This document shows positions 1 through 64,000 of a stretch of DNA of 64,000 nt, one piece after another; the stretch's first letter is position 1; every line of letters begins with the position of its first letter. The notes under the pieces are model-generated. The model was not told the DNA's origin. It was given only the letters and a program-made list of their open reading frames with translations, and made no database searches. Origin of the DNA: an uncultured delta proteobacterium (GTDB lineage Bacteria; Desulfobacterota; Desulfomonilia; UBA1062); assembly GCA_963752595.1 (NCBI GenBank), contig CAVVYZ010000022.1, positions 32,001 to 96,000 of the forward strand, written 5' to 3'. Both the position numbers and the translations under genes were made by a program.

Positions 1-2022
<2,022 letters not shown>

Positions 2023-2080
2023 GGTACTCCTTGATCGTGTTTTCGGCTTTCTTAAGTATATGAGCCGTACATGAATTTCA

Positions 2081-2114
2081 AGTATACACCCCATGTCTCC
2101 ACAGGGTGTATACT
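2081..2114. promoter_or_regulatory. Inverted repeat AGTATACACCC-N12-GGGTGTATACT upstream of carB (possible operator over a -10 box)
   Basis: Perfect 11-bp arms; the arm gives TATACT on the minus strand about 60 nt upstream of the carB start. Confidence 0.4.
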
Positions 2115-2159
2115 ATGGTGTCTCTGATGAACCCTACATCCTCTCCGATCCGATGCAGG

Positions 2160-3123
2160 TCAGCCGATTTCCTTGATTTTCACGCCCTTCTTGACCAGTG
2201 CCTTTTTATTGGCAAGCAGCTCTCTGCCGGCAATTCTGTCCAGTACATAGATCAGGTCTCCTCCATTTTCGGCGTATGTCTGCCCATAAGAAATCGGGAT
2301 CTCCGCCGATGGATCGTCGAGTATCGACTGGGTTATCGGCTCGACTTTGCGCTCCCCGTTTGCCAGGAGCATGACTGTCTTTGCCTTGATAGACAAGCTC
2401 TGCCCCCATGGAAATGGCATAATTGGGAGAATCTTTCTTTGCGGCGAAGTGGCCGTCAGTCACTGCGTTCGTGACCGTATTGTCGTCGAGTTTGACGAGC
2501 ATGACACTGCTTCCCTTGAAGGGGATGCCGGATTCATGGAAGGCCACATGGCCTCTGCCGCCGACGCCGATGATCTGCAGGTCAATGCCGCCCATTTTCT
2601 TGATCTTCCGGGCGTAGCCGTCCAGTATCTCTTTCTTTACCCATCCCAGGTATTCGGAGTCCGGGTTGTTCCTGATGACTATCGACTTTCCCTTGTCCGT
2701 TCCTTTTGCTTCCCAGTCTTTCGGGTTGGCCTTCAGTTCGGCTATGAGCTTCTTCTGTTCGATGAGCGAGCCATAGGGCACATTGGTTTCAATGAACTTG
2801 TCCTTCAGAAGGCTGAAGAATTCCTGGATCATGAAGTAGGCATAGCTCTCGGGATGCATGACGCGATGCTGGACATTGTCGCCCGGCAGGCCGACATACT
2901 CGTCCAGGTTGAAGCTCCGGCACCTGGTGGAGTCGAACTCACCCTTGTTGGCCGCCTGTGCGAGGTGCTTGTAGAGCCCGGTGGGGGAATTGCCCGTTGC
3001 AAGCCCCAGAACGGCCTCTTTCTTTTCTTTCAACATCTCCTGGATTTTCTTTTTGGCGATATCTGCAGCAGACTTACTCAAAGCTGTCAAAATCTTTCGG
3101 TAACGATGAATCTGGATCCCCAT
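2160..3123 (-). CDS. nagB: Glucosamine-6-phosphate deaminase (NagB family) with an internal insertion; frameshift near 2395
   Basis: VLGLATGNSPTGLY, FNLDEYVGL, GGIDLQIIGVGGRGHVAFHESG, YAISMG; C-terminus (KAKTVMLLANGERK...) lies in ORF 2160..2420. Confidence 0.85.
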
Positions 3124-3165
3124 TGATCAGCCTCCTCTCTTCTCAGGGTGTAGCATGATGTATGA

Positions 3166-4531
3166 TTAAACTGCCTCACTCATTCCGAGCATCTTTTCCA
3201 CAAGCTCCGCCAATTGGGTGCAATACTTCTCCGTGACGGCGTCCGACGGCCCTTCGACCATTACCCGGCACATGTTCTGCGTCCCGGAATAACGGATCAG
3301 GATGCGCCCCTCATCGCCGAGCTCTTTCTCCACCTGGCTGATCGCTTCCCTCAGCTCCGGCACCGTGGAGATGTCCGGTTTGCTCTTCACGTTCACGTTG
3401 ATCAGTTTCTGAGGAAAGACGTCCATCATCTTTGCCAGCTCGGACAGCGGCTTGCCCGCCTTTGCCATGGCTGCAACGAGCTGCAAGGCGGTGAGGATGC
3501 CGTCACCCGTGGTGTGGTGGTTGAGGAAGATCATGTGCCCCGACTCTTCGCCGCCGATGATACCTCCCATGCTGAGCATGTCCTCGAGCACGTAGCGGTC
3601 TCCCACCTTTGCGGCGTGATGCCGGTAGCCGTACTTTTTGCACGCCACTCTCAACCCGAGATTGCTCATTACCGTGCTTACCAGGAGGTCATTCTTCAGC
3701 TTTCCCTCTTCCTTCAACATCCGGGAACATATGAGGAGAATCTGGTCTCCGGTGATCTCATGTCCCTTTTCATCGACTGCAATGAGCCGGTCGCCGTCCC
3801 CGTCAAAGGCCAGCCCGATTGCCGCCCCTGTTTCCAGGACTTTCTTCTTCAGGTCATCGGTATGCTGGGAGCCGCACTTGTCATTGATGTTCAATCCATT
3901 GGGCGTATTGTGGATGACATCCACTTCGGCACCGAGCTCGGTGAATGCCTCCGGCGCGACCCTGTACGTTGCCCCGTTGGCCGTGTCCATGACTATCTTC
4001 ATCCCTTCCATGGAAAAATCGCGCGGGAAGGTGTTTTTCAGGAAAACGACGTATCGTCCGTTCGACATCTTCCATGCGATAGGCCTGCCCCATCTCTTTT
4101 GCATGAGGCAGGAGCTCGGCCAGCTTGCCGCCCAGCATGAGGTCTTCGATGGTATTTTCTTTCTCATCCGAAAGCTTGAATCCATTCCCGCCGAAGATCT
4201 TGATCCCGTTATCCTCATAGGGGTTGTGGGAAGCGGAGATGACGATGCCCGCATCGGCCCGCATGCTGTTCGCGATAAAGGCTATGCCCGGTGTGGGGAG
4301 CACGCCGACCAGGTAGGGATTTCCCCCCATGGACGATATGCCGGCTTCAAGGGAGCTTTCGAGCATGTAGCCCGAAATGCGCGTGTCTTTGCCGATGATG
4401 ATCCTTGTGCGGTGGTGTTCTTTCCTCAGAAGGTATGTCACTGCCTGACCTACCTTGAAAGCCATCTCCGCATTCATGGGGTAGCGGTTTGCCTCGCCGC
4501 GTATCCCGTCAGTGCCGAAAAGTTTGCCCAT
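3166..4531 (-). CDS. glmM: Phosphoglucosamine mutase; frameshift near 4065
   Basis: [12 protein letters not shown] start at 4531, [15 protein letters not shown], phosphoserine motif [29 protein letters not shown]. Confidence 0.95.
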
Positions 4532-4560
4532 CGAATCCTCCTTTGATAGTTGGGTTTTAC

Positions 4561-5820
4561 TTAAATATGTTGCTTCTGGAACAACTCCAGGCCGGGCATG
4601 GCAGTCGAGACTGTGTTGCAGCAATTGGCCACGACGCATTCCAGCCATCTTGTACCTTTTGAAGAGACATCCGCGGGCAGTCCCTGTATGGTTTCGACAT
4701 AACTGCCGGGACCCCCCTGCACAGACCTGTCCAATCCGGTGAGGAATTCTTCCCTCAAGGTCTTCGTTTGCGAATCCGGAGCTGCATCTCCTTCGAATAT
4801 TCCCTGGACTTTATGAATATTACTTCCCAGGTCGTTCCTCAAGCGCTCGGTTCTCTCCGACCGGGAAGGCTCTGAAGCAGAGGCCCGCTTGGCCATTGCC
4901 TCAAGTCGTTTAAGCCGTTCTTTTCCGGCCAGCGAGAGTTTGTCGAGGAGACCCGCATGGATGAGCGGGCCGAATTCCTGGTTGTCGAGGAAGGGCTTGC
5001 GTACGTGAATGTACCACTCCTTCAAGGCCTTAAGGTTTGCGAGATAGATGATATTATTCTCCACAACGCGAAGCAGGTTCGGATACAGAGCAGGCAGATA
5101 ATCCTTGATGCACCCGGATTGGGTTTTGCCTACGATCAGTCTGTTGTCCCCGGGGCAGTCTTCCCTCAGCACCGAGCCTGCAGCCACGACATTGCCGAAG
5201 CCCATGCGCAACGGACCCACGATTCCCCCCTGTCCTCCCAGGAATATGGCCGGCTGGTTCAGCATGACGCCTCTGGCTACATCGCCGATAAGGGAGGCGG
5301 TTGTCTTGTCCCCGTCAGGGGTGAAATTGAAGTGGATGTAAGAGCTTCCCACCTCGCTGTGATCCTTCCGGCTGGTCCCCCCGGACATAAGGCAGTCGCA
5401 GAAGTTGATGAGACTGCCCAAGGTGACGAAGGGAAAGAGGATGGTCTGTTTGAGGCCGACGCAGTGGGCCCCGCCCGCCTCCTCTTCCAGAATGGATCCT
5501 TCACGGACATGGGCGCCTAAGCCCATGTTCGATTTGTCTAGGAATACGGATTTGCTGAAATAGCCGCCCTTGAGCTCCACATCCTGCCCGATCTGGCAGT
5601 TCTCGATCGTGACAGGCCCTTCACGGCCTATCTGGGCCCCTGACGATATGACGGTGTCCTTGCCGTATATCCTGCACCCGGGAAAGATCTTGACCTTACT
5701 AGCGGAAATCCGGTCAATGTCGACCTCCTTCCCGATGTCGAGGGTCAGGGGATTGGGGATGTCGATCCCCTTGTTGATCATCTGCACGATTTTCTCGTGG
5801 CACTGCGGTTTCAAGTCCAT
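4561..5820 (-). CDS. GlmU-like protein: left-handed beta-helix (acetyltransferase-like) domain plus helical C-terminal extension, no uridylyltransferase domain
   Basis: ATG at 5820 behind GAGGAGG RBS; sequence tracks the GlmU C-terminal half ([45 protein letters not shown]); lies between glmS and glmM; no GxGTR nucleotidyltransferase motif. Confidence 0.7.
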
Positions 5821-5894
5821 CTGTTCCTCCTCATACCGTGATATGGAAACCGGATAGTGTATCAGAAGATTTCTCGCAGCCTGCTGCGAGGACA

Positions 5895-5933
5895 CTCCTT
5901 TTTCCTCTCCCCCCGAGGGAGAGGAAAAAGGAG
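5895..5933. repeat. Perfect 17-bp-stem intergenic hairpin (CTCCTTTTTCCTCTCCC-N5-GGGAGAGGAAAAAGGAG)
   Basis: Read directly between glmS and the GlmU-like gene. Confidence 0.8.
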
Positions 5934-5991
5934 AGGGGGGAGAATAAATTCAATGCCTCTTGAGCCATGGCTGCCTTCACATCCTTCCGTT

Positions 5992-8900
5992 TCATGAGCT
6001 CCTGAACCTTTCGAATATCATATTTTTGATTACTTCAACATCCTCTCCGAGAAGCATCCTTACGGGCAGGCCCTTGAGATAATCGTCGCTCCAGGTGATA
6101 TTGTACTCGTCGATGAGGTTCTTGATGTCGCCGTACTTCTCTCCCAAGATCTCCTTTTTCTGTTCGATGCCCATTGCCTCGTTGTATTCCACGTGGAGCA
6201 GAAGAAGGTGTCCCACTATCTTCAGTGAATTCAGAAGCGGGATGATGATGATGGAGGCATGGTCCGATTTCCCCTCGCCTGCATAGACATCGCCGGTACG
6301 GACGATGGTTTTCTTGGTGCCCATGAGGGGGCCGGTGGTGTCAAATCTTGAGGGCATGCCCTCGGCGACTCCATTTTTCTTCGAGATTGTTATGGTGGAT
6401 GAATCATTCGGCTTACCCGCCCCATCGAGATCCCTGATGACATAGAGGGTGTAGCCGGTGATCTTCGTTATGGCCTCCTGAAGGCGTTTCAAGGTGAGCC
6501 CGTCTCTTGCCGGAATTTTCTCGATGGTGAACGAGAGTTCTTTGAGCGTTTCGAAGATGATGCCCCGGGGAGGCTCGATACGTCTGCTCGTGCCCACGGT
6601 CACGGTCTTTGCCTGGTGCCGGATCGCATCTACGGGCCGGGAGAGCTCATCGATGGCCCTAGCGATGGTCATGTCGAGCCTGTCGATGGGCGAAGAGGTT
6701 ACCTTGAGCTCGCCGTACTCGGTCCAGAAGTCTTCCAGAGGGAGCTTGCCCACCGCATATTTCATGAGCAGCACGATGTCTGAAGCGGTCTCTACATTCA
6801 TGTTGGACAGATGGCCCGAACGTCTCCAGGCGTTGAACGGGGAGCTGAAATCTTCCACCAGGCGGTAGAGGTCCTGGTCCTGGATGGAGTCGTAGAGGGA
6901 GAGCTTTCTGCTTTCCAGGCTCCGCATGATCTCGGCGAGGCTCGAGCGGAAGGTTCTGAAGGCGGCGGATTGGGAGTCGAGGCTGCAGGCGGCATAGTAT
7001 CCCCAGATGTGCCCTGCCAGGGTGTTAAGGATGACGGATTGGGGGAAGGATGACCTCGGCACATGGATCACGGACTCGGCAATCCTGTCGAACCGGTGCT
7101 CCCCCTCATCCACGATAACCACGACGCTGGATGAGTGCGCATTGAATATGGCCACATCCTTGATGATGTCCTCGAGCACCATTTCAGGTGTTCCTGCCGC
7201 GCACACGAGGATAAGGGGTTCCGAGGAGAGGTCGATGTGCTTCTTGTCCTCGATGATGTCCGAGGATATGGTCTTGTAGCAGAGCTCGCTCAGCTTTATG
7301 CGGATCTCGTCGGATGCCGTCTTGTTGGTGCCGCTTCCCACGACTGCCCAGTATTTCTTCTTTCTCGCCATGTCCCAGGCTGATTTCTTGATGGACTCTC
7401 TCTCGTTGATAACCCTGAGCATCAGCTTCGGGGCCTTCTCGAGCTGCACGAGTTCTTTTGCCACCAGGTTGTTCGGAAGTGAACGCAGTATCTGCGCAAA
7501 ATACAGGGAGAGGATATAACCGGCGGTTATCTGTGAGTAGAAGGCCTTGGTGGAAGCAACGGACATCTCGATGTCGCGGCCGTCGCTCGTGTAGAAGACG
7601 CCGTCCACCTTGGTCGTGATGTCGGACTGCCGCCTGTTTACGATGGCTATGAGATGGGCGCCCCTATTCCTGGCCATGGTGACGGCCCTGTTCGTGTCCG
7701 TGGTGGTGCCCGACTGAGTGATGGCGATGACCAGGGAGGCTGACATGTCATCGTCCAGGCAGAAGCCGCTCAGGTCCGATGCCTTTCTTGCCTGTACCGT
7801 GATATTCGTACCTTTGAGATAGATCCACAATGCCTCTGCAATGGCAGACCCGGCGATGGCTGCGGTTCCCTGACCAACCACGTAGATGCTCCTGATTTTT
7901 CCCGACGCCAGGGCTTCCCGGATCCTCTGGGGCACGACATCCTCGTCGAGGTTGAACGTAACGGCCTCGTTCTCGATGAGATACTTGCCCCGCATAGTCT
8001 TCCTGATGGACTGGGGGGCGTCGAGAATCTCCTTGAGCAGGAAGTGGGGGAACTCGCCCCGGTCGATGTCGCGGGTGGTTATCTCCGCACTCTGCACATC
8101 CTTTTGGCTGAGGTCGAGGGGATATCCGTCATAGTACAAGGCCTCGATCCCGGCAAGCCCGGGCCCTTTGTTGCTGTGAAGGATAAAAATCTGTCCTCTG
8201 CTTCTCTCGTTGCCCGGGATGTGCTCTTTCTCGCCGTCCATCTTGATGAAGTCCGGGGTCTCCTCCACGAGGCCGTAGACCTCGGATGAGAATACGTACT
8301 GGTGGTCGCAGATGCCCACGTAGATGGTCTGGCCGCTCCCTTTCTGGGCCAGGAAAACCTTGCCCGGCTCCAGGTTGCTCTCCATGGCAATGGCGTGGGA
8401 CCCGTCGAAATCGTTCAGCGCAAGGCGGAAGGCCTCCTTGAGATCATGACCGTCATAGAGATACCGCTCGATCTGCAAAGGGATTATCTTCGTATCCGTC
8501 GTAACCCTCGTATCGATGGACTTATCGACCGCTTCGAAATCCTTTTTCAGGACAGGGTAGTTGTCGATATCGCCGTTGAGCACAACGCTGATGGTCCAGG
8601 GCCCCTTTCCATAGAAAGGATACTTCTTCAAGCTCTGGGAGAAATTCCACTGGTCATCCCCGAAGGAGCCCACGCTGAAATTGTTTACCGGGTGGCAATT
8701 TGCCTCGTTGATGGAACCCACGGACGCCCACCTCGTGTGTGCCAGGTACATCTGGGTGTCCGGGGCATGCTCCACCGTGAGATGGAGGATGGCGTCTTCC
8801 TGGATGGACTTCCTGAGATTTTTCGTATTGTCCCCGAGGTCTCCGGTTATCTGTGCCGTCTTGTAGGTGAAGACAAGGGATTCGGGACAAAGGTTGATGG

Positions 8901-9699
8901 AGTTGTTCCAGAGGTCTCCGGGCGAGCAGCGCCGCACGAATTCCTCGTAGAGATCTTCGGATCTGATCTTGTCGATGACCTTTTTTATCTCTTTCGGGTG
9001 AGAGAACTGAAAGGAGAACTGTATTCCGCATGAATCCCTTCCGCGCACCTCAAGCCGGTCGAGGGCATTGAGGTTGAAATTGATCCTCTGGTACTTCTCA
9101 AAGGCACTCGAAGAGAGCTTGACGCCGTTTCCTCGGAGATCCGAGATCTTTTTCCGGTTCTTGAGCACATCCTCACGAAGACCCCAGGAGATGTCTTTCA
9201 GGTGGATGAGCCTCTTGGTCAGAACCTCCATCTCACGCGTGGAAAAGGAGACCGCTTTCTTCTCCAGGAGCTTTTCTTCACTGTCGGCGAAGTTCCCCAG
9301 ATCGCTGCAGAGGCCTGTCAGCCGGTCCAGGGAGGACTTGTGGAAGAGTCTCCACTGGTCCTGGGGACTCTGCTTCAGGCCGTAGAGATCCTTATCAAAA
9401 GTGGAGAGCACCTCGGGGTTGAGATAATCCTTTGGCTCAAAGGACCCGGCAAAAATCTTCTCAAGCGATCTCTCCTGAACCCGCCCGAAATGGTCAGAGA
9501 GCCTTTTCACGGTATGATCAGCATGGGGTGTGTCTTTGCCTTTGATAATCAGGACACCTGCCAGACCGCAGGTGAGCACATCGGGCATGCACGGGAAGAG
9601 GGTAATGGTCCGGCCGGGCAGCAGATCAGGGTTTCGCCCGATATGGAATCTCCATTTCCCCGCATTCTGCATAAGGGTGCTGATAATGCTTTTCATCAT
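5992..9699 (-). CDS. glmS: Extended glutamine--fructose-6-phosphate aminotransferase (1235 aa)
   Basis: Class II GATase motifs CGLAG (Cys44), LEVRGRDSCG, HTRWASVG, NCHP, NGDIDNY, TDT; SIS motifs TQSGTTTDT, SVASTKAF, KLSELCY, KKH, AKTVTV; next to glmM. Confidence 0.88.
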   Translation of the reverse strand: MMKSIISTLMQNAGKWRFHIGRNPDLLPGRTITLFPCMPDVLTCGLAGVLIIKGKDTPHADHTVKRLSDHFGRVQERSLEKIFAGSFEPKDYLNPEVLSTFDKDLYGLKQSPQDQWRLFHKSSLDRLTGLCSDLGNFADSEEKLLEKKAVSFSTREMEVLTKRLIHLKDISWGLREDVLKNRKKISDLRGNGVKLSSSAFEKYQRINFNLNALDRLEVRGRDSCGIQFSFQFSHPKEIKKVIDKIRSEDLYEEFVRRCSPGDLWNNSINLCPESLVFTYKTAQITGDLGDNTKNLRKSIQEDAILHLTVEHAPDTQMYLAHTRWASVGSINEANCHPVNNFSVGSFGDDQWNFSQSLKKYPFYGKGPWTISVVLNGDIDNYPVLKKDFEAVDKSIDTRVTTDTKIIPLQIERYLYDGHDLKEAFRLALNDFDGSHAIAMESNLEPGKVFLAQKGSGQTIYVGICDHQYVFSSEVYGLVEETPDFIKMDGEKEHIPGNERSRGQIFILHSNKGPGLAGIEALYYDGYPLDLSQKDVQSAEITTRDIDRGEFPHFLLKEILDAPQSIRKTMRGKYLIENEAVTFNLDEDVVPQRIREALASGKIRSIYVVGQGTAAIAGSAIAEALWIYLKGTNITVQARKASDLSGFCLDDDMSASLVIAITQSGTTTDTNRAVTMARNRGAHLIAIVNRRQSDITTKVDGVFYTSDGRDIEMSVASTKAFYSQITAGYILSLYFAQILRSLPNNLVAKELVQLEKAPKLMLRVINERESIKKSAWDMARKKKYWAVVGSGTNKTASDEIRIKLSELCYKTISSDIIEDKKHIDLSSEPLILVCAAGTPEMVLEDIIKDVAIFNAHSSSVVVIVDEGEHRFDRIAESVIHVPRSSFPQSVILNTLAGHIWGYYAACSLDSQSAAFRTFRSSLAEIMRSLESRKLSLYDSIQDQDLYRLVEDFSSPFNAWRRSGHLSNMNVETASDIVLLMKYAVGKLPLEDFWTEYGELKVTSSPIDRLDMTIARAIDELSRPVDAIRHQAKTVTVGTSRRIEPPRGIIFETLKELSFTIEKIPARDGLTLKRLQEAITKITGYTLYVIRDLDGAGKPNDSSTITISKKNGVAEGMPSRFDTTGPLMGTKKTIVRTGDVYAGEGKSDHASIIIIPLLNSLKIVGHLLLLHVEYNEAMGIEQKKEILGEKYGDIKNLIDEYNITWSDDYLKGLPVRMLLGEDVEVIKNMIFERFRSS

Positions 9700-9998
9700 A
9701 TTTTATCTTTATGTGGGAACCGCCTTCAATTTCAGATCCCGTGTCGCATGATAGTATGTTTTATCGCTACCTTGCAATAGAAAATCAAGAGGGCATCGGG
9801 CATGCACGGGATGAGTGCAATGGTCCGGCAGTGCAGCAGATAGGGGTTACGCCCGATAGGGAAACACCATTTACCGGCGTTCTGCATAAGGGTGCTGATA
9901 ATGCTTTTCATCATATTCTATCTCTACGTGGAAGCGGTCTTTAGTTTCAAATCCCGTATCCTATGCCTATAATAATATGTTTCATCGCTACCTTGCAA
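9579..9998. repeat. Diverged tandem duplication of about 200 bp (9579-9777 and 9794-9998) covering the glmS promoter region, 5' UTR and first 40 codons
   Basis: Direct alignment, offset 215-221 nt; includes a 38-nt identical stretch around the start codon. Confidence 0.95.
9732..9914 (-). CDS. 60-aa ORF; first 40 residues are a paralogous copy of the GlmS N-terminal leader (small protein or remnant)
   Basis: 33 of the first 40 aa identical to GlmS residues 1-40, frame intact. Confidence 0.45.
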   Translation of the reverse strand: MMKSIISTLMQNAGKWCFPIGRNPYLLHCRTIALIPCMPDALLIFYCKVAIKHTIMRHGI

Positions 9999-10024
9999 AA
10001 TTAACTAAACATGAAGCAGTATCT

Positions 10025-11161
10025 TCAAGAGCTTCTATGACGCTTCATTTCTTCCCTAAACTCGGCAAAGAGGTAATGCGAATCGTGAGGCCCGGGAGAT
10101 GCCTCTGGATGGTACTGGACGCTGAAAGCCTTCACGGAATGATACCTGATGCCCTCCAGCGTGTTGTCGTTGAGATTTACATGGGTTACCTCTGCATCAG
10201 AAGGCAGGGTCCCGCTGACCACAACAAACCCGTGGTTCTGGGAAGTGATCTCTATCCTGTTGTTCTTAAGATTCTTGACCGGTTGGTTGGCCCCGTGATG
10301 GCCGAACTTGAGCTTCTCGGTTCTGGCCCCCAGAGCCTGACCCAGGATCTGGTGGCCCAGGCATATGCCGAATATGGGGACTTTGCCCAGCAGGCCCTGT
10401 ACTGTTTTGATCTCGCTGTGCAATGGCTCCGGATCGCCGGGGCCGTTGGAAAGGAGCACCCCGTCCGGCTCCAGAGAGAGTATCCGATCGGCACTTGTGT
10501 GGCAGGGCATGACGACAACCCGGCACCCGGTTTGCTCCAGGCTTCTCAGGATGTTGAACTTTACCCCGCAATCGAGGACCACGACCCGTAAATCACCGTT
10601 TTTCGCCGGTAGCGGTTCAGCTGGCAGGGCCGATCCTCCCTTCCAGAAGTACGGCTCCGTGCTGCTCACCTGCGATACGATATCGCGGCCCACGAGCCCG
10701 GGATACTTGCGGAGCTTTTCCAGCAGCTCGGGAATCCTGTTCGCATCGGACGATACGATGCCGCACATGGAGCCGCGGGAACGAAGCCTCCTGGTCAGGG
10801 CTCTGGTGTCGATGCCTTCCACGCCGATCTTGCCGTGTTCTTCCAGATAACTTTTAAGGGTTTTTTTCGATCTCCAGTTGCTGGGAACAGCCTGGTATTC
10901 TTTTACAATGAAGCCCTCAAGGTGGATCTTCCGGGATTCCATATCCTCTTCATTGATCCCGTAGCTCCCGATGAGCGGATAGGTCATGACAAGGATCTGC
11001 TCTTTGTACGAGGGATCGGTGAGCACTTCCTGGTAGCCTGTCATGGCGGTGTTGAATACCACCTCTCCGATGGCGTCATCCCGGTCGGCAAACACGCGGC
11101 CTTTAAAGACCGAACCGTCTTCCAGGACAACGACAGCCGCTTTTTTATTTCGTAACGACAA
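10025..11161 (-). CDS. carA: Carbamoyl-phosphate synthase small subunit
   Basis: GEVVFNTAMTGYQEVLTDPSY, SNGPGDP, FGICLGHQ, SQNHGF, SVQYHPEASPGPHD; TTG start behind AGGAGG. Confidence 0.97.
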   Translation of the reverse strand: MSLRNKKAAVVVLEDGSVFKGRVFADRDDAIGEVVFNTAMTGYQEVLTDPSYKEQILVMTYPLIGSYGINEEDMESRKIHLEGFIVKEYQAVPSNWRSKKTLKSYLEEHGKIGVEGIDTRALTRRLRSRGSMCGIVSSDANRIPELLEKLRKYPGLVGRDIVSQVSSTEPYFWKGGSALPAEPLPAKNGDLRVVVLDCGVKFNILRSLEQTGCRVVVMPCHTSADRILSLEPDGVLLSNGPGDPEPLHSEIKTVQGLLGKVPIFGICLGHQILGQALGARTEKLKFGHHGANQPVKNLKNNRIEITSQNHGFVVVSGTLPSDAEVTHVNLNDNTLEGIRYHSVKAFSVQYHPEASPGPHDSHYLFAEFREEMKRHRSS

Positions 11162-11329
11162 AGAAACCCTCCTGTCCGCTCATGCTTCCCCATGCGGACT
11201 TCAGCCCGGGATCCTGAACCCCCCGGGCGGAAAAATTTATCCTTCTTTACAGGAGCGGAAGGCAGTTATCAATCTTATATTTCTTACCGTTTGATACCGG
11301 ATTTGCATTTCCCTTCCGCCCATTTATGG

Positions 11330-13663
11330 CTATTCCATGGGTTTATTTTCCATGAGCTCCCAGATCCCGCACGGGCATGCGCCTGCACAGAATCCGCAGC
11401 CTATGCACAGATCTTCGTCAGCCATGTATTCATAGTCACCTTGCTGAAGGTCCCTCCGTGAAATAGCCTGCTGCGGGCAGAGGGCTTCGCATACACCGCA
11501 GTCTCTGCATCCGCCGCAGGAGGCGCACTGCGTAGCGCACCGGCCTATGTCGGAACCGGCCTGTACACGCGGATCATAGTACTCCATTTTTACCCTGCCG
11601 GTGTCGATGGAAGGCAGCCGGTCATAGGTATCGTCGGTTCCGGACAGGCGTGCATCAATCGCCTTGGCAGCCTTTCTGCCCGCCCCGATCGCATCGGTGA
11701 GCAACCCGGGTTTCACGGTATCGCCGATGGCAAATACCCCGGCATCGGTTGTCCGGAAAGAATCATCTACCACGATGAATCCTTTCCTGCTGTCGATGCC
11801 TTCCGGCAGGAAAGAAATGTCCGGCTGATCGCCGAGGGCGAAGACGACCATGTCTGCCTTCAGGACTCTTCCGTCGGCAAGCGCGACCCCTTTTGCGGTG
11901 ATTGCCCTGGTGAATACCGGCCAGAGGAATTTCGAGCCTGCCTTCTCGGCCTCCTGGCGTTCCTTGCCGAACGATGCAGGCTCCTGGATATCGATGAGGG
12001 TGATGTCATGAGCCCCCAGGCGATGCGCCTCGGTGGCCACATCGCATCCGACGTTGCCTGCTCCGATAATCACAAGGCGCTTCCCTGCCTGGATACTGTC
12101 TGTCTTCGAACGGTGAAGGAATTCCAGAGCGGTAAGGGCCCGTTCATACCCCTTGATCTTCAATGTCCGGGGCATCTGTGCTCCGGTTGCGATGACCGTG
12201 TAATCATGACTGTCTCGGATTTCGAGGAATTTCTCCCTGTCCAGGTCGCGTTCGAACTTCCGGTACGGGATCTTGGCCGAGATCCTCTCCAGTTCCTGCT
12301 CGTAGAGATCTCTGGGAAAGCGGTTGTGGGGGATGGCAGAGGTTATCTTGCCTCCGAGCGAATCCGCCCTGTCAAAAATGACCGGCTCGTGGCCGTCCAT
12401 CCACAACTGCCAGGCAACGGATAAGCCGGCCGGCCCTCCGCCGATTATGGCGATTTTTTTCCCGGTCGGCCGGTGGGCTTCCGGTTCATGGACATTGCTG
12501 CTCGCTTTTCCGAGCACGGTCACATCGATCGCAGGCAGGAAATGCTTTGTTTTCGTGCAGCCGTCCATGCACAGATTCGGGCAGAGGTACCCGCACACGG
12601 TCGCAGGGAACGGCGTGTATCGGAGGGCAAGGTCCAGCGCCTCATCCATCCGGCCTTTCCGGATAAGCTCCCACCTTTTCTGCACCGGGATGCCGGTCGG
12701 GCAGTTTTCCTGGCAGGGCGGAATATACTTGTGGTTCTCCCAGGAGGGTACGAATCTGCGCAGAGTGCCCGTAGCGATGAGAGGGATCGGGCTGCGGTCT
12801 ACATCGGACAGGTCTCCGATCAAACCGCCCTTCCCCAGTTCCTGATCCCACACCTGGGAACGGAACTGTGACATCGCCATGCGCTTTTTCCCGGCCTTCT
12901 CGTGCGGCTGCAGCGCAACGAGAAGCTGCCACTCGGACCGGTCCCTGGTAAGTTCCTCAAAAAGCTCTTTATAGTGGATGGCCTTGAGGAAGTCCTTCAT
13001 GTTCGTGGTGAGCCATTCCCAGTCGGCATCAGAGATTTGTACGAGCTTGGCATCCCCCTGGCTGTACCCCTTGTGCGGCCCTTTGAAAAAGATCTTGCCT
13101 CCGACCATTCCGACGCAGGGCCTGTGGCCGAGGATATTGTCCCGGTAGTGGGAATCGACACCGCAGATTACCGCAACGCCTCCCGCCATGAACTCTGCGA
13201 AGGAATCGCCCACGCCGCCTAAAACCCACAGTTCGGGCGGGGTATAATGTGGATTGCTCTTCGTCATGGTCATGCCGCGGGCTCCGATGTCTCCTGCTAT
13301 GCAGACCTTGCCCTGGGCCATGGCGTTGGCAACGCCGTTTGTGGCATCGCCGTGGATAACGATGGTGGCACCTGCATTGAGCCACCCCACATCATCCGAA
13401 GCCGGTCCGTGCACTTCGATATAGGTCGTGGGCAAGCCCATGGAACCGACCCGCTGGCCGCTGTACCCGTAAATGTCGATCAGCGCAGTCTCGGAATCCG
13501 TTTTCCAGAGTCTTCCGCCGATACCGTGCTGGCCGAAGGCCTGTACCCCGATATTCCGGTAACCCTTTTCCACAGCCTCCTGGATTCGCTCCTCCAGGAC
13601 TCTGGATTCGATCCTGATATCGTTCTCTACACCCGAGATGATGATCTTTTCTTGCCGGCTCAT
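11330..13663 (-). CDS. Glutamate synthase subunit: GXGXG (GltB domain 3) fused to a GltD-like FAD/NAD(P)H oxidoreductase and C-terminal ferredoxin domain
   Basis: GQHGIGG, AEFMAGG, CVGMVGG; PCQENCP...VCGYLCP; IIGGGPAG; IGAGNVGCD; CxxCxxCxxxCP motifs at the C-terminus. Confidence 0.88.
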   Translation of the reverse strand: MSRQEKIIISGVENDIRIESRVLEERIQEAVEKGYRNIGVQAFGQHGIGGRLWKTDSETALIDIYGYSGQRVGSMGLPTTYIEVHGPASDDVGWLNAGATIVIHGDATNGVANAMAQGKVCIAGDIGARGMTMTKSNPHYTPPELWVLGGVGDSFAEFMAGGVAVICGVDSHYRDNILGHRPCVGMVGGKIFFKGPHKGYSQGDAKLVQISDADWEWLTTNMKDFLKAIHYKELFEELTRDRSEWQLLVALQPHEKAGKKRMAMSQFRSQVWDQELGKGGLIGDLSDVDRSPIPLIATGTLRRFVPSWENHKYIPPCQENCPTGIPVQKRWELIRKGRMDEALDLALRYTPFPATVCGYLCPNLCMDGCTKTKHFLPAIDVTVLGKASSNVHEPEAHRPTGKKIAIIGGGPAGLSVAWQLWMDGHEPVIFDRADSLGGKITSAIPHNRFPRDLYEQELERISAKIPYRKFERDLDREKFLEIRDSHDYTVIATGAQMPRTLKIKGYERALTALEFLHRSKTDSIQAGKRLVIIGAGNVGCDVATEAHRLGAHDITLIDIQEPASFGKERQEAEKAGSKFLWPVFTRAITAKGVALADGRVLKADMVVFALGDQPDISFLPEGIDSRKGFIVVDDSFRTTDAGVFAIGDTVKPGLLTDAIGAGRKAAKAIDARLSGTDDTYDRLPSIDTGRVKMEYYDPRVQAGSDIGRCATQCASCGGCRDCGVCEALCPQQAISRRDLQQGDYEYMADEDLCIGCGFCAGACPCGIWELMENKPME

Positions 13664-13672
13664 GTGTGCTCC

Positions 13673-15310
13673 CTAAACAACGTGTTTGATCTTGAGTCGC
13701 TCCGCAGTATGGTAGTCATCGATGCCGATGGCATCGGACATGCCGATGGGGAGCGAAGTGGATCTCCCAAGAGGTGCGAGGATCTTCTTGAGTTCGGAAT
13801 CAAAGCTCAGGAATACATCCACCACCCTCTGGGCAACGTCTTCCGGATCGAGGCGGCGGTAGAGCCTCGGGTCCTGGGAGGTTATGCCTTTCGGGCACAG
13901 GCCGATGTTGCAGATATTGCACCGGTCATTCTCCGAGCCGACGCACCCTGCAGCGGCCTGCATCATATATTTGCCGACCTGTACGCCGCTCGCACCGAGC
14001 ATGATCAACGCAGCAGCGTTGGCAGCGAGGTTTCCGTTTTTCCCGATACCGCCGCCTGCGAAAATGGGGATCTCGTTCTGTTTTCCGATCTTCACGAGAT
14101 TGAGGTATGCATCGCGTATATTGCTGGCTATGGGATGGCCCATGTGATTCATGGAGACGTTGTAGGCAGCGCCTGTTCCGCCGTCCTCGCCGTCTATGGC
14201 GAGCGCTGCGGCATACGGGTTGCGGGCAAGGTTATTGAGGACTGCCAATGAAGTCGTGGTCGCGGATATCTTGGGATACACAGGCACCCGGAAGCCCCAG
14301 GCCATGTACATGGACTGGATCATCTTGGCCACGGATTCCTCGATGGAATACTTGGTCTGGTGAGTCGGGGGCGAAGGCAGGCTCACCCTCGGGGGAACTC
14401 CCCGGATGGCGGCGATGAGCTTGTTGACCTTGTGCCACATGAGCAGTCCGCCGTCACCGGGTTTTGCGCCCTGGCCGTACTTGACCTCGATTGCACAGGG
14501 GTCTTCCTTCATCTCGGGCAGGGCATGGATGATCTCGTCCCAGCCGAAATACCCGCTCGCTATCTGGAGGATGACGTACTTGATGAAGCGCGACTCAGAA
14601 GCCTCGGCGGGCAGCCTCCTTCGCCGGTGCACATCCTGACGGGCATGCCGAGTTCTTCATTCAGGTACGCAACGCCCATCTGGAGCCCTTCCCACATGTT
14701 GGGCGAGAGGGCGCCGAAGGACATGCCGCCGATGATCAGCGGGTAGATCTCCCGTACCGGCGGTATCCAGCCTTTCTTTGATGAAGACTTGATCATTCTT
14801 CGGGGGGCAGGATCCTGCCCAGAAGGGTCCTCAGCTCGAACTCGTGCCTGCCTGCATCCAGCGCAGGGTCCGTGAGCATGGAGATCCGGACGAACTTGAT
14901 GCGGTCGAGCAGGCTTCGCAGAGTCGTTCCTCCGGCCGCCCCTGCGTCTCGGCTCGCCGTTCGCATTGATATGAAACCTGAGCTTGTCGATCTCCTCGTT
15001 GCGGACAGGGTAGATGGCGCTAGTTGGGGCAGACCAGCGTGCACATGCCGCACCCGATGCATGCATGGCCGGGTCGGTGACCTGACTGATCCCGTGATAG
15101 ACGCCATATACATTCCTGGGCTTTCCGGTCAGGCCCACGGACGTTGGGTATCTCGCTCTTCCGGTGCACACCCAGCTCGATTGCCTGCAGCGGGCACACG
15201 GCCGTGCAGTGTCCCGCACAGCGTGCACTTTTCCTTATCCCAGAGGATACTGCCACAGGAGATCCTTGCGTGCTTAGTGTGGATGGGTGCAGGGTTCCCA
15301 TTGGTTCCAT
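13673..15310 (-). CDS. Glutamate synthase FMN-binding subunit with N-terminal ferredoxin domain (GltB domain 2); several frameshifts
   Basis: CARCAGHCTAVCP, CIGCGMCTLVCP, GGMSFGALS, CTGEGG, QIASGYFG, EVKYGQGAKPGDGG, DGEDGGTGAA, CNICNIGLCPKGITSQ. Confidence 0.88.
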
Positions 15311-15320
15311 CTCTTGACCT

Positions 15321-16406
15321 CTATCTCGTGCATGCATCTACAAATGCGATGTCGTACTTCATTGGCTGAAATTCGTAGTTCTTTTGTCCGGTCGGGGATG
15401 GCCTCTTCAAGCCCGCACATCTCGGAAGAAAAGGCGAATACTGCCCGGCTTCCGCCCACCACACCCGGCCTGAGCTTCTTGCTGTCATGGACCATGAAGA
15501 GGGTTTTGTCGGGCAGGCAGCCGATGACGCAATTCGGCCCGTCAATGGTGAGGAACCTGCAGCTGTGCTTGAGCTGGCGCAGGAATGGCCTGTCCGGATG
15601 CCTTAGAGCTCCTCGTCTTTGAGCGGCGTAATGATATGCTTATATGCATCCAGCCCCAGTCCCAGGCTGTTATGGTGTAGTGCAGGATGTGGGTGAATAC
15701 CTCGGAATCCGATTGATAGCCCATATATCCCGGGATAACCCCTGGAGGTGAGATATTCCCGTATGGGCATGAACGCGGTATTCTCTCCGTTGGTCATGGT
15801 GGCAAGCCCTGGAGGAAGAACGGATGGCAGGCATACAGGGTGATGGCGTAGTTCGTGTTCTGCCTCCCCTGGGCCATGATGATCCGTGCCTTGAGACCTT
15901 TGCGGTCAAGGCCGAGGTACTCGGCGATCTCCATGGGGTCCCCCACTTCCTTGATCATGATGATGTCGGGCCAGAAGGAGAAGACCATCATGGAGCCGTC
16001 TTCTTCACCCAAGCTTCTCAGGTCGATCCTGATCTGCATGAGCCTTCTGTGATCTCTGCCTCGCTGAAAGCCCGTCCCAATCGTAGGGATATTCATATAC
16101 CCGGATGAGGTATACGTCCCTTTCGGGTGTGCCCGCCGGCGGTTCCGTGGAAGGGCGGATGGAGAATTTGAATTTGGTGAGCAGTCCGAGCTCCATCATA
16201 TAGCGGTCGAGCTTCTTGATCCCTTCCTGGGAAAAGATCCCGGAGAGGATGGGCGAGCCTTTGAACGGCTCCAGATCTCCGCCCAGATCGGTCATGAAGA
16301 TGCCGACGCCTGAGCCGTCATGGCCTTCTTTCATGACGTCCAGTGCCCGCATTGCCACCATGGGAGAAATGGGTTCTTCACTGGTTATGGCAAACAATCG
16401 GCACAC
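15321..16406 (-). CDS. Class II glutamine amidotransferase subunit of glutamate synthase (GltB domain 1); several frameshifts
   Basis: N-terminal MCRLFAI, EGHDGSGVG, AQGRQNTN, CHPFF, TNGENT, SDSEVF, LRPGVVG spread across frames. Confidence 0.85.
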
Positions 16407-16451
16407 GGTTTCATATCTCCTCCTTGCTGTCTATCTTGTATCCGTATCTGG

Positions 16452-16468
16452 TGCGAGAATCCATGCCA
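16452..16468 (-). promoter_or_regulatory. Near-consensus sigma54 promoter for the glutamate synthase operon (TGGCATGGATTCTCGCA; spacer one base too long)
   Basis: GG-N11-GC instead of N10 in an indel-rich region; IHF-like AATCATTGAGTTG near 16520 and palindrome AACAATATTGTT at 16648-16659 upstream. Confidence 0.45.
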
Positions 16469-16703
16469 CCCGGCGTGATTGCCGTGCGTCTTTTACAGAC
16501 ACTACGATATAGATTTGGTCAACTCAATGATTTCAGGGATATATATAGTAAACGGTCGAATCAATCGATCTGTCAGATTATTTGTCGCATTAATCATCTA
16601 GTACTCATATGCTCCATTTTTTAATATTGTTAATAGCCCCTATATTGAACAATATTGTTATACAACCTCTCATTCATATGACTGCTCGCTGCGTATGCGG
16701 GAA

Positions 16704-18225
16704 TCAGGACGACTTCTTATTTTTAAACCTCTTGACCTCGATCCCATATTTCTCCACTTTATATTGAATGATGCGCTTTGTGGTTCCCAGCATCCGCGCA
16801 GCCTGAGCTCTGGTTACCCTGGCATCCTTCAGCGCATCGATGATCAGGGAACGCTCATAGGAATTTACCAGGCTGGTACAGCTTGCCCTGCTGTTTCTTG
16901 TCTCGAGGGGTAACGACCTTCATCTGGAGGGAGGGAGGAAGATGGATGCTGTCAATGGTATCGCCGTTTGCGAGAGCACTGCCCGCTCGATGCAGTTTTC
17001 CAGCTCGCGCACATTGCCCGGCCAGTGATATGCCAGCAGGAGATCGATGGCCGGAGTGGAGATCCGCTTGATGTTCTTCTTGAACTGCTTCGTGTATTTT
17101 TCCACGAAAGTAATCGGCGAGAAGGATGATGTCGCCTCCCCGCTCCCTGAGGGCGGCATGTAGATAGGGAACACATTGAGCCGGTAATAGAGATCGGCCC
17201 GGAATTTGCCGGCTGCCACATCCTGGTCCAGGTTGCGGTTCGTGGCCGCGATGATGCGGACATTCACCTTGACGATCCCTGGTGCCCAAAGGCTGGAACT
17301 GCCTTTCCTGGATGACCCGCAGGAGCTTGGCCTGTGCCAGCGGCGAGAGCTCGCCCACCTCGTCGAGAAAGATCGTGCCTCCATTGGCCTCTTCGAACCG
17401 CCCGCTTCGTCTTCTGGTGGCCCCGGTAAAGGCGCCCTTCTCATGCCCGAACAGCTCGCTTTCGATCAGGGTGTCGGGCATGGCTGCACAGTTGACCTCG
17501 ATAAAGGGCCGTTCGGCTCTCGGGGGCTGTTCTGGTGAATGGTCTCGCCACGAGCTCTTTGCCGGTCCCTGTCTCTCCATGGATCAGCGCCGTGGTATTG
17601 GAGTCGGCTACCTGAGAGATCAGCCCGAAGATCTCTTTCATGCTCTTGGAATTGCCGATGATCTCAGCCGATGGCCTCTGGGTCCGGCCAGAATGTTCCT
17701 CAGCTTCCGGTTTTCTTCTTCAACGGCCCGCATGTGGACGCCTTTGCGATAAGCCTGCCACTGCCGAGAGGAACTGGATCTCATAATCCTGATTATCCAC
17801 TTCGTGTGCGACCTTGTCTGCCGAGAGAACACCTACAACCTTTCCGTCATATACAATGGGGACGCAGAGAAACGCAAGCTCGGAACGATCAAGGTATTTC
17901 CTTGCACCGGTGCTGTCGAGAAAATGCTCTTCGCCCCGATGTTTGCAATGACCATGGGTTTCCCTGTCTGGGCCACCTGGCCGGTAATACCCTCGCCCGG
18001 CTTATAGGTGATATCCAATCCGTCTATGTCCACTCCGCAAGCCAGATCAAGGATGGCCTCCCCCGTATCTCTATCGAGGATGGAGATCATCCCGCGATTC
18101 ATCCCGGACTGTTCGCTCATCGTACTGAGGACCTTCTCGAGCTGCTCCCTTAGGTCGAGCGGTGATGCAATGATCTGAGCCAGGCCGTGAAGGACTTCGA
18201 GATCGTCATATGAAAATGAATTCAT
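16704..18225 (-). CDS. GAF-AAA+-Fis HTH sigma54-dependent activator (NifA-like architecture); several frameshifts
   Basis: GAF ([15 protein letters not shown]), [62 protein letters not shown] ([15 protein letters not shown]) ending in TGA at 16704. Confidence 0.9.
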
Positions 18226-18631
18226 AGCTGCCTTCCTTTAAAAAAGTGTCGGTTTCTTCCTTCACTGCATCCCCACTGCCGCCCATTAATCTTTCGAGAG
18301 GAAGCGACTGTAAACGATGCATGAGCTCTATACGCCATTTTCAACAAAAATGTATCTATCATATTTATACCATATATCAGAAACTGATTAAAAATATAAA
18401 GAAATCTTCTTCGTTCAAAACGATGATCCTGAGAATGGGATATCTTTCCAGTTTTGCCTGCAGGCCTACCCATAAAATATGGACTATCTAATGTACCAAT
18501 ACGTATCCTACAAGGGAACATAAAACACAAAAGAACCATAAAGTATAGATTAAACATAAATGAACTTAACTAATCAAGGTAAATGATATATTTACAATCA
18601 AATAACAACTAGTTACATAGTTTATAAGAAG

Positions 18632-18647
18632 TGGCATTTCCTTTGCT
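18632..18647 (+). promoter_or_regulatory. Sigma54 -24/-12 promoter of the amtB operon
   Basis: TGGCATTTCCTTTGCT = GG-N10-GC, 35 nt upstream of amtB ATG; IHF-like TAACAACTAGTTA at 18603-18615. Confidence 0.85.
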
Positions 18648-18682
18648 CTCCCCCCTCCATACATCTTAAAAGGAGAATCCAT

Positions 18683-20258
<1,576 letters not shown>

Positions 20259-20267
20259 GGCATCGGT

Positions 20268-22847
20268 ATGAGAGGTATGCTTACTGTGGAAAATGATGAC
20301 GACATAACATCAGGAGGCTTCCATCTTGCCCGGGAGCTTACTTCCCGGGCGGATGAGACCATTGCCTCACTGTTCAACGGATGCTCCCTGAAGCTCCTTG
20401 ACCATTGGTGTGTAGCCGCTCTCGGAGGATACGGCAGGCAGGAGCTGTGCCCCTTCTCGGATCTGGACATCCTTTTCCTCATCGAAAAGAAGCTCCCGCA
20501 GGCCCAGATAGAATCGGCCCTGAAAGAGATGCTCTATCCCCTGTGGGATACCGGAACCAATGCGAGCTACAGTGTCCGGACCATCAAGCAGGCGGTACAG
20601 GATGCCCGGAACGACTTTTTTTTCAGGACTTCGCTCATCGATGCCCGATATGTATGCGGTTCGAAGAGGATATTTGAGGGATTTTCTCAAGGCATAAGCT
20701 CCAGCAGATTTATCCTGAACACCAACCGGTTCGTTTCAGACCTCATCTTCCATACCCGCAAGCGGCATGAAAAATATGGAGATTCGGTATATTTCCTTGA
20801 ACCCCACATCAAGGACGGCCATGGAGGGTTACGGGATTATCAGAGCATCCTCTGGCTGATCAAGGTATTCAGCAGAACTTATGCCGTTCATGAGCCTCTC
20901 GTCGGTGCATACGATCTCGACGGGCTCAGCCGTTCTGCCGACCTCATGATAAAGACCAGGTTCCTGCTCCATACATGTACATGGAGAAAGACCGATCGGA
21001 TGCACCTCGAGTACCAGGAGATGCTGGCGCATGAGCTGGGATACAGGTCAGTACCTGATCACCCTGCAGTTGAAGCGTTTCTGAGGGACTTTCATACCGG
21101 GGCGCTCACCATTCGTTCGGTATTCGACGGACTGCTCCAGTTTCTGGAACAACCAAACGGCTTTGTTTCCATCCTTTCCCGAAGAAAAAAAGACGAACAC
21201 GGACACCTGCCGTCAGGGCATCTTCCCTTTTTCCGGCCGGAAGATTTTCAGAAAGACCCGAGCCTTATCCTCAAGGCCTTTGTACGGGCGGCCGGCAAAG
21301 GGCTTTCTCTTACTCCCCTTGTGCGGTCACAGATCAAATCCTTCCTCAAAACCGATACGGCACTGAAGAAGAACCCGGAGACATGCAGTATTTTCTTACA
21401 CATGCTCCAACATCCGGAAGCTGAAAAAACCCTGACCGGCATGCTTGAGACAGGGGTCATCGAAGGGTTTATCCCTGAGTTCCGGAAAATAAGGGGAAAG
21501 ACTATCTTTGATGTCTATCATACCTATACCATCGATCTTCACAGCATCCATACGGTATGCGAATTGAAAAAACTGGAAAACGTCGAGTCGGAAGCATGGG
21601 GCCGGGTCATTGACAGAGATGTTCTGTTTTTCAGCTCCTTTCTCCATGATATCGGCAAAGGCTACGGCAGGCCGCATGCCCTCCTGGGGTCAGAGGCCAT
21701 AGAGCCCATAGCCGTACGCTTCGGTTTTGACAAGGCCCGCAGAGAATCGATCGCCTTTCTCATCAGGAACCACCTGATCATGGCCGAGATTGCATCCAGA
21801 CGCGACCTTTCAGAGGAAAAGGTGATCAATGACCTTGCACAGAAAGTCGGGAGTGCTTCAAGGCTTTCCATGCTCTACCTGCTCACCATCGCGGACTCCA
21901 GAGCAACAGGTCCCGATGCCTGGAATGATTGGAAGGCATCGCTCTTGTGGGAACTCTATTTAAGGACGCTCAACATCCTCGAAAAAGGTATTCTGAAAAA
22001 CCGTAAGAACGCCATGAGACTGGAGGAGAAATGGCACAAGCTGGTCAGTCTTGCAGATACCGGGGAGGGTGCTCTCTTCAAGGGCCGTCTCTGGGCTCTC
22101 CCCCAGGCATATGTCCATATCTCTGATCTCGATGATATCAGAAAACACCTCTGCCTGAGCTCAGAGCTTGAAGGAAAGGACGATATAAAGGTGGAGATCG
22201 TCCATCGGAAAAACCATGTCATCCTCACCGTCATCACCCGTGACAGGCCGGGGCTTTTCTCCCTCCTCACCGGCATCCTGTCCGTTCACAGGATCGAGAT
22301 CATCTCTGCAAAGATATTTACCTGGTACGACGGCACGGTTGTCGATACATTCAAAGTCCTGGCGCCATGGCAGGATTATACGGAGTGGCATACAATCAGC
22401 AGCCGGTTCAGAGAGTACCTGTCGGGCAAAGTCGATATCGAATCCAGGCTCGTGAGTACAAAGGCCCTGAAGACGGACGATCCAGAACCTGTTCAATCCG
22501 CGGAAGGGGTTATGCTTGCTGTGGACAACGACACCTCGGACTTCTTCACCATCATCGATGTAAGGGCGATTAAGAGGATCGGCCTCATTCATGATATATC
22601 CCGGGTCATAAGCTCTTCAGGCCTCGCTATCCACCGGGCCTTCCTTTCACGGAATTCCGATCTTTTTTCATCGGTATTCTATGTCGTGGATGCAGGAGGG
22701 GAAAAGATGAGCGGCGAAGCCCGGATTCAGGAAGTGCTCAAAAGTATTCGAGAGGCTGTGGAAACACCCCGATTACCTGCTTCACCGCAAAAGGAAAACA
22801 GGGTATACAGCAGGGAGAATAAGAAGATGCGTGTCCCGGGAGATTGA
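20268..22847 (+). CDS. glnD: [Protein-PII] uridylyltransferase / uridylyl-removing enzyme
   Basis: ALGGYGRQELCPFSDLDIL, LEPHIKDGHGGLRD, YHTYTIDLH, LHDIGKG (HD), two ACT domains (DRPGL). Confidence 0.93.
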   Translation: MRGMLTVENDDDITSGGFHLARELTSRADETIASLFNGCSLKLLDHWCVAALGGYGRQELCPFSDLDILFLIEKKLPQAQIESALKEMLYPLWDTGTNASYSVRTIKQAVQDARNDFFFRTSLIDARYVCGSKRIFEGFSQGISSSRFILNTNRFVSDLIFHTRKRHEKYGDSVYFLEPHIKDGHGGLRDYQSILWLIKVFSRTYAVHEPLVGAYDLDGLSRSADLMIKTRFLLHTCTWRKTDRMHLEYQEMLAHELGYRSVPDHPAVEAFLRDFHTGALTIRSVFDGLLQFLEQPNGFVSILSRRKKDEHGHLPSGHLPFFRPEDFQKDPSLILKAFVRAAGKGLSLTPLVRSQIKSFLKTDTALKKNPETCSIFLHMLQHPEAEKTLTGMLETGVIEGFIPEFRKIRGKTIFDVYHTYTIDLHSIHTVCELKKLENVESEAWGRVIDRDVLFFSSFLHDIGKGYGRPHALLGSEAIEPIAVRFGFDKARRESIAFLIRNHLIMAEIASRRDLSEEKVINDLAQKVGSASRLSMLYLLTIADSRATGPDAWNDWKASLLWELYLRTLNILEKGILKNRKNAMRLEEKWHKLVSLADTGEGALFKGRLWALPQAYVHISDLDDIRKHLCLSSELEGKDDIKVEIVHRKNHVILTVITRDRPGLFSLLTGILSVHRIEIISAKIFTWYDGTVVDTFKVLAPWQDYTEWHTISSRFREYLSGKVDIESRLVSTKALKTDDPEPVQSAEGVMLAVDNDTSDFFTIIDVRAIKRIGLIHDISRVISSSGLAIHRAFLSRNSDLFSSVFYVVDAGGEKMSGEARIQEVLKSIREAVETPRLPASPQKENRVYSRENKKMRVPGD

Positions 22848-22850
22848 GCG

Positions 22851-23630
22851 ATGTTGAGCAAAAGGATCATCGTATGCCTCGATGTTCGAGGCGGCAAGAC
22901 AACAAAGGGTATCAAGTTCGAAGGGAACGTGGATATCGGCGATCCGGTAGCCATGGCCAGAGAATATTACGAGCAAGGGGTCGATGAGCTCGTTTTCTAC
23001 GACATCACGGCTTCCCATGAAAAAAGGGACATCATGATCGATGTGGTGGATAAAGTGGCCAGGGAGATATTCATCCCCTTTTCCGTGGGCGGCGGAATCC
23101 GGACTATCGATGATATGTACCGCACACTCGACGCCGGGGCTGAAAAGATCAGCGTCAACTCGGCTGCAGTACTCGATCCCGATATCATTTCAGAGGGCGC
23201 GAAGTATTTCGGCAGCCAGTGTATCGTGCTCGGCATGGATGCAAAGAAAGTGGAGAAATCACCATCCATTCCCTCAGGATATGAAGTGGCCATCAACGGC
23301 GGCAGGACCTCAATGGCTATCGATGCCCTCCAATGGGCAAAAAAGGCCGAAGACTTAGGTGCAGGAGAAATCTGCCTCAACTCTATCGATGCCGATGGGA
23401 CAAACCAAGGGTATGAGCTTAGTGTTACGGGAATGATCTCCCGTGCAGTAAACATACCGGTGATCGCTTCAGGCGGTGCAGGGAAACCGGAACATCTTCG
23501 GGATGTCTTTCTCAAAGCAGATGCGGATGCGGCCCTGATCGCCTCCATGGTCCACTACGGCTGGTATACCATCCCGCAGATCAAGTCCGTTCTCACGGAA
23601 GCAGGTGTCCCGGTTCGGGATGTGATCTGA
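22851..23630 (+). CDS. hisF: Imidazole glycerol phosphate synthase cyclase subunit
   Basis: [61 protein letters not shown]. Confidence 0.95.
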
Positions 23631-23654
23631 AACAGGTTCATGAGCCCGGTATTC

Positions 23655-26084
23655 TCACTGCTGAACCTCATGGAAGTCGCGATCGGGATCATCAAAGTCG
23701 ATTCTTCTATAATTCGCCGATTGCATTCCCTCTGCCTTTGCTTCATGTGGAACAAGCCTGACCGGAATCTCCGTTCTGGATACCATGGCTGCCTTTTTCT
23801 GGAAAGCCGGCGGGAAGAGCATCAATGATACCGGCAGGAACGTGAGCGCCGAGGCTGCTATGGTAATCATATCGACCGCGACGAGGAGCCCGAGCTGCGA
23901 AACAATCACGAACTGGGAAGGCACAAGGACAAGGAATCCTGCAGCAACAGCCAGCGCATTGTATATAATCCCCCTTCCCGATGTGTTCAGCGCAATATCG
24001 ATAGCCTGCTTCACCGTTCGGCCCTCTCTGATTTCATGCCGGTATCTGCTCAAGTAGTGGATGCAGTAGTCAATCCCCATCCCGATATCGATGCTCGCAA
24101 CGGTTGCGGTTGCGGCATTGAGCTTTATCCCTGAAGCGCCCATGATGCCGAAATCAAGGGCTATGGGGATAATGAGCGGGACCATGCTGTATATACCGAG
24201 CTTGAAAGACCGGAAGATCCCCGAGGTGATGATGAAGCAGAGGATGAACGAAATACAGAAACTCTGGATCTGGCTCCTCACGACGAGGCGATTGAACTCT
24301 TTTGCAAGCATGGCAAGACCGGTGGTAACGATTCTGTCAATCTTCGGCTCTTTTGACTGAGTCTCTCTGAATTCAGCGACCTTCTCCACCACATCCTGAG
24401 CCAGGTAGCCGCTCTGAGATTTCATAGAGAGCAGGATCTGGCCGTTTTTGAAGTCATAGTTGATAAAACTGTCCAGTTCGTCTCCCCCGCCTGAGAATGA
24501 ATAGAGCAGCAGGTATTGTGCCACGAGTTCTCTGGATTCAGGGATGACATAGTACGCAGGGTCGCCGTCATGCATGGCCTTGTTCATCTGTTTGATGAAA
24601 TCGACGATGGAAACCGCCTTGCCGATACCCTCAAGCCCTTTCAATTCATCCTGGAGGCGTTCCATTTCTCTTAGGACCTTGGGATCCTTGATATCGTCAG
24701 CGTTTTTTGTGTTGATCGCAACATTGAACTGCGAGGTGCCGCTGAATTTCTCGTTGAGGATACGGTCTGCGGTTCTGATCGGGCTTCTTTGCCTGAAGTC
24801 CTCCACGAGGTTGAGATCGCTCCTTACATGCCTTCCCACGATGAGGGAGATGATGAAGACAATAAAATAAATAACCAGTATCCATCTGTATTTATGAATA
24901 TTAATATAGGAAAGACCCCGCAGCAGAGGTGCAACGACATCTTTCTTGGTATGATGATGGGGGATGTACTCCTTGCCCCGTGAGTCGATTATGGACATGG
25001 CGGCAGGCACAAAGGTCATGGCAAGGACCATGGCCATCGCGATGCCGAATGCTGCGAGTAGGCCGAACTGTGTCAGGGGGACGACCGGGGTGGTGCACAA
25101 AGACAGGAAGGATGCGATAGTTGTTAGCCCTGCCATGAGAACAGGGAGTGCTAACCTGTTGAGAGCGCTCGTGATGCCTGCTTTGCCCTTTTTCCCTTCC
25201 AATGATTCGGAAAAGATATTTTCCACAACATGGACCCCGTAGGCCACGCCTACAGCCATCATGGCCACGGGCAAGGCGCACGTGACCATAGTGAGGGGGA
25301 TGTCCAGCAGCGGCATGAGCCCCATGCTCCAGAGGGTAGCGATGCCGACGGATATCAGCGGGAGAATCATGCCCCGGAAATTCCTGAAAAAGAGAAACAG
25401 AAACCCGAGAAGGACGATACTTGCCAAAGGCGGCAGGAGTTTCAGATCCTTGATCATATAATGGCCCTGAAGTGCTTCTACGACTTTGGTGCCCGAGATG
25501 AAAAACTTCTCCGGGCCTTCATATTTTTTCATGATTTCCTGCAGCCGGTAGTAAATGGGAACGATCTGGTCTGTCTGAACAGTGTCTTCAAGTATGATGA
25601 ATATTGCAGTGCCCTTGCCGTCTTGAGAAATGAACAATCCATCATAGATATCCCAGGAATGTGCCTTTTTTTTGAATACTTCCATCTCAATGCCTGCTGC
25701 GGGGATTTTACCGTCAGGTGTCATCGGCGCGACATCGAGACCGGATTCACTGCCCTCGATATTTTTTACACTAAGGATGCTCGTTACCTTTTTTACTCCC
25801 TTGATCATTTTCACTTCTTCCGAGATAGACCGGATCTTCCCGAGTGAAACCGGATTAAAGACATCGGTATGCATCATGCCTATGAGGATGTCGGCATATG
25901 AGGTGAATTCTTGTTTATTTATGCTGTATTCTTTTTCAACAGGGTTATTTGACTGGAGAACGATTTCAACCCGGGGGTCTATTTTCAGATGGGGAAGCTG
26001 AAGTCCAAAGAAAATCGTGATAACGAAAACAACAGTAATTACCCAATACGGATGGAATACACTGAAATCAATGACCCTCTTCAT
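23655..26084 (-). CDS. MMPL/RND-superfamily membrane transporter
   Basis: Two repeats of TM-periplasmic domain-TM bundle; GVAYGVHV and GMGIDYCIHYLSRY motifs. Confidence 0.85.
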   Translation of the reverse strand: MKRVIDFSVFHPYWVITVVFVITIFFGLQLPHLKIDPRVEIVLQSNNPVEKEYSINKQEFTSYADILIGMMHTDVFNPVSLGKIRSISEEVKMIKGVKKVTSILSVKNIEGSESGLDVAPMTPDGKIPAAGIEMEVFKKKAHSWDIYDGLFISQDGKGTAIFIILEDTVQTDQIVPIYYRLQEIMKKYEGPEKFFISGTKVVEALQGHYMIKDLKLLPPLASIVLLGFLFLFFRNFRGMILPLISVGIATLWSMGLMPLLDIPLTMVTCALPVAMMAVGVAYGVHVVENIFSESLEGKKGKAGITSALNRLALPVLMAGLTTIASFLSLCTTPVVPLTQFGLLAAFGIAMAMVLAMTFVPAAMSIIDSRGKEYIPHHHTKKDVVAPLLRGLSYINIHKYRWILVIYFIVFIISLIVGRHVRSDLNLVEDFRQRSPIRTADRILNEKFSGTSQFNVAINTKNADDIKDPKVLREMERLQDELKGLEGIGKAVSIVDFIKQMNKAMHDGDPAYYVIPESRELVAQYLLLYSFSGGGDELDSFINYDFKNGQILLSMKSQSGYLAQDVVEKVAEFRETQSKEPKIDRIVTTGLAMLAKEFNRLVVRSQIQSFCISFILCFIITSGIFRSFKLGIYSMVPLIIPIALDFGIMGASGIKLNAATATVASIDIGMGIDYCIHYLSRYRHEIREGRTVKQAIDIALNTSGRGIIYNALAVAAGFLVLVPSQFVIVSQLGLLVAVDMITIAASALTFLPVSLMLFPPAFQKKAAMVSRTEIPVRLVPHEAKAEGMQSANYRRIDFDDPDRDFHEVQQ

Positions 26085-26481
26085 AATGCTGAATCACTCC
26101 CCTTATGCATGGTAGAAAACACGATTATGCTGTAATCGCCGCTAAAAAACCCATATGTACTACCATTAATAATGAATCATCATTACTCATATGTATCAAG
26201 TATAACAACCCTTATCAATAATAATCATATAAAAAAATGGGAATAATAAATCGCAGATCATCCGTCTCAGAATCATTTAAGAGATCAGTTCTGGTCGGCA
26301 CTCTGCCCTTACCGGCCTGGATGGGTAATTGATGCATGTTTTCACCGGGGGCTTTAATTACCGGGATATAGCATTATTCATTCATTCATAAGGTACGTCC
26401 ATTTCATTGAGGGGCTTTCATCTGCGTGGCTCGTCAGTATCGGAAGATGACGGGATTTTATATTCACAAGGAGGGATAACC

Positions 26482-28017
26482 ATGTACCGCGAAAGCCCTG
26501 TGTGCAAGTTCCACTGCCTTCTTTCGATTGCAATCTTATCAGCATTTATTTTCAGTTGCAGCGGCAAGAGTGATGATACGGGAAATAAAGGAGAAAACGG
26601 GGAAACCGTTCTGACGGTAACCTCTACCGCACCGGCAGATGGTGCCGCAGGTATTGCACCCGATGAGCCTATTGTCATAAAATTCAGCGCGAATATCAAT
26701 CCTGATACCATATCTTCATCATCCATCCTTGTAAGTGATGGCCTTAATCAGGCTGAAGGCACACTCGCATCTTCCGCGAATACGGTCACGTTTATGCCTG
26801 CTCCCCTTTTCTCCTGGGGTACGAGATACACCGCTACGATATCAACCGGGGTAAAGGACAGAGCCGGGGCATCCATTGCCTCTGACTATACCTGGTCATT
26901 TACCACTGCAGACGCTAAAAAATTAGGTAAATGGATAATGGTGGCTGCAGGTTGGGACAACGGGGCTGCGATCAATGAAAACGGCACCCTCTGGGGATGG
27001 GGGTGCAATTACTCCGGCCAGTTGGGAAATGGAACCGGTGGGGGCCATAGCGAGGAACATGAATTCGACAGTCATGTTCCTATCCAGGTAGGGGCCAAAT
27101 CGGATTGGGCGGACGTATCGCTTGGTGATCATTATGCAGTCGCTGTTAAGACCGATGGAACGATGTGGGCATGGGGGGATGGGTATATCGGAGACGGCAC
27201 CATGATAACAAGAAGGTCACCTGTCCGGATCGGAGAAGGCTCGAGCTGGGGTGTTGTCGAGGCAAGCATTGGGTATTACGCTCTTGCATTAACCAACGAG
27301 AACTCACTGTGGGCTTGGGGATTGAATACCTATGGTCAACTCGGAAACGGGACTGCCGGTGAAGGGCTGGAAAGCAAAGTTCCCATTCAGGTTGGCGCTG
27401 ATGCCGATTGGGGTATGCTCTCGGCGGGTAAGAAACATACTGTAGCCATTAAAAATGACAAAACCCTGTGGGCATGGGGCGGCAACTGGTTCGGCCAGCT
27501 CGGAGACGGCACCGGCGGAGACAAAACCAGTGCTCATGACAGCCATATCCCGAAGAAGATAGGATCGGATGCAGACTGGCGTGTTGTGTCAGCAAATGGT
27601 GAGTTCACTTTGGGCATCAAGACCGGTGGAACTTTGTGGGCATGGGGGATAAATCAATACGGACAGCTTGGCGATGGAACGAACGATACCAAAAGCGCAC
27701 CAATAAAGATAGGAAATGCAACTGATTGGGCTTTTGTCTCTGCAGGCTGGTACCATGCTGTCGCGGTGAAGAATGACGGCACTCTCTGGGCATGGGGTTC
27801 AAACAATCACGGCCAGCTCGGGGACGGGACGGCCATAGATAAAAATATCCCGGTTCACATAGGTACGGATACCGATTGGGATACCATATCCGCAGGCAAA
27901 GACTTCACGCTGGCCATCAAGAAAGACGGCACCCTCTGGGCATGGGGGTATAATAATTTCGGTCAGGTAGGCGATGGAACCACTGCTGATAAGCTTAGTC
28001 CTACCCGGATAAAATAA
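26482..28017 (+). CDS. Lipoprotein with Ig-like (Big_5-type) domain and RCC1/BLIP-II-type beta-propeller
   Basis: ATG at 26482 behind AGGAGGG; lipobox IFSC; VTSTAPADGA...YTWSFTT; seven repeats of GTLWAWGxNxxGQLGDGT-type. Confidence 0.88.
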   Translation: MYRESPVCKFHCLLSIAILSAFIFSCSGKSDDTGNKGENGETVLTVTSTAPADGAAGIAPDEPIVIKFSANINPDTISSSSILVSDGLNQAEGTLASSANTVTFMPAPLFSWGTRYTATISTGVKDRAGASIASDYTWSFTTADAKKLGKWIMVAAGWDNGAAINENGTLWGWGCNYSGQLGNGTGGGHSEEHEFDSHVPIQVGAKSDWADVSLGDHYAVAVKTDGTMWAWGDGYIGDGTMITRRSPVRIGEGSSWGVVEASIGYYALALTNENSLWAWGLNTYGQLGNGTAGEGLESKVPIQVGADADWGMLSAGKKHTVAIKNDKTLWAWGGNWFGQLGDGTGGDKTSAHDSHIPKKIGSDADWRVVSANGEFTLGIKTGGTLWAWGINQYGQLGDGTNDTKSAPIKIGNATDWAFVSAGWYHAVAVKNDGTLWAWGSNNHGQLGDGTAIDKNIPVHIGTDTDWDTISAGKDFTLAIKKDGTLWAWGYNNFGQVGDGTTADKLSPTRIK

Positions 28018-28027
28018 AAATCTTGCA

Positions 28028-28060
28028 GGTACGGGCAAGTGTCATTGCCCGTACCGTTTA
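28028..28060 (+). terminator. Probable terminator hairpin after the RCC1 gene
   Basis: GGTACGGGCAA-N6-TTGCCCGTACC followed by a short T tract. Confidence 0.6.
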
Positions 28061-28360
28061 ACATTTCACAATCTTCCCGGGAAAATCCAAATAAAGTTAT
28101 ATTTCTCTTCAGGCTTCATGCACAAGTTTGAAAGGGTCAAAGCACAGGCTTGAATCACGCAATATTCTTCTAAAGTTATACCCCGATGCATCACGATAAC
28201 TCTCATAAGATAAGCAAGGGGATCCCTATGTGGAATCCAAGCAGTGAGAAAGATGGAAGGTATTTATATGGCAGGGGTATGAAACCAGGGATGAGACTGT
28301 ATATACAGGAGTCAGTGACCGGAACCGATAAGGAAGTTTCCGTGCGATAATGAAAGCAAG

Positions 28361-31300
28361 ATGATGAACAGCTCCTTCCTTATGAACCAGTTGGATTACC
28401 TTTCCTTCGTTACTGCATTTTCGTTTATCGCAGTCTGCATCACCTTCCTTTTTCTTTCACTGGACGGCATGAAACGTCTCCCCTGGAAATTGCCTGCTGC
28501 CTTCGGCTTGTTGCAAGCCGTGTATTGGCTTCTTTTCATGCTTTCTCTAAGTATGCAGGACAGAGCCCTCTTCCAAGTGATTCATTTTGCATTATTCCTC
28601 CTTTCATTCGCATTCCTTGCAGAATTCGCACGGACCGGTTCCCGGATACAACAGAGACACGTGCCTGGATTGTGGATGTACCTGGCGTTTGCCCTCTGTG
28701 CCGCCCTTTTATGGGTGCTCGGGTTGAAAAGCCCTGAATGTATCTTGCGCCTGGCTGTCGTACTGCCGGGAGGTCTTTTTGCCTCTCTGATACTCTGGCG
28801 CGAGGGAAGAAAAGCTCCTGAAAGATCATCCGGCAGATGGCTCGGACTTTTAAGCATGAGCATAGCGACGTACACCGTGCTCGTCAGCTTTACAGGGAGG
28901 AATCCGGGGATGTCTCTGCTTTCTCTCATCATTTCCGAGGAATATCTTATCGCGGCATACATATCAGTCTGTCTCGGCCTAGCGGTTTCCTCTCTGACCA
29001 TATCTTTTTCACTCACTCGATTTGCTTCTTCATTCATTGGTGTTTCTTGGAAGATGCCGACCCGTCTGCCCGACACACCGTGGTTTGCATGGTTTCTGGG
29101 GCTCGTTCTGATTTCCGGCTGGGGAATGACCGAATGGGCGGGCAGGTTCGAGGACGCGATGCTGCGGAATGAAATCATTACCCAGGCACGGATTGCCTCC
29201 AGAAGTATCGATATACCCGATCTACGCCGGCTCAAAGGAAACATTCACGATCTGAATGTACCCGAATACATCCATATAAAAGAACATCTCATAAAGATCA
29301 GGAGCGCCAACCCCTTCTACCGGTTCGTCTATCTTATGGGAAAGAATGGAAAAACCGTATTTTTCCTGGTTGATTCCGAGCTTCCGTCTTCAAAGGACTA
29401 TTCCCCTCCGGGCCAGATATATGAAGAGGAAACGACCGATGCATTTCTCAAGACATTCGATCCCGGCATAGAGATTACCGAAGGACCGCTCGCAGATGAA
29501 TGGGGCACATGGGTAAGCGCAACGATCCCCATCAGGGATCCGCAAACCGGAGCCGTGCCCGCTGTACTCGGCATCGATATCGATGCCTCTGATTGGCTGA
29601 AGAATATTTATGCTGCAAGGAGTCAGCCGATACTCGCAACCATGCTCATCACGCTGCTTGCGCTCGTGTTCAATATCTATCTGAAACGTTCCAGAATCAC
29701 GCATCTCAAGATCGCCGCCTCCGAGCAAAGGCTGCGTTACGCACTTGATGCAACGAGCGAAGGCGTGTGGGACTGGAACATGAAAACAAATGAGATCGAC
29801 TACAGCCCGCACTGGGCGGCAACGATGGGCTACTCCCGGGAAGATCTCATTCTTCTCGGTGATTTACGCCGAAGTATTGTCCACCCGGATGATCTGCAGA
29901 GGGTGCAGGATACCATCGAAGCATATCTTCAGGGAAAGGTTCCGGTATATGAGTGCGAGGCCCGCATGAAAACGAAAGCGGGAGCCTACAGATATACCCT
30001 GGATCACGGCAAAATTGTGGAATGGGACTCTGACGGCACCGCATCCCGCATGGTCGGTACCTTCATGGATATCTCGGCACGCAAGGAAATGGAAGAGGAT
30101 ATCAGAAAAAAAGAGAGCCAGTACCGCGAGTTCGTGGAAAACGCAAGCGATATGATTTACGAGATGGATGCAAGCGGGTATTTCCGGTTTATCAACCCTG
30201 CAGCCGCAAGGCTCTGCGGGTACACTGCCGAAGAGTTCATGGGCAAGCATTACCTGGATCTCATCCCTCAGAATTATCACAAGGACATTATCAGGAAATC
30301 AGGGATACAATTCGTAAATAAAATTTCAACGGTGTCCTACGAAACACCCCTCCTTACACGGGAAGGCATCCAGGTATGGGTATGGCACAGCGTGAGCCTT
30401 ATCATCGAAGAGGACACGATAAAAGGATTCCGGGTCGTTGCACGGGATATCACCGACCGAAAAATGGCCGAAGAGGAGCTCAAAAGGAAAGAAGAGCAGT
30501 ATCGTCAGCTCGTCGAGAATGCCAGCGATCTGATCTACGAGACCGATGCGTTGGGATATTTCCGGTTCCTCAACCCTGCCGCTGAAAGGATCAGCGGGTA
30601 TACCATCGAAGAGTTTATCGGCAGACATTTCCTTGAGTTCATCCCCGAGAGCCATCACGATTACATCACCAGGATGACCGGGATACAGTTTGTGAAAAAG
30701 ACCCCCACCATCTATTATGAAACCCCTATCCTGGCCAAGAACGGCCGTGAGGTCTGGCTCTGGCAGAGTGTAAGCCTGATCCTCGACGGAGATACGGTTA
30801 AGGGATTCAGGGTCCTTGCACGGGATATCACCGAGAAAAAGAGAGCGGAAGACGCCCTCAAAGAAAGCGAAGAGCGCCTGCATGCAGTATTTGATAATGT
30901 CCAGGCAGGTATCGTCCTGATAGATCCGGATACCCATCACATCGTGAATGCCAATAGAATGGCAGCCCATCTCTGCGCTACGACACCGGAGGCGATGGCA
31001 GGAACTCTCTGCCATGAGAGCATATGCCCGGCCCAGATAGGAGCATGCCCCATAACCGATAAATATGAAAGTATTGATAATTCGGAAAGGCTTCTCCTCA
31101 CCAGTGACGGGATGCAGATCCCTGTTCTGAAAACCGCAATCAAGGTCACCATTGGAGGCAAGGAATACCTGGTCGAGAGTTTCATAGATATTACCGCGCG
31201 AAAGGAAGCTGAGGAGCGCGTGAACCAACTCGCTGAGGAGGCCAGGGCAGCTAATCATGCGAAGAGTCTATTCCTTGCGAATATGAGCCATGAGATCCGT

Positions 31301-33271
31301 ACCCCGATGAACGGCGTCATCGGAATGACCGAGCTTCTTCTGGGAACCGAGCTTACGGCAAAGCAGCAACAATATGCCGGGATCATCCGCAAGAGCGGTG
31401 AATCCCTCGTCGCCCTCATAAACGATATCCTCGATTTCTCGAAGATCGAGGCAGATAAGCTCGACCTGGAAATCATCGATTTCGATTTGAGGGCGCTGCT
31501 CGAAGACCTCACCGAACTCCTTGCTGTGCGCACTGCCGAGAAAGGGATCGAGCTTTCCTGCCTCATCGGGCCCGACGTCCCTACTCACCTGCGCGGGGAT
31601 CCGGGGAGGCTCCGCCAGGTAATAATGAACCTTGCGGGCAATGCCGTGAAATTCACCGACCATGGCGAGGTTTCCATCAGGGTATCCGTGCACGGCGAAA
31701 CGGATGAAATCGTATCGCTGCTCTTCTCCATCCACGACACCGGAATCGGGATAGCGGCCGACAAGATCGATATGCTCTTCAATGCCTTTACGCAGGTGGA
31801 TGCATCGAGCACCCGCAAGTTCGGAGGCACCGGACTCGGCCTGGTGATCTCCAAGAAGCTCACGGAAATGATGGGAGGGACCATCTCGGTAGAGAGCAAT
31901 GAAGGCAAAGGTTCTGTTTTTTCTTTTAATGTCCTGCTCGATAAGCAGCCCGCATCATCACAAGTTGTCCCGAAGAGGCTTGAAGGAATTTCGGGCCGGC
32001 ACGTGCTCATCGTTGATTACAACGCCACGAGCAGGATGGTCCTCTCGCTTATGCTCGAAACATGGGGCGTCCGCCACGAAGAAACGTCCGGAGGTACTGA
32101 GGCGCTTATCCTGCTCAAAGAGGCACAGAAAAAGGACGACCCGTTCGACATTGCCATACTCGACTCGGTTACCGTGGGCATGAGCGGAGAAGAGCTCGGC
32201 AGGAGGATAAGCAACGATGCGGCCCTGAAAGATACTGCGCTCGTTATGCTCTTCTCTATTACCCAGAGAGGCGAGGCATCGAGGCTGAAACGAGCCGGTT
32301 TCGTTGCGTATCTCAGCAAACCCGTCAGGCAGGCTCACCTCTTCGATTGTCTCTCCACGGTTCTGGGAATCAGGAGTCCGCAAAAGGAGGATCACCGACC
32401 GGTGAGCATCCGCACCGATCTGAATGAAGAGAGGCGGCATCACAGGCGTATCCTTCTCGTAGAAGACAACCATACGAACCAGATGGTAGCCATGGGCATT
32501 CTCGAACGTCTGGGATATCAGGCGAGCGCTGTCGAAAACGGGGCGGATGCCATTAAATCACTTGAGACAATGCCGTATGACCTGATTCTCATGGACTGCC
32601 AGATGCCGGGTATGGACGGGTTCGAAACCACCGCCATCATCCGGGATCAGACCTCCCGGGTCCTTGATCACTCGGTGCCCATCATTGCCATGACGGCCTA
32701 TGCTATGAAGGGCGACCGGGAGAGATGCATCACGGCAGGAATGGATGATTATCTTTCCAAGCCCATCAGCTCGGCAGAGATCGATGCCATGCTGATGAAG
32801 TGGTTTGCCCGGATGGATGAGGCCCATGCTGCTTCACCGGACGATCTCCCTGAGCCCCTTGCAACCGAGGACCATTCTCATGCAGGTGATTCACCAATGG
32901 AAATCAAAGACGAGCCGGTCTTCGACATCGACGGCCTTATGGACAGGCTTGCAGGAGATGAAGAACTGGCGCGAATGGTCGTTGCCGCTTTTTTCGATGA
33001 TGTTTCCTCTACAGTCTCGTCACTGAAGAATTCTTTGGAGAAGTGCGACGCGGCAGCAATCGACTTCCATGCCCACACGCTCAAGGGAGCAGCCGGGAAC
33101 GTGGGAGGGATGTCGCTTCGGCAAACGGCACTGCAGATGGAGAAGGCAGGTAAAGCAGGCGATCCGGATACAGCCTTAAGGCTGATGCCTGAGCTTACGC
33201 ACAAGCTTGACCTTTTCAAGATGGCTGCCGAAGAGAAAGGTTGGGTGGAAAAGAAAGGAATGAGTGCATGA
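28361..33271 (+). CDS. Membrane hybrid sensor histidine kinase (multi-TM, extracytoplasmic sensor, 4 PAS, HisKA, HATPase, 2 REC, HPt)
   Basis: FLANMSHEIRTPMNG, NLAGNAVKFT, DTGIGI, GGTGLGL, LMDCQMPGMDG, AHTLKGAAGNVG. Confidence 0.95.
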   Translation: MMNSSFLMNQLDYLSFVTAFSFIAVCITFLFLSLDGMKRLPWKLPAAFGLLQAVYWLLFMLSLSMQDRALFQVIHFALFLLSFAFLAEFARTGSRIQQRHVPGLWMYLAFALCAALLWVLGLKSPECILRLAVVLPGGLFASLILWREGRKAPERSSGRWLGLLSMSIATYTVLVSFTGRNPGMSLLSLIISEEYLIAAYISVCLGLAVSSLTISFSLTRFASSFIGVSWKMPTRLPDTPWFAWFLGLVLISGWGMTEWAGRFEDAMLRNEIITQARIASRSIDIPDLRRLKGNIHDLNVPEYIHIKEHLIKIRSANPFYRFVYLMGKNGKTVFFLVDSELPSSKDYSPPGQIYEEETTDAFLKTFDPGIEITEGPLADEWGTWVSATIPIRDPQTGAVPAVLGIDIDASDWLKNIYAARSQPILATMLITLLALVFNIYLKRSRITHLKIAASEQRLRYALDATSEGVWDWNMKTNEIDYSPHWAATMGYSREDLILLGDLRRSIVHPDDLQRVQDTIEAYLQGKVPVYECEARMKTKAGAYRYTLDHGKIVEWDSDGTASRMVGTFMDISARKEMEEDIRKKESQYREFVENASDMIYEMDASGYFRFINPAAARLCGYTAEEFMGKHYLDLIPQNYHKDIIRKSGIQFVNKISTVSYETPLLTREGIQVWVWHSVSLIIEEDTIKGFRVVARDITDRKMAEEELKRKEEQYRQLVENASDLIYETDALGYFRFLNPAAERISGYTIEEFIGRHFLEFIPESHHDYITRMTGIQFVKKTPTIYYETPILAKNGREVWLWQSVSLILDGDTVKGFRVLARDITEKKRAEDALKESEERLHAVFDNVQAGIVLIDPDTHHIVNANRMAAHLCATTPEAMAGTLCHESICPAQIGACPITDKYESIDNSERLLLTSDGMQIPVLKTAIKVTIGGKEYLVESFIDITARKEAEERVNQLAEEARAANHAKSLFLANMSHEIRTPMNGVIGMTELLLGTELTAKQQQYAGIIRKSGESLVALINDILDFSKIEADKLDLEIIDFDLRALLEDLTELLAVRTAEKGIELSCLIGPDVPTHLRGDPGRLRQVIMNLAGNAVKFTDHGEVSIRVSVHGETDEIVSLLFSIHDTGIGIAADKIDMLFNAFTQVDASSTRKFGGTGLGLVISKKLTEMMGGTISVESNEGKGSVFSFNVLLDKQPASSQVVPKRLEGISGRHVLIVDYNATSRMVLSLMLETWGVRHEETSGGTEALILLKEAQKKDDPFDIAILDSVTVGMSGEELGRRISNDAALKDTALVMLFSITQRGEASRLKRAGFVAYLSKPVRQAHLFDCLSTVLGIRSPQKEDHRPVSIRTDLNEERRHHRRILLVEDNHTNQMVAMGILERLGYQASAVENGADAIKSLETMPYDLILMDCQMPGMDGFETTAIIRDQTSRVLDHSVPIIAMTAYAMKGDRERCITAGMDDYLSKPISSAEIDAMLMKWFARMDEAHAASPDDLPEPLATEDHSHAGDSPMEIKDEPVFDIDGLMDRLAGDEELARMVVAAFFDDVSSTVSSLKNSLEKCDAAAIDFHAHTLKGAAGNVGGMSLRQTALQMEKAGKAGDPDTALRLMPELTHKLDLFKMAAEEKGWVEKKGMSA

Positions 33272-33663
33272 AGGCGCTTATCGTTGAGGACGAATTTACG
33301 AGCAGGCTCATCCTGCAGAAGTTTCTCTCGAGCAGCAGTGAAGTACACGTGAGCGGCAACGGCCGGGAAGGTCTCGAAGCATTCAAGGCTGCCCTGGATC
33401 AGGGATCTCCTTTCGATCTCGTCTGTATGGACGTCATGATGCCGGAAATGGACGGCCCTGCTGCGCTCATTGGGATAAGGGCATTTGAGGAGGAAATCGG
33501 CATCAAGGAAAAAATATCGAGGGTGAAAGTCCTCATGACGACCGGTCTGGGTGAGACCGACAGCGCCCTTGACAGCATCAGAAACCTGTATGACGGCATC
33601 CTGACCAAGCCTGTCAGGCTGAACACCCTCATGGTCACCCTCGCCTCACTGGGCCTTATATAA
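33268..33663 (+). CDS. Single-domain response regulator (CheY-like)
   Basis: MKALIVEDE, CMDVMMPEMDG, LTKPV; ATGA overlap with the kinase. Confidence 0.92.
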   Translation: MKALIVEDEFTSRLILQKFLSSSSEVHVSGNGREGLEAFKAALDQGSPFDLVCMDVMMPEMDGPAALIGIRAFEEEIGIKEKISRVKVLMTTGLGETDSALDSIRNLYDGILTKPVRLNTLMVTLASLGLI

Positions 33664-33742
33664 CAGTATTACTCGCAAGATAACATTTTCTTAAGCGTAT
33701 CCCTTTACAATAAAACTCGAACTGATGTGCAGGAAAAAACCA

Positions 33743-34906
33743 TCAGCTTGTCCGCAGCGACTCCACGATATTCATGCGTGATGCCCTGAACGCAGGCAGC
33801 ACGCCTCCCGTAAGACCCATGATGAGAGAGAAGGCCAGGGATTCAAAAAATATGGACGGGGTAAGGGTGAACTTGAATGCCAGCTCGGAGAAGGACTGGA
33901 AGTTCACGGTCGAGATGGTGATGAACTGCATGAACGAGGCGAAGAAGAGTCCCATGCACCCGCCGATGAGCCCGAGAAAGACTGATTCCACGAGAAAGCT
34001 CAGCAGAATGGAGCGCCTCTGGAATCCCAGGGCCCGTAAGGTCCCGATCTCCCGAACTCGGTTTGCCACGGCAGAGTACATGGTGATCATGGCACCGATA
34101 ACTGCGCCCAGAGAGAATATCACCGTAAGCGTAATGCCGAGGATCGTGAGAAACTTCGCCATCATCTCGGACTGCTCAAGGTAAAATGCAGTCTCACGCT
34201 TTGCCTGGAGAGTGAGCCGCGGGTCATTCTCGATAGCTGCCTTTGCCCTGTCCAGATGTGAGGCATCGCTCATCTTGAAGATCACGATCGAATATACCGG
34301 CCTCCTGAACGTCTGCATGACCTGTTCTGCATCGCCCCAGATCTCGGAACTGAATGCCGTGTTGCCTGCATCCATGATGCCGACGACCCTCCAGTTCCTG
34401 ATACTGTCTGAAAGTGTGCTTCCCAGGGTAAGGTCCTTGAACCTCTTCACCAGACTTGTGCCCACGACCATCTCAGGAGTGCCGAACCTGGGCATGCGTC
34501 CTTGAATGAGCTTGACCTGTGGCCGTAAGGCAAGGGATTCTTTCCCGATTCCACGGATCGTGACATTGGATGTCCCGCCCGCCTTTTTGGGCAATGTAAT
34601 GAGTACCACGACCTCCTTTGACAGGATCCGATCGCCGTTCCTATCCGTGGCGATTCCGGGCAGGGTCTCCACCACGGCAGCCTTTTCCCGCTCGATAGAG
34701 CTGTCGACCTCACTGGTCGCCCCTTTTCGCAGTACGATCATGTTATCGTAGGAGCCAGTTTGCACAAGGGTTTTCCGGAGGCCTGCAGCCAGCATGAGGA
34801 CCGTGGCGAAGACAAATACCACGAGTGCCATGCCCGTGGCGGTGAGGAATGTGGTGAGGCGTCTTGTCCAGAGGCTGCGGAAACTGTAGGATAACGGCAC
34901 CGCCAT
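33743..34906 (-). CDS. ABC transporter permease (MacB/FtsX family)
   Basis: RVREIGTLRALGF; TM-periplasmic-3TM topology. Confidence 0.9.
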   Translation of the reverse strand: MAVPLSYSFRSLWTRRLTTFLTATGMALVVFVFATVLMLAAGLRKTLVQTGSYDNMIVLRKGATSEVDSSIEREKAAVVETLPGIATDRNGDRILSKEVVVLITLPKKAGGTSNVTIRGIGKESLALRPQVKLIQGRMPRFGTPEMVVGTSLVKRFKDLTLGSTLSDSIRNWRVVGIMDAGNTAFSSEIWGDAEQVMQTFRRPVYSIVIFKMSDASHLDRAKAAIENDPRLTLQAKRETAFYLEQSEMMAKFLTILGITLTVIFSLGAVIGAMITMYSAVANRVREIGTLRALGFQRRSILLSFLVESVFLGLIGGCMGLFFASFMQFITISTVNFQSFSELAFKFTLTPSIFFESLAFSLIMGLTGGVLPAFRASRMNIVESLRTS

Positions 34907-36064
34907 CTAGCCGATCCTCCGTAAACCGTCTGCTATGCGGATCCGGATGGCCTGTATGGCAGGAATGAACGATGCGGCAAATCCCACCAGGAAGGCGATT
35001 CCCAGATCGAACAGTATTGTCGAACGTGCAACGTTGAAAATGGGGAAAAAGGCGCTTAAGCCCTGTTTGAATCCTGCAGCTGCCGGATAGGTGAGTACAA
35101 TTCCGAGCAGCGACCCCATGGAAGTGATCACCAGGGCTTCACCCACGATCAGGATGGTGATGTGGATCCCGGTATATCCGAGCGTTTTGAGCACCGCATA
35201 CTCCCCGATCCTCTCTCTCGTGGTCATTGCCATGGTGTTTGCCACTACTGCGAGTATGATCACGATGACCACGATGGATACCACGTTGATAACCTGCACT
35301 ATGGCCTGGCTCATGGAGATGAAGCCCATGATGAAAGCCTGTTCGGTCTCGGTAAGGGTTTCCGCAGGTGAGTTTTTAAACATCGCGTCTATTTCCAGGG
35401 CTACATCCGAAGATCGGTTCGGATCCTTTACCCCGATGAGGTAGAACCCCACCTGGTCGGCCCTGCGGGGCACGGTCTGCTTGATGGTTTCGTTGAGGTA
35501 TTCCCAGTGGAAAAAGAACTGGGTTTCGTCCGTATTCTGTGTGCGGCCCCGGTAGATGGCCTTAAGCACGAAGTCCCAGTTGCCCGGGTATATCGTCCCT
35601 TTGAGCGTTACGACATCGCCGATCTCCCAGCCGAAACGTTCCGCAAGCTTCCTCCCGGCAACGAAGCCCCTCCGGTCTTTGAAGAAATCCTCCTTCTGCT
35701 TTTCGGGCAGTATGTATTCGGGGTAGAGATTGAGATAGGTTTCGGGCTGCACGGCAAAGTTTGCAAAGAAATTCTTCTCGCTGATGTAAATGCCGCCGAA
35801 CCAGTTGCCGTAGGACACCGAGGTGACTCCTTCTGCATGACGTATCTTTTCATAATATGACAGGGGCAGCGGAAAGATCAGGGAAACGGCATTGCGGGTA
35901 ACGAGCCTGTTCGCAGACGATGATTCGACCCCGGCATACCAGGCGCTGATGACGGTCCGCAAAAGCCCGAATGCAAGGACTGCGATGGCGAAAGCGAGTA
36001 CGGTGAGGCCTGTCCTCACTTTCCGCCTGAAGGCGTTCTTCAGGATCATCTTGAGAAGGATCAT
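34907..36064 (-). CDS. ABC transporter permease (MacB/FtsX family)
   Basis: RERIGEYAVLKTLGY; same topology. Confidence 0.9.
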   Translation of the reverse strand: MILLKMILKNAFRRKVRTGLTVLAFAIAVLAFGLLRTVISAWYAGVESSSANRLVTRNAVSLIFPLPLSYYEKIRHAEGVTSVSYGNWFGGIYISEKNFFANFAVQPETYLNLYPEYILPEKQKEDFFKDRRGFVAGRKLAERFGWEIGDVVTLKGTIYPGNWDFVLKAIYRGRTQNTDETQFFFHWEYLNETIKQTVPRRADQVGFYLIGVKDPNRSSDVALEIDAMFKNSPAETLTETEQAFIMGFISMSQAIVQVINVVSIVVIVIILAVVANTMAMTTRERIGEYAVLKTLGYTGIHITILIVGEALVITSMGSLLGIVLTYPAAAGFKQGLSAFFPIFNVARSTILFDLGIAFLVGFAASFIPAIQAIRIRIADGLRRIG

Positions 36065-36750
36065 GTACTGAATTCACCCTTTTCCAAGTGGCGGATGACG
36101 TGTGCCCTTTCAGCCGCGTGCGGGTCGTGGGTTACCATGATGATGGTCTTGTTCAGCTCGGCATTCATCCGGTCCATGAGGTCGAGCACATCGGAGGCCG
36201 ATTTGCGGTCCAGGTCGCCGGTGGGTTCGTCAGCCACCAGGATCGCCGGGTCGATGACGACAGCCCGTGCAATGGCAACCCTCTGCTGCTCTCCACCGGA
36301 GAGCTGTGAGGGATAATGGTCCATCCGTGAAGTAAGGTTCACCATCCTTAAGGCCGCCTCCACATGCTCTCTCCGTTCTTTCTTTGAAAGGCCGGTAAGG
36401 TGCAGCGGCAGGTCAACATTTTCAAAGGCAGTGAGCACGGGAATGAGATTGTAGAACTGGAAGATGAAGCCTACATTTCCTGCGCGCCAGCCGGCCAGCT
36501 CGGTCTCTGAAAGGTTGGTGATATCCACATCGTCCACGATGATCGAGCCGCTGTCCAGGCGGTCGATGCCGGCGATAAGATTGAGCAGCGTGCTTTTCCC
36601 GGAACCCGAGGGGCCCATGATGGAAAGGAATTCTCCCCTGGCTATGTCGAAGGTGATATCCGAGAGGACCGGCACCACAAGGTTGCCCCGGTAGTAGCAC
36701 TTGGAAACATGCCGGATCTCGACAATGGACGATTGCTTATCCATGATCAC
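36061..36750 (-). CDS. ABC transporter ATP-binding protein (LolD/MacB type)
   Basis: GPSGSGKST, LSGGEQQRVAIARA, ADEPTG, VTHD. Confidence 0.95.
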   Translation of the reverse strand: MIMDKQSSIVEIRHVSKCYYRGNLVVPVLSDITFDIARGEFLSIMGPSGSGKSTLLNLIAGIDRLDSGSIIVDDVDITNLSETELAGWRAGNVGFIFQFYNLIPVLTAFENVDLPLHLTGLSKKERREHVEAALRMVNLTSRMDHYPSQLSGGEQQRVAIARAVVIDPAILVADEPTGDLDRKSASDVLDLMDRMNAELNKTIIMVTHDPHAAERAHVIRHLEKGEFST

Positions 36751-37964
36751 TTCTCGGTAATCGTGATCTTCGACCCGTCCCGTAGGCTCTCCGGAGGATT
36801 CAGGACAACCACGTCACCCGGCTTTGCTCCCTGGGGCACTTCCACCATATCGCCGAATCTTTCTCCCGTACGGATGCCTGTTCTCACCGCCTTGCCTTCC
36901 CGAACGATGAAGACGGCCGAACCTTCTCCCGAGCTGACGATCGCCGAGGAGTTCACCATGACACGGGCTTTCTCTTCTTCCTGTGTCAGGGGCCTGGAGA
37001 GGAATCCTACTTTGGCGCTCATTTCGGGCAGGATACGGGGATCAGGCTTTGCAAACCTGATTTTCACGAGCACAGTTGCCTTGGTTCTGTCAACGGTGGG
37101 AACAATCGTATCAACAGTCCCCTGGAACCGGATTCCGGGCAGCGCATCCAGCGTTATGTCGCAGGGTTGACCGGCGCTCACCATGCCGATATTCGATTCC
37201 GCGACATCGGCCTCCACCTGGAGAGATGAAAGGTCGGCGATGGTCACAACCGCTGCTTTTGCATTGGCTGCAGACCCCATAGGCGTGATGATGTCTCCCA
37301 CATCGGCATTCTTGGTGAGAACGACCGCATCGAACGGCGCCCTGATCTCGGTATACGAGAGCGAAACCTCCGAGCTTGAAAGGGCTGCGCGGCTCGATTC
37401 AACGGCCGCCTGCGCAGCTTCCAATGCTGCTTGGGCAGAGAGGTATCGCGTCCGAACCGTATCGAACTCGGAGCGTGAAACAGCACCGGATTTCACCAGA
37501 TTCTTCATGCGCTCGAAATTGCGGGATATATTGTTCAGATTTGCCTGGGCCTCCTGAACCCTTGCCCTGGCAAGTGCGAGATTGGCCCGGCTCTGGTCCA
37601 CGATAGCCTTGGCATCTTCGTTTTCGAGCCTGGCAAGGACCTGTCCCTGCTTTACGACGCTGCCTTCCTGGACCATGAGGGAGACGAGCTGGCCCGTGAC
37701 TTTGGTAGCCACGTCGGCCTTTCTCTGCGCAACGACATAACCGCTTGCACTGAGACGGGCCAGAAGCTGCGACGGATAGACCTCGCTCACGGTTGCAACG
37801 GACACAGCCACACCCTTTGAAGTAAAGGCCCAGACAATAAGTATTATAACGATGATGCCGGTTGCACCGAGGGTTATGGGCAGCACTGGTTTCGGCCGCC
37901 GGCGGGTCTGCTTGTCTTTTCGTTTTCTCTCTATGGCAAGCTTTTCGAGATCCTTGTCTTCCAT
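36747..37964 (-). CDS. Periplasmic adaptor / membrane fusion protein (MacA/HlyD family)
   Basis: N-terminal TM, VQEGSVVKQGQVLARL, coiled coil, IRAPFDAVV, LPEMSA. Confidence 0.9.
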   Translation of the reverse strand: MEDKDLEKLAIERKRKDKQTRRRPKPVLPITLGATGIIVIILIVWAFTSKGVAVSVATVSEVYPSQLLARLSASGYVVAQRKADVATKVTGQLVSLMVQEGSVVKQGQVLARLENEDAKAIVDQSRANLALARARVQEAQANLNNISRNFERMKNLVKSGAVSRSEFDTVRTRYLSAQAALEAAQAAVESSRAALSSSEVSLSYTEIRAPFDAVVLTKNADVGDIITPMGSAANAKAAVVTIADLSSLQVEADVAESNIGMVSAGQPCDITLDALPGIRFQGTVDTIVPTVDRTKATVLVKIRFAKPDPRILPEMSAKVGFLSRPLTQEEEKARVMVNSSAIVSSGEGSAVFIVREGKAVRTGIRTGERFGDMVEVPQGAKPGDVVVLNPPESLRDGSKITITEK

Positions 37965-38051
37965 CTCTTGAAACCTCATTTCAGTCAATATCATTGCTTA
38001 CATATATATACCAATATACATAAAATCTTTAACTTATCATATCTAAATCGC

Positions 38052-38096
38052 AGAAAAGAAAAGGGCACTACCGGGGAATTCTCCGGTGTTGCCCTT
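38052..38096 (-). terminator. Intrinsic terminator of the asparagine synthetase gene
   Basis: Stem AAGGGCA..ACCGG/CCGGT..TGCCCTT followed on the minus strand by TTCTTTTCT. Confidence 0.7.
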
Positions 38097-38138
38097 GAGC
38101 ATTTATTAATTTGCGGTGAACCTGATCGGCAATTATCC

Positions 38139-39362
38139 TTAGAAGAGAAAGAGCGGAAACGAATCCGGGTTCTTGCCGAAGCAGGTGAGATCGTCTATTT
38201 TATCTATTTTGGGACCTTTCAGCAAGGCGTAAAGCGATCGCTCGACACCGATTCCACCTCCCATGGTATCCGGAAAATAAGGCTTGTTGTTTCCATCCTT
38301 CATGGCGACTGCAGTCAGAAACGGCCCGTACCCATCTAGTATGGAGATATTTTCAAGTACACCGTTTGAGAATGCCGGGGCCTCGGGGATGATCTTGTTA
38401 TCGATGAGGCGGTAAATGATCGGTTCGTAAAGCCATTCCCGGATTGCACCGGAAAGTATCTCGAGCGCCGGAGTAAATTTGTTCGTCTCCCGCAGGAGGG
38501 ACCTTGCGCAGATATCATAGTTGTAAATCATGTCCGAGTCGAACGAAGTAAGCGGGAGCCTGGAGCCGTCAGGAAGGAGATAGGGATAAATGAGATCGTA
38601 GTTTTCCCGCAAGAGACCGGTTACCCAGAAAAATTGTGCGGATACGTCGTTTCCGATCTTCGCGTCGGTATCGATCTTCCCGTACTTCTTCAACGCATCA
38701 GTGTGCCTTATGCGCGGGAAAGGCTGTTTGGGAACTTCTATGGCTACACCGAGGTGCTTTAAATCATACTCGTTATTATCCGCAATCGCACTGAGAGCTG
38801 CAATGATCATTCGCTCGAAGAAGTCGATCACCTTCTCGAAGTCCTCTTTGAGGATCGCCTGAACTTTATCCGGGGAGTTCTTGTACTCGTCGAAACCGAT
38901 CCCGCGGTTGCGCCTCAATTCGACATCGATCTGGGAAAAGTCGATGAGGTACTTGCCGCGCTGCTTCCTCTGCGGGCTTTCGATTTCGAGCCTCACATTG
39001 GGCGAATCCACGAATATCCCTTTGATTCTCGGGTTAAAGCATGCGAGGAATTTCGAATAGATCATGGAGTGTGTCGAAACATACGGCATGCCTTTGTAGT
39101 GGATCGTCGGCACATGCTCAACGTCGTGAGCGAGGGGGTCGGTCACAGGGCTCATCTGTACCCGCTCAAGATTTATGAGGCCTTCCTTGGCAAGGTAATT
39201 ATGGATGGCAACGACAAATGACGTGCGGATATTCATTGCCGAAAAGAGCGTCTCGTTCACCCACTTCTCAACATAATTCTTTCTGATGAAATCTTCAAAG
39301 CTGCTGCCTGACTGAACGAGAGACGCCTGAAAGTGGAACAGGTCCTCACCAATAAAAGCCAT
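38139..39362 (-). CDS. AsnRS-paralogous, ammonia-dependent asparagine synthetase (archaeal AS-AR type)
   Basis: SPVTDPL, STHSMIYSK, SPNVRLE, DFSQIDVE, EILSGAIRE, GGGIGVER: class IIb aaRS catalytic core with no anticodon-binding OB domain. Confidence 0.8.
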   Translation of the reverse strand: MAFIGEDLFHFQASLVQSGSSFEDFIRKNYVEKWVNETLFSAMNIRTSFVVAIHNYLAKEGLINLERVQMSPVTDPLAHDVEHVPTIHYKGMPYVSTHSMIYSKFLACFNPRIKGIFVDSPNVRLEIESPQRKQRGKYLIDFSQIDVELRRNRGIGFDEYKNSPDKVQAILKEDFEKVIDFFERMIIAALSAIADNNEYDLKHLGVAIEVPKQPFPRIRHTDALKKYGKIDTDAKIGNDVSAQFFWVTGLLRENYDLIYPYLLPDGSRLPLTSFDSDMIYNYDICARSLLRETNKFTPALEILSGAIREWLYEPIIYRLIDNKIIPEAPAFSNGVLENISILDGYGPFLTAVAMKDGNNKPYFPDTMGGGIGVERSLYALLKGPKIDKIDDLTCFGKNPDSFPLFLF

Positions 39363-39482
39363 ACTATCCTCCTTGATCTTTGAAGTTGTTTATCAGGTCA
39401 TTATGGGAAAGATCAAAGATCCAATCACTCTATGGGCAAATGCCCCTTCTTGCTCCATAATGCCCTGATTGGGTCACAATTC

Positions 39483-39498
39483 AGCAACCTCTATGCCA
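39483..39498 (-). promoter_or_regulatory. Sigma54 -24/-12 promoter upstream of the asparagine synthetase gene
   Basis: Minus strand TGGCATAGAGGTTGCT = GG-N10-GC. Confidence 0.8.
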
Positions 39499-39727
39499 AA
39501 TGCCCTGAAACGCTACCATTGCAACCTATCACATCAATCCTTGCACTGTAAAGATTCTCTGCGTACCGGCATCTATTGATAAAATGAGCATGCTCAGTGC
39601 GCCCGGTCTTTGAAAAGAATCCCTTAGGGAAATTGCCGGCAATCGTACAATTTTGGGCAACGGATCAGCTTCAGACCAAATTTGTGTGAATAAACATCTT
39701 GAGGTCCTTTTCAAGGCGTTCAATTAA

Positions 39728-41128
39728 TCAGAACTTGAACTTATCGTATTCTGCCGGAACGCAAGTCGGATATTCGCCGCTGAAGCATGCGGTGCAATAG
39801 CGGCTCCCGTCTTCAACGGTCTGCAGCATGGCCTCGATTGAGAGATGTGCCAGGGAGTCTGCCCCGATAAAATCAGCAACATCGGCTACCGAGTGGCTGC
39901 ACGCAATAAGCTCGGACTTCGAGGATATATCTATCCCATAATAGCAGGGCGAGGCGATAGGCGGCGAACTTATCCTGACATGCACTTCGGAAGCGCCGCG
40001 TGACCTCAGGAGCTGGACGATCTGCCGCATGGTCGTGCCTCTGACAATGGAATCATCCACCACAACTACACGTTTCCCATCGATCACCCCGCTCACCGGG
40101 TTGAGCTTGACCCTGACATCGAGCTTGCGCTTGTCCTGGTGGGGAGCGATAAAGGTGCGGCCCACGTAGTGATTCCTGATGAGGCCGATCTCGTAGCGGA
40201 TGCCTGAGGCCTGGGCATACCCGAGCGCAGCGGTATTGCCGGAATCCGGTACCGAAATAACGATGTCGGCCTCGCATGGCGCCTCGCGCGCGAGCTGTTT
40301 GCCGAGCCTCCTGCGCACTTTGTCCACCTTTTCGCCGAAAACCAGGCTGTCAGGCCGGGAAAAGTAGATATGTTCGAAGATGCATTGAGACAGCCTCGGC
40401 GCCTGAGGGAGCTTGTATGAAGAAATGCCTTCTGCATCGATGATAAGGATCTCGCCCGGCTCTACGGACCTGATATACTCCGCTCCGATGATATCGAAAG
40501 CGCATGTCTCCGAGGCCACGACATATGCGCCTTCGGATCTGCCCAGCGAGAGAGGCCTGAACCCATATGGGTCGCGGGCCGCCACGAGCTTGTCCGGAGT
40601 AAGCAGTAAAAAACAGTAGGAACCGACAACCTGCTTGAGGGCATCGATGAACATATCGAGGAAACCGTTCTCATGAGAGCTTGCCATGAGGTGCAGGATA
40701 ATCTCGCTGTCGGAGGTGGTCTGAAAGATGGAACCTCTCTGCTGCAGGCCGCCCCTCAGCTCTTTGGCATTCGTTATGGTGCCGTTATGGGCTAATGCTA
40801 TTTTTCCGGCCTTGCTCTCCACGGAAATGGGCTGCGCATTGGTAATATCGCTCGTACCCTTCGTTGAGTACCGGTTATGACCTATGGCTGAAGTTCCCCG
40901 CAAGCGGGGCATGGCGGTGGGTTCCGAAAAGACCGACCATACGAGGCCGAGACCTTTCTTGAGCTTGATGTCCTCCCCGCTCGTGGATGCTATCCCTGCA
41001 CTCTCCTGCCCCCGATGCTGGAGTGCATACAGGCCCAGGTAGGTTTTTTCAGCAGCTTCCGGATCTCCGAAAATCCCGAATACCCCGCATTCTTCGTGCC
41101 AGTGGTCGTCGTCATATACTTCGATCAT
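39728..41128 (-). CDS. purF: Amidophosphoribosyltransferase (propeptide and Fe-S type)
   Basis: HEECGVFG after a 13-aa propeptide, LQHRGQESAG, GHNRYST, CIFEHIYFSRPDS, VDDSIVRGTT, PCYYGID, CTACFSG. Confidence 0.96.
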   Translation of the reverse strand: MIEVYDDDHWHEECGVFGIFGDPEAAEKTYLGLYALQHRGQESAGIASTSGEDIKLKKGLGLVWSVFSEPTAMPRLRGTSAIGHNRYSTKGTSDITNAQPISVESKAGKIALAHNGTITNAKELRGGLQQRGSIFQTTSDSEIILHLMASSHENGFLDMFIDALKQVVGSYCFLLLTPDKLVAARDPYGFRPLSLGRSEGAYVVASETCAFDIIGAEYIRSVEPGEILIIDAEGISSYKLPQAPRLSQCIFEHIYFSRPDSLVFGEKVDKVRRRLGKQLAREAPCEADIVISVPDSGNTAALGYAQASGIRYEIGLIRNHYVGRTFIAPHQDKRKLDVRVKLNPVSGVIDGKRVVVVDDSIVRGTTMRQIVQLLRSRGASEVHVRISSPPIASPCYYGIDISSKSELIACSHSVADVADFIGADSLAHLSIEAMLQTVEDGSRYCTACFSGEYPTCVPAEYDKFKF

Positions 41129-41267
41129 GTCGTATCCTCACGCCCCTGTAATATTTTCAACGGTAAAGTAATTCCAAAGATGCCTGTGCTTAAAAAAGCG
41201 TATCATGCGGCCAGGAATGCCATGACATAAATCGGACATCGGGAAAGTACACCTCTTCAGCATGAAA

Positions 41268-41283
41268 AGCAATGATGATGCCA
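41268..41283 (-). promoter_or_regulatory. Sigma54 -24/-12 promoter upstream of purF
   Basis: Minus strand TGGCATCATCATTGCT = GG-N10-GC. Confidence 0.75.
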
Positions 41284-41479
41284 CAGATCTCTAAAGTTAA
41301 TATAATGAGCAATTAATAGGAGATACATGCATTGCCAGTGGATATTCCTGTCGAAATAATGTGATAGAAAAGTTCCATCAATTAATTTCCGAACAATTTT
41401 GTTGCTGTGATGACGGAATTTTTTACTGCTCTGATAAAAAGACTTGATTCCCAATTATCTGAGCTCGATTAAAAGTAGT

Positions 41480-41848
41480 ATGAAGTATCTTTTTGACAGG
41501 CGTTTTCTCATCGCTGTCTGGATTACGATATTTCTTATGAAATTTGCCATCGGGCTTGCCCATCTCCTGACGCTCCGGAAGAGCATCAATCCTGTAACCC
41601 TTGACCTCTCCCAGGAAGCCTACCAGGGGACAAACCCGAAAACGCTCGATGCGCTCAATGAATTCGCACTGACCGTGAATAATACTTTTGATACATACCA
41701 GAGAAGCGCCCAGAGGGAACACCTTTTTGCCGCAGGGGGATACCTCACAGCTGCGCTTACATCCTTCCTTTCCATCATGCTCGTGCTCCGCGATGTTCTT
41801 TTCATCAGAGGGGCAAACACCCCTTTGAGCACAACGATAGAGATATAG
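41480..41848 (+). CDS. Hypothetical small membrane protein (two TM segments)
   Basis: Hydrophobic stretches at both ends of the ORF; no family recognised; start uncertain (41444 or 41480). Confidence 0.5.
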   Translation: MKYLFDRRFLIAVWITIFLMKFAIGLAHLLTLRKSINPVTLDLSQEAYQGTNPKTLDALNEFALTVNNTFDTYQRSAQREHLFAAGGYLTAALTSFLSIMLVLRDVLFIRGANTPLSTTIEI

Positions 41849-41860
41849 GATGGAAAAACG

Positions 41861-42463
41861 TTAAGGCATTGCAGAAGCGGCTATCCCGGCTATGAGCATG
41901 GCTATGCCTTTCCTGACCATCATAACGCCGATGGATGCCATGAAAAGATTTGCGATCTTTGAGATGATCGTCGTCCCTGCACTGCCGAGAATGCGGTTGA
42001 CCTGGCCAGCAAAGAAAAAGAAGAACCCTGCGATCAGGATATTGAGCGTGAGTGCCGTGGCAGTGAGAACCGCTCCATAGTTATCGAAAAGCAGGATCGA
42101 GGTTGTAAGCACAGCCGGGCCGGTGATCAGGGGCACGCCCAGCGGAACTGCTCCGAGGCCGCCCTTCAGCAGCCTTCTCTGGAGCTTTTCAGAAGAGAGC
42201 AGGTCACTGATTGCAATTACGAAGATGAGAATACCCCCGGCCACCATGAAATCCGCGATGCTGATCCCCAGAAGGCGCAAAGTCGCCCTGCCGCCGAAGA
42301 GAAAGGTAAGCGCCACGAACGTTGCCGTCAGGACCGATTCGAGAATGATCTTGAGAACATGCCGCCATGACATACCCTGGGTAAGTGTAATAAACATCGG
42401 CAGGGTACCTATGGCATCCACTGCTACGAACAGCGGAACAAAGCACATCCAGAATTCTCTCAT
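41861..42463 (-). CDS. MarC family membrane protein
   Basis: LFVAVDAIG, LGISIADFMVAGGIL, VPLGVPLITGPAVLT. Confidence 0.9.
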   Translation of the reverse strand: MREFWMCFVPLFVAVDAIGTLPMFITLTQGMSWRHVLKIILESVLTATFVALTFLFGGRATLRLLGISIADFMVAGGILIFVIAISDLLSSEKLQRRLLKGGLGAVPLGVPLITGPAVLTTSILLFDNYGAVLTATALTLNILIAGFFFFFAGQVNRILGSAGTTIISKIANLFMASIGVMMVRKGIAMLIAGIAASAMP

Positions 42464-42801
42464 CCGTTCTTCCTCGTTCTTTTAAGTACAAAGGACATCC
42501 TTGGTTGATTATCGGCATCCCCCCCGTACGAATTTACCACCCCAGCTCCTCTCTGATGTATCATGATATATGGTGACAGTTTTGTATGAAGAATCGTAAA
42601 ACAAGGGGGCTCATAGCAATTTGCCGTTACTATATACTGTAGGGCGTTTCTGTCGGCGGTCAACAAAAAGGCAAACCGTGCCCCTTTGGTATGGAGAAGA
42701 ACTTAATTCTACCATTCACCCATCGTTTGGAGTATAGGCATTCTCCATAAGAGAACGCTCCCCTAGATGCTCCATGAAACTACTGTAAAACATATGATTC
42801 C

Positions 42802-43521
42802 ATGGGTATACTGAATATAGATATCCTCACCCAGCCCGATGACTACACCTGCGGGCCCACATGTCTGCATGCCATTTATAAGTATTACGAAGACCCCATC
42901 GAGCTTCACCAGGTTATAGCCGAAGTGCCGATGCTCGCAGAAGGCGGAACGCTTGCGGTTTTTCTTGCAAATCATGCGTTGAAGCGGGGGTATCGGGCAC
43001 AGATCTACTCCTATAATCTCCAGATCTTCGATCCCACCTGGGCGAGGCTCGATGTAGACGAGATAAAGAAGCGGCTTATCCGGCAGATGGAGTTCAAAAA
43101 AAGCCCGAAGCTCAAGGTGGACACCCTGGCCTACCTGGAATTCTTCGATCTCGGCGGAACCCTGCACTTCGAGGATTTGAGCCCGTCTCTCATCCAGGGG
43201 TTCCTTCTTGAAAAGATCCCGATCATCACAGCGCTCAGTGCGACATACCTCTACAAGAGCGCCCGCGAGTACGGCCCTGAAAGTGTGTATGACGATGTCC
43301 AGGGAGAGCCTTCCGGGCACTTTGTGGTCGTGAGCGGGTATGATCCCATGAAACGCACCGTCATGGTTGCCGACCCTCACCTTCACAATCCCATCGCCTT
43401 CAGAAATAAGTATGAAGTGTCGGTCGACAGCCTCATCGGTGCCATATTCCTCGGCATTATCACCCACGATGCCAAGCTCATCATCATAGAGCCGAAAAAA
43501 GACGGGAGCTGTAAGATTTAG
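42802..43521 (+). CDS. Stand-alone C39-like papain-fold peptidase
   Basis: QPDDYTCGPTCL (Gln, catalytic Cys), GHFVVVSGYD (His), VADP (Asp). Confidence 0.85.
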   Translation: MGILNIDILTQPDDYTCGPTCLHAIYKYYEDPIELHQVIAEVPMLAEGGTLAVFLANHALKRGYRAQIYSYNLQIFDPTWARLDVDEIKKRLIRQMEFKKSPKLKVDTLAYLEFFDLGGTLHFEDLSPSLIQGFLLEKIPIITALSATYLYKSAREYGPESVYDDVQGEPSGHFVVVSGYDPMKRTVMVADPHLHNPIAFRNKYEVSVDSLIGAIFLGIITHDAKLIIIEPKKDGSCKI

Positions 43522-43522
43522 C

Positions 43523-44995
43523 ATGCGTACGCTGATTGTCGTGAACAATCCCAGGGACTGGCAGTTCGACATCCCGGGGGTCGAGGTTGTGGATGCCTGG
43601 AAATACCTCGATGATCCCGGCTACGGTGCGTTGCAGAGGGCGCGGGTGTTCAACCTCTGCCGTTCGTACCAATACCAGAGCCACGGATACTATGTGTCGC
43701 TGGTAGCCGCTGCCCGCGACCATAAACCCCTGCCCACAGTGATGACGATCCAGGACATGAAGACGCGCTCCGTGATCCGGGTCATGTCGGATGAGCTTGA
43801 TGAGCTCATTCAGAAGCATCTTTTCCACCTCACATCGCACCGCTTCGAGCTGAGCATCTACTTCGGCAGGAATATCGCCAAACGCTATGAACACTTGAGC
43901 ATCGCGCTCTACCGTCTCTTTGAAACCCCGCTGCTCCGGGCCTATTTTCACCGGACAAACGGCAAATGGTTTCTCCAGAATATCGAGCCCATCTCGACGA
44001 ACGAGATACCCGATGAGCACAAGGACTTCATCCGGCAGGCTGCGCTCGAGTACTTCGCAGGCAGGCGCAAAAACACGAAAAAGCTCAAGGAATACCGCTA
44101 CGATCTCGCTATCCTGACCAACGAGCATGAAGACTGTCCGCCATCAGATCAGCGGGCCATAGCCCGGTTCGTCCGTGCAGCGGATTCCCTGGGGATTGAT
44201 GCCGAGACGATCTCGAAGGACGATTTCAGCAGGATCGTTGAATTCGATGCACTCTTTATCCGGGAGACCACGAACGTCAATCACCACACGTACCGTTTTG
44301 CCCGTAAGGCCCAGACAGAGGGCCTTGTGGTCATCGATGATCCCTCCTCGATCTTAAGGTGCTCCAACAAGGTCTACCTCTCGGAGCTCCTGAAAACGCA
44401 CGGGATCCCCATTCCCGGGTCTGTCAACATCCACCTTCAGAACGTGAACTCGGTGAAGCGTTCCCTTGCCTACCCTGCCATTCTCAAACAGCCGGACAGC
44501 GCTTTCTCAAAAGGGGTGGTCAAGGTGGAGAATGTGCATGAGTTCGAGGCTGCGGTGGAGGAGCTCTTTGAAAAATCCGCCATCCTGGTGGCTCAGGAGT
44601 TCATGCCCACGGATTTCGACTGGAGAGTGGGCGTTCTGGACAATCAGGTGCTCTACGTATGCAAGTATTTCATGGCCCCTCATCACTGGCAGATTGTCAA
44701 GAAGGTTGAGAAATCGGGCAGGAACATCGAAGGATCGTTTGAAACCATACCCGTGGGCAAGGCCCCGAAAAGGCTTATCACCCTGGCACTCAAGGCTTCG
44801 GGTCTCATTGGCAGGGGGCTGTACGGGGTGGATATCAAGCAGGTCGGAAAGCGGTATGTCGTCATAGAGATCAATGACAATCCCAGCATCGAATCGGGGA
44901 TCGAAGACAAGGTGCTCAAAGACGGGCTGTATGTAAAGATCATGCAGGTCTTCCTCGATAGAATCGAAAAAAAGAAGGCGCCGAGGAAACTATGA
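43523..44995 (+). CDS. RimK-family ATP-grasp ligase with an N-terminal RLAN-type domain
   Basis: VFNLCRSYQYQSHGYYVSLVAAARDH, ALFIRETT, CSNKVYL, LKQPDSAFSKGV, QEFMPTDFDWRVGVL, GLYGVDIK, VIEINDNP. Confidence 0.9.
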   Translation: MRTLIVVNNPRDWQFDIPGVEVVDAWKYLDDPGYGALQRARVFNLCRSYQYQSHGYYVSLVAAARDHKPLPTVMTIQDMKTRSVIRVMSDELDELIQKHLFHLTSHRFELSIYFGRNIAKRYEHLSIALYRLFETPLLRAYFHRTNGKWFLQNIEPISTNEIPDEHKDFIRQAALEYFAGRRKNTKKLKEYRYDLAILTNEHEDCPPSDQRAIARFVRAADSLGIDAETISKDDFSRIVEFDALFIRETTNVNHHTYRFARKAQTEGLVVIDDPSSILRCSNKVYLSELLKTHGIPIPGSVNIHLQNVNSVKRSLAYPAILKQPDSAFSKGVVKVENVHEFEAAVEELFEKSAILVAQEFMPTDFDWRVGVLDNQVLYVCKYFMAPHHWQIVKKVEKSGRNIEGSFETIPVGKAPKRLITLALKASGLIGRGLYGVDIKQVGKRYVVIEINDNPSIESGIEDKVLKDGLYVKIMQVFLDRIEKKKAPRKL

Positions 44996-46233
44996 GCAGA
45001 GCCGGTGCTTCGCTTCATCTCTTTGAAGGATACGGCATCGAGCTTGAATACATGATCGTCGACCGGATAAGCTTGGATGTCCTTCCCGTGTCCGATAAGG
45101 TGCTTGCACGCGTTGCCCATGAATTTACGAACGAGGCGGATATGGGCAGGCTTGCGTGGTCCAACGAGATCGTGCTCCACGTCATCGAGCTCAAAACAAA
45201 CGGCCCGGTACAATCCTTCGAGGATCTGCCGGAACTTTTCAGGCAGGACATTGGTCACATCAATACGATCCTCGAACCCACGGGCGGCCTGCTCATGCCC
45301 ACCGGGATGCACCCGTGGATGGACCCGCGCACCAAGACAAAGCTCTGGCCCCATGAGAACGAAATTATTTATACCTCGTACGACCGTATCTTCGGAACCG
45401 GAGGCCACGGATGGTCGAACCTTCAGAGCATGCACCTCAACCTCCCCTTCCAGGGCGATGAAGAGTTCGTCCGGCTGCATGCCGCCATACGGCTCGTTCT
45501 TCCCCTTCTCCCTGCCCTGGCTGCAAGCACCCCGATAGTCGGCGGGTCGGCTACCCCCCTGAAGGATAACCGGCTGGAGGCATACCGGCATAACCAGGAG
45601 AAGATACCGTCGATCACAGGGCTCATCATACCCGAGGCTGTGCGGAGCATTGATGAGTACCGGAGCCTGATCCTCGAACCCATGTACCGCGACATCGCAC
45701 CCTACGATCCCGGGGGCGTGCTTCAGCATGAGTGGCTCAACTCGCGTGGTGCCATTCCCCGGTTCGAGAGAAACACTATCGAGATCCGCGTCATTGATGT
45801 CCAGGAGTGCCCTCTGGCCGACATCGCGGTAGCGTCTTTCGTATCTTCGGTGGTCAAGTCCCTTGTTGCAGAAAAGTGGTCCGGGCTCGAGGACCAGATG
45901 GCGATACCCACTGAAGATCTCTCGGATATCTTTCTCGGGACGGTGCGTCTGGCAGAAGGATACGAGGTTGACGGGCATGCCTATGCGCCCCTCTTCGGCA
46001 TTCAGCCGGGCATGCAGAGGCCGGCTGCCGGGACTGTATGGAAGCACCTTCTGGAAAGCTGCATGGATCTTTCATCCTGGGAGTACCCTGTTCTGGAAAC
46101 CATGCTCTCTCACGGCAGCCTCTCTACCCGCATCCTTAAACAACTCGGCAGCGGATTCTCAAAGAACGGGCTGAAAGCCCTTTATGGAAAGCTCTGCAGG
46201 AGTTTAAGCAGAAATGAACTGTTCATCCCCTGA
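44992..46233 (+). CDS. Glutamate--cysteine ligase family 2 (GCS2, carboxylate-amine ligase)
   Basis: GIELEYMIVD, HVIELKT, PTGMHP, SMHLNLP, NSRGAIPRF, IEIRVIDVQE. Confidence 0.88.
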   Translation: MSRAGASLHLFEGYGIELEYMIVDRISLDVLPVSDKVLARVAHEFTNEADMGRLAWSNEIVLHVIELKTNGPVQSFEDLPELFRQDIGHINTILEPTGGLLMPTGMHPWMDPRTKTKLWPHENEIIYTSYDRIFGTGGHGWSNLQSMHLNLPFQGDEEFVRLHAAIRLVLPLLPALAASTPIVGGSATPLKDNRLEAYRHNQEKIPSITGLIIPEAVRSIDEYRSLILEPMYRDIAPYDPGGVLQHEWLNSRGAIPRFERNTIEIRVIDVQECPLADIAVASFVSSVVKSLVAEKWSGLEDQMAIPTEDLSDIFLGTVRLAEGYEVDGHAYAPLFGIQPGMQRPAAGTVWKHLLESCMDLSSWEYPVLETMLSHGSLSTRILKQLGSGFSKNGLKALYGKLCRSLSRNELFIP

Positions 46234-46948
46234 CCGCTCCGGCCTCGTCATAACCTGCGAACATGCAGGCAATGGTATCCCTCAGGAGTTTTCCCGTATC
46301 TTTGCCGGGTCTGAAAATCTCCTGAATACCCACCGAGGGTATGACATCGGTGCACGTGAACTTGCCGACGCCCTTGGAAAAATATTTACGGTCTACGTGT
46401 TCTCCTCGCCCGTGAGCAGGCTCCTGGTGGATCTCAACAGGAGCCTGTCGAGCCGCACCCTCTTTCCACCCGTTACCCGTAACCTGCCGCAGAAAGAAAG
46501 AGAAGCGATCGTCAGGGACTACTACCTTCCCTACCGGGCACATGTTGAAGAACATATCAAGGCCCTGGCCTACTCAGGGAAATTTGTTCTGCACATATCC
46601 CTGCACACGTTTACCCCGGTGCTGCATGGTGTTGAGAGAAAGGCGGACATAGCATTTCTCTATGACCCGGAGAGGCCATCCGAATGCTGTTTAAGCTCCC
46701 GCATGGCAGAACACGCCCGAGGGGCAGCACAGGAGTACACCGTCCGGAGGAACTATCCATACCGGGGAGTTTCGGATTCATTCACCACACATTTGAGGAA
46801 ACACTATCCTCAGCACGTCTATGCAGGCATCGAGATCGAGGTAAACCAGAAGTACTGCCTGCCCGGCGATCCCCGCCGCATTTTCATCCGCCGCGTTCTT
46901 GCCGGGTGCATAACGCATGCTCTATCCCCTGTTCCTTCCTTCACATAG
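46214..46948 (+). CDS. N-formylglutamate amidohydrolase family protein
   Basis: ITCEHAGN, HRGYDIGA, SRLLVDLNRS, YYLPYR, SLHTFTP, NYPY, IEIEVNQ. Confidence 0.88.
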   Translation: MNCSSPDRSGLVITCEHAGNGIPQEFSRIFAGSENLLNTHRGYDIGARELADALGKIFTVYVFSSPVSRLLVDLNRSLSSRTLFPPVTRNLPQKEREAIVRDYYLPYRAHVEEHIKALAYSGKFVLHISLHTFTPVLHGVERKADIAFLYDPERPSECCLSSRMAEHARGAAQEYTVRRNYPYRGVSDSFTTHLRKHYPQHVYAGIEIEVNQKYCLPGDPRRIFIRRVLAGCITHALSPVPSFT

Positions 46949-47100
46949 AAGGAATGCTCCTGGACTCCATGAAGTGGAGTTGTGAATCATAAGCAGTAGA
47001 TTACTATTGTTTTATTGAGGCGAATAGTTCCCTGATCCGGATTTTACTAATGTTTCGATCAGCCAAGAGTACAATTCCCCGGCAGGAGGGTAATCTTCCC

Positions 47101-49360
47101 GTGTGGTTTAAATGGTTCCCCTGGAAGTATATGGTGAGCCGCCTGGCAAGGTCTGGAGGTTTCATAGACCCGGTCAAGATCCTCTTCAGGGTCGAGGCCT
47201 TTTCACAGCCCATGGATATCCAGAAGCCTCTGGAGATGCTCAGGTCCGGGATGGCCTTCCATGCACGGGGCATCCTGAACACGAGCGCCATCCAGCATAA
47301 TCTCGACTGGATATGGCCTTACTGGGTGGAGCGCCAGTACAACCCGCTCGACATATCCTTTGTCCCGAGGTCTTTTCTGCTGACCCATATCAATCTCACC
47401 CAGAGGAACTGGACCACCATAGGTTTGCCGGATTGCGACAACTTCTGCATCGTGGATCCCAAAGGCCTGCTTACCCCTTTCTGGGACAGCTGGTCTATCG
47501 ATGCATGGATCGTCGCTCAGGACGGAGCAGGCCTTTACCCGTCCCGCGTTCTCAACTCGGACCAGCGGCTCGATCTCGAGACAGGCCTTGCCGTGGAGAC
47601 TCACAGCCGGGTCCTGGGAATGGACCTCAAAAACCACCAGGAGGTGCATCTTCTGGGGGGTGTTCCTACCTGTGTGATGGACCTCCATGCCAGGAGCAAG
47701 GGCGATTCCTGGCTGGTGGTTTCCATACGGCCGTACAATCCCGAAGGTGTCAGCTTCATCTCCACGAATATCCCTGGGAGAGGATGCATCAGTCCTGAAA
47801 GTAGACGGGCACCGGGAGGTACGCCTCGATCCGCCCCCGAGGCATCACCGGTTTTCCTATTACCGCCATGGCGACGTCCACACGCGCCTCTTCGAAGACA
47901 GGAACGAGACCGAAGTTACCTGCAATGTCGGCATGGCAAGTGCTGCTGCGCTGTATCCCATAAGCCGGGACAAGGAAACGCACGTCAGGGTAAAGGTCCC
48001 GCTGGCGACGGAACATGAAAGAAAAAAGAGCTGTTCCCTGCCGGTGAGCTGGGAACATGCCCTCAAGGGGTTCACTTCATTCAGTCTCCCGGAAAAGAGG
48101 TTCCAGGATCTCTTCGAAGGATCCATCCGCGCCCTTGTCCTCCTGAGTCCCAACGGTATCGTATACCCAGGGCCGTATACGTACAAACGGTTCTGGTTCA
48201 GGGATGCTGCATTCATCCTCAATGCATTGCTGTGCCTCGGCCTGTTCGACAGGGTGGAGAAGGTCCTCGACAGCTATCCCGGAAGGCAGATCGCCAACGG
48301 GTTCTATCTCTCGCAGGAGGGCGAATGGGATTCCAACGGTGAGGCCCTCTGGATCATCAGGAGATATTGCGAACTCACCGGAAGGCCGCCGAAAGCATCG
48401 TGGCACCACTCGATACTCAAAGGCGCACGCTGGATATTGAACAAGCGCCTTTCAACGGATATCGACGAGCTCCATGCAGGATTGTTCCCCCCGGGTTTCA
48501 GCGCAGAGCATCTGGGGCCGAACGATTACTACTACTGGGACAATTTCTGGGGCGTGGCAGGCCTGCAGGCTGCAGCAGACCTCCTCGAATCGTATGAAGA
48601 TTTCAGAAAGGCCGACCGGCTCCGGGATGAATCGAACTTCTTTCTCAAGGCCGTGGAGAAGAGCCTGGCTCGTGTAGCCGATCATCTGGGGCGGCCGGGC
48701 ATACCTGCCTCTCCCTATCGCCGCCTGGATTCCGGGGCAATCGGCTCGCTCGTATCGGGTTACCCGCTGCAGATATTCCCGCCCAAAGATCGACGGCTCA
48801 TGGACACCGTTGATTTCCTTCTGGAAGGCTGCCTCGTCAACGACGGGTTTTTCCTCGACATCATCCATTCCGGGATAAACCCTTATCTGACGCTTCACCT
48901 TGCCCAGGCACTCATGCGGGCCGGCCGTATCGGCAGCCTTGACCTTTACCGCACCGTGGCCGATCTGGCATCGCCGACCGGGCGATGGCCGGAGGCAATC
49001 CACCCGCGTACCCTGGGCGGGTGCATGGGGGACGGCGATCATGCTTGGGCTGCAGCTGAATGGATCCTCATGATGCGCAACAGCTTCATCCGGGAGGAAG
49101 GCAATAAGATCGTCCTGGGCTCGGGTATTTTTCCTTCCTGGTACCGCAGGAACGATAAGATTTCTTTCGGCCCGGCGCCTACGCCTTTCGGGGAAATGAT
49201 AGTGAGGATCGAACCGAAAACGCAAGGCCTCCTGGTGACATGGGAGGGATCATGGCGCACGTGCCCCCCTTCCCTTGAGATATCCATCCCGGGCTTCGAC
49301 TCCGTAGTCCCGGGCCCGGAGGAAACCGTCGTAATGCTCACCTGGAAAGGGGAAGAATGA
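47101..49360 (+). CDS. Uncharacterised protein with a six-hairpin (alpha/alpha)6 glycosidase-like C-terminal domain; frameshift near 47765
   Basis: GTG start behind AGGAGG; ORFs 47050..48018 and 47687..49360 join near 47765; PGPYTYKRFWFRDAA, EWDSNGEALW, YWDNFW, WPEAIHP, HAWAAAE motifs. Confidence 0.7.
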
Positions 49361-51402
49361 ACATCCTGATGTTTACGAACACGTACCTTCCCCACGTGGG
49401 CGGCGTCGCAAGGAGCGTCCATAGTTTTGTCGAGGCCCTCAAAAAACAGGGGCATAGGGTCAGGGTGGTTGCCCCGTATTTCGAAGAAACTATTCTCACA
49501 GAGATCGATATTTTCAGAATACCTGCCATAAAGAACTTCAATAGATCAGGATTCTCGGTTCCCCTTTTTGCACCGGGCATGATTTCCAAAGCGGTTAAGG
49601 GGTTCAACCCGGATATCATTCATTCCCACCACCCCTTTCTTCTGGGAAACACTGCACTGAGGTATGCATCCTTTTTCCATGTGCCCATCGTGTTTACCCA
49701 TCACACCCTCTATGAACGCTATACCCATTATATACCCGGGGATTCGGTTCTGCTGAGAAGGTTTGCCGTAAGCCTTGCAACGTTCTACTGCAACAAATGC
49801 GATACGGTCATAGCTCCCAGCACATCGGTGGCTTCAATGATCTCCCAACGCGGGGTCCGCTCGCCGATAGATGTCATACCGACCGGCGTGAACAAGGACC
49901 GCTTTTCCAAAGGTGACGCCGCACTGTTGAAAAAACTGATCGGGATTCCCGAGAATGCCTACGTAATCGGCCACGTGGGCAGGCTCGCGAAAGAGAAGAA
50001 CCTTGAATACCTGGCTCTGGCCTTGTCCCACTACCTGCGCGCGAATCCCGATGACCATGTCATAATCGCCGGTGCAGGTCCCATGGAAGAATACCTGAGA
50101 AAGCTGTTTGCACACCACGGCCTCAACAGAAGGCTCCACATGCTGGGGATCCTGGGCGAAGACGAGCTCCCCTCCGTATACCGGGCCATGAACGTGTTCG
50201 CCTTCTCATCCCAGAGTGAAACGCAGGGACTGGTCATTACCGAGGCAATGGCCTCCGGTGTACCGGTTGTGGCCCTCAACGGGCCCGGGGTCAGCGATGT
50301 GGTGAAAGACCATGTGAATGGAAGGCTGATAACCGGTACGGATATCAGCGATTTCATTACCGCGCTCCAGTGGATGAAATCACTGGGACCCGAAGGGAAA
50401 ATGAACATAAAGGAAGCAGTTCACGACACAGCTGCGGAGTTCGATATGGACAGGAGCGTCGAAAAACTCCTCGTGCTCTACGGCTCCCTCCGGCAGGAAG
50501 TTTCGAGGGCTGCTTCCCCTATGACTGCGTACAGGGACATGCTCCTGACCCACGGCCGTATCATGGAGAGTTCATTATCTGCCTTGATCCATGCAGTTAC
50601 GCCGATATCGCGGGAGGTGTACTCCTGCCGGGACAATATCCCCGAAGACATGGAGATCCAGACCCTTCTGGCCCAGCATTCCGGAATAAGGGCACGCATC
50701 ATAGGATACGCCCTATCGTTTTATATCAGACTGCAGAAAACATCCTGGCATAAGCATCAGGAAGGGCTCGAGTACCTGAAGGCACAGCTCGGACAGGAGG
50801 AGCCTGTTCTCGTATCCTTCTGGCACGGTAAGTACCTGCCGCTCTTTGCCCTGCTCGAGGGACTGCATGGATGCATCTTCGCCAGCTGTTCATTCAGGGG
50901 AGAGGTCGTTGCCGAGATATGCAGGAGGTTCGGCTATGAATGCATCCTCATCCCCGAGCACGCTAGGAGCAGGGCAGTAGATATCATGGCCAAATCCATC
51001 CTCCACTACGGCACAGGAGCAGTGGCTGCCGATGGCCCACGGGGGCCAGGAAGGGTATTCAAGCGGGGGTCTGTACAGCTTTCCTCCGAACTGGGGATGA
51101 CCGTCATCCCGGTATCGGTAGCCGTATATCCCAAGATCGTTGCAAAAAAACGGTGGGACCGCTACGAGGCCCCCCTGCCCTTCGGCCATGTCTATCTCAA
51201 GGTTGGAAAAGGCATACCGGTGCCTGTGGGATTGAAATCGAACGAGATCGATTCCTGGTCGCTCCGGCTGAAAAAAGCGCTGGATGAAGTGGATGAAAGT
51301 GCTGAAGAGGGCTTACGGTCACTCGCTTTTCAACACAAGGGGATAATTCATGTCGAAAGATTATTACGAGATACTGGGCGTATCAAAGAATGCATCCGGT
51401 AA
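49357..51402 (+). CDS. GT4 glycosyltransferase (diacylglycerol glucosyltransferase-like) fused to a DUF374/LpxJ-like acyltransferase domain
   Basis: N-terminal [53 protein letters not shown]; C-terminal [28 protein letters not shown]. Confidence 0.82.
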
Positions 51403-52483
51403 AAATATCCGTGAGGCATACCGGAAGCTTTCCAGGAAGTGGCATCCGGACGTGAACCCCGGGAACAAACAGGCCGAAGAAAAGTTTAAGGAAATCAGCA
51501 ATGCCTATGATGTATTGAGCAATGATGATAAACGCAAGCTTTATGATGAATTCGGTGAAGAGGGATTGAAGCAGGGTTTTAATCCGGAAGGCGCACGACA
51601 GTACAAGCAGTGGTCCGGCAGGCGGGAACGTGGAGGAAGGCCCGGTGGTGAGGAGTACGGCAGGTATCACAGCTTTGAGGACCTTTTCGGAGGCGCGTTC
51701 GATTTCGGCTTCGAGCGAGGAGGTCCGGCCTCTGCCCAGGCTTATCAGGGAAGCGATATTGAATCGAGCATTACCATCGATTTCATCACGGCTCTGAAAG
51801 GGATGACGACGGAGATTTCGATGAACAAGGCAAAATCCTGCCCGACCTGCAGCGGCACAGGGATCGATCCGCATTCCGGCCTTTCAACCTGCACGGTCTG
51901 CGGCGGAAACGGCCGTATCAACGTTGCAAGAGGTCCCATGGAATTCACCAAGACATGTCCCCGATGCAACGGGAGCGGCCGTGTCGGAAAGGAATGCCCC
52001 ACCTGTCTGGGCAGAGGCATAATCGAGGGGCTGGAAAGGATCAATGTCGTTATTCCCCCGGGCGTTAAAGACAGTTTCAAGCTCAGGATCTCCGGGAAAG
52101 GAGAGCCGGGCGGGCCGAAGGGGAAGCCGGGCGACCTGTACCTCACGGTCCATGTAGCAGAACACCCGTTGTTGAAGCGTGAGGACGACAATCTTGCCAT
52201 GGAGGTGCCCATCACCGTCGGCGAAGCCATGGAAGGAGGAACCATTACCGTGCCTACCCCGGAAGGCCGGATCAATGTCAAGATACCCCCGAAGAGCCAG
52301 AGCGGGCAGAGGTTAAAAATACGGGGCAAAGGCGCCCCAAACCCTAAGACCAAACAGCGGGGAGATCTCTTCATCAAACTCCTGATCAAGGTTCCCAGGA
52401 CAGAGAACAAAGAAGCCCTTGAAGCTGCTGAAAAGATCGATTCCCTCTACACCGAAAACGTGAGGGAGGACATCAGGCTGTAG
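51350..52483 (+). CDS. dnaJ: DnaJ-family chaperone (J domain, four CxxCxGxG repeats)
   Basis: [49 protein letters not shown]; may be a secondary paralogue. Confidence 0.9.
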
Positions 52484-52488
52484 GATAG

Positions 52489-52809
52489 TTATCTCTCCTG
52501 CCTGCTGAGCAGCTCCCGGAATTCATCTACCAGGTTTTTGAGGATATCATCGAACTGGCACCTCATCTCAATCATGTTCTGTCTCATCCGGAGTATTACC
52601 TCGATACCCGGGAGATTTATATCCATGTCCTCGATGAGGGTCTTCGCTACCTGAAGCTTTTCGACCTCCGATGACGGCAGGAGTTTGTCACTTCCTTTCT
52701 CGTCACGGCAGAAAGAGATGATCTGTTCCTTCTCCAGGGTAGTGATAAATTCTTCTCGAACTTCCAAAATCTCAACGATCTCACTGACGCTCCAGAATTC
52801 TTTCTCCAT
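52489..52809 (-). CDS. MerR-like chaperone modulator (CbpM/HspR type)
   Basis: EVEKLQVAKTLIEDMDINLPGIEVILRMR matches the CbpM/HspR pattern; next to dnaJ. Confidence 0.75.
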   Translation of the reverse strand: MEKEFWSVSEIVEILEVREEFITTLEKEQIISFCRDEKGSDKLLPSSEVEKLQVAKTLIEDMDINLPGIEVILRMRQNMIEMRCQFDDILKNLVDEFRELLSRQER

Positions 52810-53018
52810 CTCATTCCTCCGATCGTATCAGGACCGCTTGAACCCTGATGAGCCAGGCCGTCGATGGATGCATCATGGCAATTAAATAAAAATAAATTTA
52901 ATTACCGGCCATATACTGTACGATATGAATATCATGTTCTTAATCAAGGGTGCATGGACGACGTAATGAGCATAAATTCTTGTATCTTCATTCTTTCCAC
53001 GATAGGATTCTCCTCCGC

Positions 53019-55031
53019 ATGGAAACGGTTTTCTTAAGCGACCTCATCACTGTCTTTGCGCTCTCCATAGCGGTGCTCCTGCTTTTTCTACGCCTGCGCG
53101 TCCCCTCCATCATAGGGTTTCTCCTCACCGGAATACTCGCCGGGCCTTCGGGACTGAAGCTCATACAGTCAGGGCATCAGGTCGAGCTCGTCTCGGATTT
53201 CGGGGTAGTCCTTCTGCTCTTTACCATCGGCATCGAGTTCTCGCTTAAAGGGCTTCTCCAGATAAAGAAATACGTGTTCCTCGGCGGAACATTCCAGATG
53301 GCCCTCACCTCGATCCTCTGCTTTGCGGCAGCGCAATACATGGGGCTCGGGGTTTCTGAGGGGATCTTCGTATCCCTGCTCGTATCGTTGAGCTCTACTG
53401 CAATCGTGCTCAAGATCCTTGATGAGCGGGCAGAGACGACTTCTCCCCAGGGAAGGAACACGCTGGCCATCCTTATTTTCCAGGACATCTCGGTTCTGGC
53501 GATCATGCTCGCAATCCCTTTCCTGGCCGGTTCCTCTGCAGAGCTTCATGAATCCCCCGGAATGTTCCTGGGGAAAGGCCTGGCATTGATCGCGCTCTTT
53601 TTCCTCGGGTACAAGTGGATTGTGCCCGGACTCCTGAGCCTGGTTGCAAAAACCCGCAATCATGAGCTTTTCCTCATGAGCATCATCCTGATCTGTCTGA
53701 GTGTTGCCTGGCTCACCTATTCGCTGGGCCTGTCGCTGGCCCTGGGAGCGTTTCTCGCAGGCCTCATCATTTCCGAATCGGAGTACAGCCACGACGCCCT
53801 GGGCCGCATCCTTCCTTTCCGGGATGTATTCGTGAGCGTCTTTTTCATCTCCATCGGCATGCTCCTCGATGTGTCATTCCTCGTTCAGCATCTTATGCTC
53901 ATCAGCCTGCTCGTAACAGGCATCATCCTGCTCAAATTTTTTACCGGATCCCTCGCGACATTCGGCCTCGGGTTTCCGCTCCGCATCAGCGTGCTGGTCG
54001 GCCTTGCGCTCGCGCAGGTGGGAGAATTCTCGTTCGTCCTGAGCAAGACGGGATACCATTACGGATTGATGAGCTTGAATCACTACCAGCTCTTCCTCGC
54101 CGCCACCCTCATCACCATGGCCGCGACACCGTTCATCATGAGCGCATCACCCAAGACAGCGGACTGGTTCATGAACCTCCCGCTTCCCGAGAGATTCAAG
54201 CATGCCATGATGCCGGTAAGTATCATGGCACTGAACGACGATGCCGCGAAGTTCACGGATCATCTCATCGTGGTGGGGTACGGCATCAACGGAAGGAATG
54301 TATCAAGGGCGGCCCGTATGGCGGGCATCCCGTACGTGATTCTGGAAATCAACCCGGATACGGTGCATTCCGAGCGTGAAGGAGGGGAGCCGATCTTTTA
54401 CGGTGATGCGACCCAGGAGGCAGTGCTCACTCATATCGGAATCAGCCGGGCGCGTGTCCTGGTCATAGCCATACCCGACGTTGCCGCAACACGGATGATC
54501 ACGTCCCTTGCAAAGGGACTCAATCCGAAGGTGCATATCATTGCCCGGACCCGGTTTGTCAGCGAGGTAAAGCCTCTTTATGAGCTGGGAGCGGACGAGG
54601 TCATCCCCGAAGAATATGAAACCTCCATCGAGATCTTCTCTCGCGCACTGTCGGAATACCTCATCCCCAGGGATGATATCGAGCGCATGATCGAAGAGCT
54701 CCGTTCCGGCGGCTACCAGATGCTCCGCACCCTCTCGGGAGATGCGACCGCCTCCTCCAATTTCGAGCTCTATATCCCGAACTTCAAGATCACTACCCTC
54801 AAAGTAAAGAAAACCTCCGCTGCAGCCGGCAAGAGCCTCACGGAGCTCGAACTCAGGAAGCGGTTCCGTGTCAGCATCCTGGCAATCCGGCGGGGCGATG
54901 AGACCATCCTCAACCCCGGCGGTGACGACATCCTGTGCCCATCTGACGATATCATCGTAACGGGCCAGATGGAGTGCATCCTGGACATCATCCCGCTTCT
55001 GCGGGCAGTCAATCGTGCTGACGAAGCATGA
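53019..55031 (+). CDS. CPA2 monovalent cation:proton antiporter with TrkA-N and TrkA-C domains (Kef-like)
   Basis: GVVLLLFTIGIEFS, LSSTAIVLK, ILIFQD, LGAFLAG, LAQVGEFSFV, VVGYGING, YGDAT, LAIRRG. Confidence 0.93.
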   Translation: METVFLSDLITVFALSIAVLLLFLRLRVPSIIGFLLTGILAGPSGLKLIQSGHQVELVSDFGVVLLLFTIGIEFSLKGLLQIKKYVFLGGTFQMALTSILCFAAAQYMGLGVSEGIFVSLLVSLSSTAIVLKILDERAETTSPQGRNTLAILIFQDISVLAIMLAIPFLAGSSAELHESPGMFLGKGLALIALFFLGYKWIVPGLLSLVAKTRNHELFLMSIILICLSVAWLTYSLGLSLALGAFLAGLIISESEYSHDALGRILPFRDVFVSVFFISIGMLLDVSFLVQHLMLISLLVTGIILLKFFTGSLATFGLGFPLRISVLVGLALAQVGEFSFVLSKTGYHYGLMSLNHYQLFLAATLITMAATPFIMSASPKTADWFMNLPLPERFKHAMMPVSIMALNDDAAKFTDHLIVVGYGINGRNVSRAARMAGIPYVILEINPDTVHSEREGGEPIFYGDATQEAVLTHIGISRARVLVIAIPDVAATRMITSLAKGLNPKVHIIARTRFVSEVKPLYELGADEVIPEEYETSIEIFSRALSEYLIPRDDIERMIEELRSGGYQMLRTLSGDATASSNFELYIPNFKITTLKVKKTSAAAGKSLTELELRKRFRVSILAIRRGDETILNPGGDDILCPSDDIIVTGQMECILDIIPLLRAVNRADEA

Positions 55032-55178
55032 AGTACGGGTGGTAAATCCGCATTCCCCGGATATGATAAATCGTGAGAAATTTGTCGTTATGGTATCTTT
55101 CCATTAATTATTGGAAGGCTGGTTTACCTTTTTAAGCCATATCTCTGGTTTTTCATGGCCTCCGGATGCAAATCGATA

Positions 55179-55207
55179 TTGACATGGAGTCTGTTTTCCC
55201 CTATCGA
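55179..55207 (+). promoter_or_regulatory. Sigma70-type promoter of groESL
   Basis: TTGACA-N17-TATCGA directly before the CIRCE element. Confidence 0.6.
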
Positions 55208-55210
55208 GTA

Positions 55211-55237
55211 CTAGCACTCAACAGTATCGAGTGCTAA
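55211..55237. promoter_or_regulatory. CIRCE element (HrcA operator)
   Basis: CTAGCACTC-N9-GAGTGCTAA, one mismatch to TTAGCACTC-N9-GAGTGCTAA, upstream of groES. Confidence 0.95.
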
Positions 55238-55260
55238 CAATTCATTTCAGGAGGTATCTA

Positions 55261-57221
<1,961 letters not shown>

Positions 57222-57245
57222 TCGGCAACAAAAAAATGTACAGAC

Positions 57246-57272
57246 AAGGGGGCTCTATGAGCCCCCTTTTTT
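57246..57272 (+). terminator. Intrinsic terminator of groESL
   Basis: AAGGGGGCTC-TAT-GAGCCCCCTT followed by a T run. Confidence 0.9.
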
Positions 57273-57434
57273 ATTTCTCAATGTTTCCGGTATCAATATT
57301 CAGTATTGTCCGCCTTGTTATTATTGCTTGTCAGGTTGAAAAGATCCGGTTATAGAGACAGGAGGCTCGAGGAAGGGCTATGCGAATTTGTCCGGACGTG
57401 TTTGATTACCCGAACGGCGAGATGTATCGGTTCG

Positions 57435-57923
57435 TCAATACTCTTTCACCGGGTTCAGGTTCAGCACGCGCCTGACGGCCACGAGCTCACCCACGTGAAA
57501 GGAGTTGTGGTCGGCAGCAAGGAGAATCTCCCTGAAGACCGTATAACCCTTTGCATGAGGGATCGGGTTGAAGAAATCGGTATGAGGGTCCTGAACGATC
57601 CCTTCAAGGGCACCGAGATCGCCCCGAATGTCACTGACCGTCTTTTCCCAGATCGCAGAAGTAGCCGTTTCATCGGTCCGGGGCCAGTATCCCACGGGAA
57701 AATCAGGCGAGATATAGTTCGGGTTCCTGACAAATTCCAGGATATCCAACTGGGCGATACGCATGTGTTCCAGGAGATGCCAGACCGTGTAGCTGCTGTG
57801 GGGGACCTTTGTATTGACGGCTTCCATGGGAAAGCCTGAGACCGCATCATCAAAACTCATGTGGGCATTTCCTCCCCGCAGGAGCGCGAGCAGTTGATCT
57901 CTGACTATTCTGCCGGTATCCAT
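57435..57923 (-). CDS. DinB family protein
   Basis: LLRGGNAHMSFDDAV, WHLLEHMRIAQLDILEF, ADHNSFHVGEL (His triad). Confidence 0.82.
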   Translation of the reverse strand: MDTGRIVRDQLLALLRGGNAHMSFDDAVSGFPMEAVNTKVPHSSYTVWHLLEHMRIAQLDILEFVRNPNYISPDFPVGYWPRTDETATSAIWEKTVSDIRGDLGALEGIVQDPHTDFFNPIPHAKGYTVFREILLAADHNSFHVGELVAVRRVLNLNPVKEY

Positions 57924-58009
57924 AGGCACCTCTTTCCCGAAACGATAAAGATCGGCTTCTCGAAGAATATAATATGCATGAAGCGGAGGTTTCCCACATA
58001 CGTGCCGGC

Positions 58010-58435
58010 TTATTCCGAGAACCGTTGTATGATCTTTTGCAGGATGGAGCTGAAGGCATCGATTTCCTCCTGTGACAGCCCTTCCTTGATCGCATCGTTG
58101 TGCTGCTTGGTGATGCTCAGGCATTTCATGGCCGCAAGTCTGCCTGTTTCCGTGAGGAATAACTTTATGGCCCTGCGATCCGAAGGGACAGCTTTGCGCT
58201 TTACGAGGTTCTTGCTTTCCAGCCGGTCTACGAGCCCGGTAATTGCCGATTTATCCAATATGAGGGCGCGGCTGAGCTCGGTGAGCAGACACCCGTCGTT
58301 GGCCATCAGATAATAAAGTGCGCCGGACTGTGCCGCCGTCACCCCTGCAGAATCGATAAGGGCCTGGTCGAGCTTTGTGAACAGCCGGTTCCTGGCCTGC
58401 CCGAGAAGAAATATAAACCGTTCATCTTTTTTCAT
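58010..58435 (-). CDS. MarR family transcriptional regulator
   Basis: GVTAAQ, ELSRALILDKSAITGLVDRLE, DRRAIKLFLTETG. Confidence 0.92.
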   Translation of the reverse strand: MKKDERFIFLLGQARNRLFTKLDQALIDSAGVTAAQSGALYYLMANDGCLLTELSRALILDKSAITGLVDRLESKNLVKRKAVPSDRRAIKLFLTETGRLAAMKCLSITKQHNDAIKEGLSQEEIDAFSSILQKIIQRFSE

Positions 58436-58475
58436 AAGCACCCGTCCTGTTTTTCTTTATCATTAGTATAGGATC

Positions 58476-58501
58476 TTGGTAGTTGATATATCAACTACCA
58501 A
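58476..58501. promoter_or_regulatory. Perfect 26-bp palindrome, probable MarR operator
   Basis: TTGGTAGTTGATATATCAACTACCAA in the divergent intergenic region, about 40 nt upstream of marR. Confidence 0.75.
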
Positions 58502-58602
58502 CTCCCTAGTCCCCTCCCTTATGCCTTCGTAAACCGGTATTTTCTTCACAAGGGAAAAGGTATTATAGTACCGGTTGTATCTGTTTATGATGAGGAGACT
58601 CC

Positions 58603-61449
58603 ATGAATAGCTTCTATTTCACGGCTAAGAGGGCTTTGCATGCATTCCTGATCTGCATCGTTTCCCTGCTTTTCTTACCGTTGTGCGCCTCGGCGCGGTA
58701 TGACCCGGCATGGGAATGGTACACGATCCGGACCGATGATTTCGTCATCTATTACCCCAAAGGCCATGAGCTGTTTGCCCAGCGTATCCTCTCACTCTGC
58801 GAAGAGGTCAGGAGCGACGTCAGCGGGTATCTCGGTGTCGAGCCGCGGCCCTGCCCCATAGTCCTGAACCCCGGTACGGATATCTTTAACGGCTATATGA
58901 ATATATTCCCCAGCATGATTTCCCTGTACGAGGCGCCTCTCTATACCTTGAGGGGGCTTGGCCCCGGCTCGGATCTTATGGATCTGGTCTTCACCCATGA
59001 GTACACCCACTATGTCCATATAACGACCCGGCTCGGATGGTATGCCGGATTGACGGATCTGCTGGGAAATGGCCTTGAAATTTCAAACATCGTATCCCCC
59101 GGATGGGTCGTAGAAGGCATCACGACCAATACCGAGACCCTGTTCACCGACGGCGGGAGGGGCCGGTCTCCACTCTTCACCGGCCAGATGATGTCTTTCA
59201 CCGAAGGCAAAGGACTCTGGGACCTCAACTCGGCAGCAGTATCCTCACCCTACTCTCCCCCGGGTTCGAGGATCTACCTTGCAGGATACCATATGATCGA
59301 TTACCTGAACCGCACCTACGGCCCTGATGCGTTTGCGCGTCTGAGCCGCTACCAGGCAGCGCACCCCCTGGGAGGCACGGCTGAGGCCCTGATGAGCGTG
59401 ACCAATGAATATCCCGATCGGTTCTACTCCGGTTTTCTGCGCGATTTCGAGGCCCGTACGAAAAAAACAAAAGATGAGGCACTATCCGTCGGCCTGCCCT
59501 CAGGGAGGACCGTGCTGGGAGAAGATGCGTATCTCGACGGCTTCGAGTCTCATTTCTGGACTCAGACCGGGACCATTATCGGGCTCAGGAGAGGGTACGA
59601 CAGGAAGACCGCCCTGGTCGAGGTCGAACCCTCAACAGGAAGAATACTGGATGAAAAACCCACGGGCATCCTGGCGAACCTCTCCAGCCGGAGGCTTTCA
59701 GACGGCCGGCTGGTGATACCGGAGGTGTTCTATCACCCCTTTGGCGAAGGCGAGATCGATTCGACCGATCTCGTGATCTTTAACCCGGACACGATGAAGC
59801 ATGACCGGCTGACCAGGAATGCACATATCTATTCAGCGGCTCTCTCACCCGATGGCCGCACCTTTGCAGCCACGCGAAGGAACGGAATGTGGATCGACCT
59901 CGTGCTTCTCGACGCAGACGGGTCGAACATCAGGCCTCTCGTCTCAAAGGCCGGGGTGTATTTCGACGCACCATGCTGGTCGCCTGACGGCTCCCGTATC
60001 GCTGCAGTGGTGAAGGCCGGCCGGAACTCGGACATCGCGCTGGCCGATCCCCTGACAGGCGCCATGGAACTGCTCTTCCAATCGGATGCCGCCGAAGACA
60101 ACGACCCCGAATTCTCATCCGATGGAAAATGGCTTGTATTCTCTTCCGACAGGAGCGGCATCTGGAATGTCTATGCCTGGAACCTCCCGGAGAAAAGACT
60201 GTATCAGCTCACCTCCGTACCCTACGTGGCAGAGGACCCGCATGCCTCGCCTGACGGGAAGACCCTCTCGTTCTCCAGCACGATACGGGGGGTGAAGCAG
60301 GTGTGCACTCTGCCTTTCACCCCCTCAGAAGGCAAGCCCATAGAAGTACTGCAGGCTTCCGCTGTCGGCGAGCCTGATCTGAAGCGCCTCCAGCCCGAGG
60401 TCGCATTTACCGGTGCTGAAGGTATCCCCAATGCGGCATACAAGCCCTTCCTTCATGTCCTTTATGTCAGTTCCGACGAGGAAGGTACACAGGCAGGCAT
60501 TTTCATTATGGGAGCTGACCCGGTGGGGATAAATGCCTATACCCTGGGCCTTCTGTACGGGTTCGGGTCGAACCGGCCGGGATACGATATCAACCTCGTC
60601 AACAGGTCTTTCTGGCCGACCCTGACAGCCCGCATCTACGACACCTCCGTGGAAGGAGACACCGTAGGCGGGGGAAGTGACTTCTGGTTCCGCGAAAGGG
60701 GCGGAGAGCTGTCCGCGGGATTGAACACCATTCACCGGATCACGCCGAGCTCCATCACCTCATCGATCCGCATCGGCCCGCGGCTGAGGCATTTCAGCTC
60801 ATTAAACGACAATATCCATCTCAGCGATGCCTTTGATCAATCAGTCGGCGTCTTCGGAGAAATGAAATTTTCCAGGAAACCTGATTCCCCTTCGAGGGAC
60901 ATGGTGACCTCCTGGGGCCAGGACCTCTTCCTGACCTATGAAAAGGGTCTGTCCAAGCTGGGGGGAGAGCTTCCCGGTTATAACGCAGCCGCTTCACTAA
61001 CCCAGTACGTGCCGTCGTATTTCCGCCACCAGGGCTTTGCATTGACCCTTGCCCACCAGTCCCAGAAAGGTCTTCTCTCTTATGACAAGATTTACATACC
61101 CAGGGGATACAGCGACAATGACTCAGATGGAGGGTTTCTCCTGAAGAGGAACCTCCTCATGACCGCCGAGTACCACTTCCCGATTCTCTACACCGATGGC
61201 GGCCTGGGCCTGAGCGCCTATCACAGCGACCTTCTCAAAGGCTCGGTCTTTATCGACTACGGGGCAGGATGGGAAGGCGGCTTTGACTGGGATTCCTGGA
61301 ATGCCGAAGCCAGGACGTCCATCGGGGCAACCCTGACGAACAAGTGCGTGCTTTTTGCGCTCCTGCCCATTGAATTCGGCATTCAGGCAGGCTACAAAAC
61401 GCATGAGCACGAGGGCTTCATGAATTTTCTCTTGAGGTTCGAGCTGTAA
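58603..61449 (+). CDS. Exported protein: zinc metallopeptidase-like domain, TolB/PD40 beta-propeller and Omp85-type beta-barrel
   Basis: Signal peptide ending ASA; HEYTH plus WVVEG; repeats SPDGR/WSPDGS/FSSDGK/SPDGK; barrel motifs PRGY, AEYHFP, FIDYG. Confidence 0.75.
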   Translation: MNSFYFTAKRALHAFLICIVSLLFLPLCASARYDPAWEWYTIRTDDFVIYYPKGHELFAQRILSLCEEVRSDVSGYLGVEPRPCPIVLNPGTDIFNGYMNIFPSMISLYEAPLYTLRGLGPGSDLMDLVFTHEYTHYVHITTRLGWYAGLTDLLGNGLEISNIVSPGWVVEGITTNTETLFTDGGRGRSPLFTGQMMSFTEGKGLWDLNSAAVSSPYSPPGSRIYLAGYHMIDYLNRTYGPDAFARLSRYQAAHPLGGTAEALMSVTNEYPDRFYSGFLRDFEARTKKTKDEALSVGLPSGRTVLGEDAYLDGFESHFWTQTGTIIGLRRGYDRKTALVEVEPSTGRILDEKPTGILANLSSRRLSDGRLVIPEVFYHPFGEGEIDSTDLVIFNPDTMKHDRLTRNAHIYSAALSPDGRTFAATRRNGMWIDLVLLDADGSNIRPLVSKAGVYFDAPCWSPDGSRIAAVVKAGRNSDIALADPLTGAMELLFQSDAAEDNDPEFSSDGKWLVFSSDRSGIWNVYAWNLPEKRLYQLTSVPYVAEDPHASPDGKTLSFSSTIRGVKQVCTLPFTPSEGKPIEVLQASAVGEPDLKRLQPEVAFTGAEGIPNAAYKPFLHVLYVSSDEEGTQAGIFIMGADPVGINAYTLGLLYGFGSNRPGYDINLVNRSFWPTLTARIYDTSVEGDTVGGGSDFWFRERGGELSAGLNTIHRITPSSITSSIRIGPRLRHFSSLNDNIHLSDAFDQSVGVFGEMKFSRKPDSPSRDMVTSWGQDLFLTYEKGLSKLGGELPGYNAAASLTQYVPSYFRHQGFALTLAHQSQKGLLSYDKIYIPRGYSDNDSDGGFLLKRNLLMTAEYHFPILYTDGGLGLSAYHSDLLKGSVFIDYGAGWEGGFDWDSWNAEARTSIGATLTNKCVLFALLPIEFGIQAGYKTHEHEGFMNFLLRFEL

Positions 61450-62716
61450 AGAAAGCCTATGCCACGGAGGCCTCTTGCCTCCGCCCTTTCATCCCATATG
61501 CTCATGAGATAGCTTTTGTTTTCCTCAAAGCACCTCGCCTGCTGCTCGACAAGCTCTTCGGCCTGATGAGAGTCCATATCCCTGGACTGGTTCACGAAGG
61601 AGGCCACCCGGGCATAGTACAGGGGCTCCACCAGTTCGATGAGCTTGTAGCGGTTTTTCTTCCAGGAATGGAACGTTGCGGCGAGCTCATAGAGGATCTT
61701 GACCCAGATCTCGCAGGGAACAAGAAGTCGTGCTTTTTCGATCCGATCTTCTCGATCTCCCGGTAAGCATTCCGGGGAAAAGACCTCCTTCCACAGGACT
61801 CCGAAGTGCCGGAAGCCGGCCTTGAAATTTTCCAGCAGGGCATCCATGTTCACCTCGACGGGTTCCGGCTCGGTGAATCCCTGCATGCCGAAGGTCTCCA
61901 CCGGGTTGCTGCCTTGACCTTTCTCCAGTATTCCTCGTAGACCTCCATGAGGGTGAAGAGGGTCCAGATGACCTGGCGGAACATGGGGCCCAGGTGGTGG
62001 GAGGGGTCCTTCGCGTCGTGGATCTTCACCCCCAGGTTCGACTGGCAGATCTTGAAGCCGCTTGGTGATGGCGTGGTGGTCATCCAGATGTCGATGCCGA
62101 AGCGGGCCACGTCGGTCTCCCAGACGTCCTGGTCCGCGTAGAACTTGGCCACGTCCTGGGAAAAGGCGAAATCGCCGCCGATGGGCTGGCGGATCCGCTT
62201 GCCGTACAGGGCGCGGGTGAGGTTGTAGACGATGTTGTTGGTGATGGTGCCGTCGTACTTGTGCCGCATGTACACGGGGGCCACGAACTGGTAGCCTTTC
62301 TCCAGCACCGGGTCCAGGAGGTATTTGACCCAGTCCGCGTGATGCTGCGCAGGTCGGAATCCACCACGGCGCAGGCCTTGACCTTCAGCCGCTCGGCCGC
62401 CTCGAAGATGGACCGCAGGGCGGTGCCCTTGCCCGCCGGGCCCCGGTAGATGGAGACGATCTTTTCCTGCCAGGGCTTGATCTGGAACTCCTTGGCCACC
62501 TCGCGGGTGTCGTCGGTGGAGCCGCCGTCGGCGATCGAAGATGACGCTCCGCTTGTCCTTGTAGTGCCGGGCCAGGCCGTGGGTGACCATCTGGATGACG
62601 TGCTCGATGGTGCTCTCGTTGTTGTAGCAGGGGATGCCCACGAGGATATCGGCGGATTCGATCTCCTCGATGCCTTTGAGGTATATGCCCTCAACGCCGT
62701 GTCATAATTGAAGCAA
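61392..62716 (-). CDS. Glucosylglycerate/mannosylglycerate synthase-like GT-A glycosyltransferase; several frameshifts, ends approximate
   Basis: GIPCYNNE, DGGSTDDT, GKGTAL, VVDSDL, RHKYDGTITN, RQPIGGDF, FGIDIWMT, KIHDAKDP, LGPMFRQV. Confidence 0.75.
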
Positions 62717-62916
62717 ACTGCTCTCCTTTCGTTCTGTGGCTTTTTTCGGGATGCCGTTCGTGAGAGCGGCTCTTAAAAAATACATTACGAAAGAACAAGT
62801 CAACCCGAAAACCATATCGGGATTGCATGACACAGCACTCCGAGTTAATTGCCGGGAAGAAAACCGATATTCCTATGAATTTTTTGACTGCCCGATATGC
62901 GCATTTCGGGTGCAAA

Positions 62917-63674
62917 CTACCTCATCGGGGATACGGGTGAGATGAGCGGCATAAGATCAGTGCAGAAATCAGTCGTCGAGGATGCCCCGGCATTCTTCGA
63001 GAGCATGATGCGGGTATCGACGGCGATACAGCTCTCGGGAGTGCATTTCAGCGGGATTGACATCCACTGACTCGATCGAATCCTGAAATCCATAATGAAA
63101 TCGGAAAACGAGAGAACACTCGGCGAGATTTTCCATGCTGATCGGCTCTGAGCCGCGGTACCCTTCAAGAAGTTTGCGGCCCCGGAGATGGCCGGCCATC
63201 TGTACCACATCACGGGGCTCAAGCGGGGCCATCCTCAGGCTGACATCCTGATAGATCTCGACACTCGTGCCGCCTATGCCCAGCAGGATCATCGGGCCGA
63301 ACTGGTAGTCGATCTGTGCCCCGAGGATGAGCTCCAGCCCGGTGGCCATTTCTTCGACGATCATCCCGGTAAATCCCTGTATGGAAGCACAACCTGTCGA
63401 ACGTCTCGATAAGCTCTTCATCGTTATCGATTCCCACTTCCACCCCATGGACTTCCGACTTATGGAGCACGTCAGGAGAAACGACCTTTGCCACGACAGG
63501 ATACCCGATCTCTTGAGCTGCATCCTGTGCTTCCGTATGGGTCAGCGCAACTCTGAACCTCGGTATGGAAAGGCCTGCCAGCAATAAAATGCGCTCTGCA
63601 TCGGGTTCCAGCACCCAGCCCCGTGCAGCGGACCGCGAGATGATCTCCTGGATGCCTTCTTTTCCTTCTACCAT
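62917..63674 (-). CDS. ADP-forming acetate/acyl-CoA synthetase beta (ATP-grasp) subunit; frameshifted
   Basis: IGYPVVAKVVSPDVLHKSEVHGV, ELILGAQIDYQFGPMILLGIGG, LLEGYRG, DVNP. Confidence 0.82.
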
Positions 63675-64000
63675 GGCTTGTTCCTCCTCAGTGCCTGTGC
63701 CATCAATACCGCCCCTTCGATTGATGGGGAGACAGGTACGCCGTTGAGCTCGAACCCCTCGGTGAGCATCTGGTATTTTTCTTCATGCGGGACATAAGCG
63801 ATAAGGGGTATTCCCAGTTCCCGGGAGATATTGCTCAGCCTTGATCCCAGATCCAGGGTGATGCCGGGGAGATAAGGCAGGAGGAGTGCAACGATGCAGT
63901 CGACCTTCCCGCTTTCTGCCAAAGATCTGGTACAGTAGGAAAAATCGTCATCGGTTGCGCTGCCTGTAAGATCAATGGGGTTTCCCAGCGACGCGATTGC
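63668..64000 (-). CDS. ADP-forming acyl-CoA synthetase alpha subunit, C-terminal part (runs off the right edge)
   Basis: Minus strand reads ASLGNPIDLTGSATDDDF, then GVPVSPSIEGAV; abuts the beta subunit. Confidence 0.72.
   Translation of the reverse strand, partial: AIASLGNPIDLTGSATDDDFSYCTRSLAESGKVDCIVALLLPYLPGITLDLGSRLSNISRELGIPLIAYVPHEEKYQMLTEGFELNGVPVSPSIEGAVLMAQALRRNKPW

Follow-up and report, generated by a model that had tools for sequence, protein, structure and literature searches.

What might a bacterium build, and take apart again, with two ligases and two hydrolases encoded in one compact block? The question is raised by positions 42802..46948 of the window, a 64,000-nucleotide stretch of DNA from an uncultured delta proteobacterium whose genome is about 84% complete. 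The answer proposed here, with roughly even chances of being right, is that the four genes form a small non-ribosomal make-and-break pathway for a gamma-glutamyl-capped peptide.

Anatomy of the locus and its enzyme families

All four genes lie on the + strand. The first encodes a predicted C39-like papain-fold cysteine peptidase or transacylase (42802..43521, 239 aa). A single free base (43522) separates it from the gene of an RLAN-containing, RimK/LysX/ArgX-like ATP-grasp ligase (43523..44995, 490 aa). An ATGA overlap (44992-44995) leads to a GCS2 carboxylate-amine ligase of the glutamine-synthetase fold, a predicted gamma-glutamyl ligase (44992..46233, 413 aa), and a 20-nt overlap (46214-46233) to an FGase-family metal amidohydrolase of the Atu2144 (CEHA-motif) type, a predicted gamma-glutamyl-amide hydrolase (46214..46948, 244 aa). 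The reading frames are uninterrupted in 4/4 genes, each of which is present in one copy in the genome (tblastn). The ORFs, the junction coordinates and the Pfam matches bear out the initial annotation, which described four coupled, intact genes of these families.

Neighbourhoods combining RLAN-ATP-grasp, GCS2, GNAT and papain-like peptidase genes were reportedly predicted by Iyer et al. in 2009. The locus, with its N-terminal RLAN (PF14401) on a RimK-like ATP-grasp and its peptidase and GCS2 neighbours, has the same ligase and partner families and differs from those neighbourhoods in nothing of kind. The gene set having been predicted earlier, the locus itself is no discovery. Passages of PMC10318531 describe DUF3335 peptidases fused to GNAT domains, citing Iyer et al. 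2009. No product of the RLAN/GCS2 block was found in the literature searched.

The peptidase matches Peptidase_C39_2 (PF13529) with 43.6 bits (cut-off 24). Its predicted catalytic residues are Q11, C17, H173 and D191; in an alignment of 63 sequences the first three are invariant and D191 is found in at least 90%. A signal peptide would not fit, hence a cytoplasmic location is predicted. The Foldseek matches of its structure model (pLDDT 91.6) are the C39 domain of PCAT1, PeiR, Alr0975 and CtaG (TMq 0.40-0.51), with CtaG as a weak match (E 3e-3). Alr0975-glutathione structures are among them and the Cys-His-Asp triad is present, but Alr0975 (TMq 0.42-0.47) scores no better than PCAT1 or PeiR. 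The fold search does not point to glutathione-type enzymes in particular, since the leader peptidases of PCAT1 and the isopeptidase PeiR do equally well.

The GCS2 protein reaches 90.9 bits against PF04107 (cut-off 21), with a profile match to YbdK (1R8G, E 0.0048). Among 69 sequences E17, E19, E59, E66, R252, R257, E264 and R266 are invariant and H148 is found in at least 90%; the invariant columns cover the metal- and substrate-binding Glu, His and Arg residues of the GS fold. The protein falls under every YbdK and GshA cut-off of NCBIfam (best: 56.3 vs 176.4 bits; gshA_cyano: 24.1 vs 249). These scores weigh against a glutathione-like thiol, for which GCS2 would form gamma-Glu-Cys and the ATP-grasp ligase would extend it by Gly or a different residue, with the papain-fold enzyme acting in the manner of phytochelatin synthase. 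The three fold types do match GshA, GshB and phytochelatin synthase, the Alr0975-glutathione structures fit as well, and GshB was not found in the source genome (84% complete). As in glutathione synthesis (GshA + GshB, GshF; Alr0975), a gamma-glutamyl ligase and an ATP-grasp ligase, fused in relatives, are accompanied by a papain-fold enzyme. However, the ATP-grasp of the block is RimK-type, unlike GshB, and a link to glutathione transferases is lacking: in a sample of one phylum, GST_N_3 occurs in 1/10 GCS2-type genomes vs 99/301 overall, and that one genome also has GshB. A GNAT in place of GCS2, as described below, is not expected for glutathione either. A thiol product is considered very improbable.

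The FGase-family hydrolase scores 99.4 bits against PF05013 (cut-off 28.9) and matches PDB 2ODF (E 3e-20); no NCBIfam model was hit at E 0.01. Cassette (8) and outside (7) sequences have residues H17, H40, D44, R69, N75, R76, H131 and E209 in common. Of the outside relatives inspected, 5/7 belong to gamma-glutamylation operons, in the company of a gene of the glutamine-synthetase family and one for an aldehyde dehydrogenase. In passages of PMC6529630, such an FGase-family enzyme is predicted, not measured, to hydrolyse gamma-glutamylglycine, and relatives occur in operons for the catabolic gamma-glutamylation of amine nitrogen sources such as ethanolamine and polyamines. The block shares with ethanolamine gamma-glutamylation (GlnA4-type) a GS-fold ligase and the same FGase subfamily with its common active-site residues. 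A similar catabolic role is nonetheless hardly credible here, as those operons hold a transporter, dehydrogenases and a regulator, whereas the block has none of these and in their place carries a papain-fold peptidase and a further ligase.

The RLAN ATP-grasp ligase

The ligase consists of RLAN (about residues 1-180; PF14401, 160.6 bits, cut-off 25) followed by the ATP-grasp region (about 190-490; RimK ATP-grasp PF08443, 31.9 bits, cut-off 21). With an hhalign probability of 1.5%, RLAN is not recognisable as a duplicate of the catalytic domain. The structure model (pLDDT 87.9) superimposes on ArgX (VIA Z 26.6, rmsd 2.4, 268 aligned) and on RimK (VIA Z 25.2, rmsd 2.8, 271 aligned). The closest folds are ArgX, LysX/ArgX and RimK, all of which act on protein C-termini.

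K283, K322, R247, R368, D437, E449 and N451 are present in 154/154 aligned sequences. Among these, R247, R368 and N451 correspond to R64, R189 and N262 of RimK, the roles of which are treated in passages of PMC10375531 and PMC10092738. From the poly-glutamate belt of RimK, R96 is kept (K/R279), R98 has been substituted by T/S281 and R102 by Y/F285, and the FRSNLHRGG loop has become HWQI. With part of the belt and this loop replaced, RimK-like addition of alpha-glutamate cannot be assumed. The pocket has a Gly where LysX has F182, while Y382, HWQ, D452 and D462 are invariant; it may accept a non-glutamate residue, possibly a basic one. Most likely, GCS2 would supply the glutamate, as a cap attached through a gamma linkage.

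RimK and RimB likewise pair a ligase with a peptidase (PMC11957051). The block shares this pairing, the ATP-grasp fold and the R64/R189/N262 residues, but differs in its RLAN domain, its GCS2 partner, its papain-fold peptidase (RimB is aspartic) and the lack of a bS6 link. The ligase stays below the NCBIfam cut-offs of the S6 ligase (NF007764, 21.9 vs 331 bits) and of TIGR00768 (64.5 vs 143.4). The bS6 tail of the source genome resembles those of 11 congeners in which a search found no RLAN. Among 5 carrier genomes searched, the archaeal one gave no bS6 match, and in another the last residue of bS6 is Lys. As for HutG, hut families are not recurrent neighbours of the block, hut genes are missing beside 7/7 outside FGase relatives inspected, and urocanase was not found in the source genome (84% complete). 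That ordinary GshA, S6-modifying RimK and HutG simply lie side by side is suggested only by Pfam family names; this explanation, from which the initial annotation had already set the block apart, is largely refuted and has next to no probability left.

The ligase could also build a storage polymer similar to the poly-alpha-glutamate of RimK or to cyanophycin, extending a gamma-glutamyl or acetyl primer with one amino acid, and the peptidase would mobilise it. RimK yields poly-alpha-glutamate in vitro (PMC10375531), and the basic ligase (predicted pI 9.0) with its extra N-terminal domain could hold a growing chain. The substituted belt residues (R98 and R102), the absence of a detectable catalytic-domain repeat in RLAN and a missing nitrogen context speak against such a polymer, which is judged quite unlikely. 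The genes for Amt (18683-19888), GlnD (20268-22847) and glutamate synthase (11330-14632) are found 20-31 kb upstream of the operon and are separated from it by unrelated ones. A perfect sigma-54-type motif is found 5' of amt (18632-18646); upstream of the operon there is no match, even when one mismatch is allowed, and a strict site is found at 0/54 related loci. Nitrogen genes do not recur in related neighbourhoods. The nitrogen regulon that the initial annotation saw beside the operon, and the nitrogen role derived from it, could therefore not be upheld, and the neighbourhoods show no sign of the lipid head group that it had also considered.

Co-occurrence, fusions and alternating partners

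At least 577 relatives of the RLAN ligase were confirmed among genome contigs, and the neighbourhoods of the best 80 of these were scored. Within their flanks GCS2 was found at 79/80 loci, the peptidase at 72/80 and FGase at 48/80; the sole GCS2-less locus ends 3 nt past the ligase. These counts show that the grouping is not due to chance, so that the expected co-occurrence elsewhere was confirmed. Median intergenic gaps across related loci are -4, -1 and -7 nt, with gaps of at most 30 nt in 58/62, 55/72 and 36/41 pairs. Enzyme families, intactness, coupling and co-occurrence together support the earlier idea of a system that makes and breaks an uncharacterised peptide.

No fifth conserved gene stands beside the block at the best 80 of at least 577 loci, nor does any conserved ORF of at least 70 aa apart from the four; 359 short ORFs around 64 loci, searched for a precursor or carrier peptide, cluster only as pairs from closely related loci. 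For a graspetide RiPP or carrier-templated pathway, no conserved precursor or carrier gene was thus found beside the ligase (64 loci). Passages of PMC7183216 describe closthioamide CtaD/CtaG as an ATP-grasp enzyme and a papain-like transacylase able to form amides. This resembles the ATP-grasp and C39-like pair of the block, in line with the weak fold match to CtaG, but the closthioamide enzymes need peptidyl carrier proteins, none of which is conserved here.

The two ligases are the obligate core of the block. Only their two genes are present at three Fibrobacter loci and one Woesearchaeota locus, and both RLAN and GCS2 domains are found on one chain in 51/52 long homologues; nine fused ORFs were seen in DNA. 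Such natural fusions point to consecutive steps, as in the bifunctional GshF. In the fused form the ATP-grasp comes first, opposite to the domain order of GshF. A lone RLAN ligase with neither GCS2 nor GNAT adjacent also exists.

By profile search, the partner at 168 ligase loci is GCS2 in 143 cases, a same-strand GNAT in 17, neither in 8 and both in 0; at locus L004 a weak, different GNAT (27.6 bits), missed by the profile, lies two genes past FGase. GNAT-ligase fusions are present at L150, L179 and L224. GCS2 and GNAT families both acylate amines. R247, T250, R368, Y382, W389, N451 and D462 occur in 137/137 GCS2-type and 17/17 GNAT-type ligases, so that the two types have the same ligase pocket. 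FGase accompanies GCS2 (74/143 loci) and never GNAT (0/17), also when only loci with full flanks are counted (66/120 vs 0/11). This tie, the alternation and the ligase fusion were all three observed in the present analysis. In the ligase tree the alternation needs 2 changes, but a topology that unites the GCS2-type ligases in one clade passes the AU test (p 0.274); the 168 loci are hence far from independent, and the alternation is perhaps one ancient swap.

SET-domain genes stand beside 6/168 ligase loci, which fits a protein or lysine target. In a reversible protein tag, the amine modified by GCS2 (elsewhere by GNAT or SET) would belong to a protein or to a residue that the RLAN ligase appends to one, with the peptidase and FGase as erasers. 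The closest ligase folds with their protein C-termini, the three retained RimK residues, an extra RLAN domain that could recognise the target and the resemblance of the peptidase to isopeptidase PeiR agree with this, and the Pup ligase PafA has a GCS2-type fold. Yet no conserved target or modifier gene was found in the neighbourhoods, bS6 is excluded as general target, and the FGase subfamily is found elsewhere in small-molecule gamma-glutamylation operons. The block moreover occurs, among the matches listed, across many phyla and at one archaeal locus, which is difficult to reconcile with a host-specific protein. A protein tag is considered unlikely, albeit the likeliest of the alternatives.

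A proposed capped-peptide pathway

In the preferred pathway, GCS2 would link the gamma-carboxyl of glutamate to the amine of a first amino acid (Xaa), after which the RLAN ligase would add one or more amino acids (Yaa). The predicted product is gamma-Glu-Xaa-Yaa(n), following the logic of glutathione or NAGGN, probably with other residues. Xaa-Yaa would be the site at which the papain-fold enzyme cuts or transfers, and gamma-Glu-Xaa the bond split by the FGase-family hydrolase. The product may serve in stress or as a solute. In an alternative order, capping could follow extension, on Lys or another side-chain amine. If the pathway is correct, it would reveal a small peptide metabolite not described before and extend RimK-like ligases to a new class of substrates. 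It would also give a measured function to a large FGase subfamily, whose members are routinely labelled as enzymes of histidine catabolism. Thanks to the fusion of the two ligases, the model could be tested with one protein.

A precedent for an acyl cap followed by ligation is Ngg, which N-acetylates one glutamine and couples a second (PMC8070244). Its NAGGN pathway (Ngg, AsnO, peptidase; PA3459-PA3461) likewise combines an N-acyl cap, a non-ribosomal peptide bond and a peptidase, and comes closest to the GNAT-type RLAN loci. In contrast, the AsnO amidotransferase does not recur beside the block, where the cap is predicted to be gamma-glutamyl. Tentatively, and with rather more doubt than confidence, RLAN ligases may stand at the centre of an undescribed and widely distributed group of N-capped peptide metabolites in which one cap can take the place of another: gamma-glutamyl (GCS2), acetyl (GNAT) and sometimes methyl (SET). 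The fused form would then be a new bifunctional peptide synthetase of reversed order compared to GshF, and organisms as different as anaerobes, myxobacteria, Bacteroidota and a reduced archaeon would share its product, a compatible solute or stress metabolite not described before. Old and mobile, the block is also widely distributed; it was counted in 14/301 genomes of the source organism's phylum, and an RLAN match was also found among the control genomes, in Bacteroides thetaiotaomicron.

Organization and distribution of the four-gene block

The block consists of a C39-like peptidase gene (42802-43521), an RLAN ATP-grasp ligase gene (43523-44995), a GCS2 ligase gene (44992-46233) and an FGase-family hydrolase gene (46214-46948). 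One nucleotide separates the first two, the second and third share ATGA, and the last two overlap by 20 nt. The ORFs match the Pfam families Peptidase_C39_2, RLAN and RimK ATP-grasp, GCS2 and FGase, respectively, each above the curated cut-off. All four genes are whole, although certain other genes of the window are split, and the predicted catalytic residues (roles assigned from family knowledge) are kept both in the window copy and among relatives. The families, junctions and intactness described in the initial annotation are thus borne out. The GC content of the four genes is 0.53-0.57, compared to 0.53 for the genome, and no compositional sign of a recent arrival is apparent. A scan for sigma-70 promoters and terminators gave counts near chance (5 versus 3.4 and 7 versus 3.7, respectively).

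The coupling noticed in this one contig recurs elsewhere. When each species was represented by a single genome, at least 577 ligase relatives were confirmed and the best 80 retained; among these 80, which are the closest matches including near-duplicates and not a random sample, GCS2 is present in 79, the peptidase in 72 and the FGase in 48, with gaps near zero. Their record titles name Desulfobacterota, Myxococcota, Bacteroidota and Balneolota, Fibrobacterota, Planctomycetota, Chlamydiota, Bdellovibrionota, Spirochaetota and one Woesearchaeota archaeon. Closer to the window, RLAN was found in 14 of 301 genomes from its phylum, with contigs that came up under two handles counted once. Among 41 related genomes 2 gave a match, and among 11 congeners none did; the block is accessory. 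It is a real, conserved pathway and a further member of a previously predicted kind. Iyer et al. reportedly predicted neighborhoods of this kind in 2009, and the block neighborhoods may already be in the tables of that work. Full-text searches of mostly open papers returned no paper naming RLAN, ATP-grasp and RimK together; among the 10 papers listed for N-formylglutamate amidohydrolase, none mentions it with ATP-grasp or glutamate-cysteine ligase.

No fifth conserved gene was found in the best 80 of at least 577 relatives, where the flanks vary from locus to locus. The flank scan used 79 flanking ORF references and two long FGase ORFs (E 1e-12); 18 of 96 flanking references were omitted as probable repeats of families represented or scanned, and one flank (L061) was added. 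Among 359 short ORFs from 64 loci no carrier or precursor peptide was found, families recurring only within pairs of close kin. An MscS-channel-domain family (two members scanned) lies near the block in 3 of the best 80 of at least 577 loci, TrkA/TrkH beside two loci and a TreT-type enzyme beside one (together loci L005, L009, L036, L044 and L051); these neighbors give a faint hint of a possible osmotic context.

The two-ligase core and the alternation of GCS2 and GNAT

The ligase and GCS2 form the core of the block. Within the best 80 of at least 577 relatives, the two stand alone in three Fibrobacter loci and in an archaeal locus (L052:2891-5630) from a 0.9-Mb Woesearchaeota genome. This contig looks truly archaeal, as the locus is flanked by IF-2 and Trm1 genes. 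Of 52 homologues of at least 859 residues, scored among the 7,990 candidates with most shared words, 51 carry RLAN and GCS2 in a single chain and the remaining one is a GNAT-DUF3335-RLAN fusion. Nine fused ORFs were found in metagenome loci. The predicted ligase-GCS2 complex scored 0.00, which speaks neither for nor against pairing.

With home-built profiles, 168 ligase loci (the best 80 of at least 577, plus 79 and 9 more; short duplicates and one repeated contig excluded) were typed by partner gene. GCS2 was present at 143 of them and a same-strand GNAT at 17; 8 loci have neither, and none has both. One exception to this last count is L004, with a weak, different GNAT that lies two genes beyond the FGase and was missed by the profile. 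Six of the eight partnerless loci end about 1.2 kb or less from the ligase, and two have an opposite-strand GNAT. GNAT-ligase fusions occur in three loci (L150, L179 and L224), and the RLAN genomes of the window's phylum comprise 10 GCS2-type and 4 GNAT-type. The FGase goes with GCS2: it was found in 74/143 GCS2-type versus 0/17 GNAT-type loci, or 66/120 versus 0/11 when only full-flank loci are counted. A papain-type peptidase was found in 120/143 versus 2/17 (these two by a one-sequence DUF3335 profile). The ligase pocket is identical in both types. On a tree of 44 rows, hand-chosen from 164 sequences, two changes of partner are needed, yet repeated independent swaps are not established: a tree with all GCS2-type ligases in a single clade survives the AU test (p 0.274). 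A single event may thus underlie the alternation, which has the weight of one or two observations, not 168.

Amine acylation is common to the GCS2 and GNAT families, and most simply, therefore, either partner would provide an N-cap. The pathway that we infer, in all its chemical steps, has in our judgment about an even chance of being right. GCS2 would make gamma-Glu-Xaa, which the RLAN ligase would extend to gamma-Glu-Xaa-Yaa(n). The papain-fold enzyme would cut or transfer at Xaa-Yaa, and the FGase-family enzyme would split gamma-Glu-Xaa. GNAT-type loci would make an acetyl-capped analogue, resembling the Ngg step of NAGGN synthesis (PMC8070244). That the product is a capped polymer instead seems rather improbable. 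The block itself will not surprise a specialist, but with the ligase fusions and the pattern of partners, the product of the proposed pathway can be tested for directly.

Further arrangements were seen at single loci. A lone RLAN ligase in a Pseudomonas aeruginosa plasmid record (L204:5908-7497) has no adjacent GCS2, GNAT or peptidase and lies near a gamma-glutamyltransferase, a glutamate/aspartate ABC transporter and a PLP enzyme. L004 also has a RimB-RimK fusion, about 1 kb upstream of the block and on the other strand, and an FGase-NUDIX fusion lies at L016:9874-11133. The RLAN ligase is split into two ORFs at L225:4182-5692 (-), an otherwise GCS2-FGase locus where the peptidase gave no match.

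Predicted active sites and relation to known enzymes

The predicted catalytic residues of the peptidase (Q11, C17, H173 and D191) are conserved. Its model (pLDDT 91.6) has similar, modest scores to PCAT1 C39 domains, PeiR, Alr0975 and CtaG, and cannot separate a hydrolase from a transacylase. CtaG shows that amides can be formed by this fold (PMC7183216); the full-text search for DUF3335 or PF11814 gave two papers, this one and PMC10318531. In PMC12802237, the sole mention of PA1345 is among tabulated predictions of CpxR sites. Klebsiella CfmP, a TupA-type enzyme, is irrelevant to the block.

The RLAN ligase is RimK-like, not RimK. Its predicted catalytic residues (K283, K322, D437, E449 and N451) are conserved, and its model (pLDDT 87.9) matches ArgX, LysX/ArgX and RimK at Z 25-27. 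RimK R64, R189 and N262, which touch bound glutamates (PMC10375531; PMC10092738), are retained as R247, R368 and N451. R98 and R102 of the poly-glutamate belt are lost, and the FRSNLHRGG loop has become HWQI. The arginine preceding this loop, R203, which we take to bind the incoming amino acid, is replaced by the invariant Y382; R203 was not found in passages of the two RimK papers. The specificity residue F182 of LysX (PMC12998189, section 6) aligns with G370. Given these changes, the ligase may well take in a residue other than glutamate; two new invariant acids, D452 and D462, might suit a basic one. Secondary structure suggested that RLAN repeats the pre-ATP-grasp domain, but hhalign gives this no support (probability 1.5%).

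A plain S6-modifying RimK is contradicted by the S6-ligase model score (21.9 versus a cut-off of 331 bits), by bS6 tails that are similar with and without the block (one carrier genome's bS6 ends in lysine) and by the archaeal carrier, where no bS6 match was found. The nearest ligase folds nevertheless act on proteins, and a SET-domain gene adjoins the block in 6 of 168 loci, four GNAT-type and two GCS2-type (L004:10368-10964, L115, L135, L139, L177 and L179). Both favor a protein tag as the product, which we regard as possible but unlikely.

For GCS2, E17, E19, E59, E66, H148, R252, E264 and R266 are the conserved predicted catalytic residues. The enzyme scores far under the GshA and YbdK cut-offs and is probably not plain GshA, which also weighs against a thiol that substitutes for glutathione. 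GST_N_3 is matched in 1 of 10 GCS2-type genomes versus 99 of 301 overall, a trend only, as kin are not independent, and the one positive genome also has GshB; such a thiol is considered very improbable.

The FGase retains its predicted active-site residues H17, H131, N75-R76 and E209, and Atu2144 is the sole solved relative found. Of 144 matching plasmid records 15 were listed, and seven relatives without the cassette were examined. Among these listed matches, 5/7 have both a glutamine-synthetase-family gene and an aldehyde dehydrogenase gene as neighbors, 1/7 ethanolamine ammonia-lyase, 1/7 a transglutaminase-family gene and 0/7 hut genes; all share the cassette enzyme's active-site residues. 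A search of the window genome (84% complete) found no urocanase. A family member is predicted to hydrolyse gamma-glutamylglycine in ethanolamine use (PMC6529630). Together with the tie to GCS2 and the glutamine-synthetase-family neighbors, this makes an eraser of the GCS2 bond more likely than HutG. A role of the block in amine catabolism is given still less weight than the thiol, and that it merely joins three ordinary enzymes (GshA, RimK and HutG), as the initial annotation allowed, is scarcely credible.

Genomic surroundings in the window

A position beside a nitrogen regulon, and with it a nitrogen role, had been proposed for the operon but is not borne out. The nitrogen genes amt (18683-19888), glnD (20268-22847) and glutamate synthase (11330-14632) lie 20-31 kb upstream. 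With what we take to be the sigma-54 consensus, a perfect motif precedes amt (18632-18646), and none was found upstream of the operon or in 54 related upstream regions (control region also 0/54). Over the whole window, 23 matches versus 15.3 +/- 4.1 by chance are marginal only. Distance, the absent motif and the lack of a recurring nitrogen neighbor argue against regulon membership. Further perfect motifs lie upstream of purF (41269-41283, -) and of a tRNA-synthetase-like gene (39484-39498, -).

Immediately downstream of the operon, two overlapping ORFs of 322 and 557 aa (47050-49360) without Pfam or NCBIfam matches look like a single gene broken by a frameshift; they were not found beside the block in the best 80 of at least 577 related loci. 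A GT4-DUF374 glycosyltransferase gene follows (49357-51402). A groEL-like gene (55565-57221) and a glutamate-synthase-like gene (13673-15228) seem to be split between frames, which suggests assembly indel errors rather than true pseudogenes. A 407-aa protein (38139-39362, -) weakly matches the catalytic domain of class II (Asp/Lys/Asn) tRNA synthetases (34.4 bits); no other domain was found in it, and it is possibly a synthetase paralogue.
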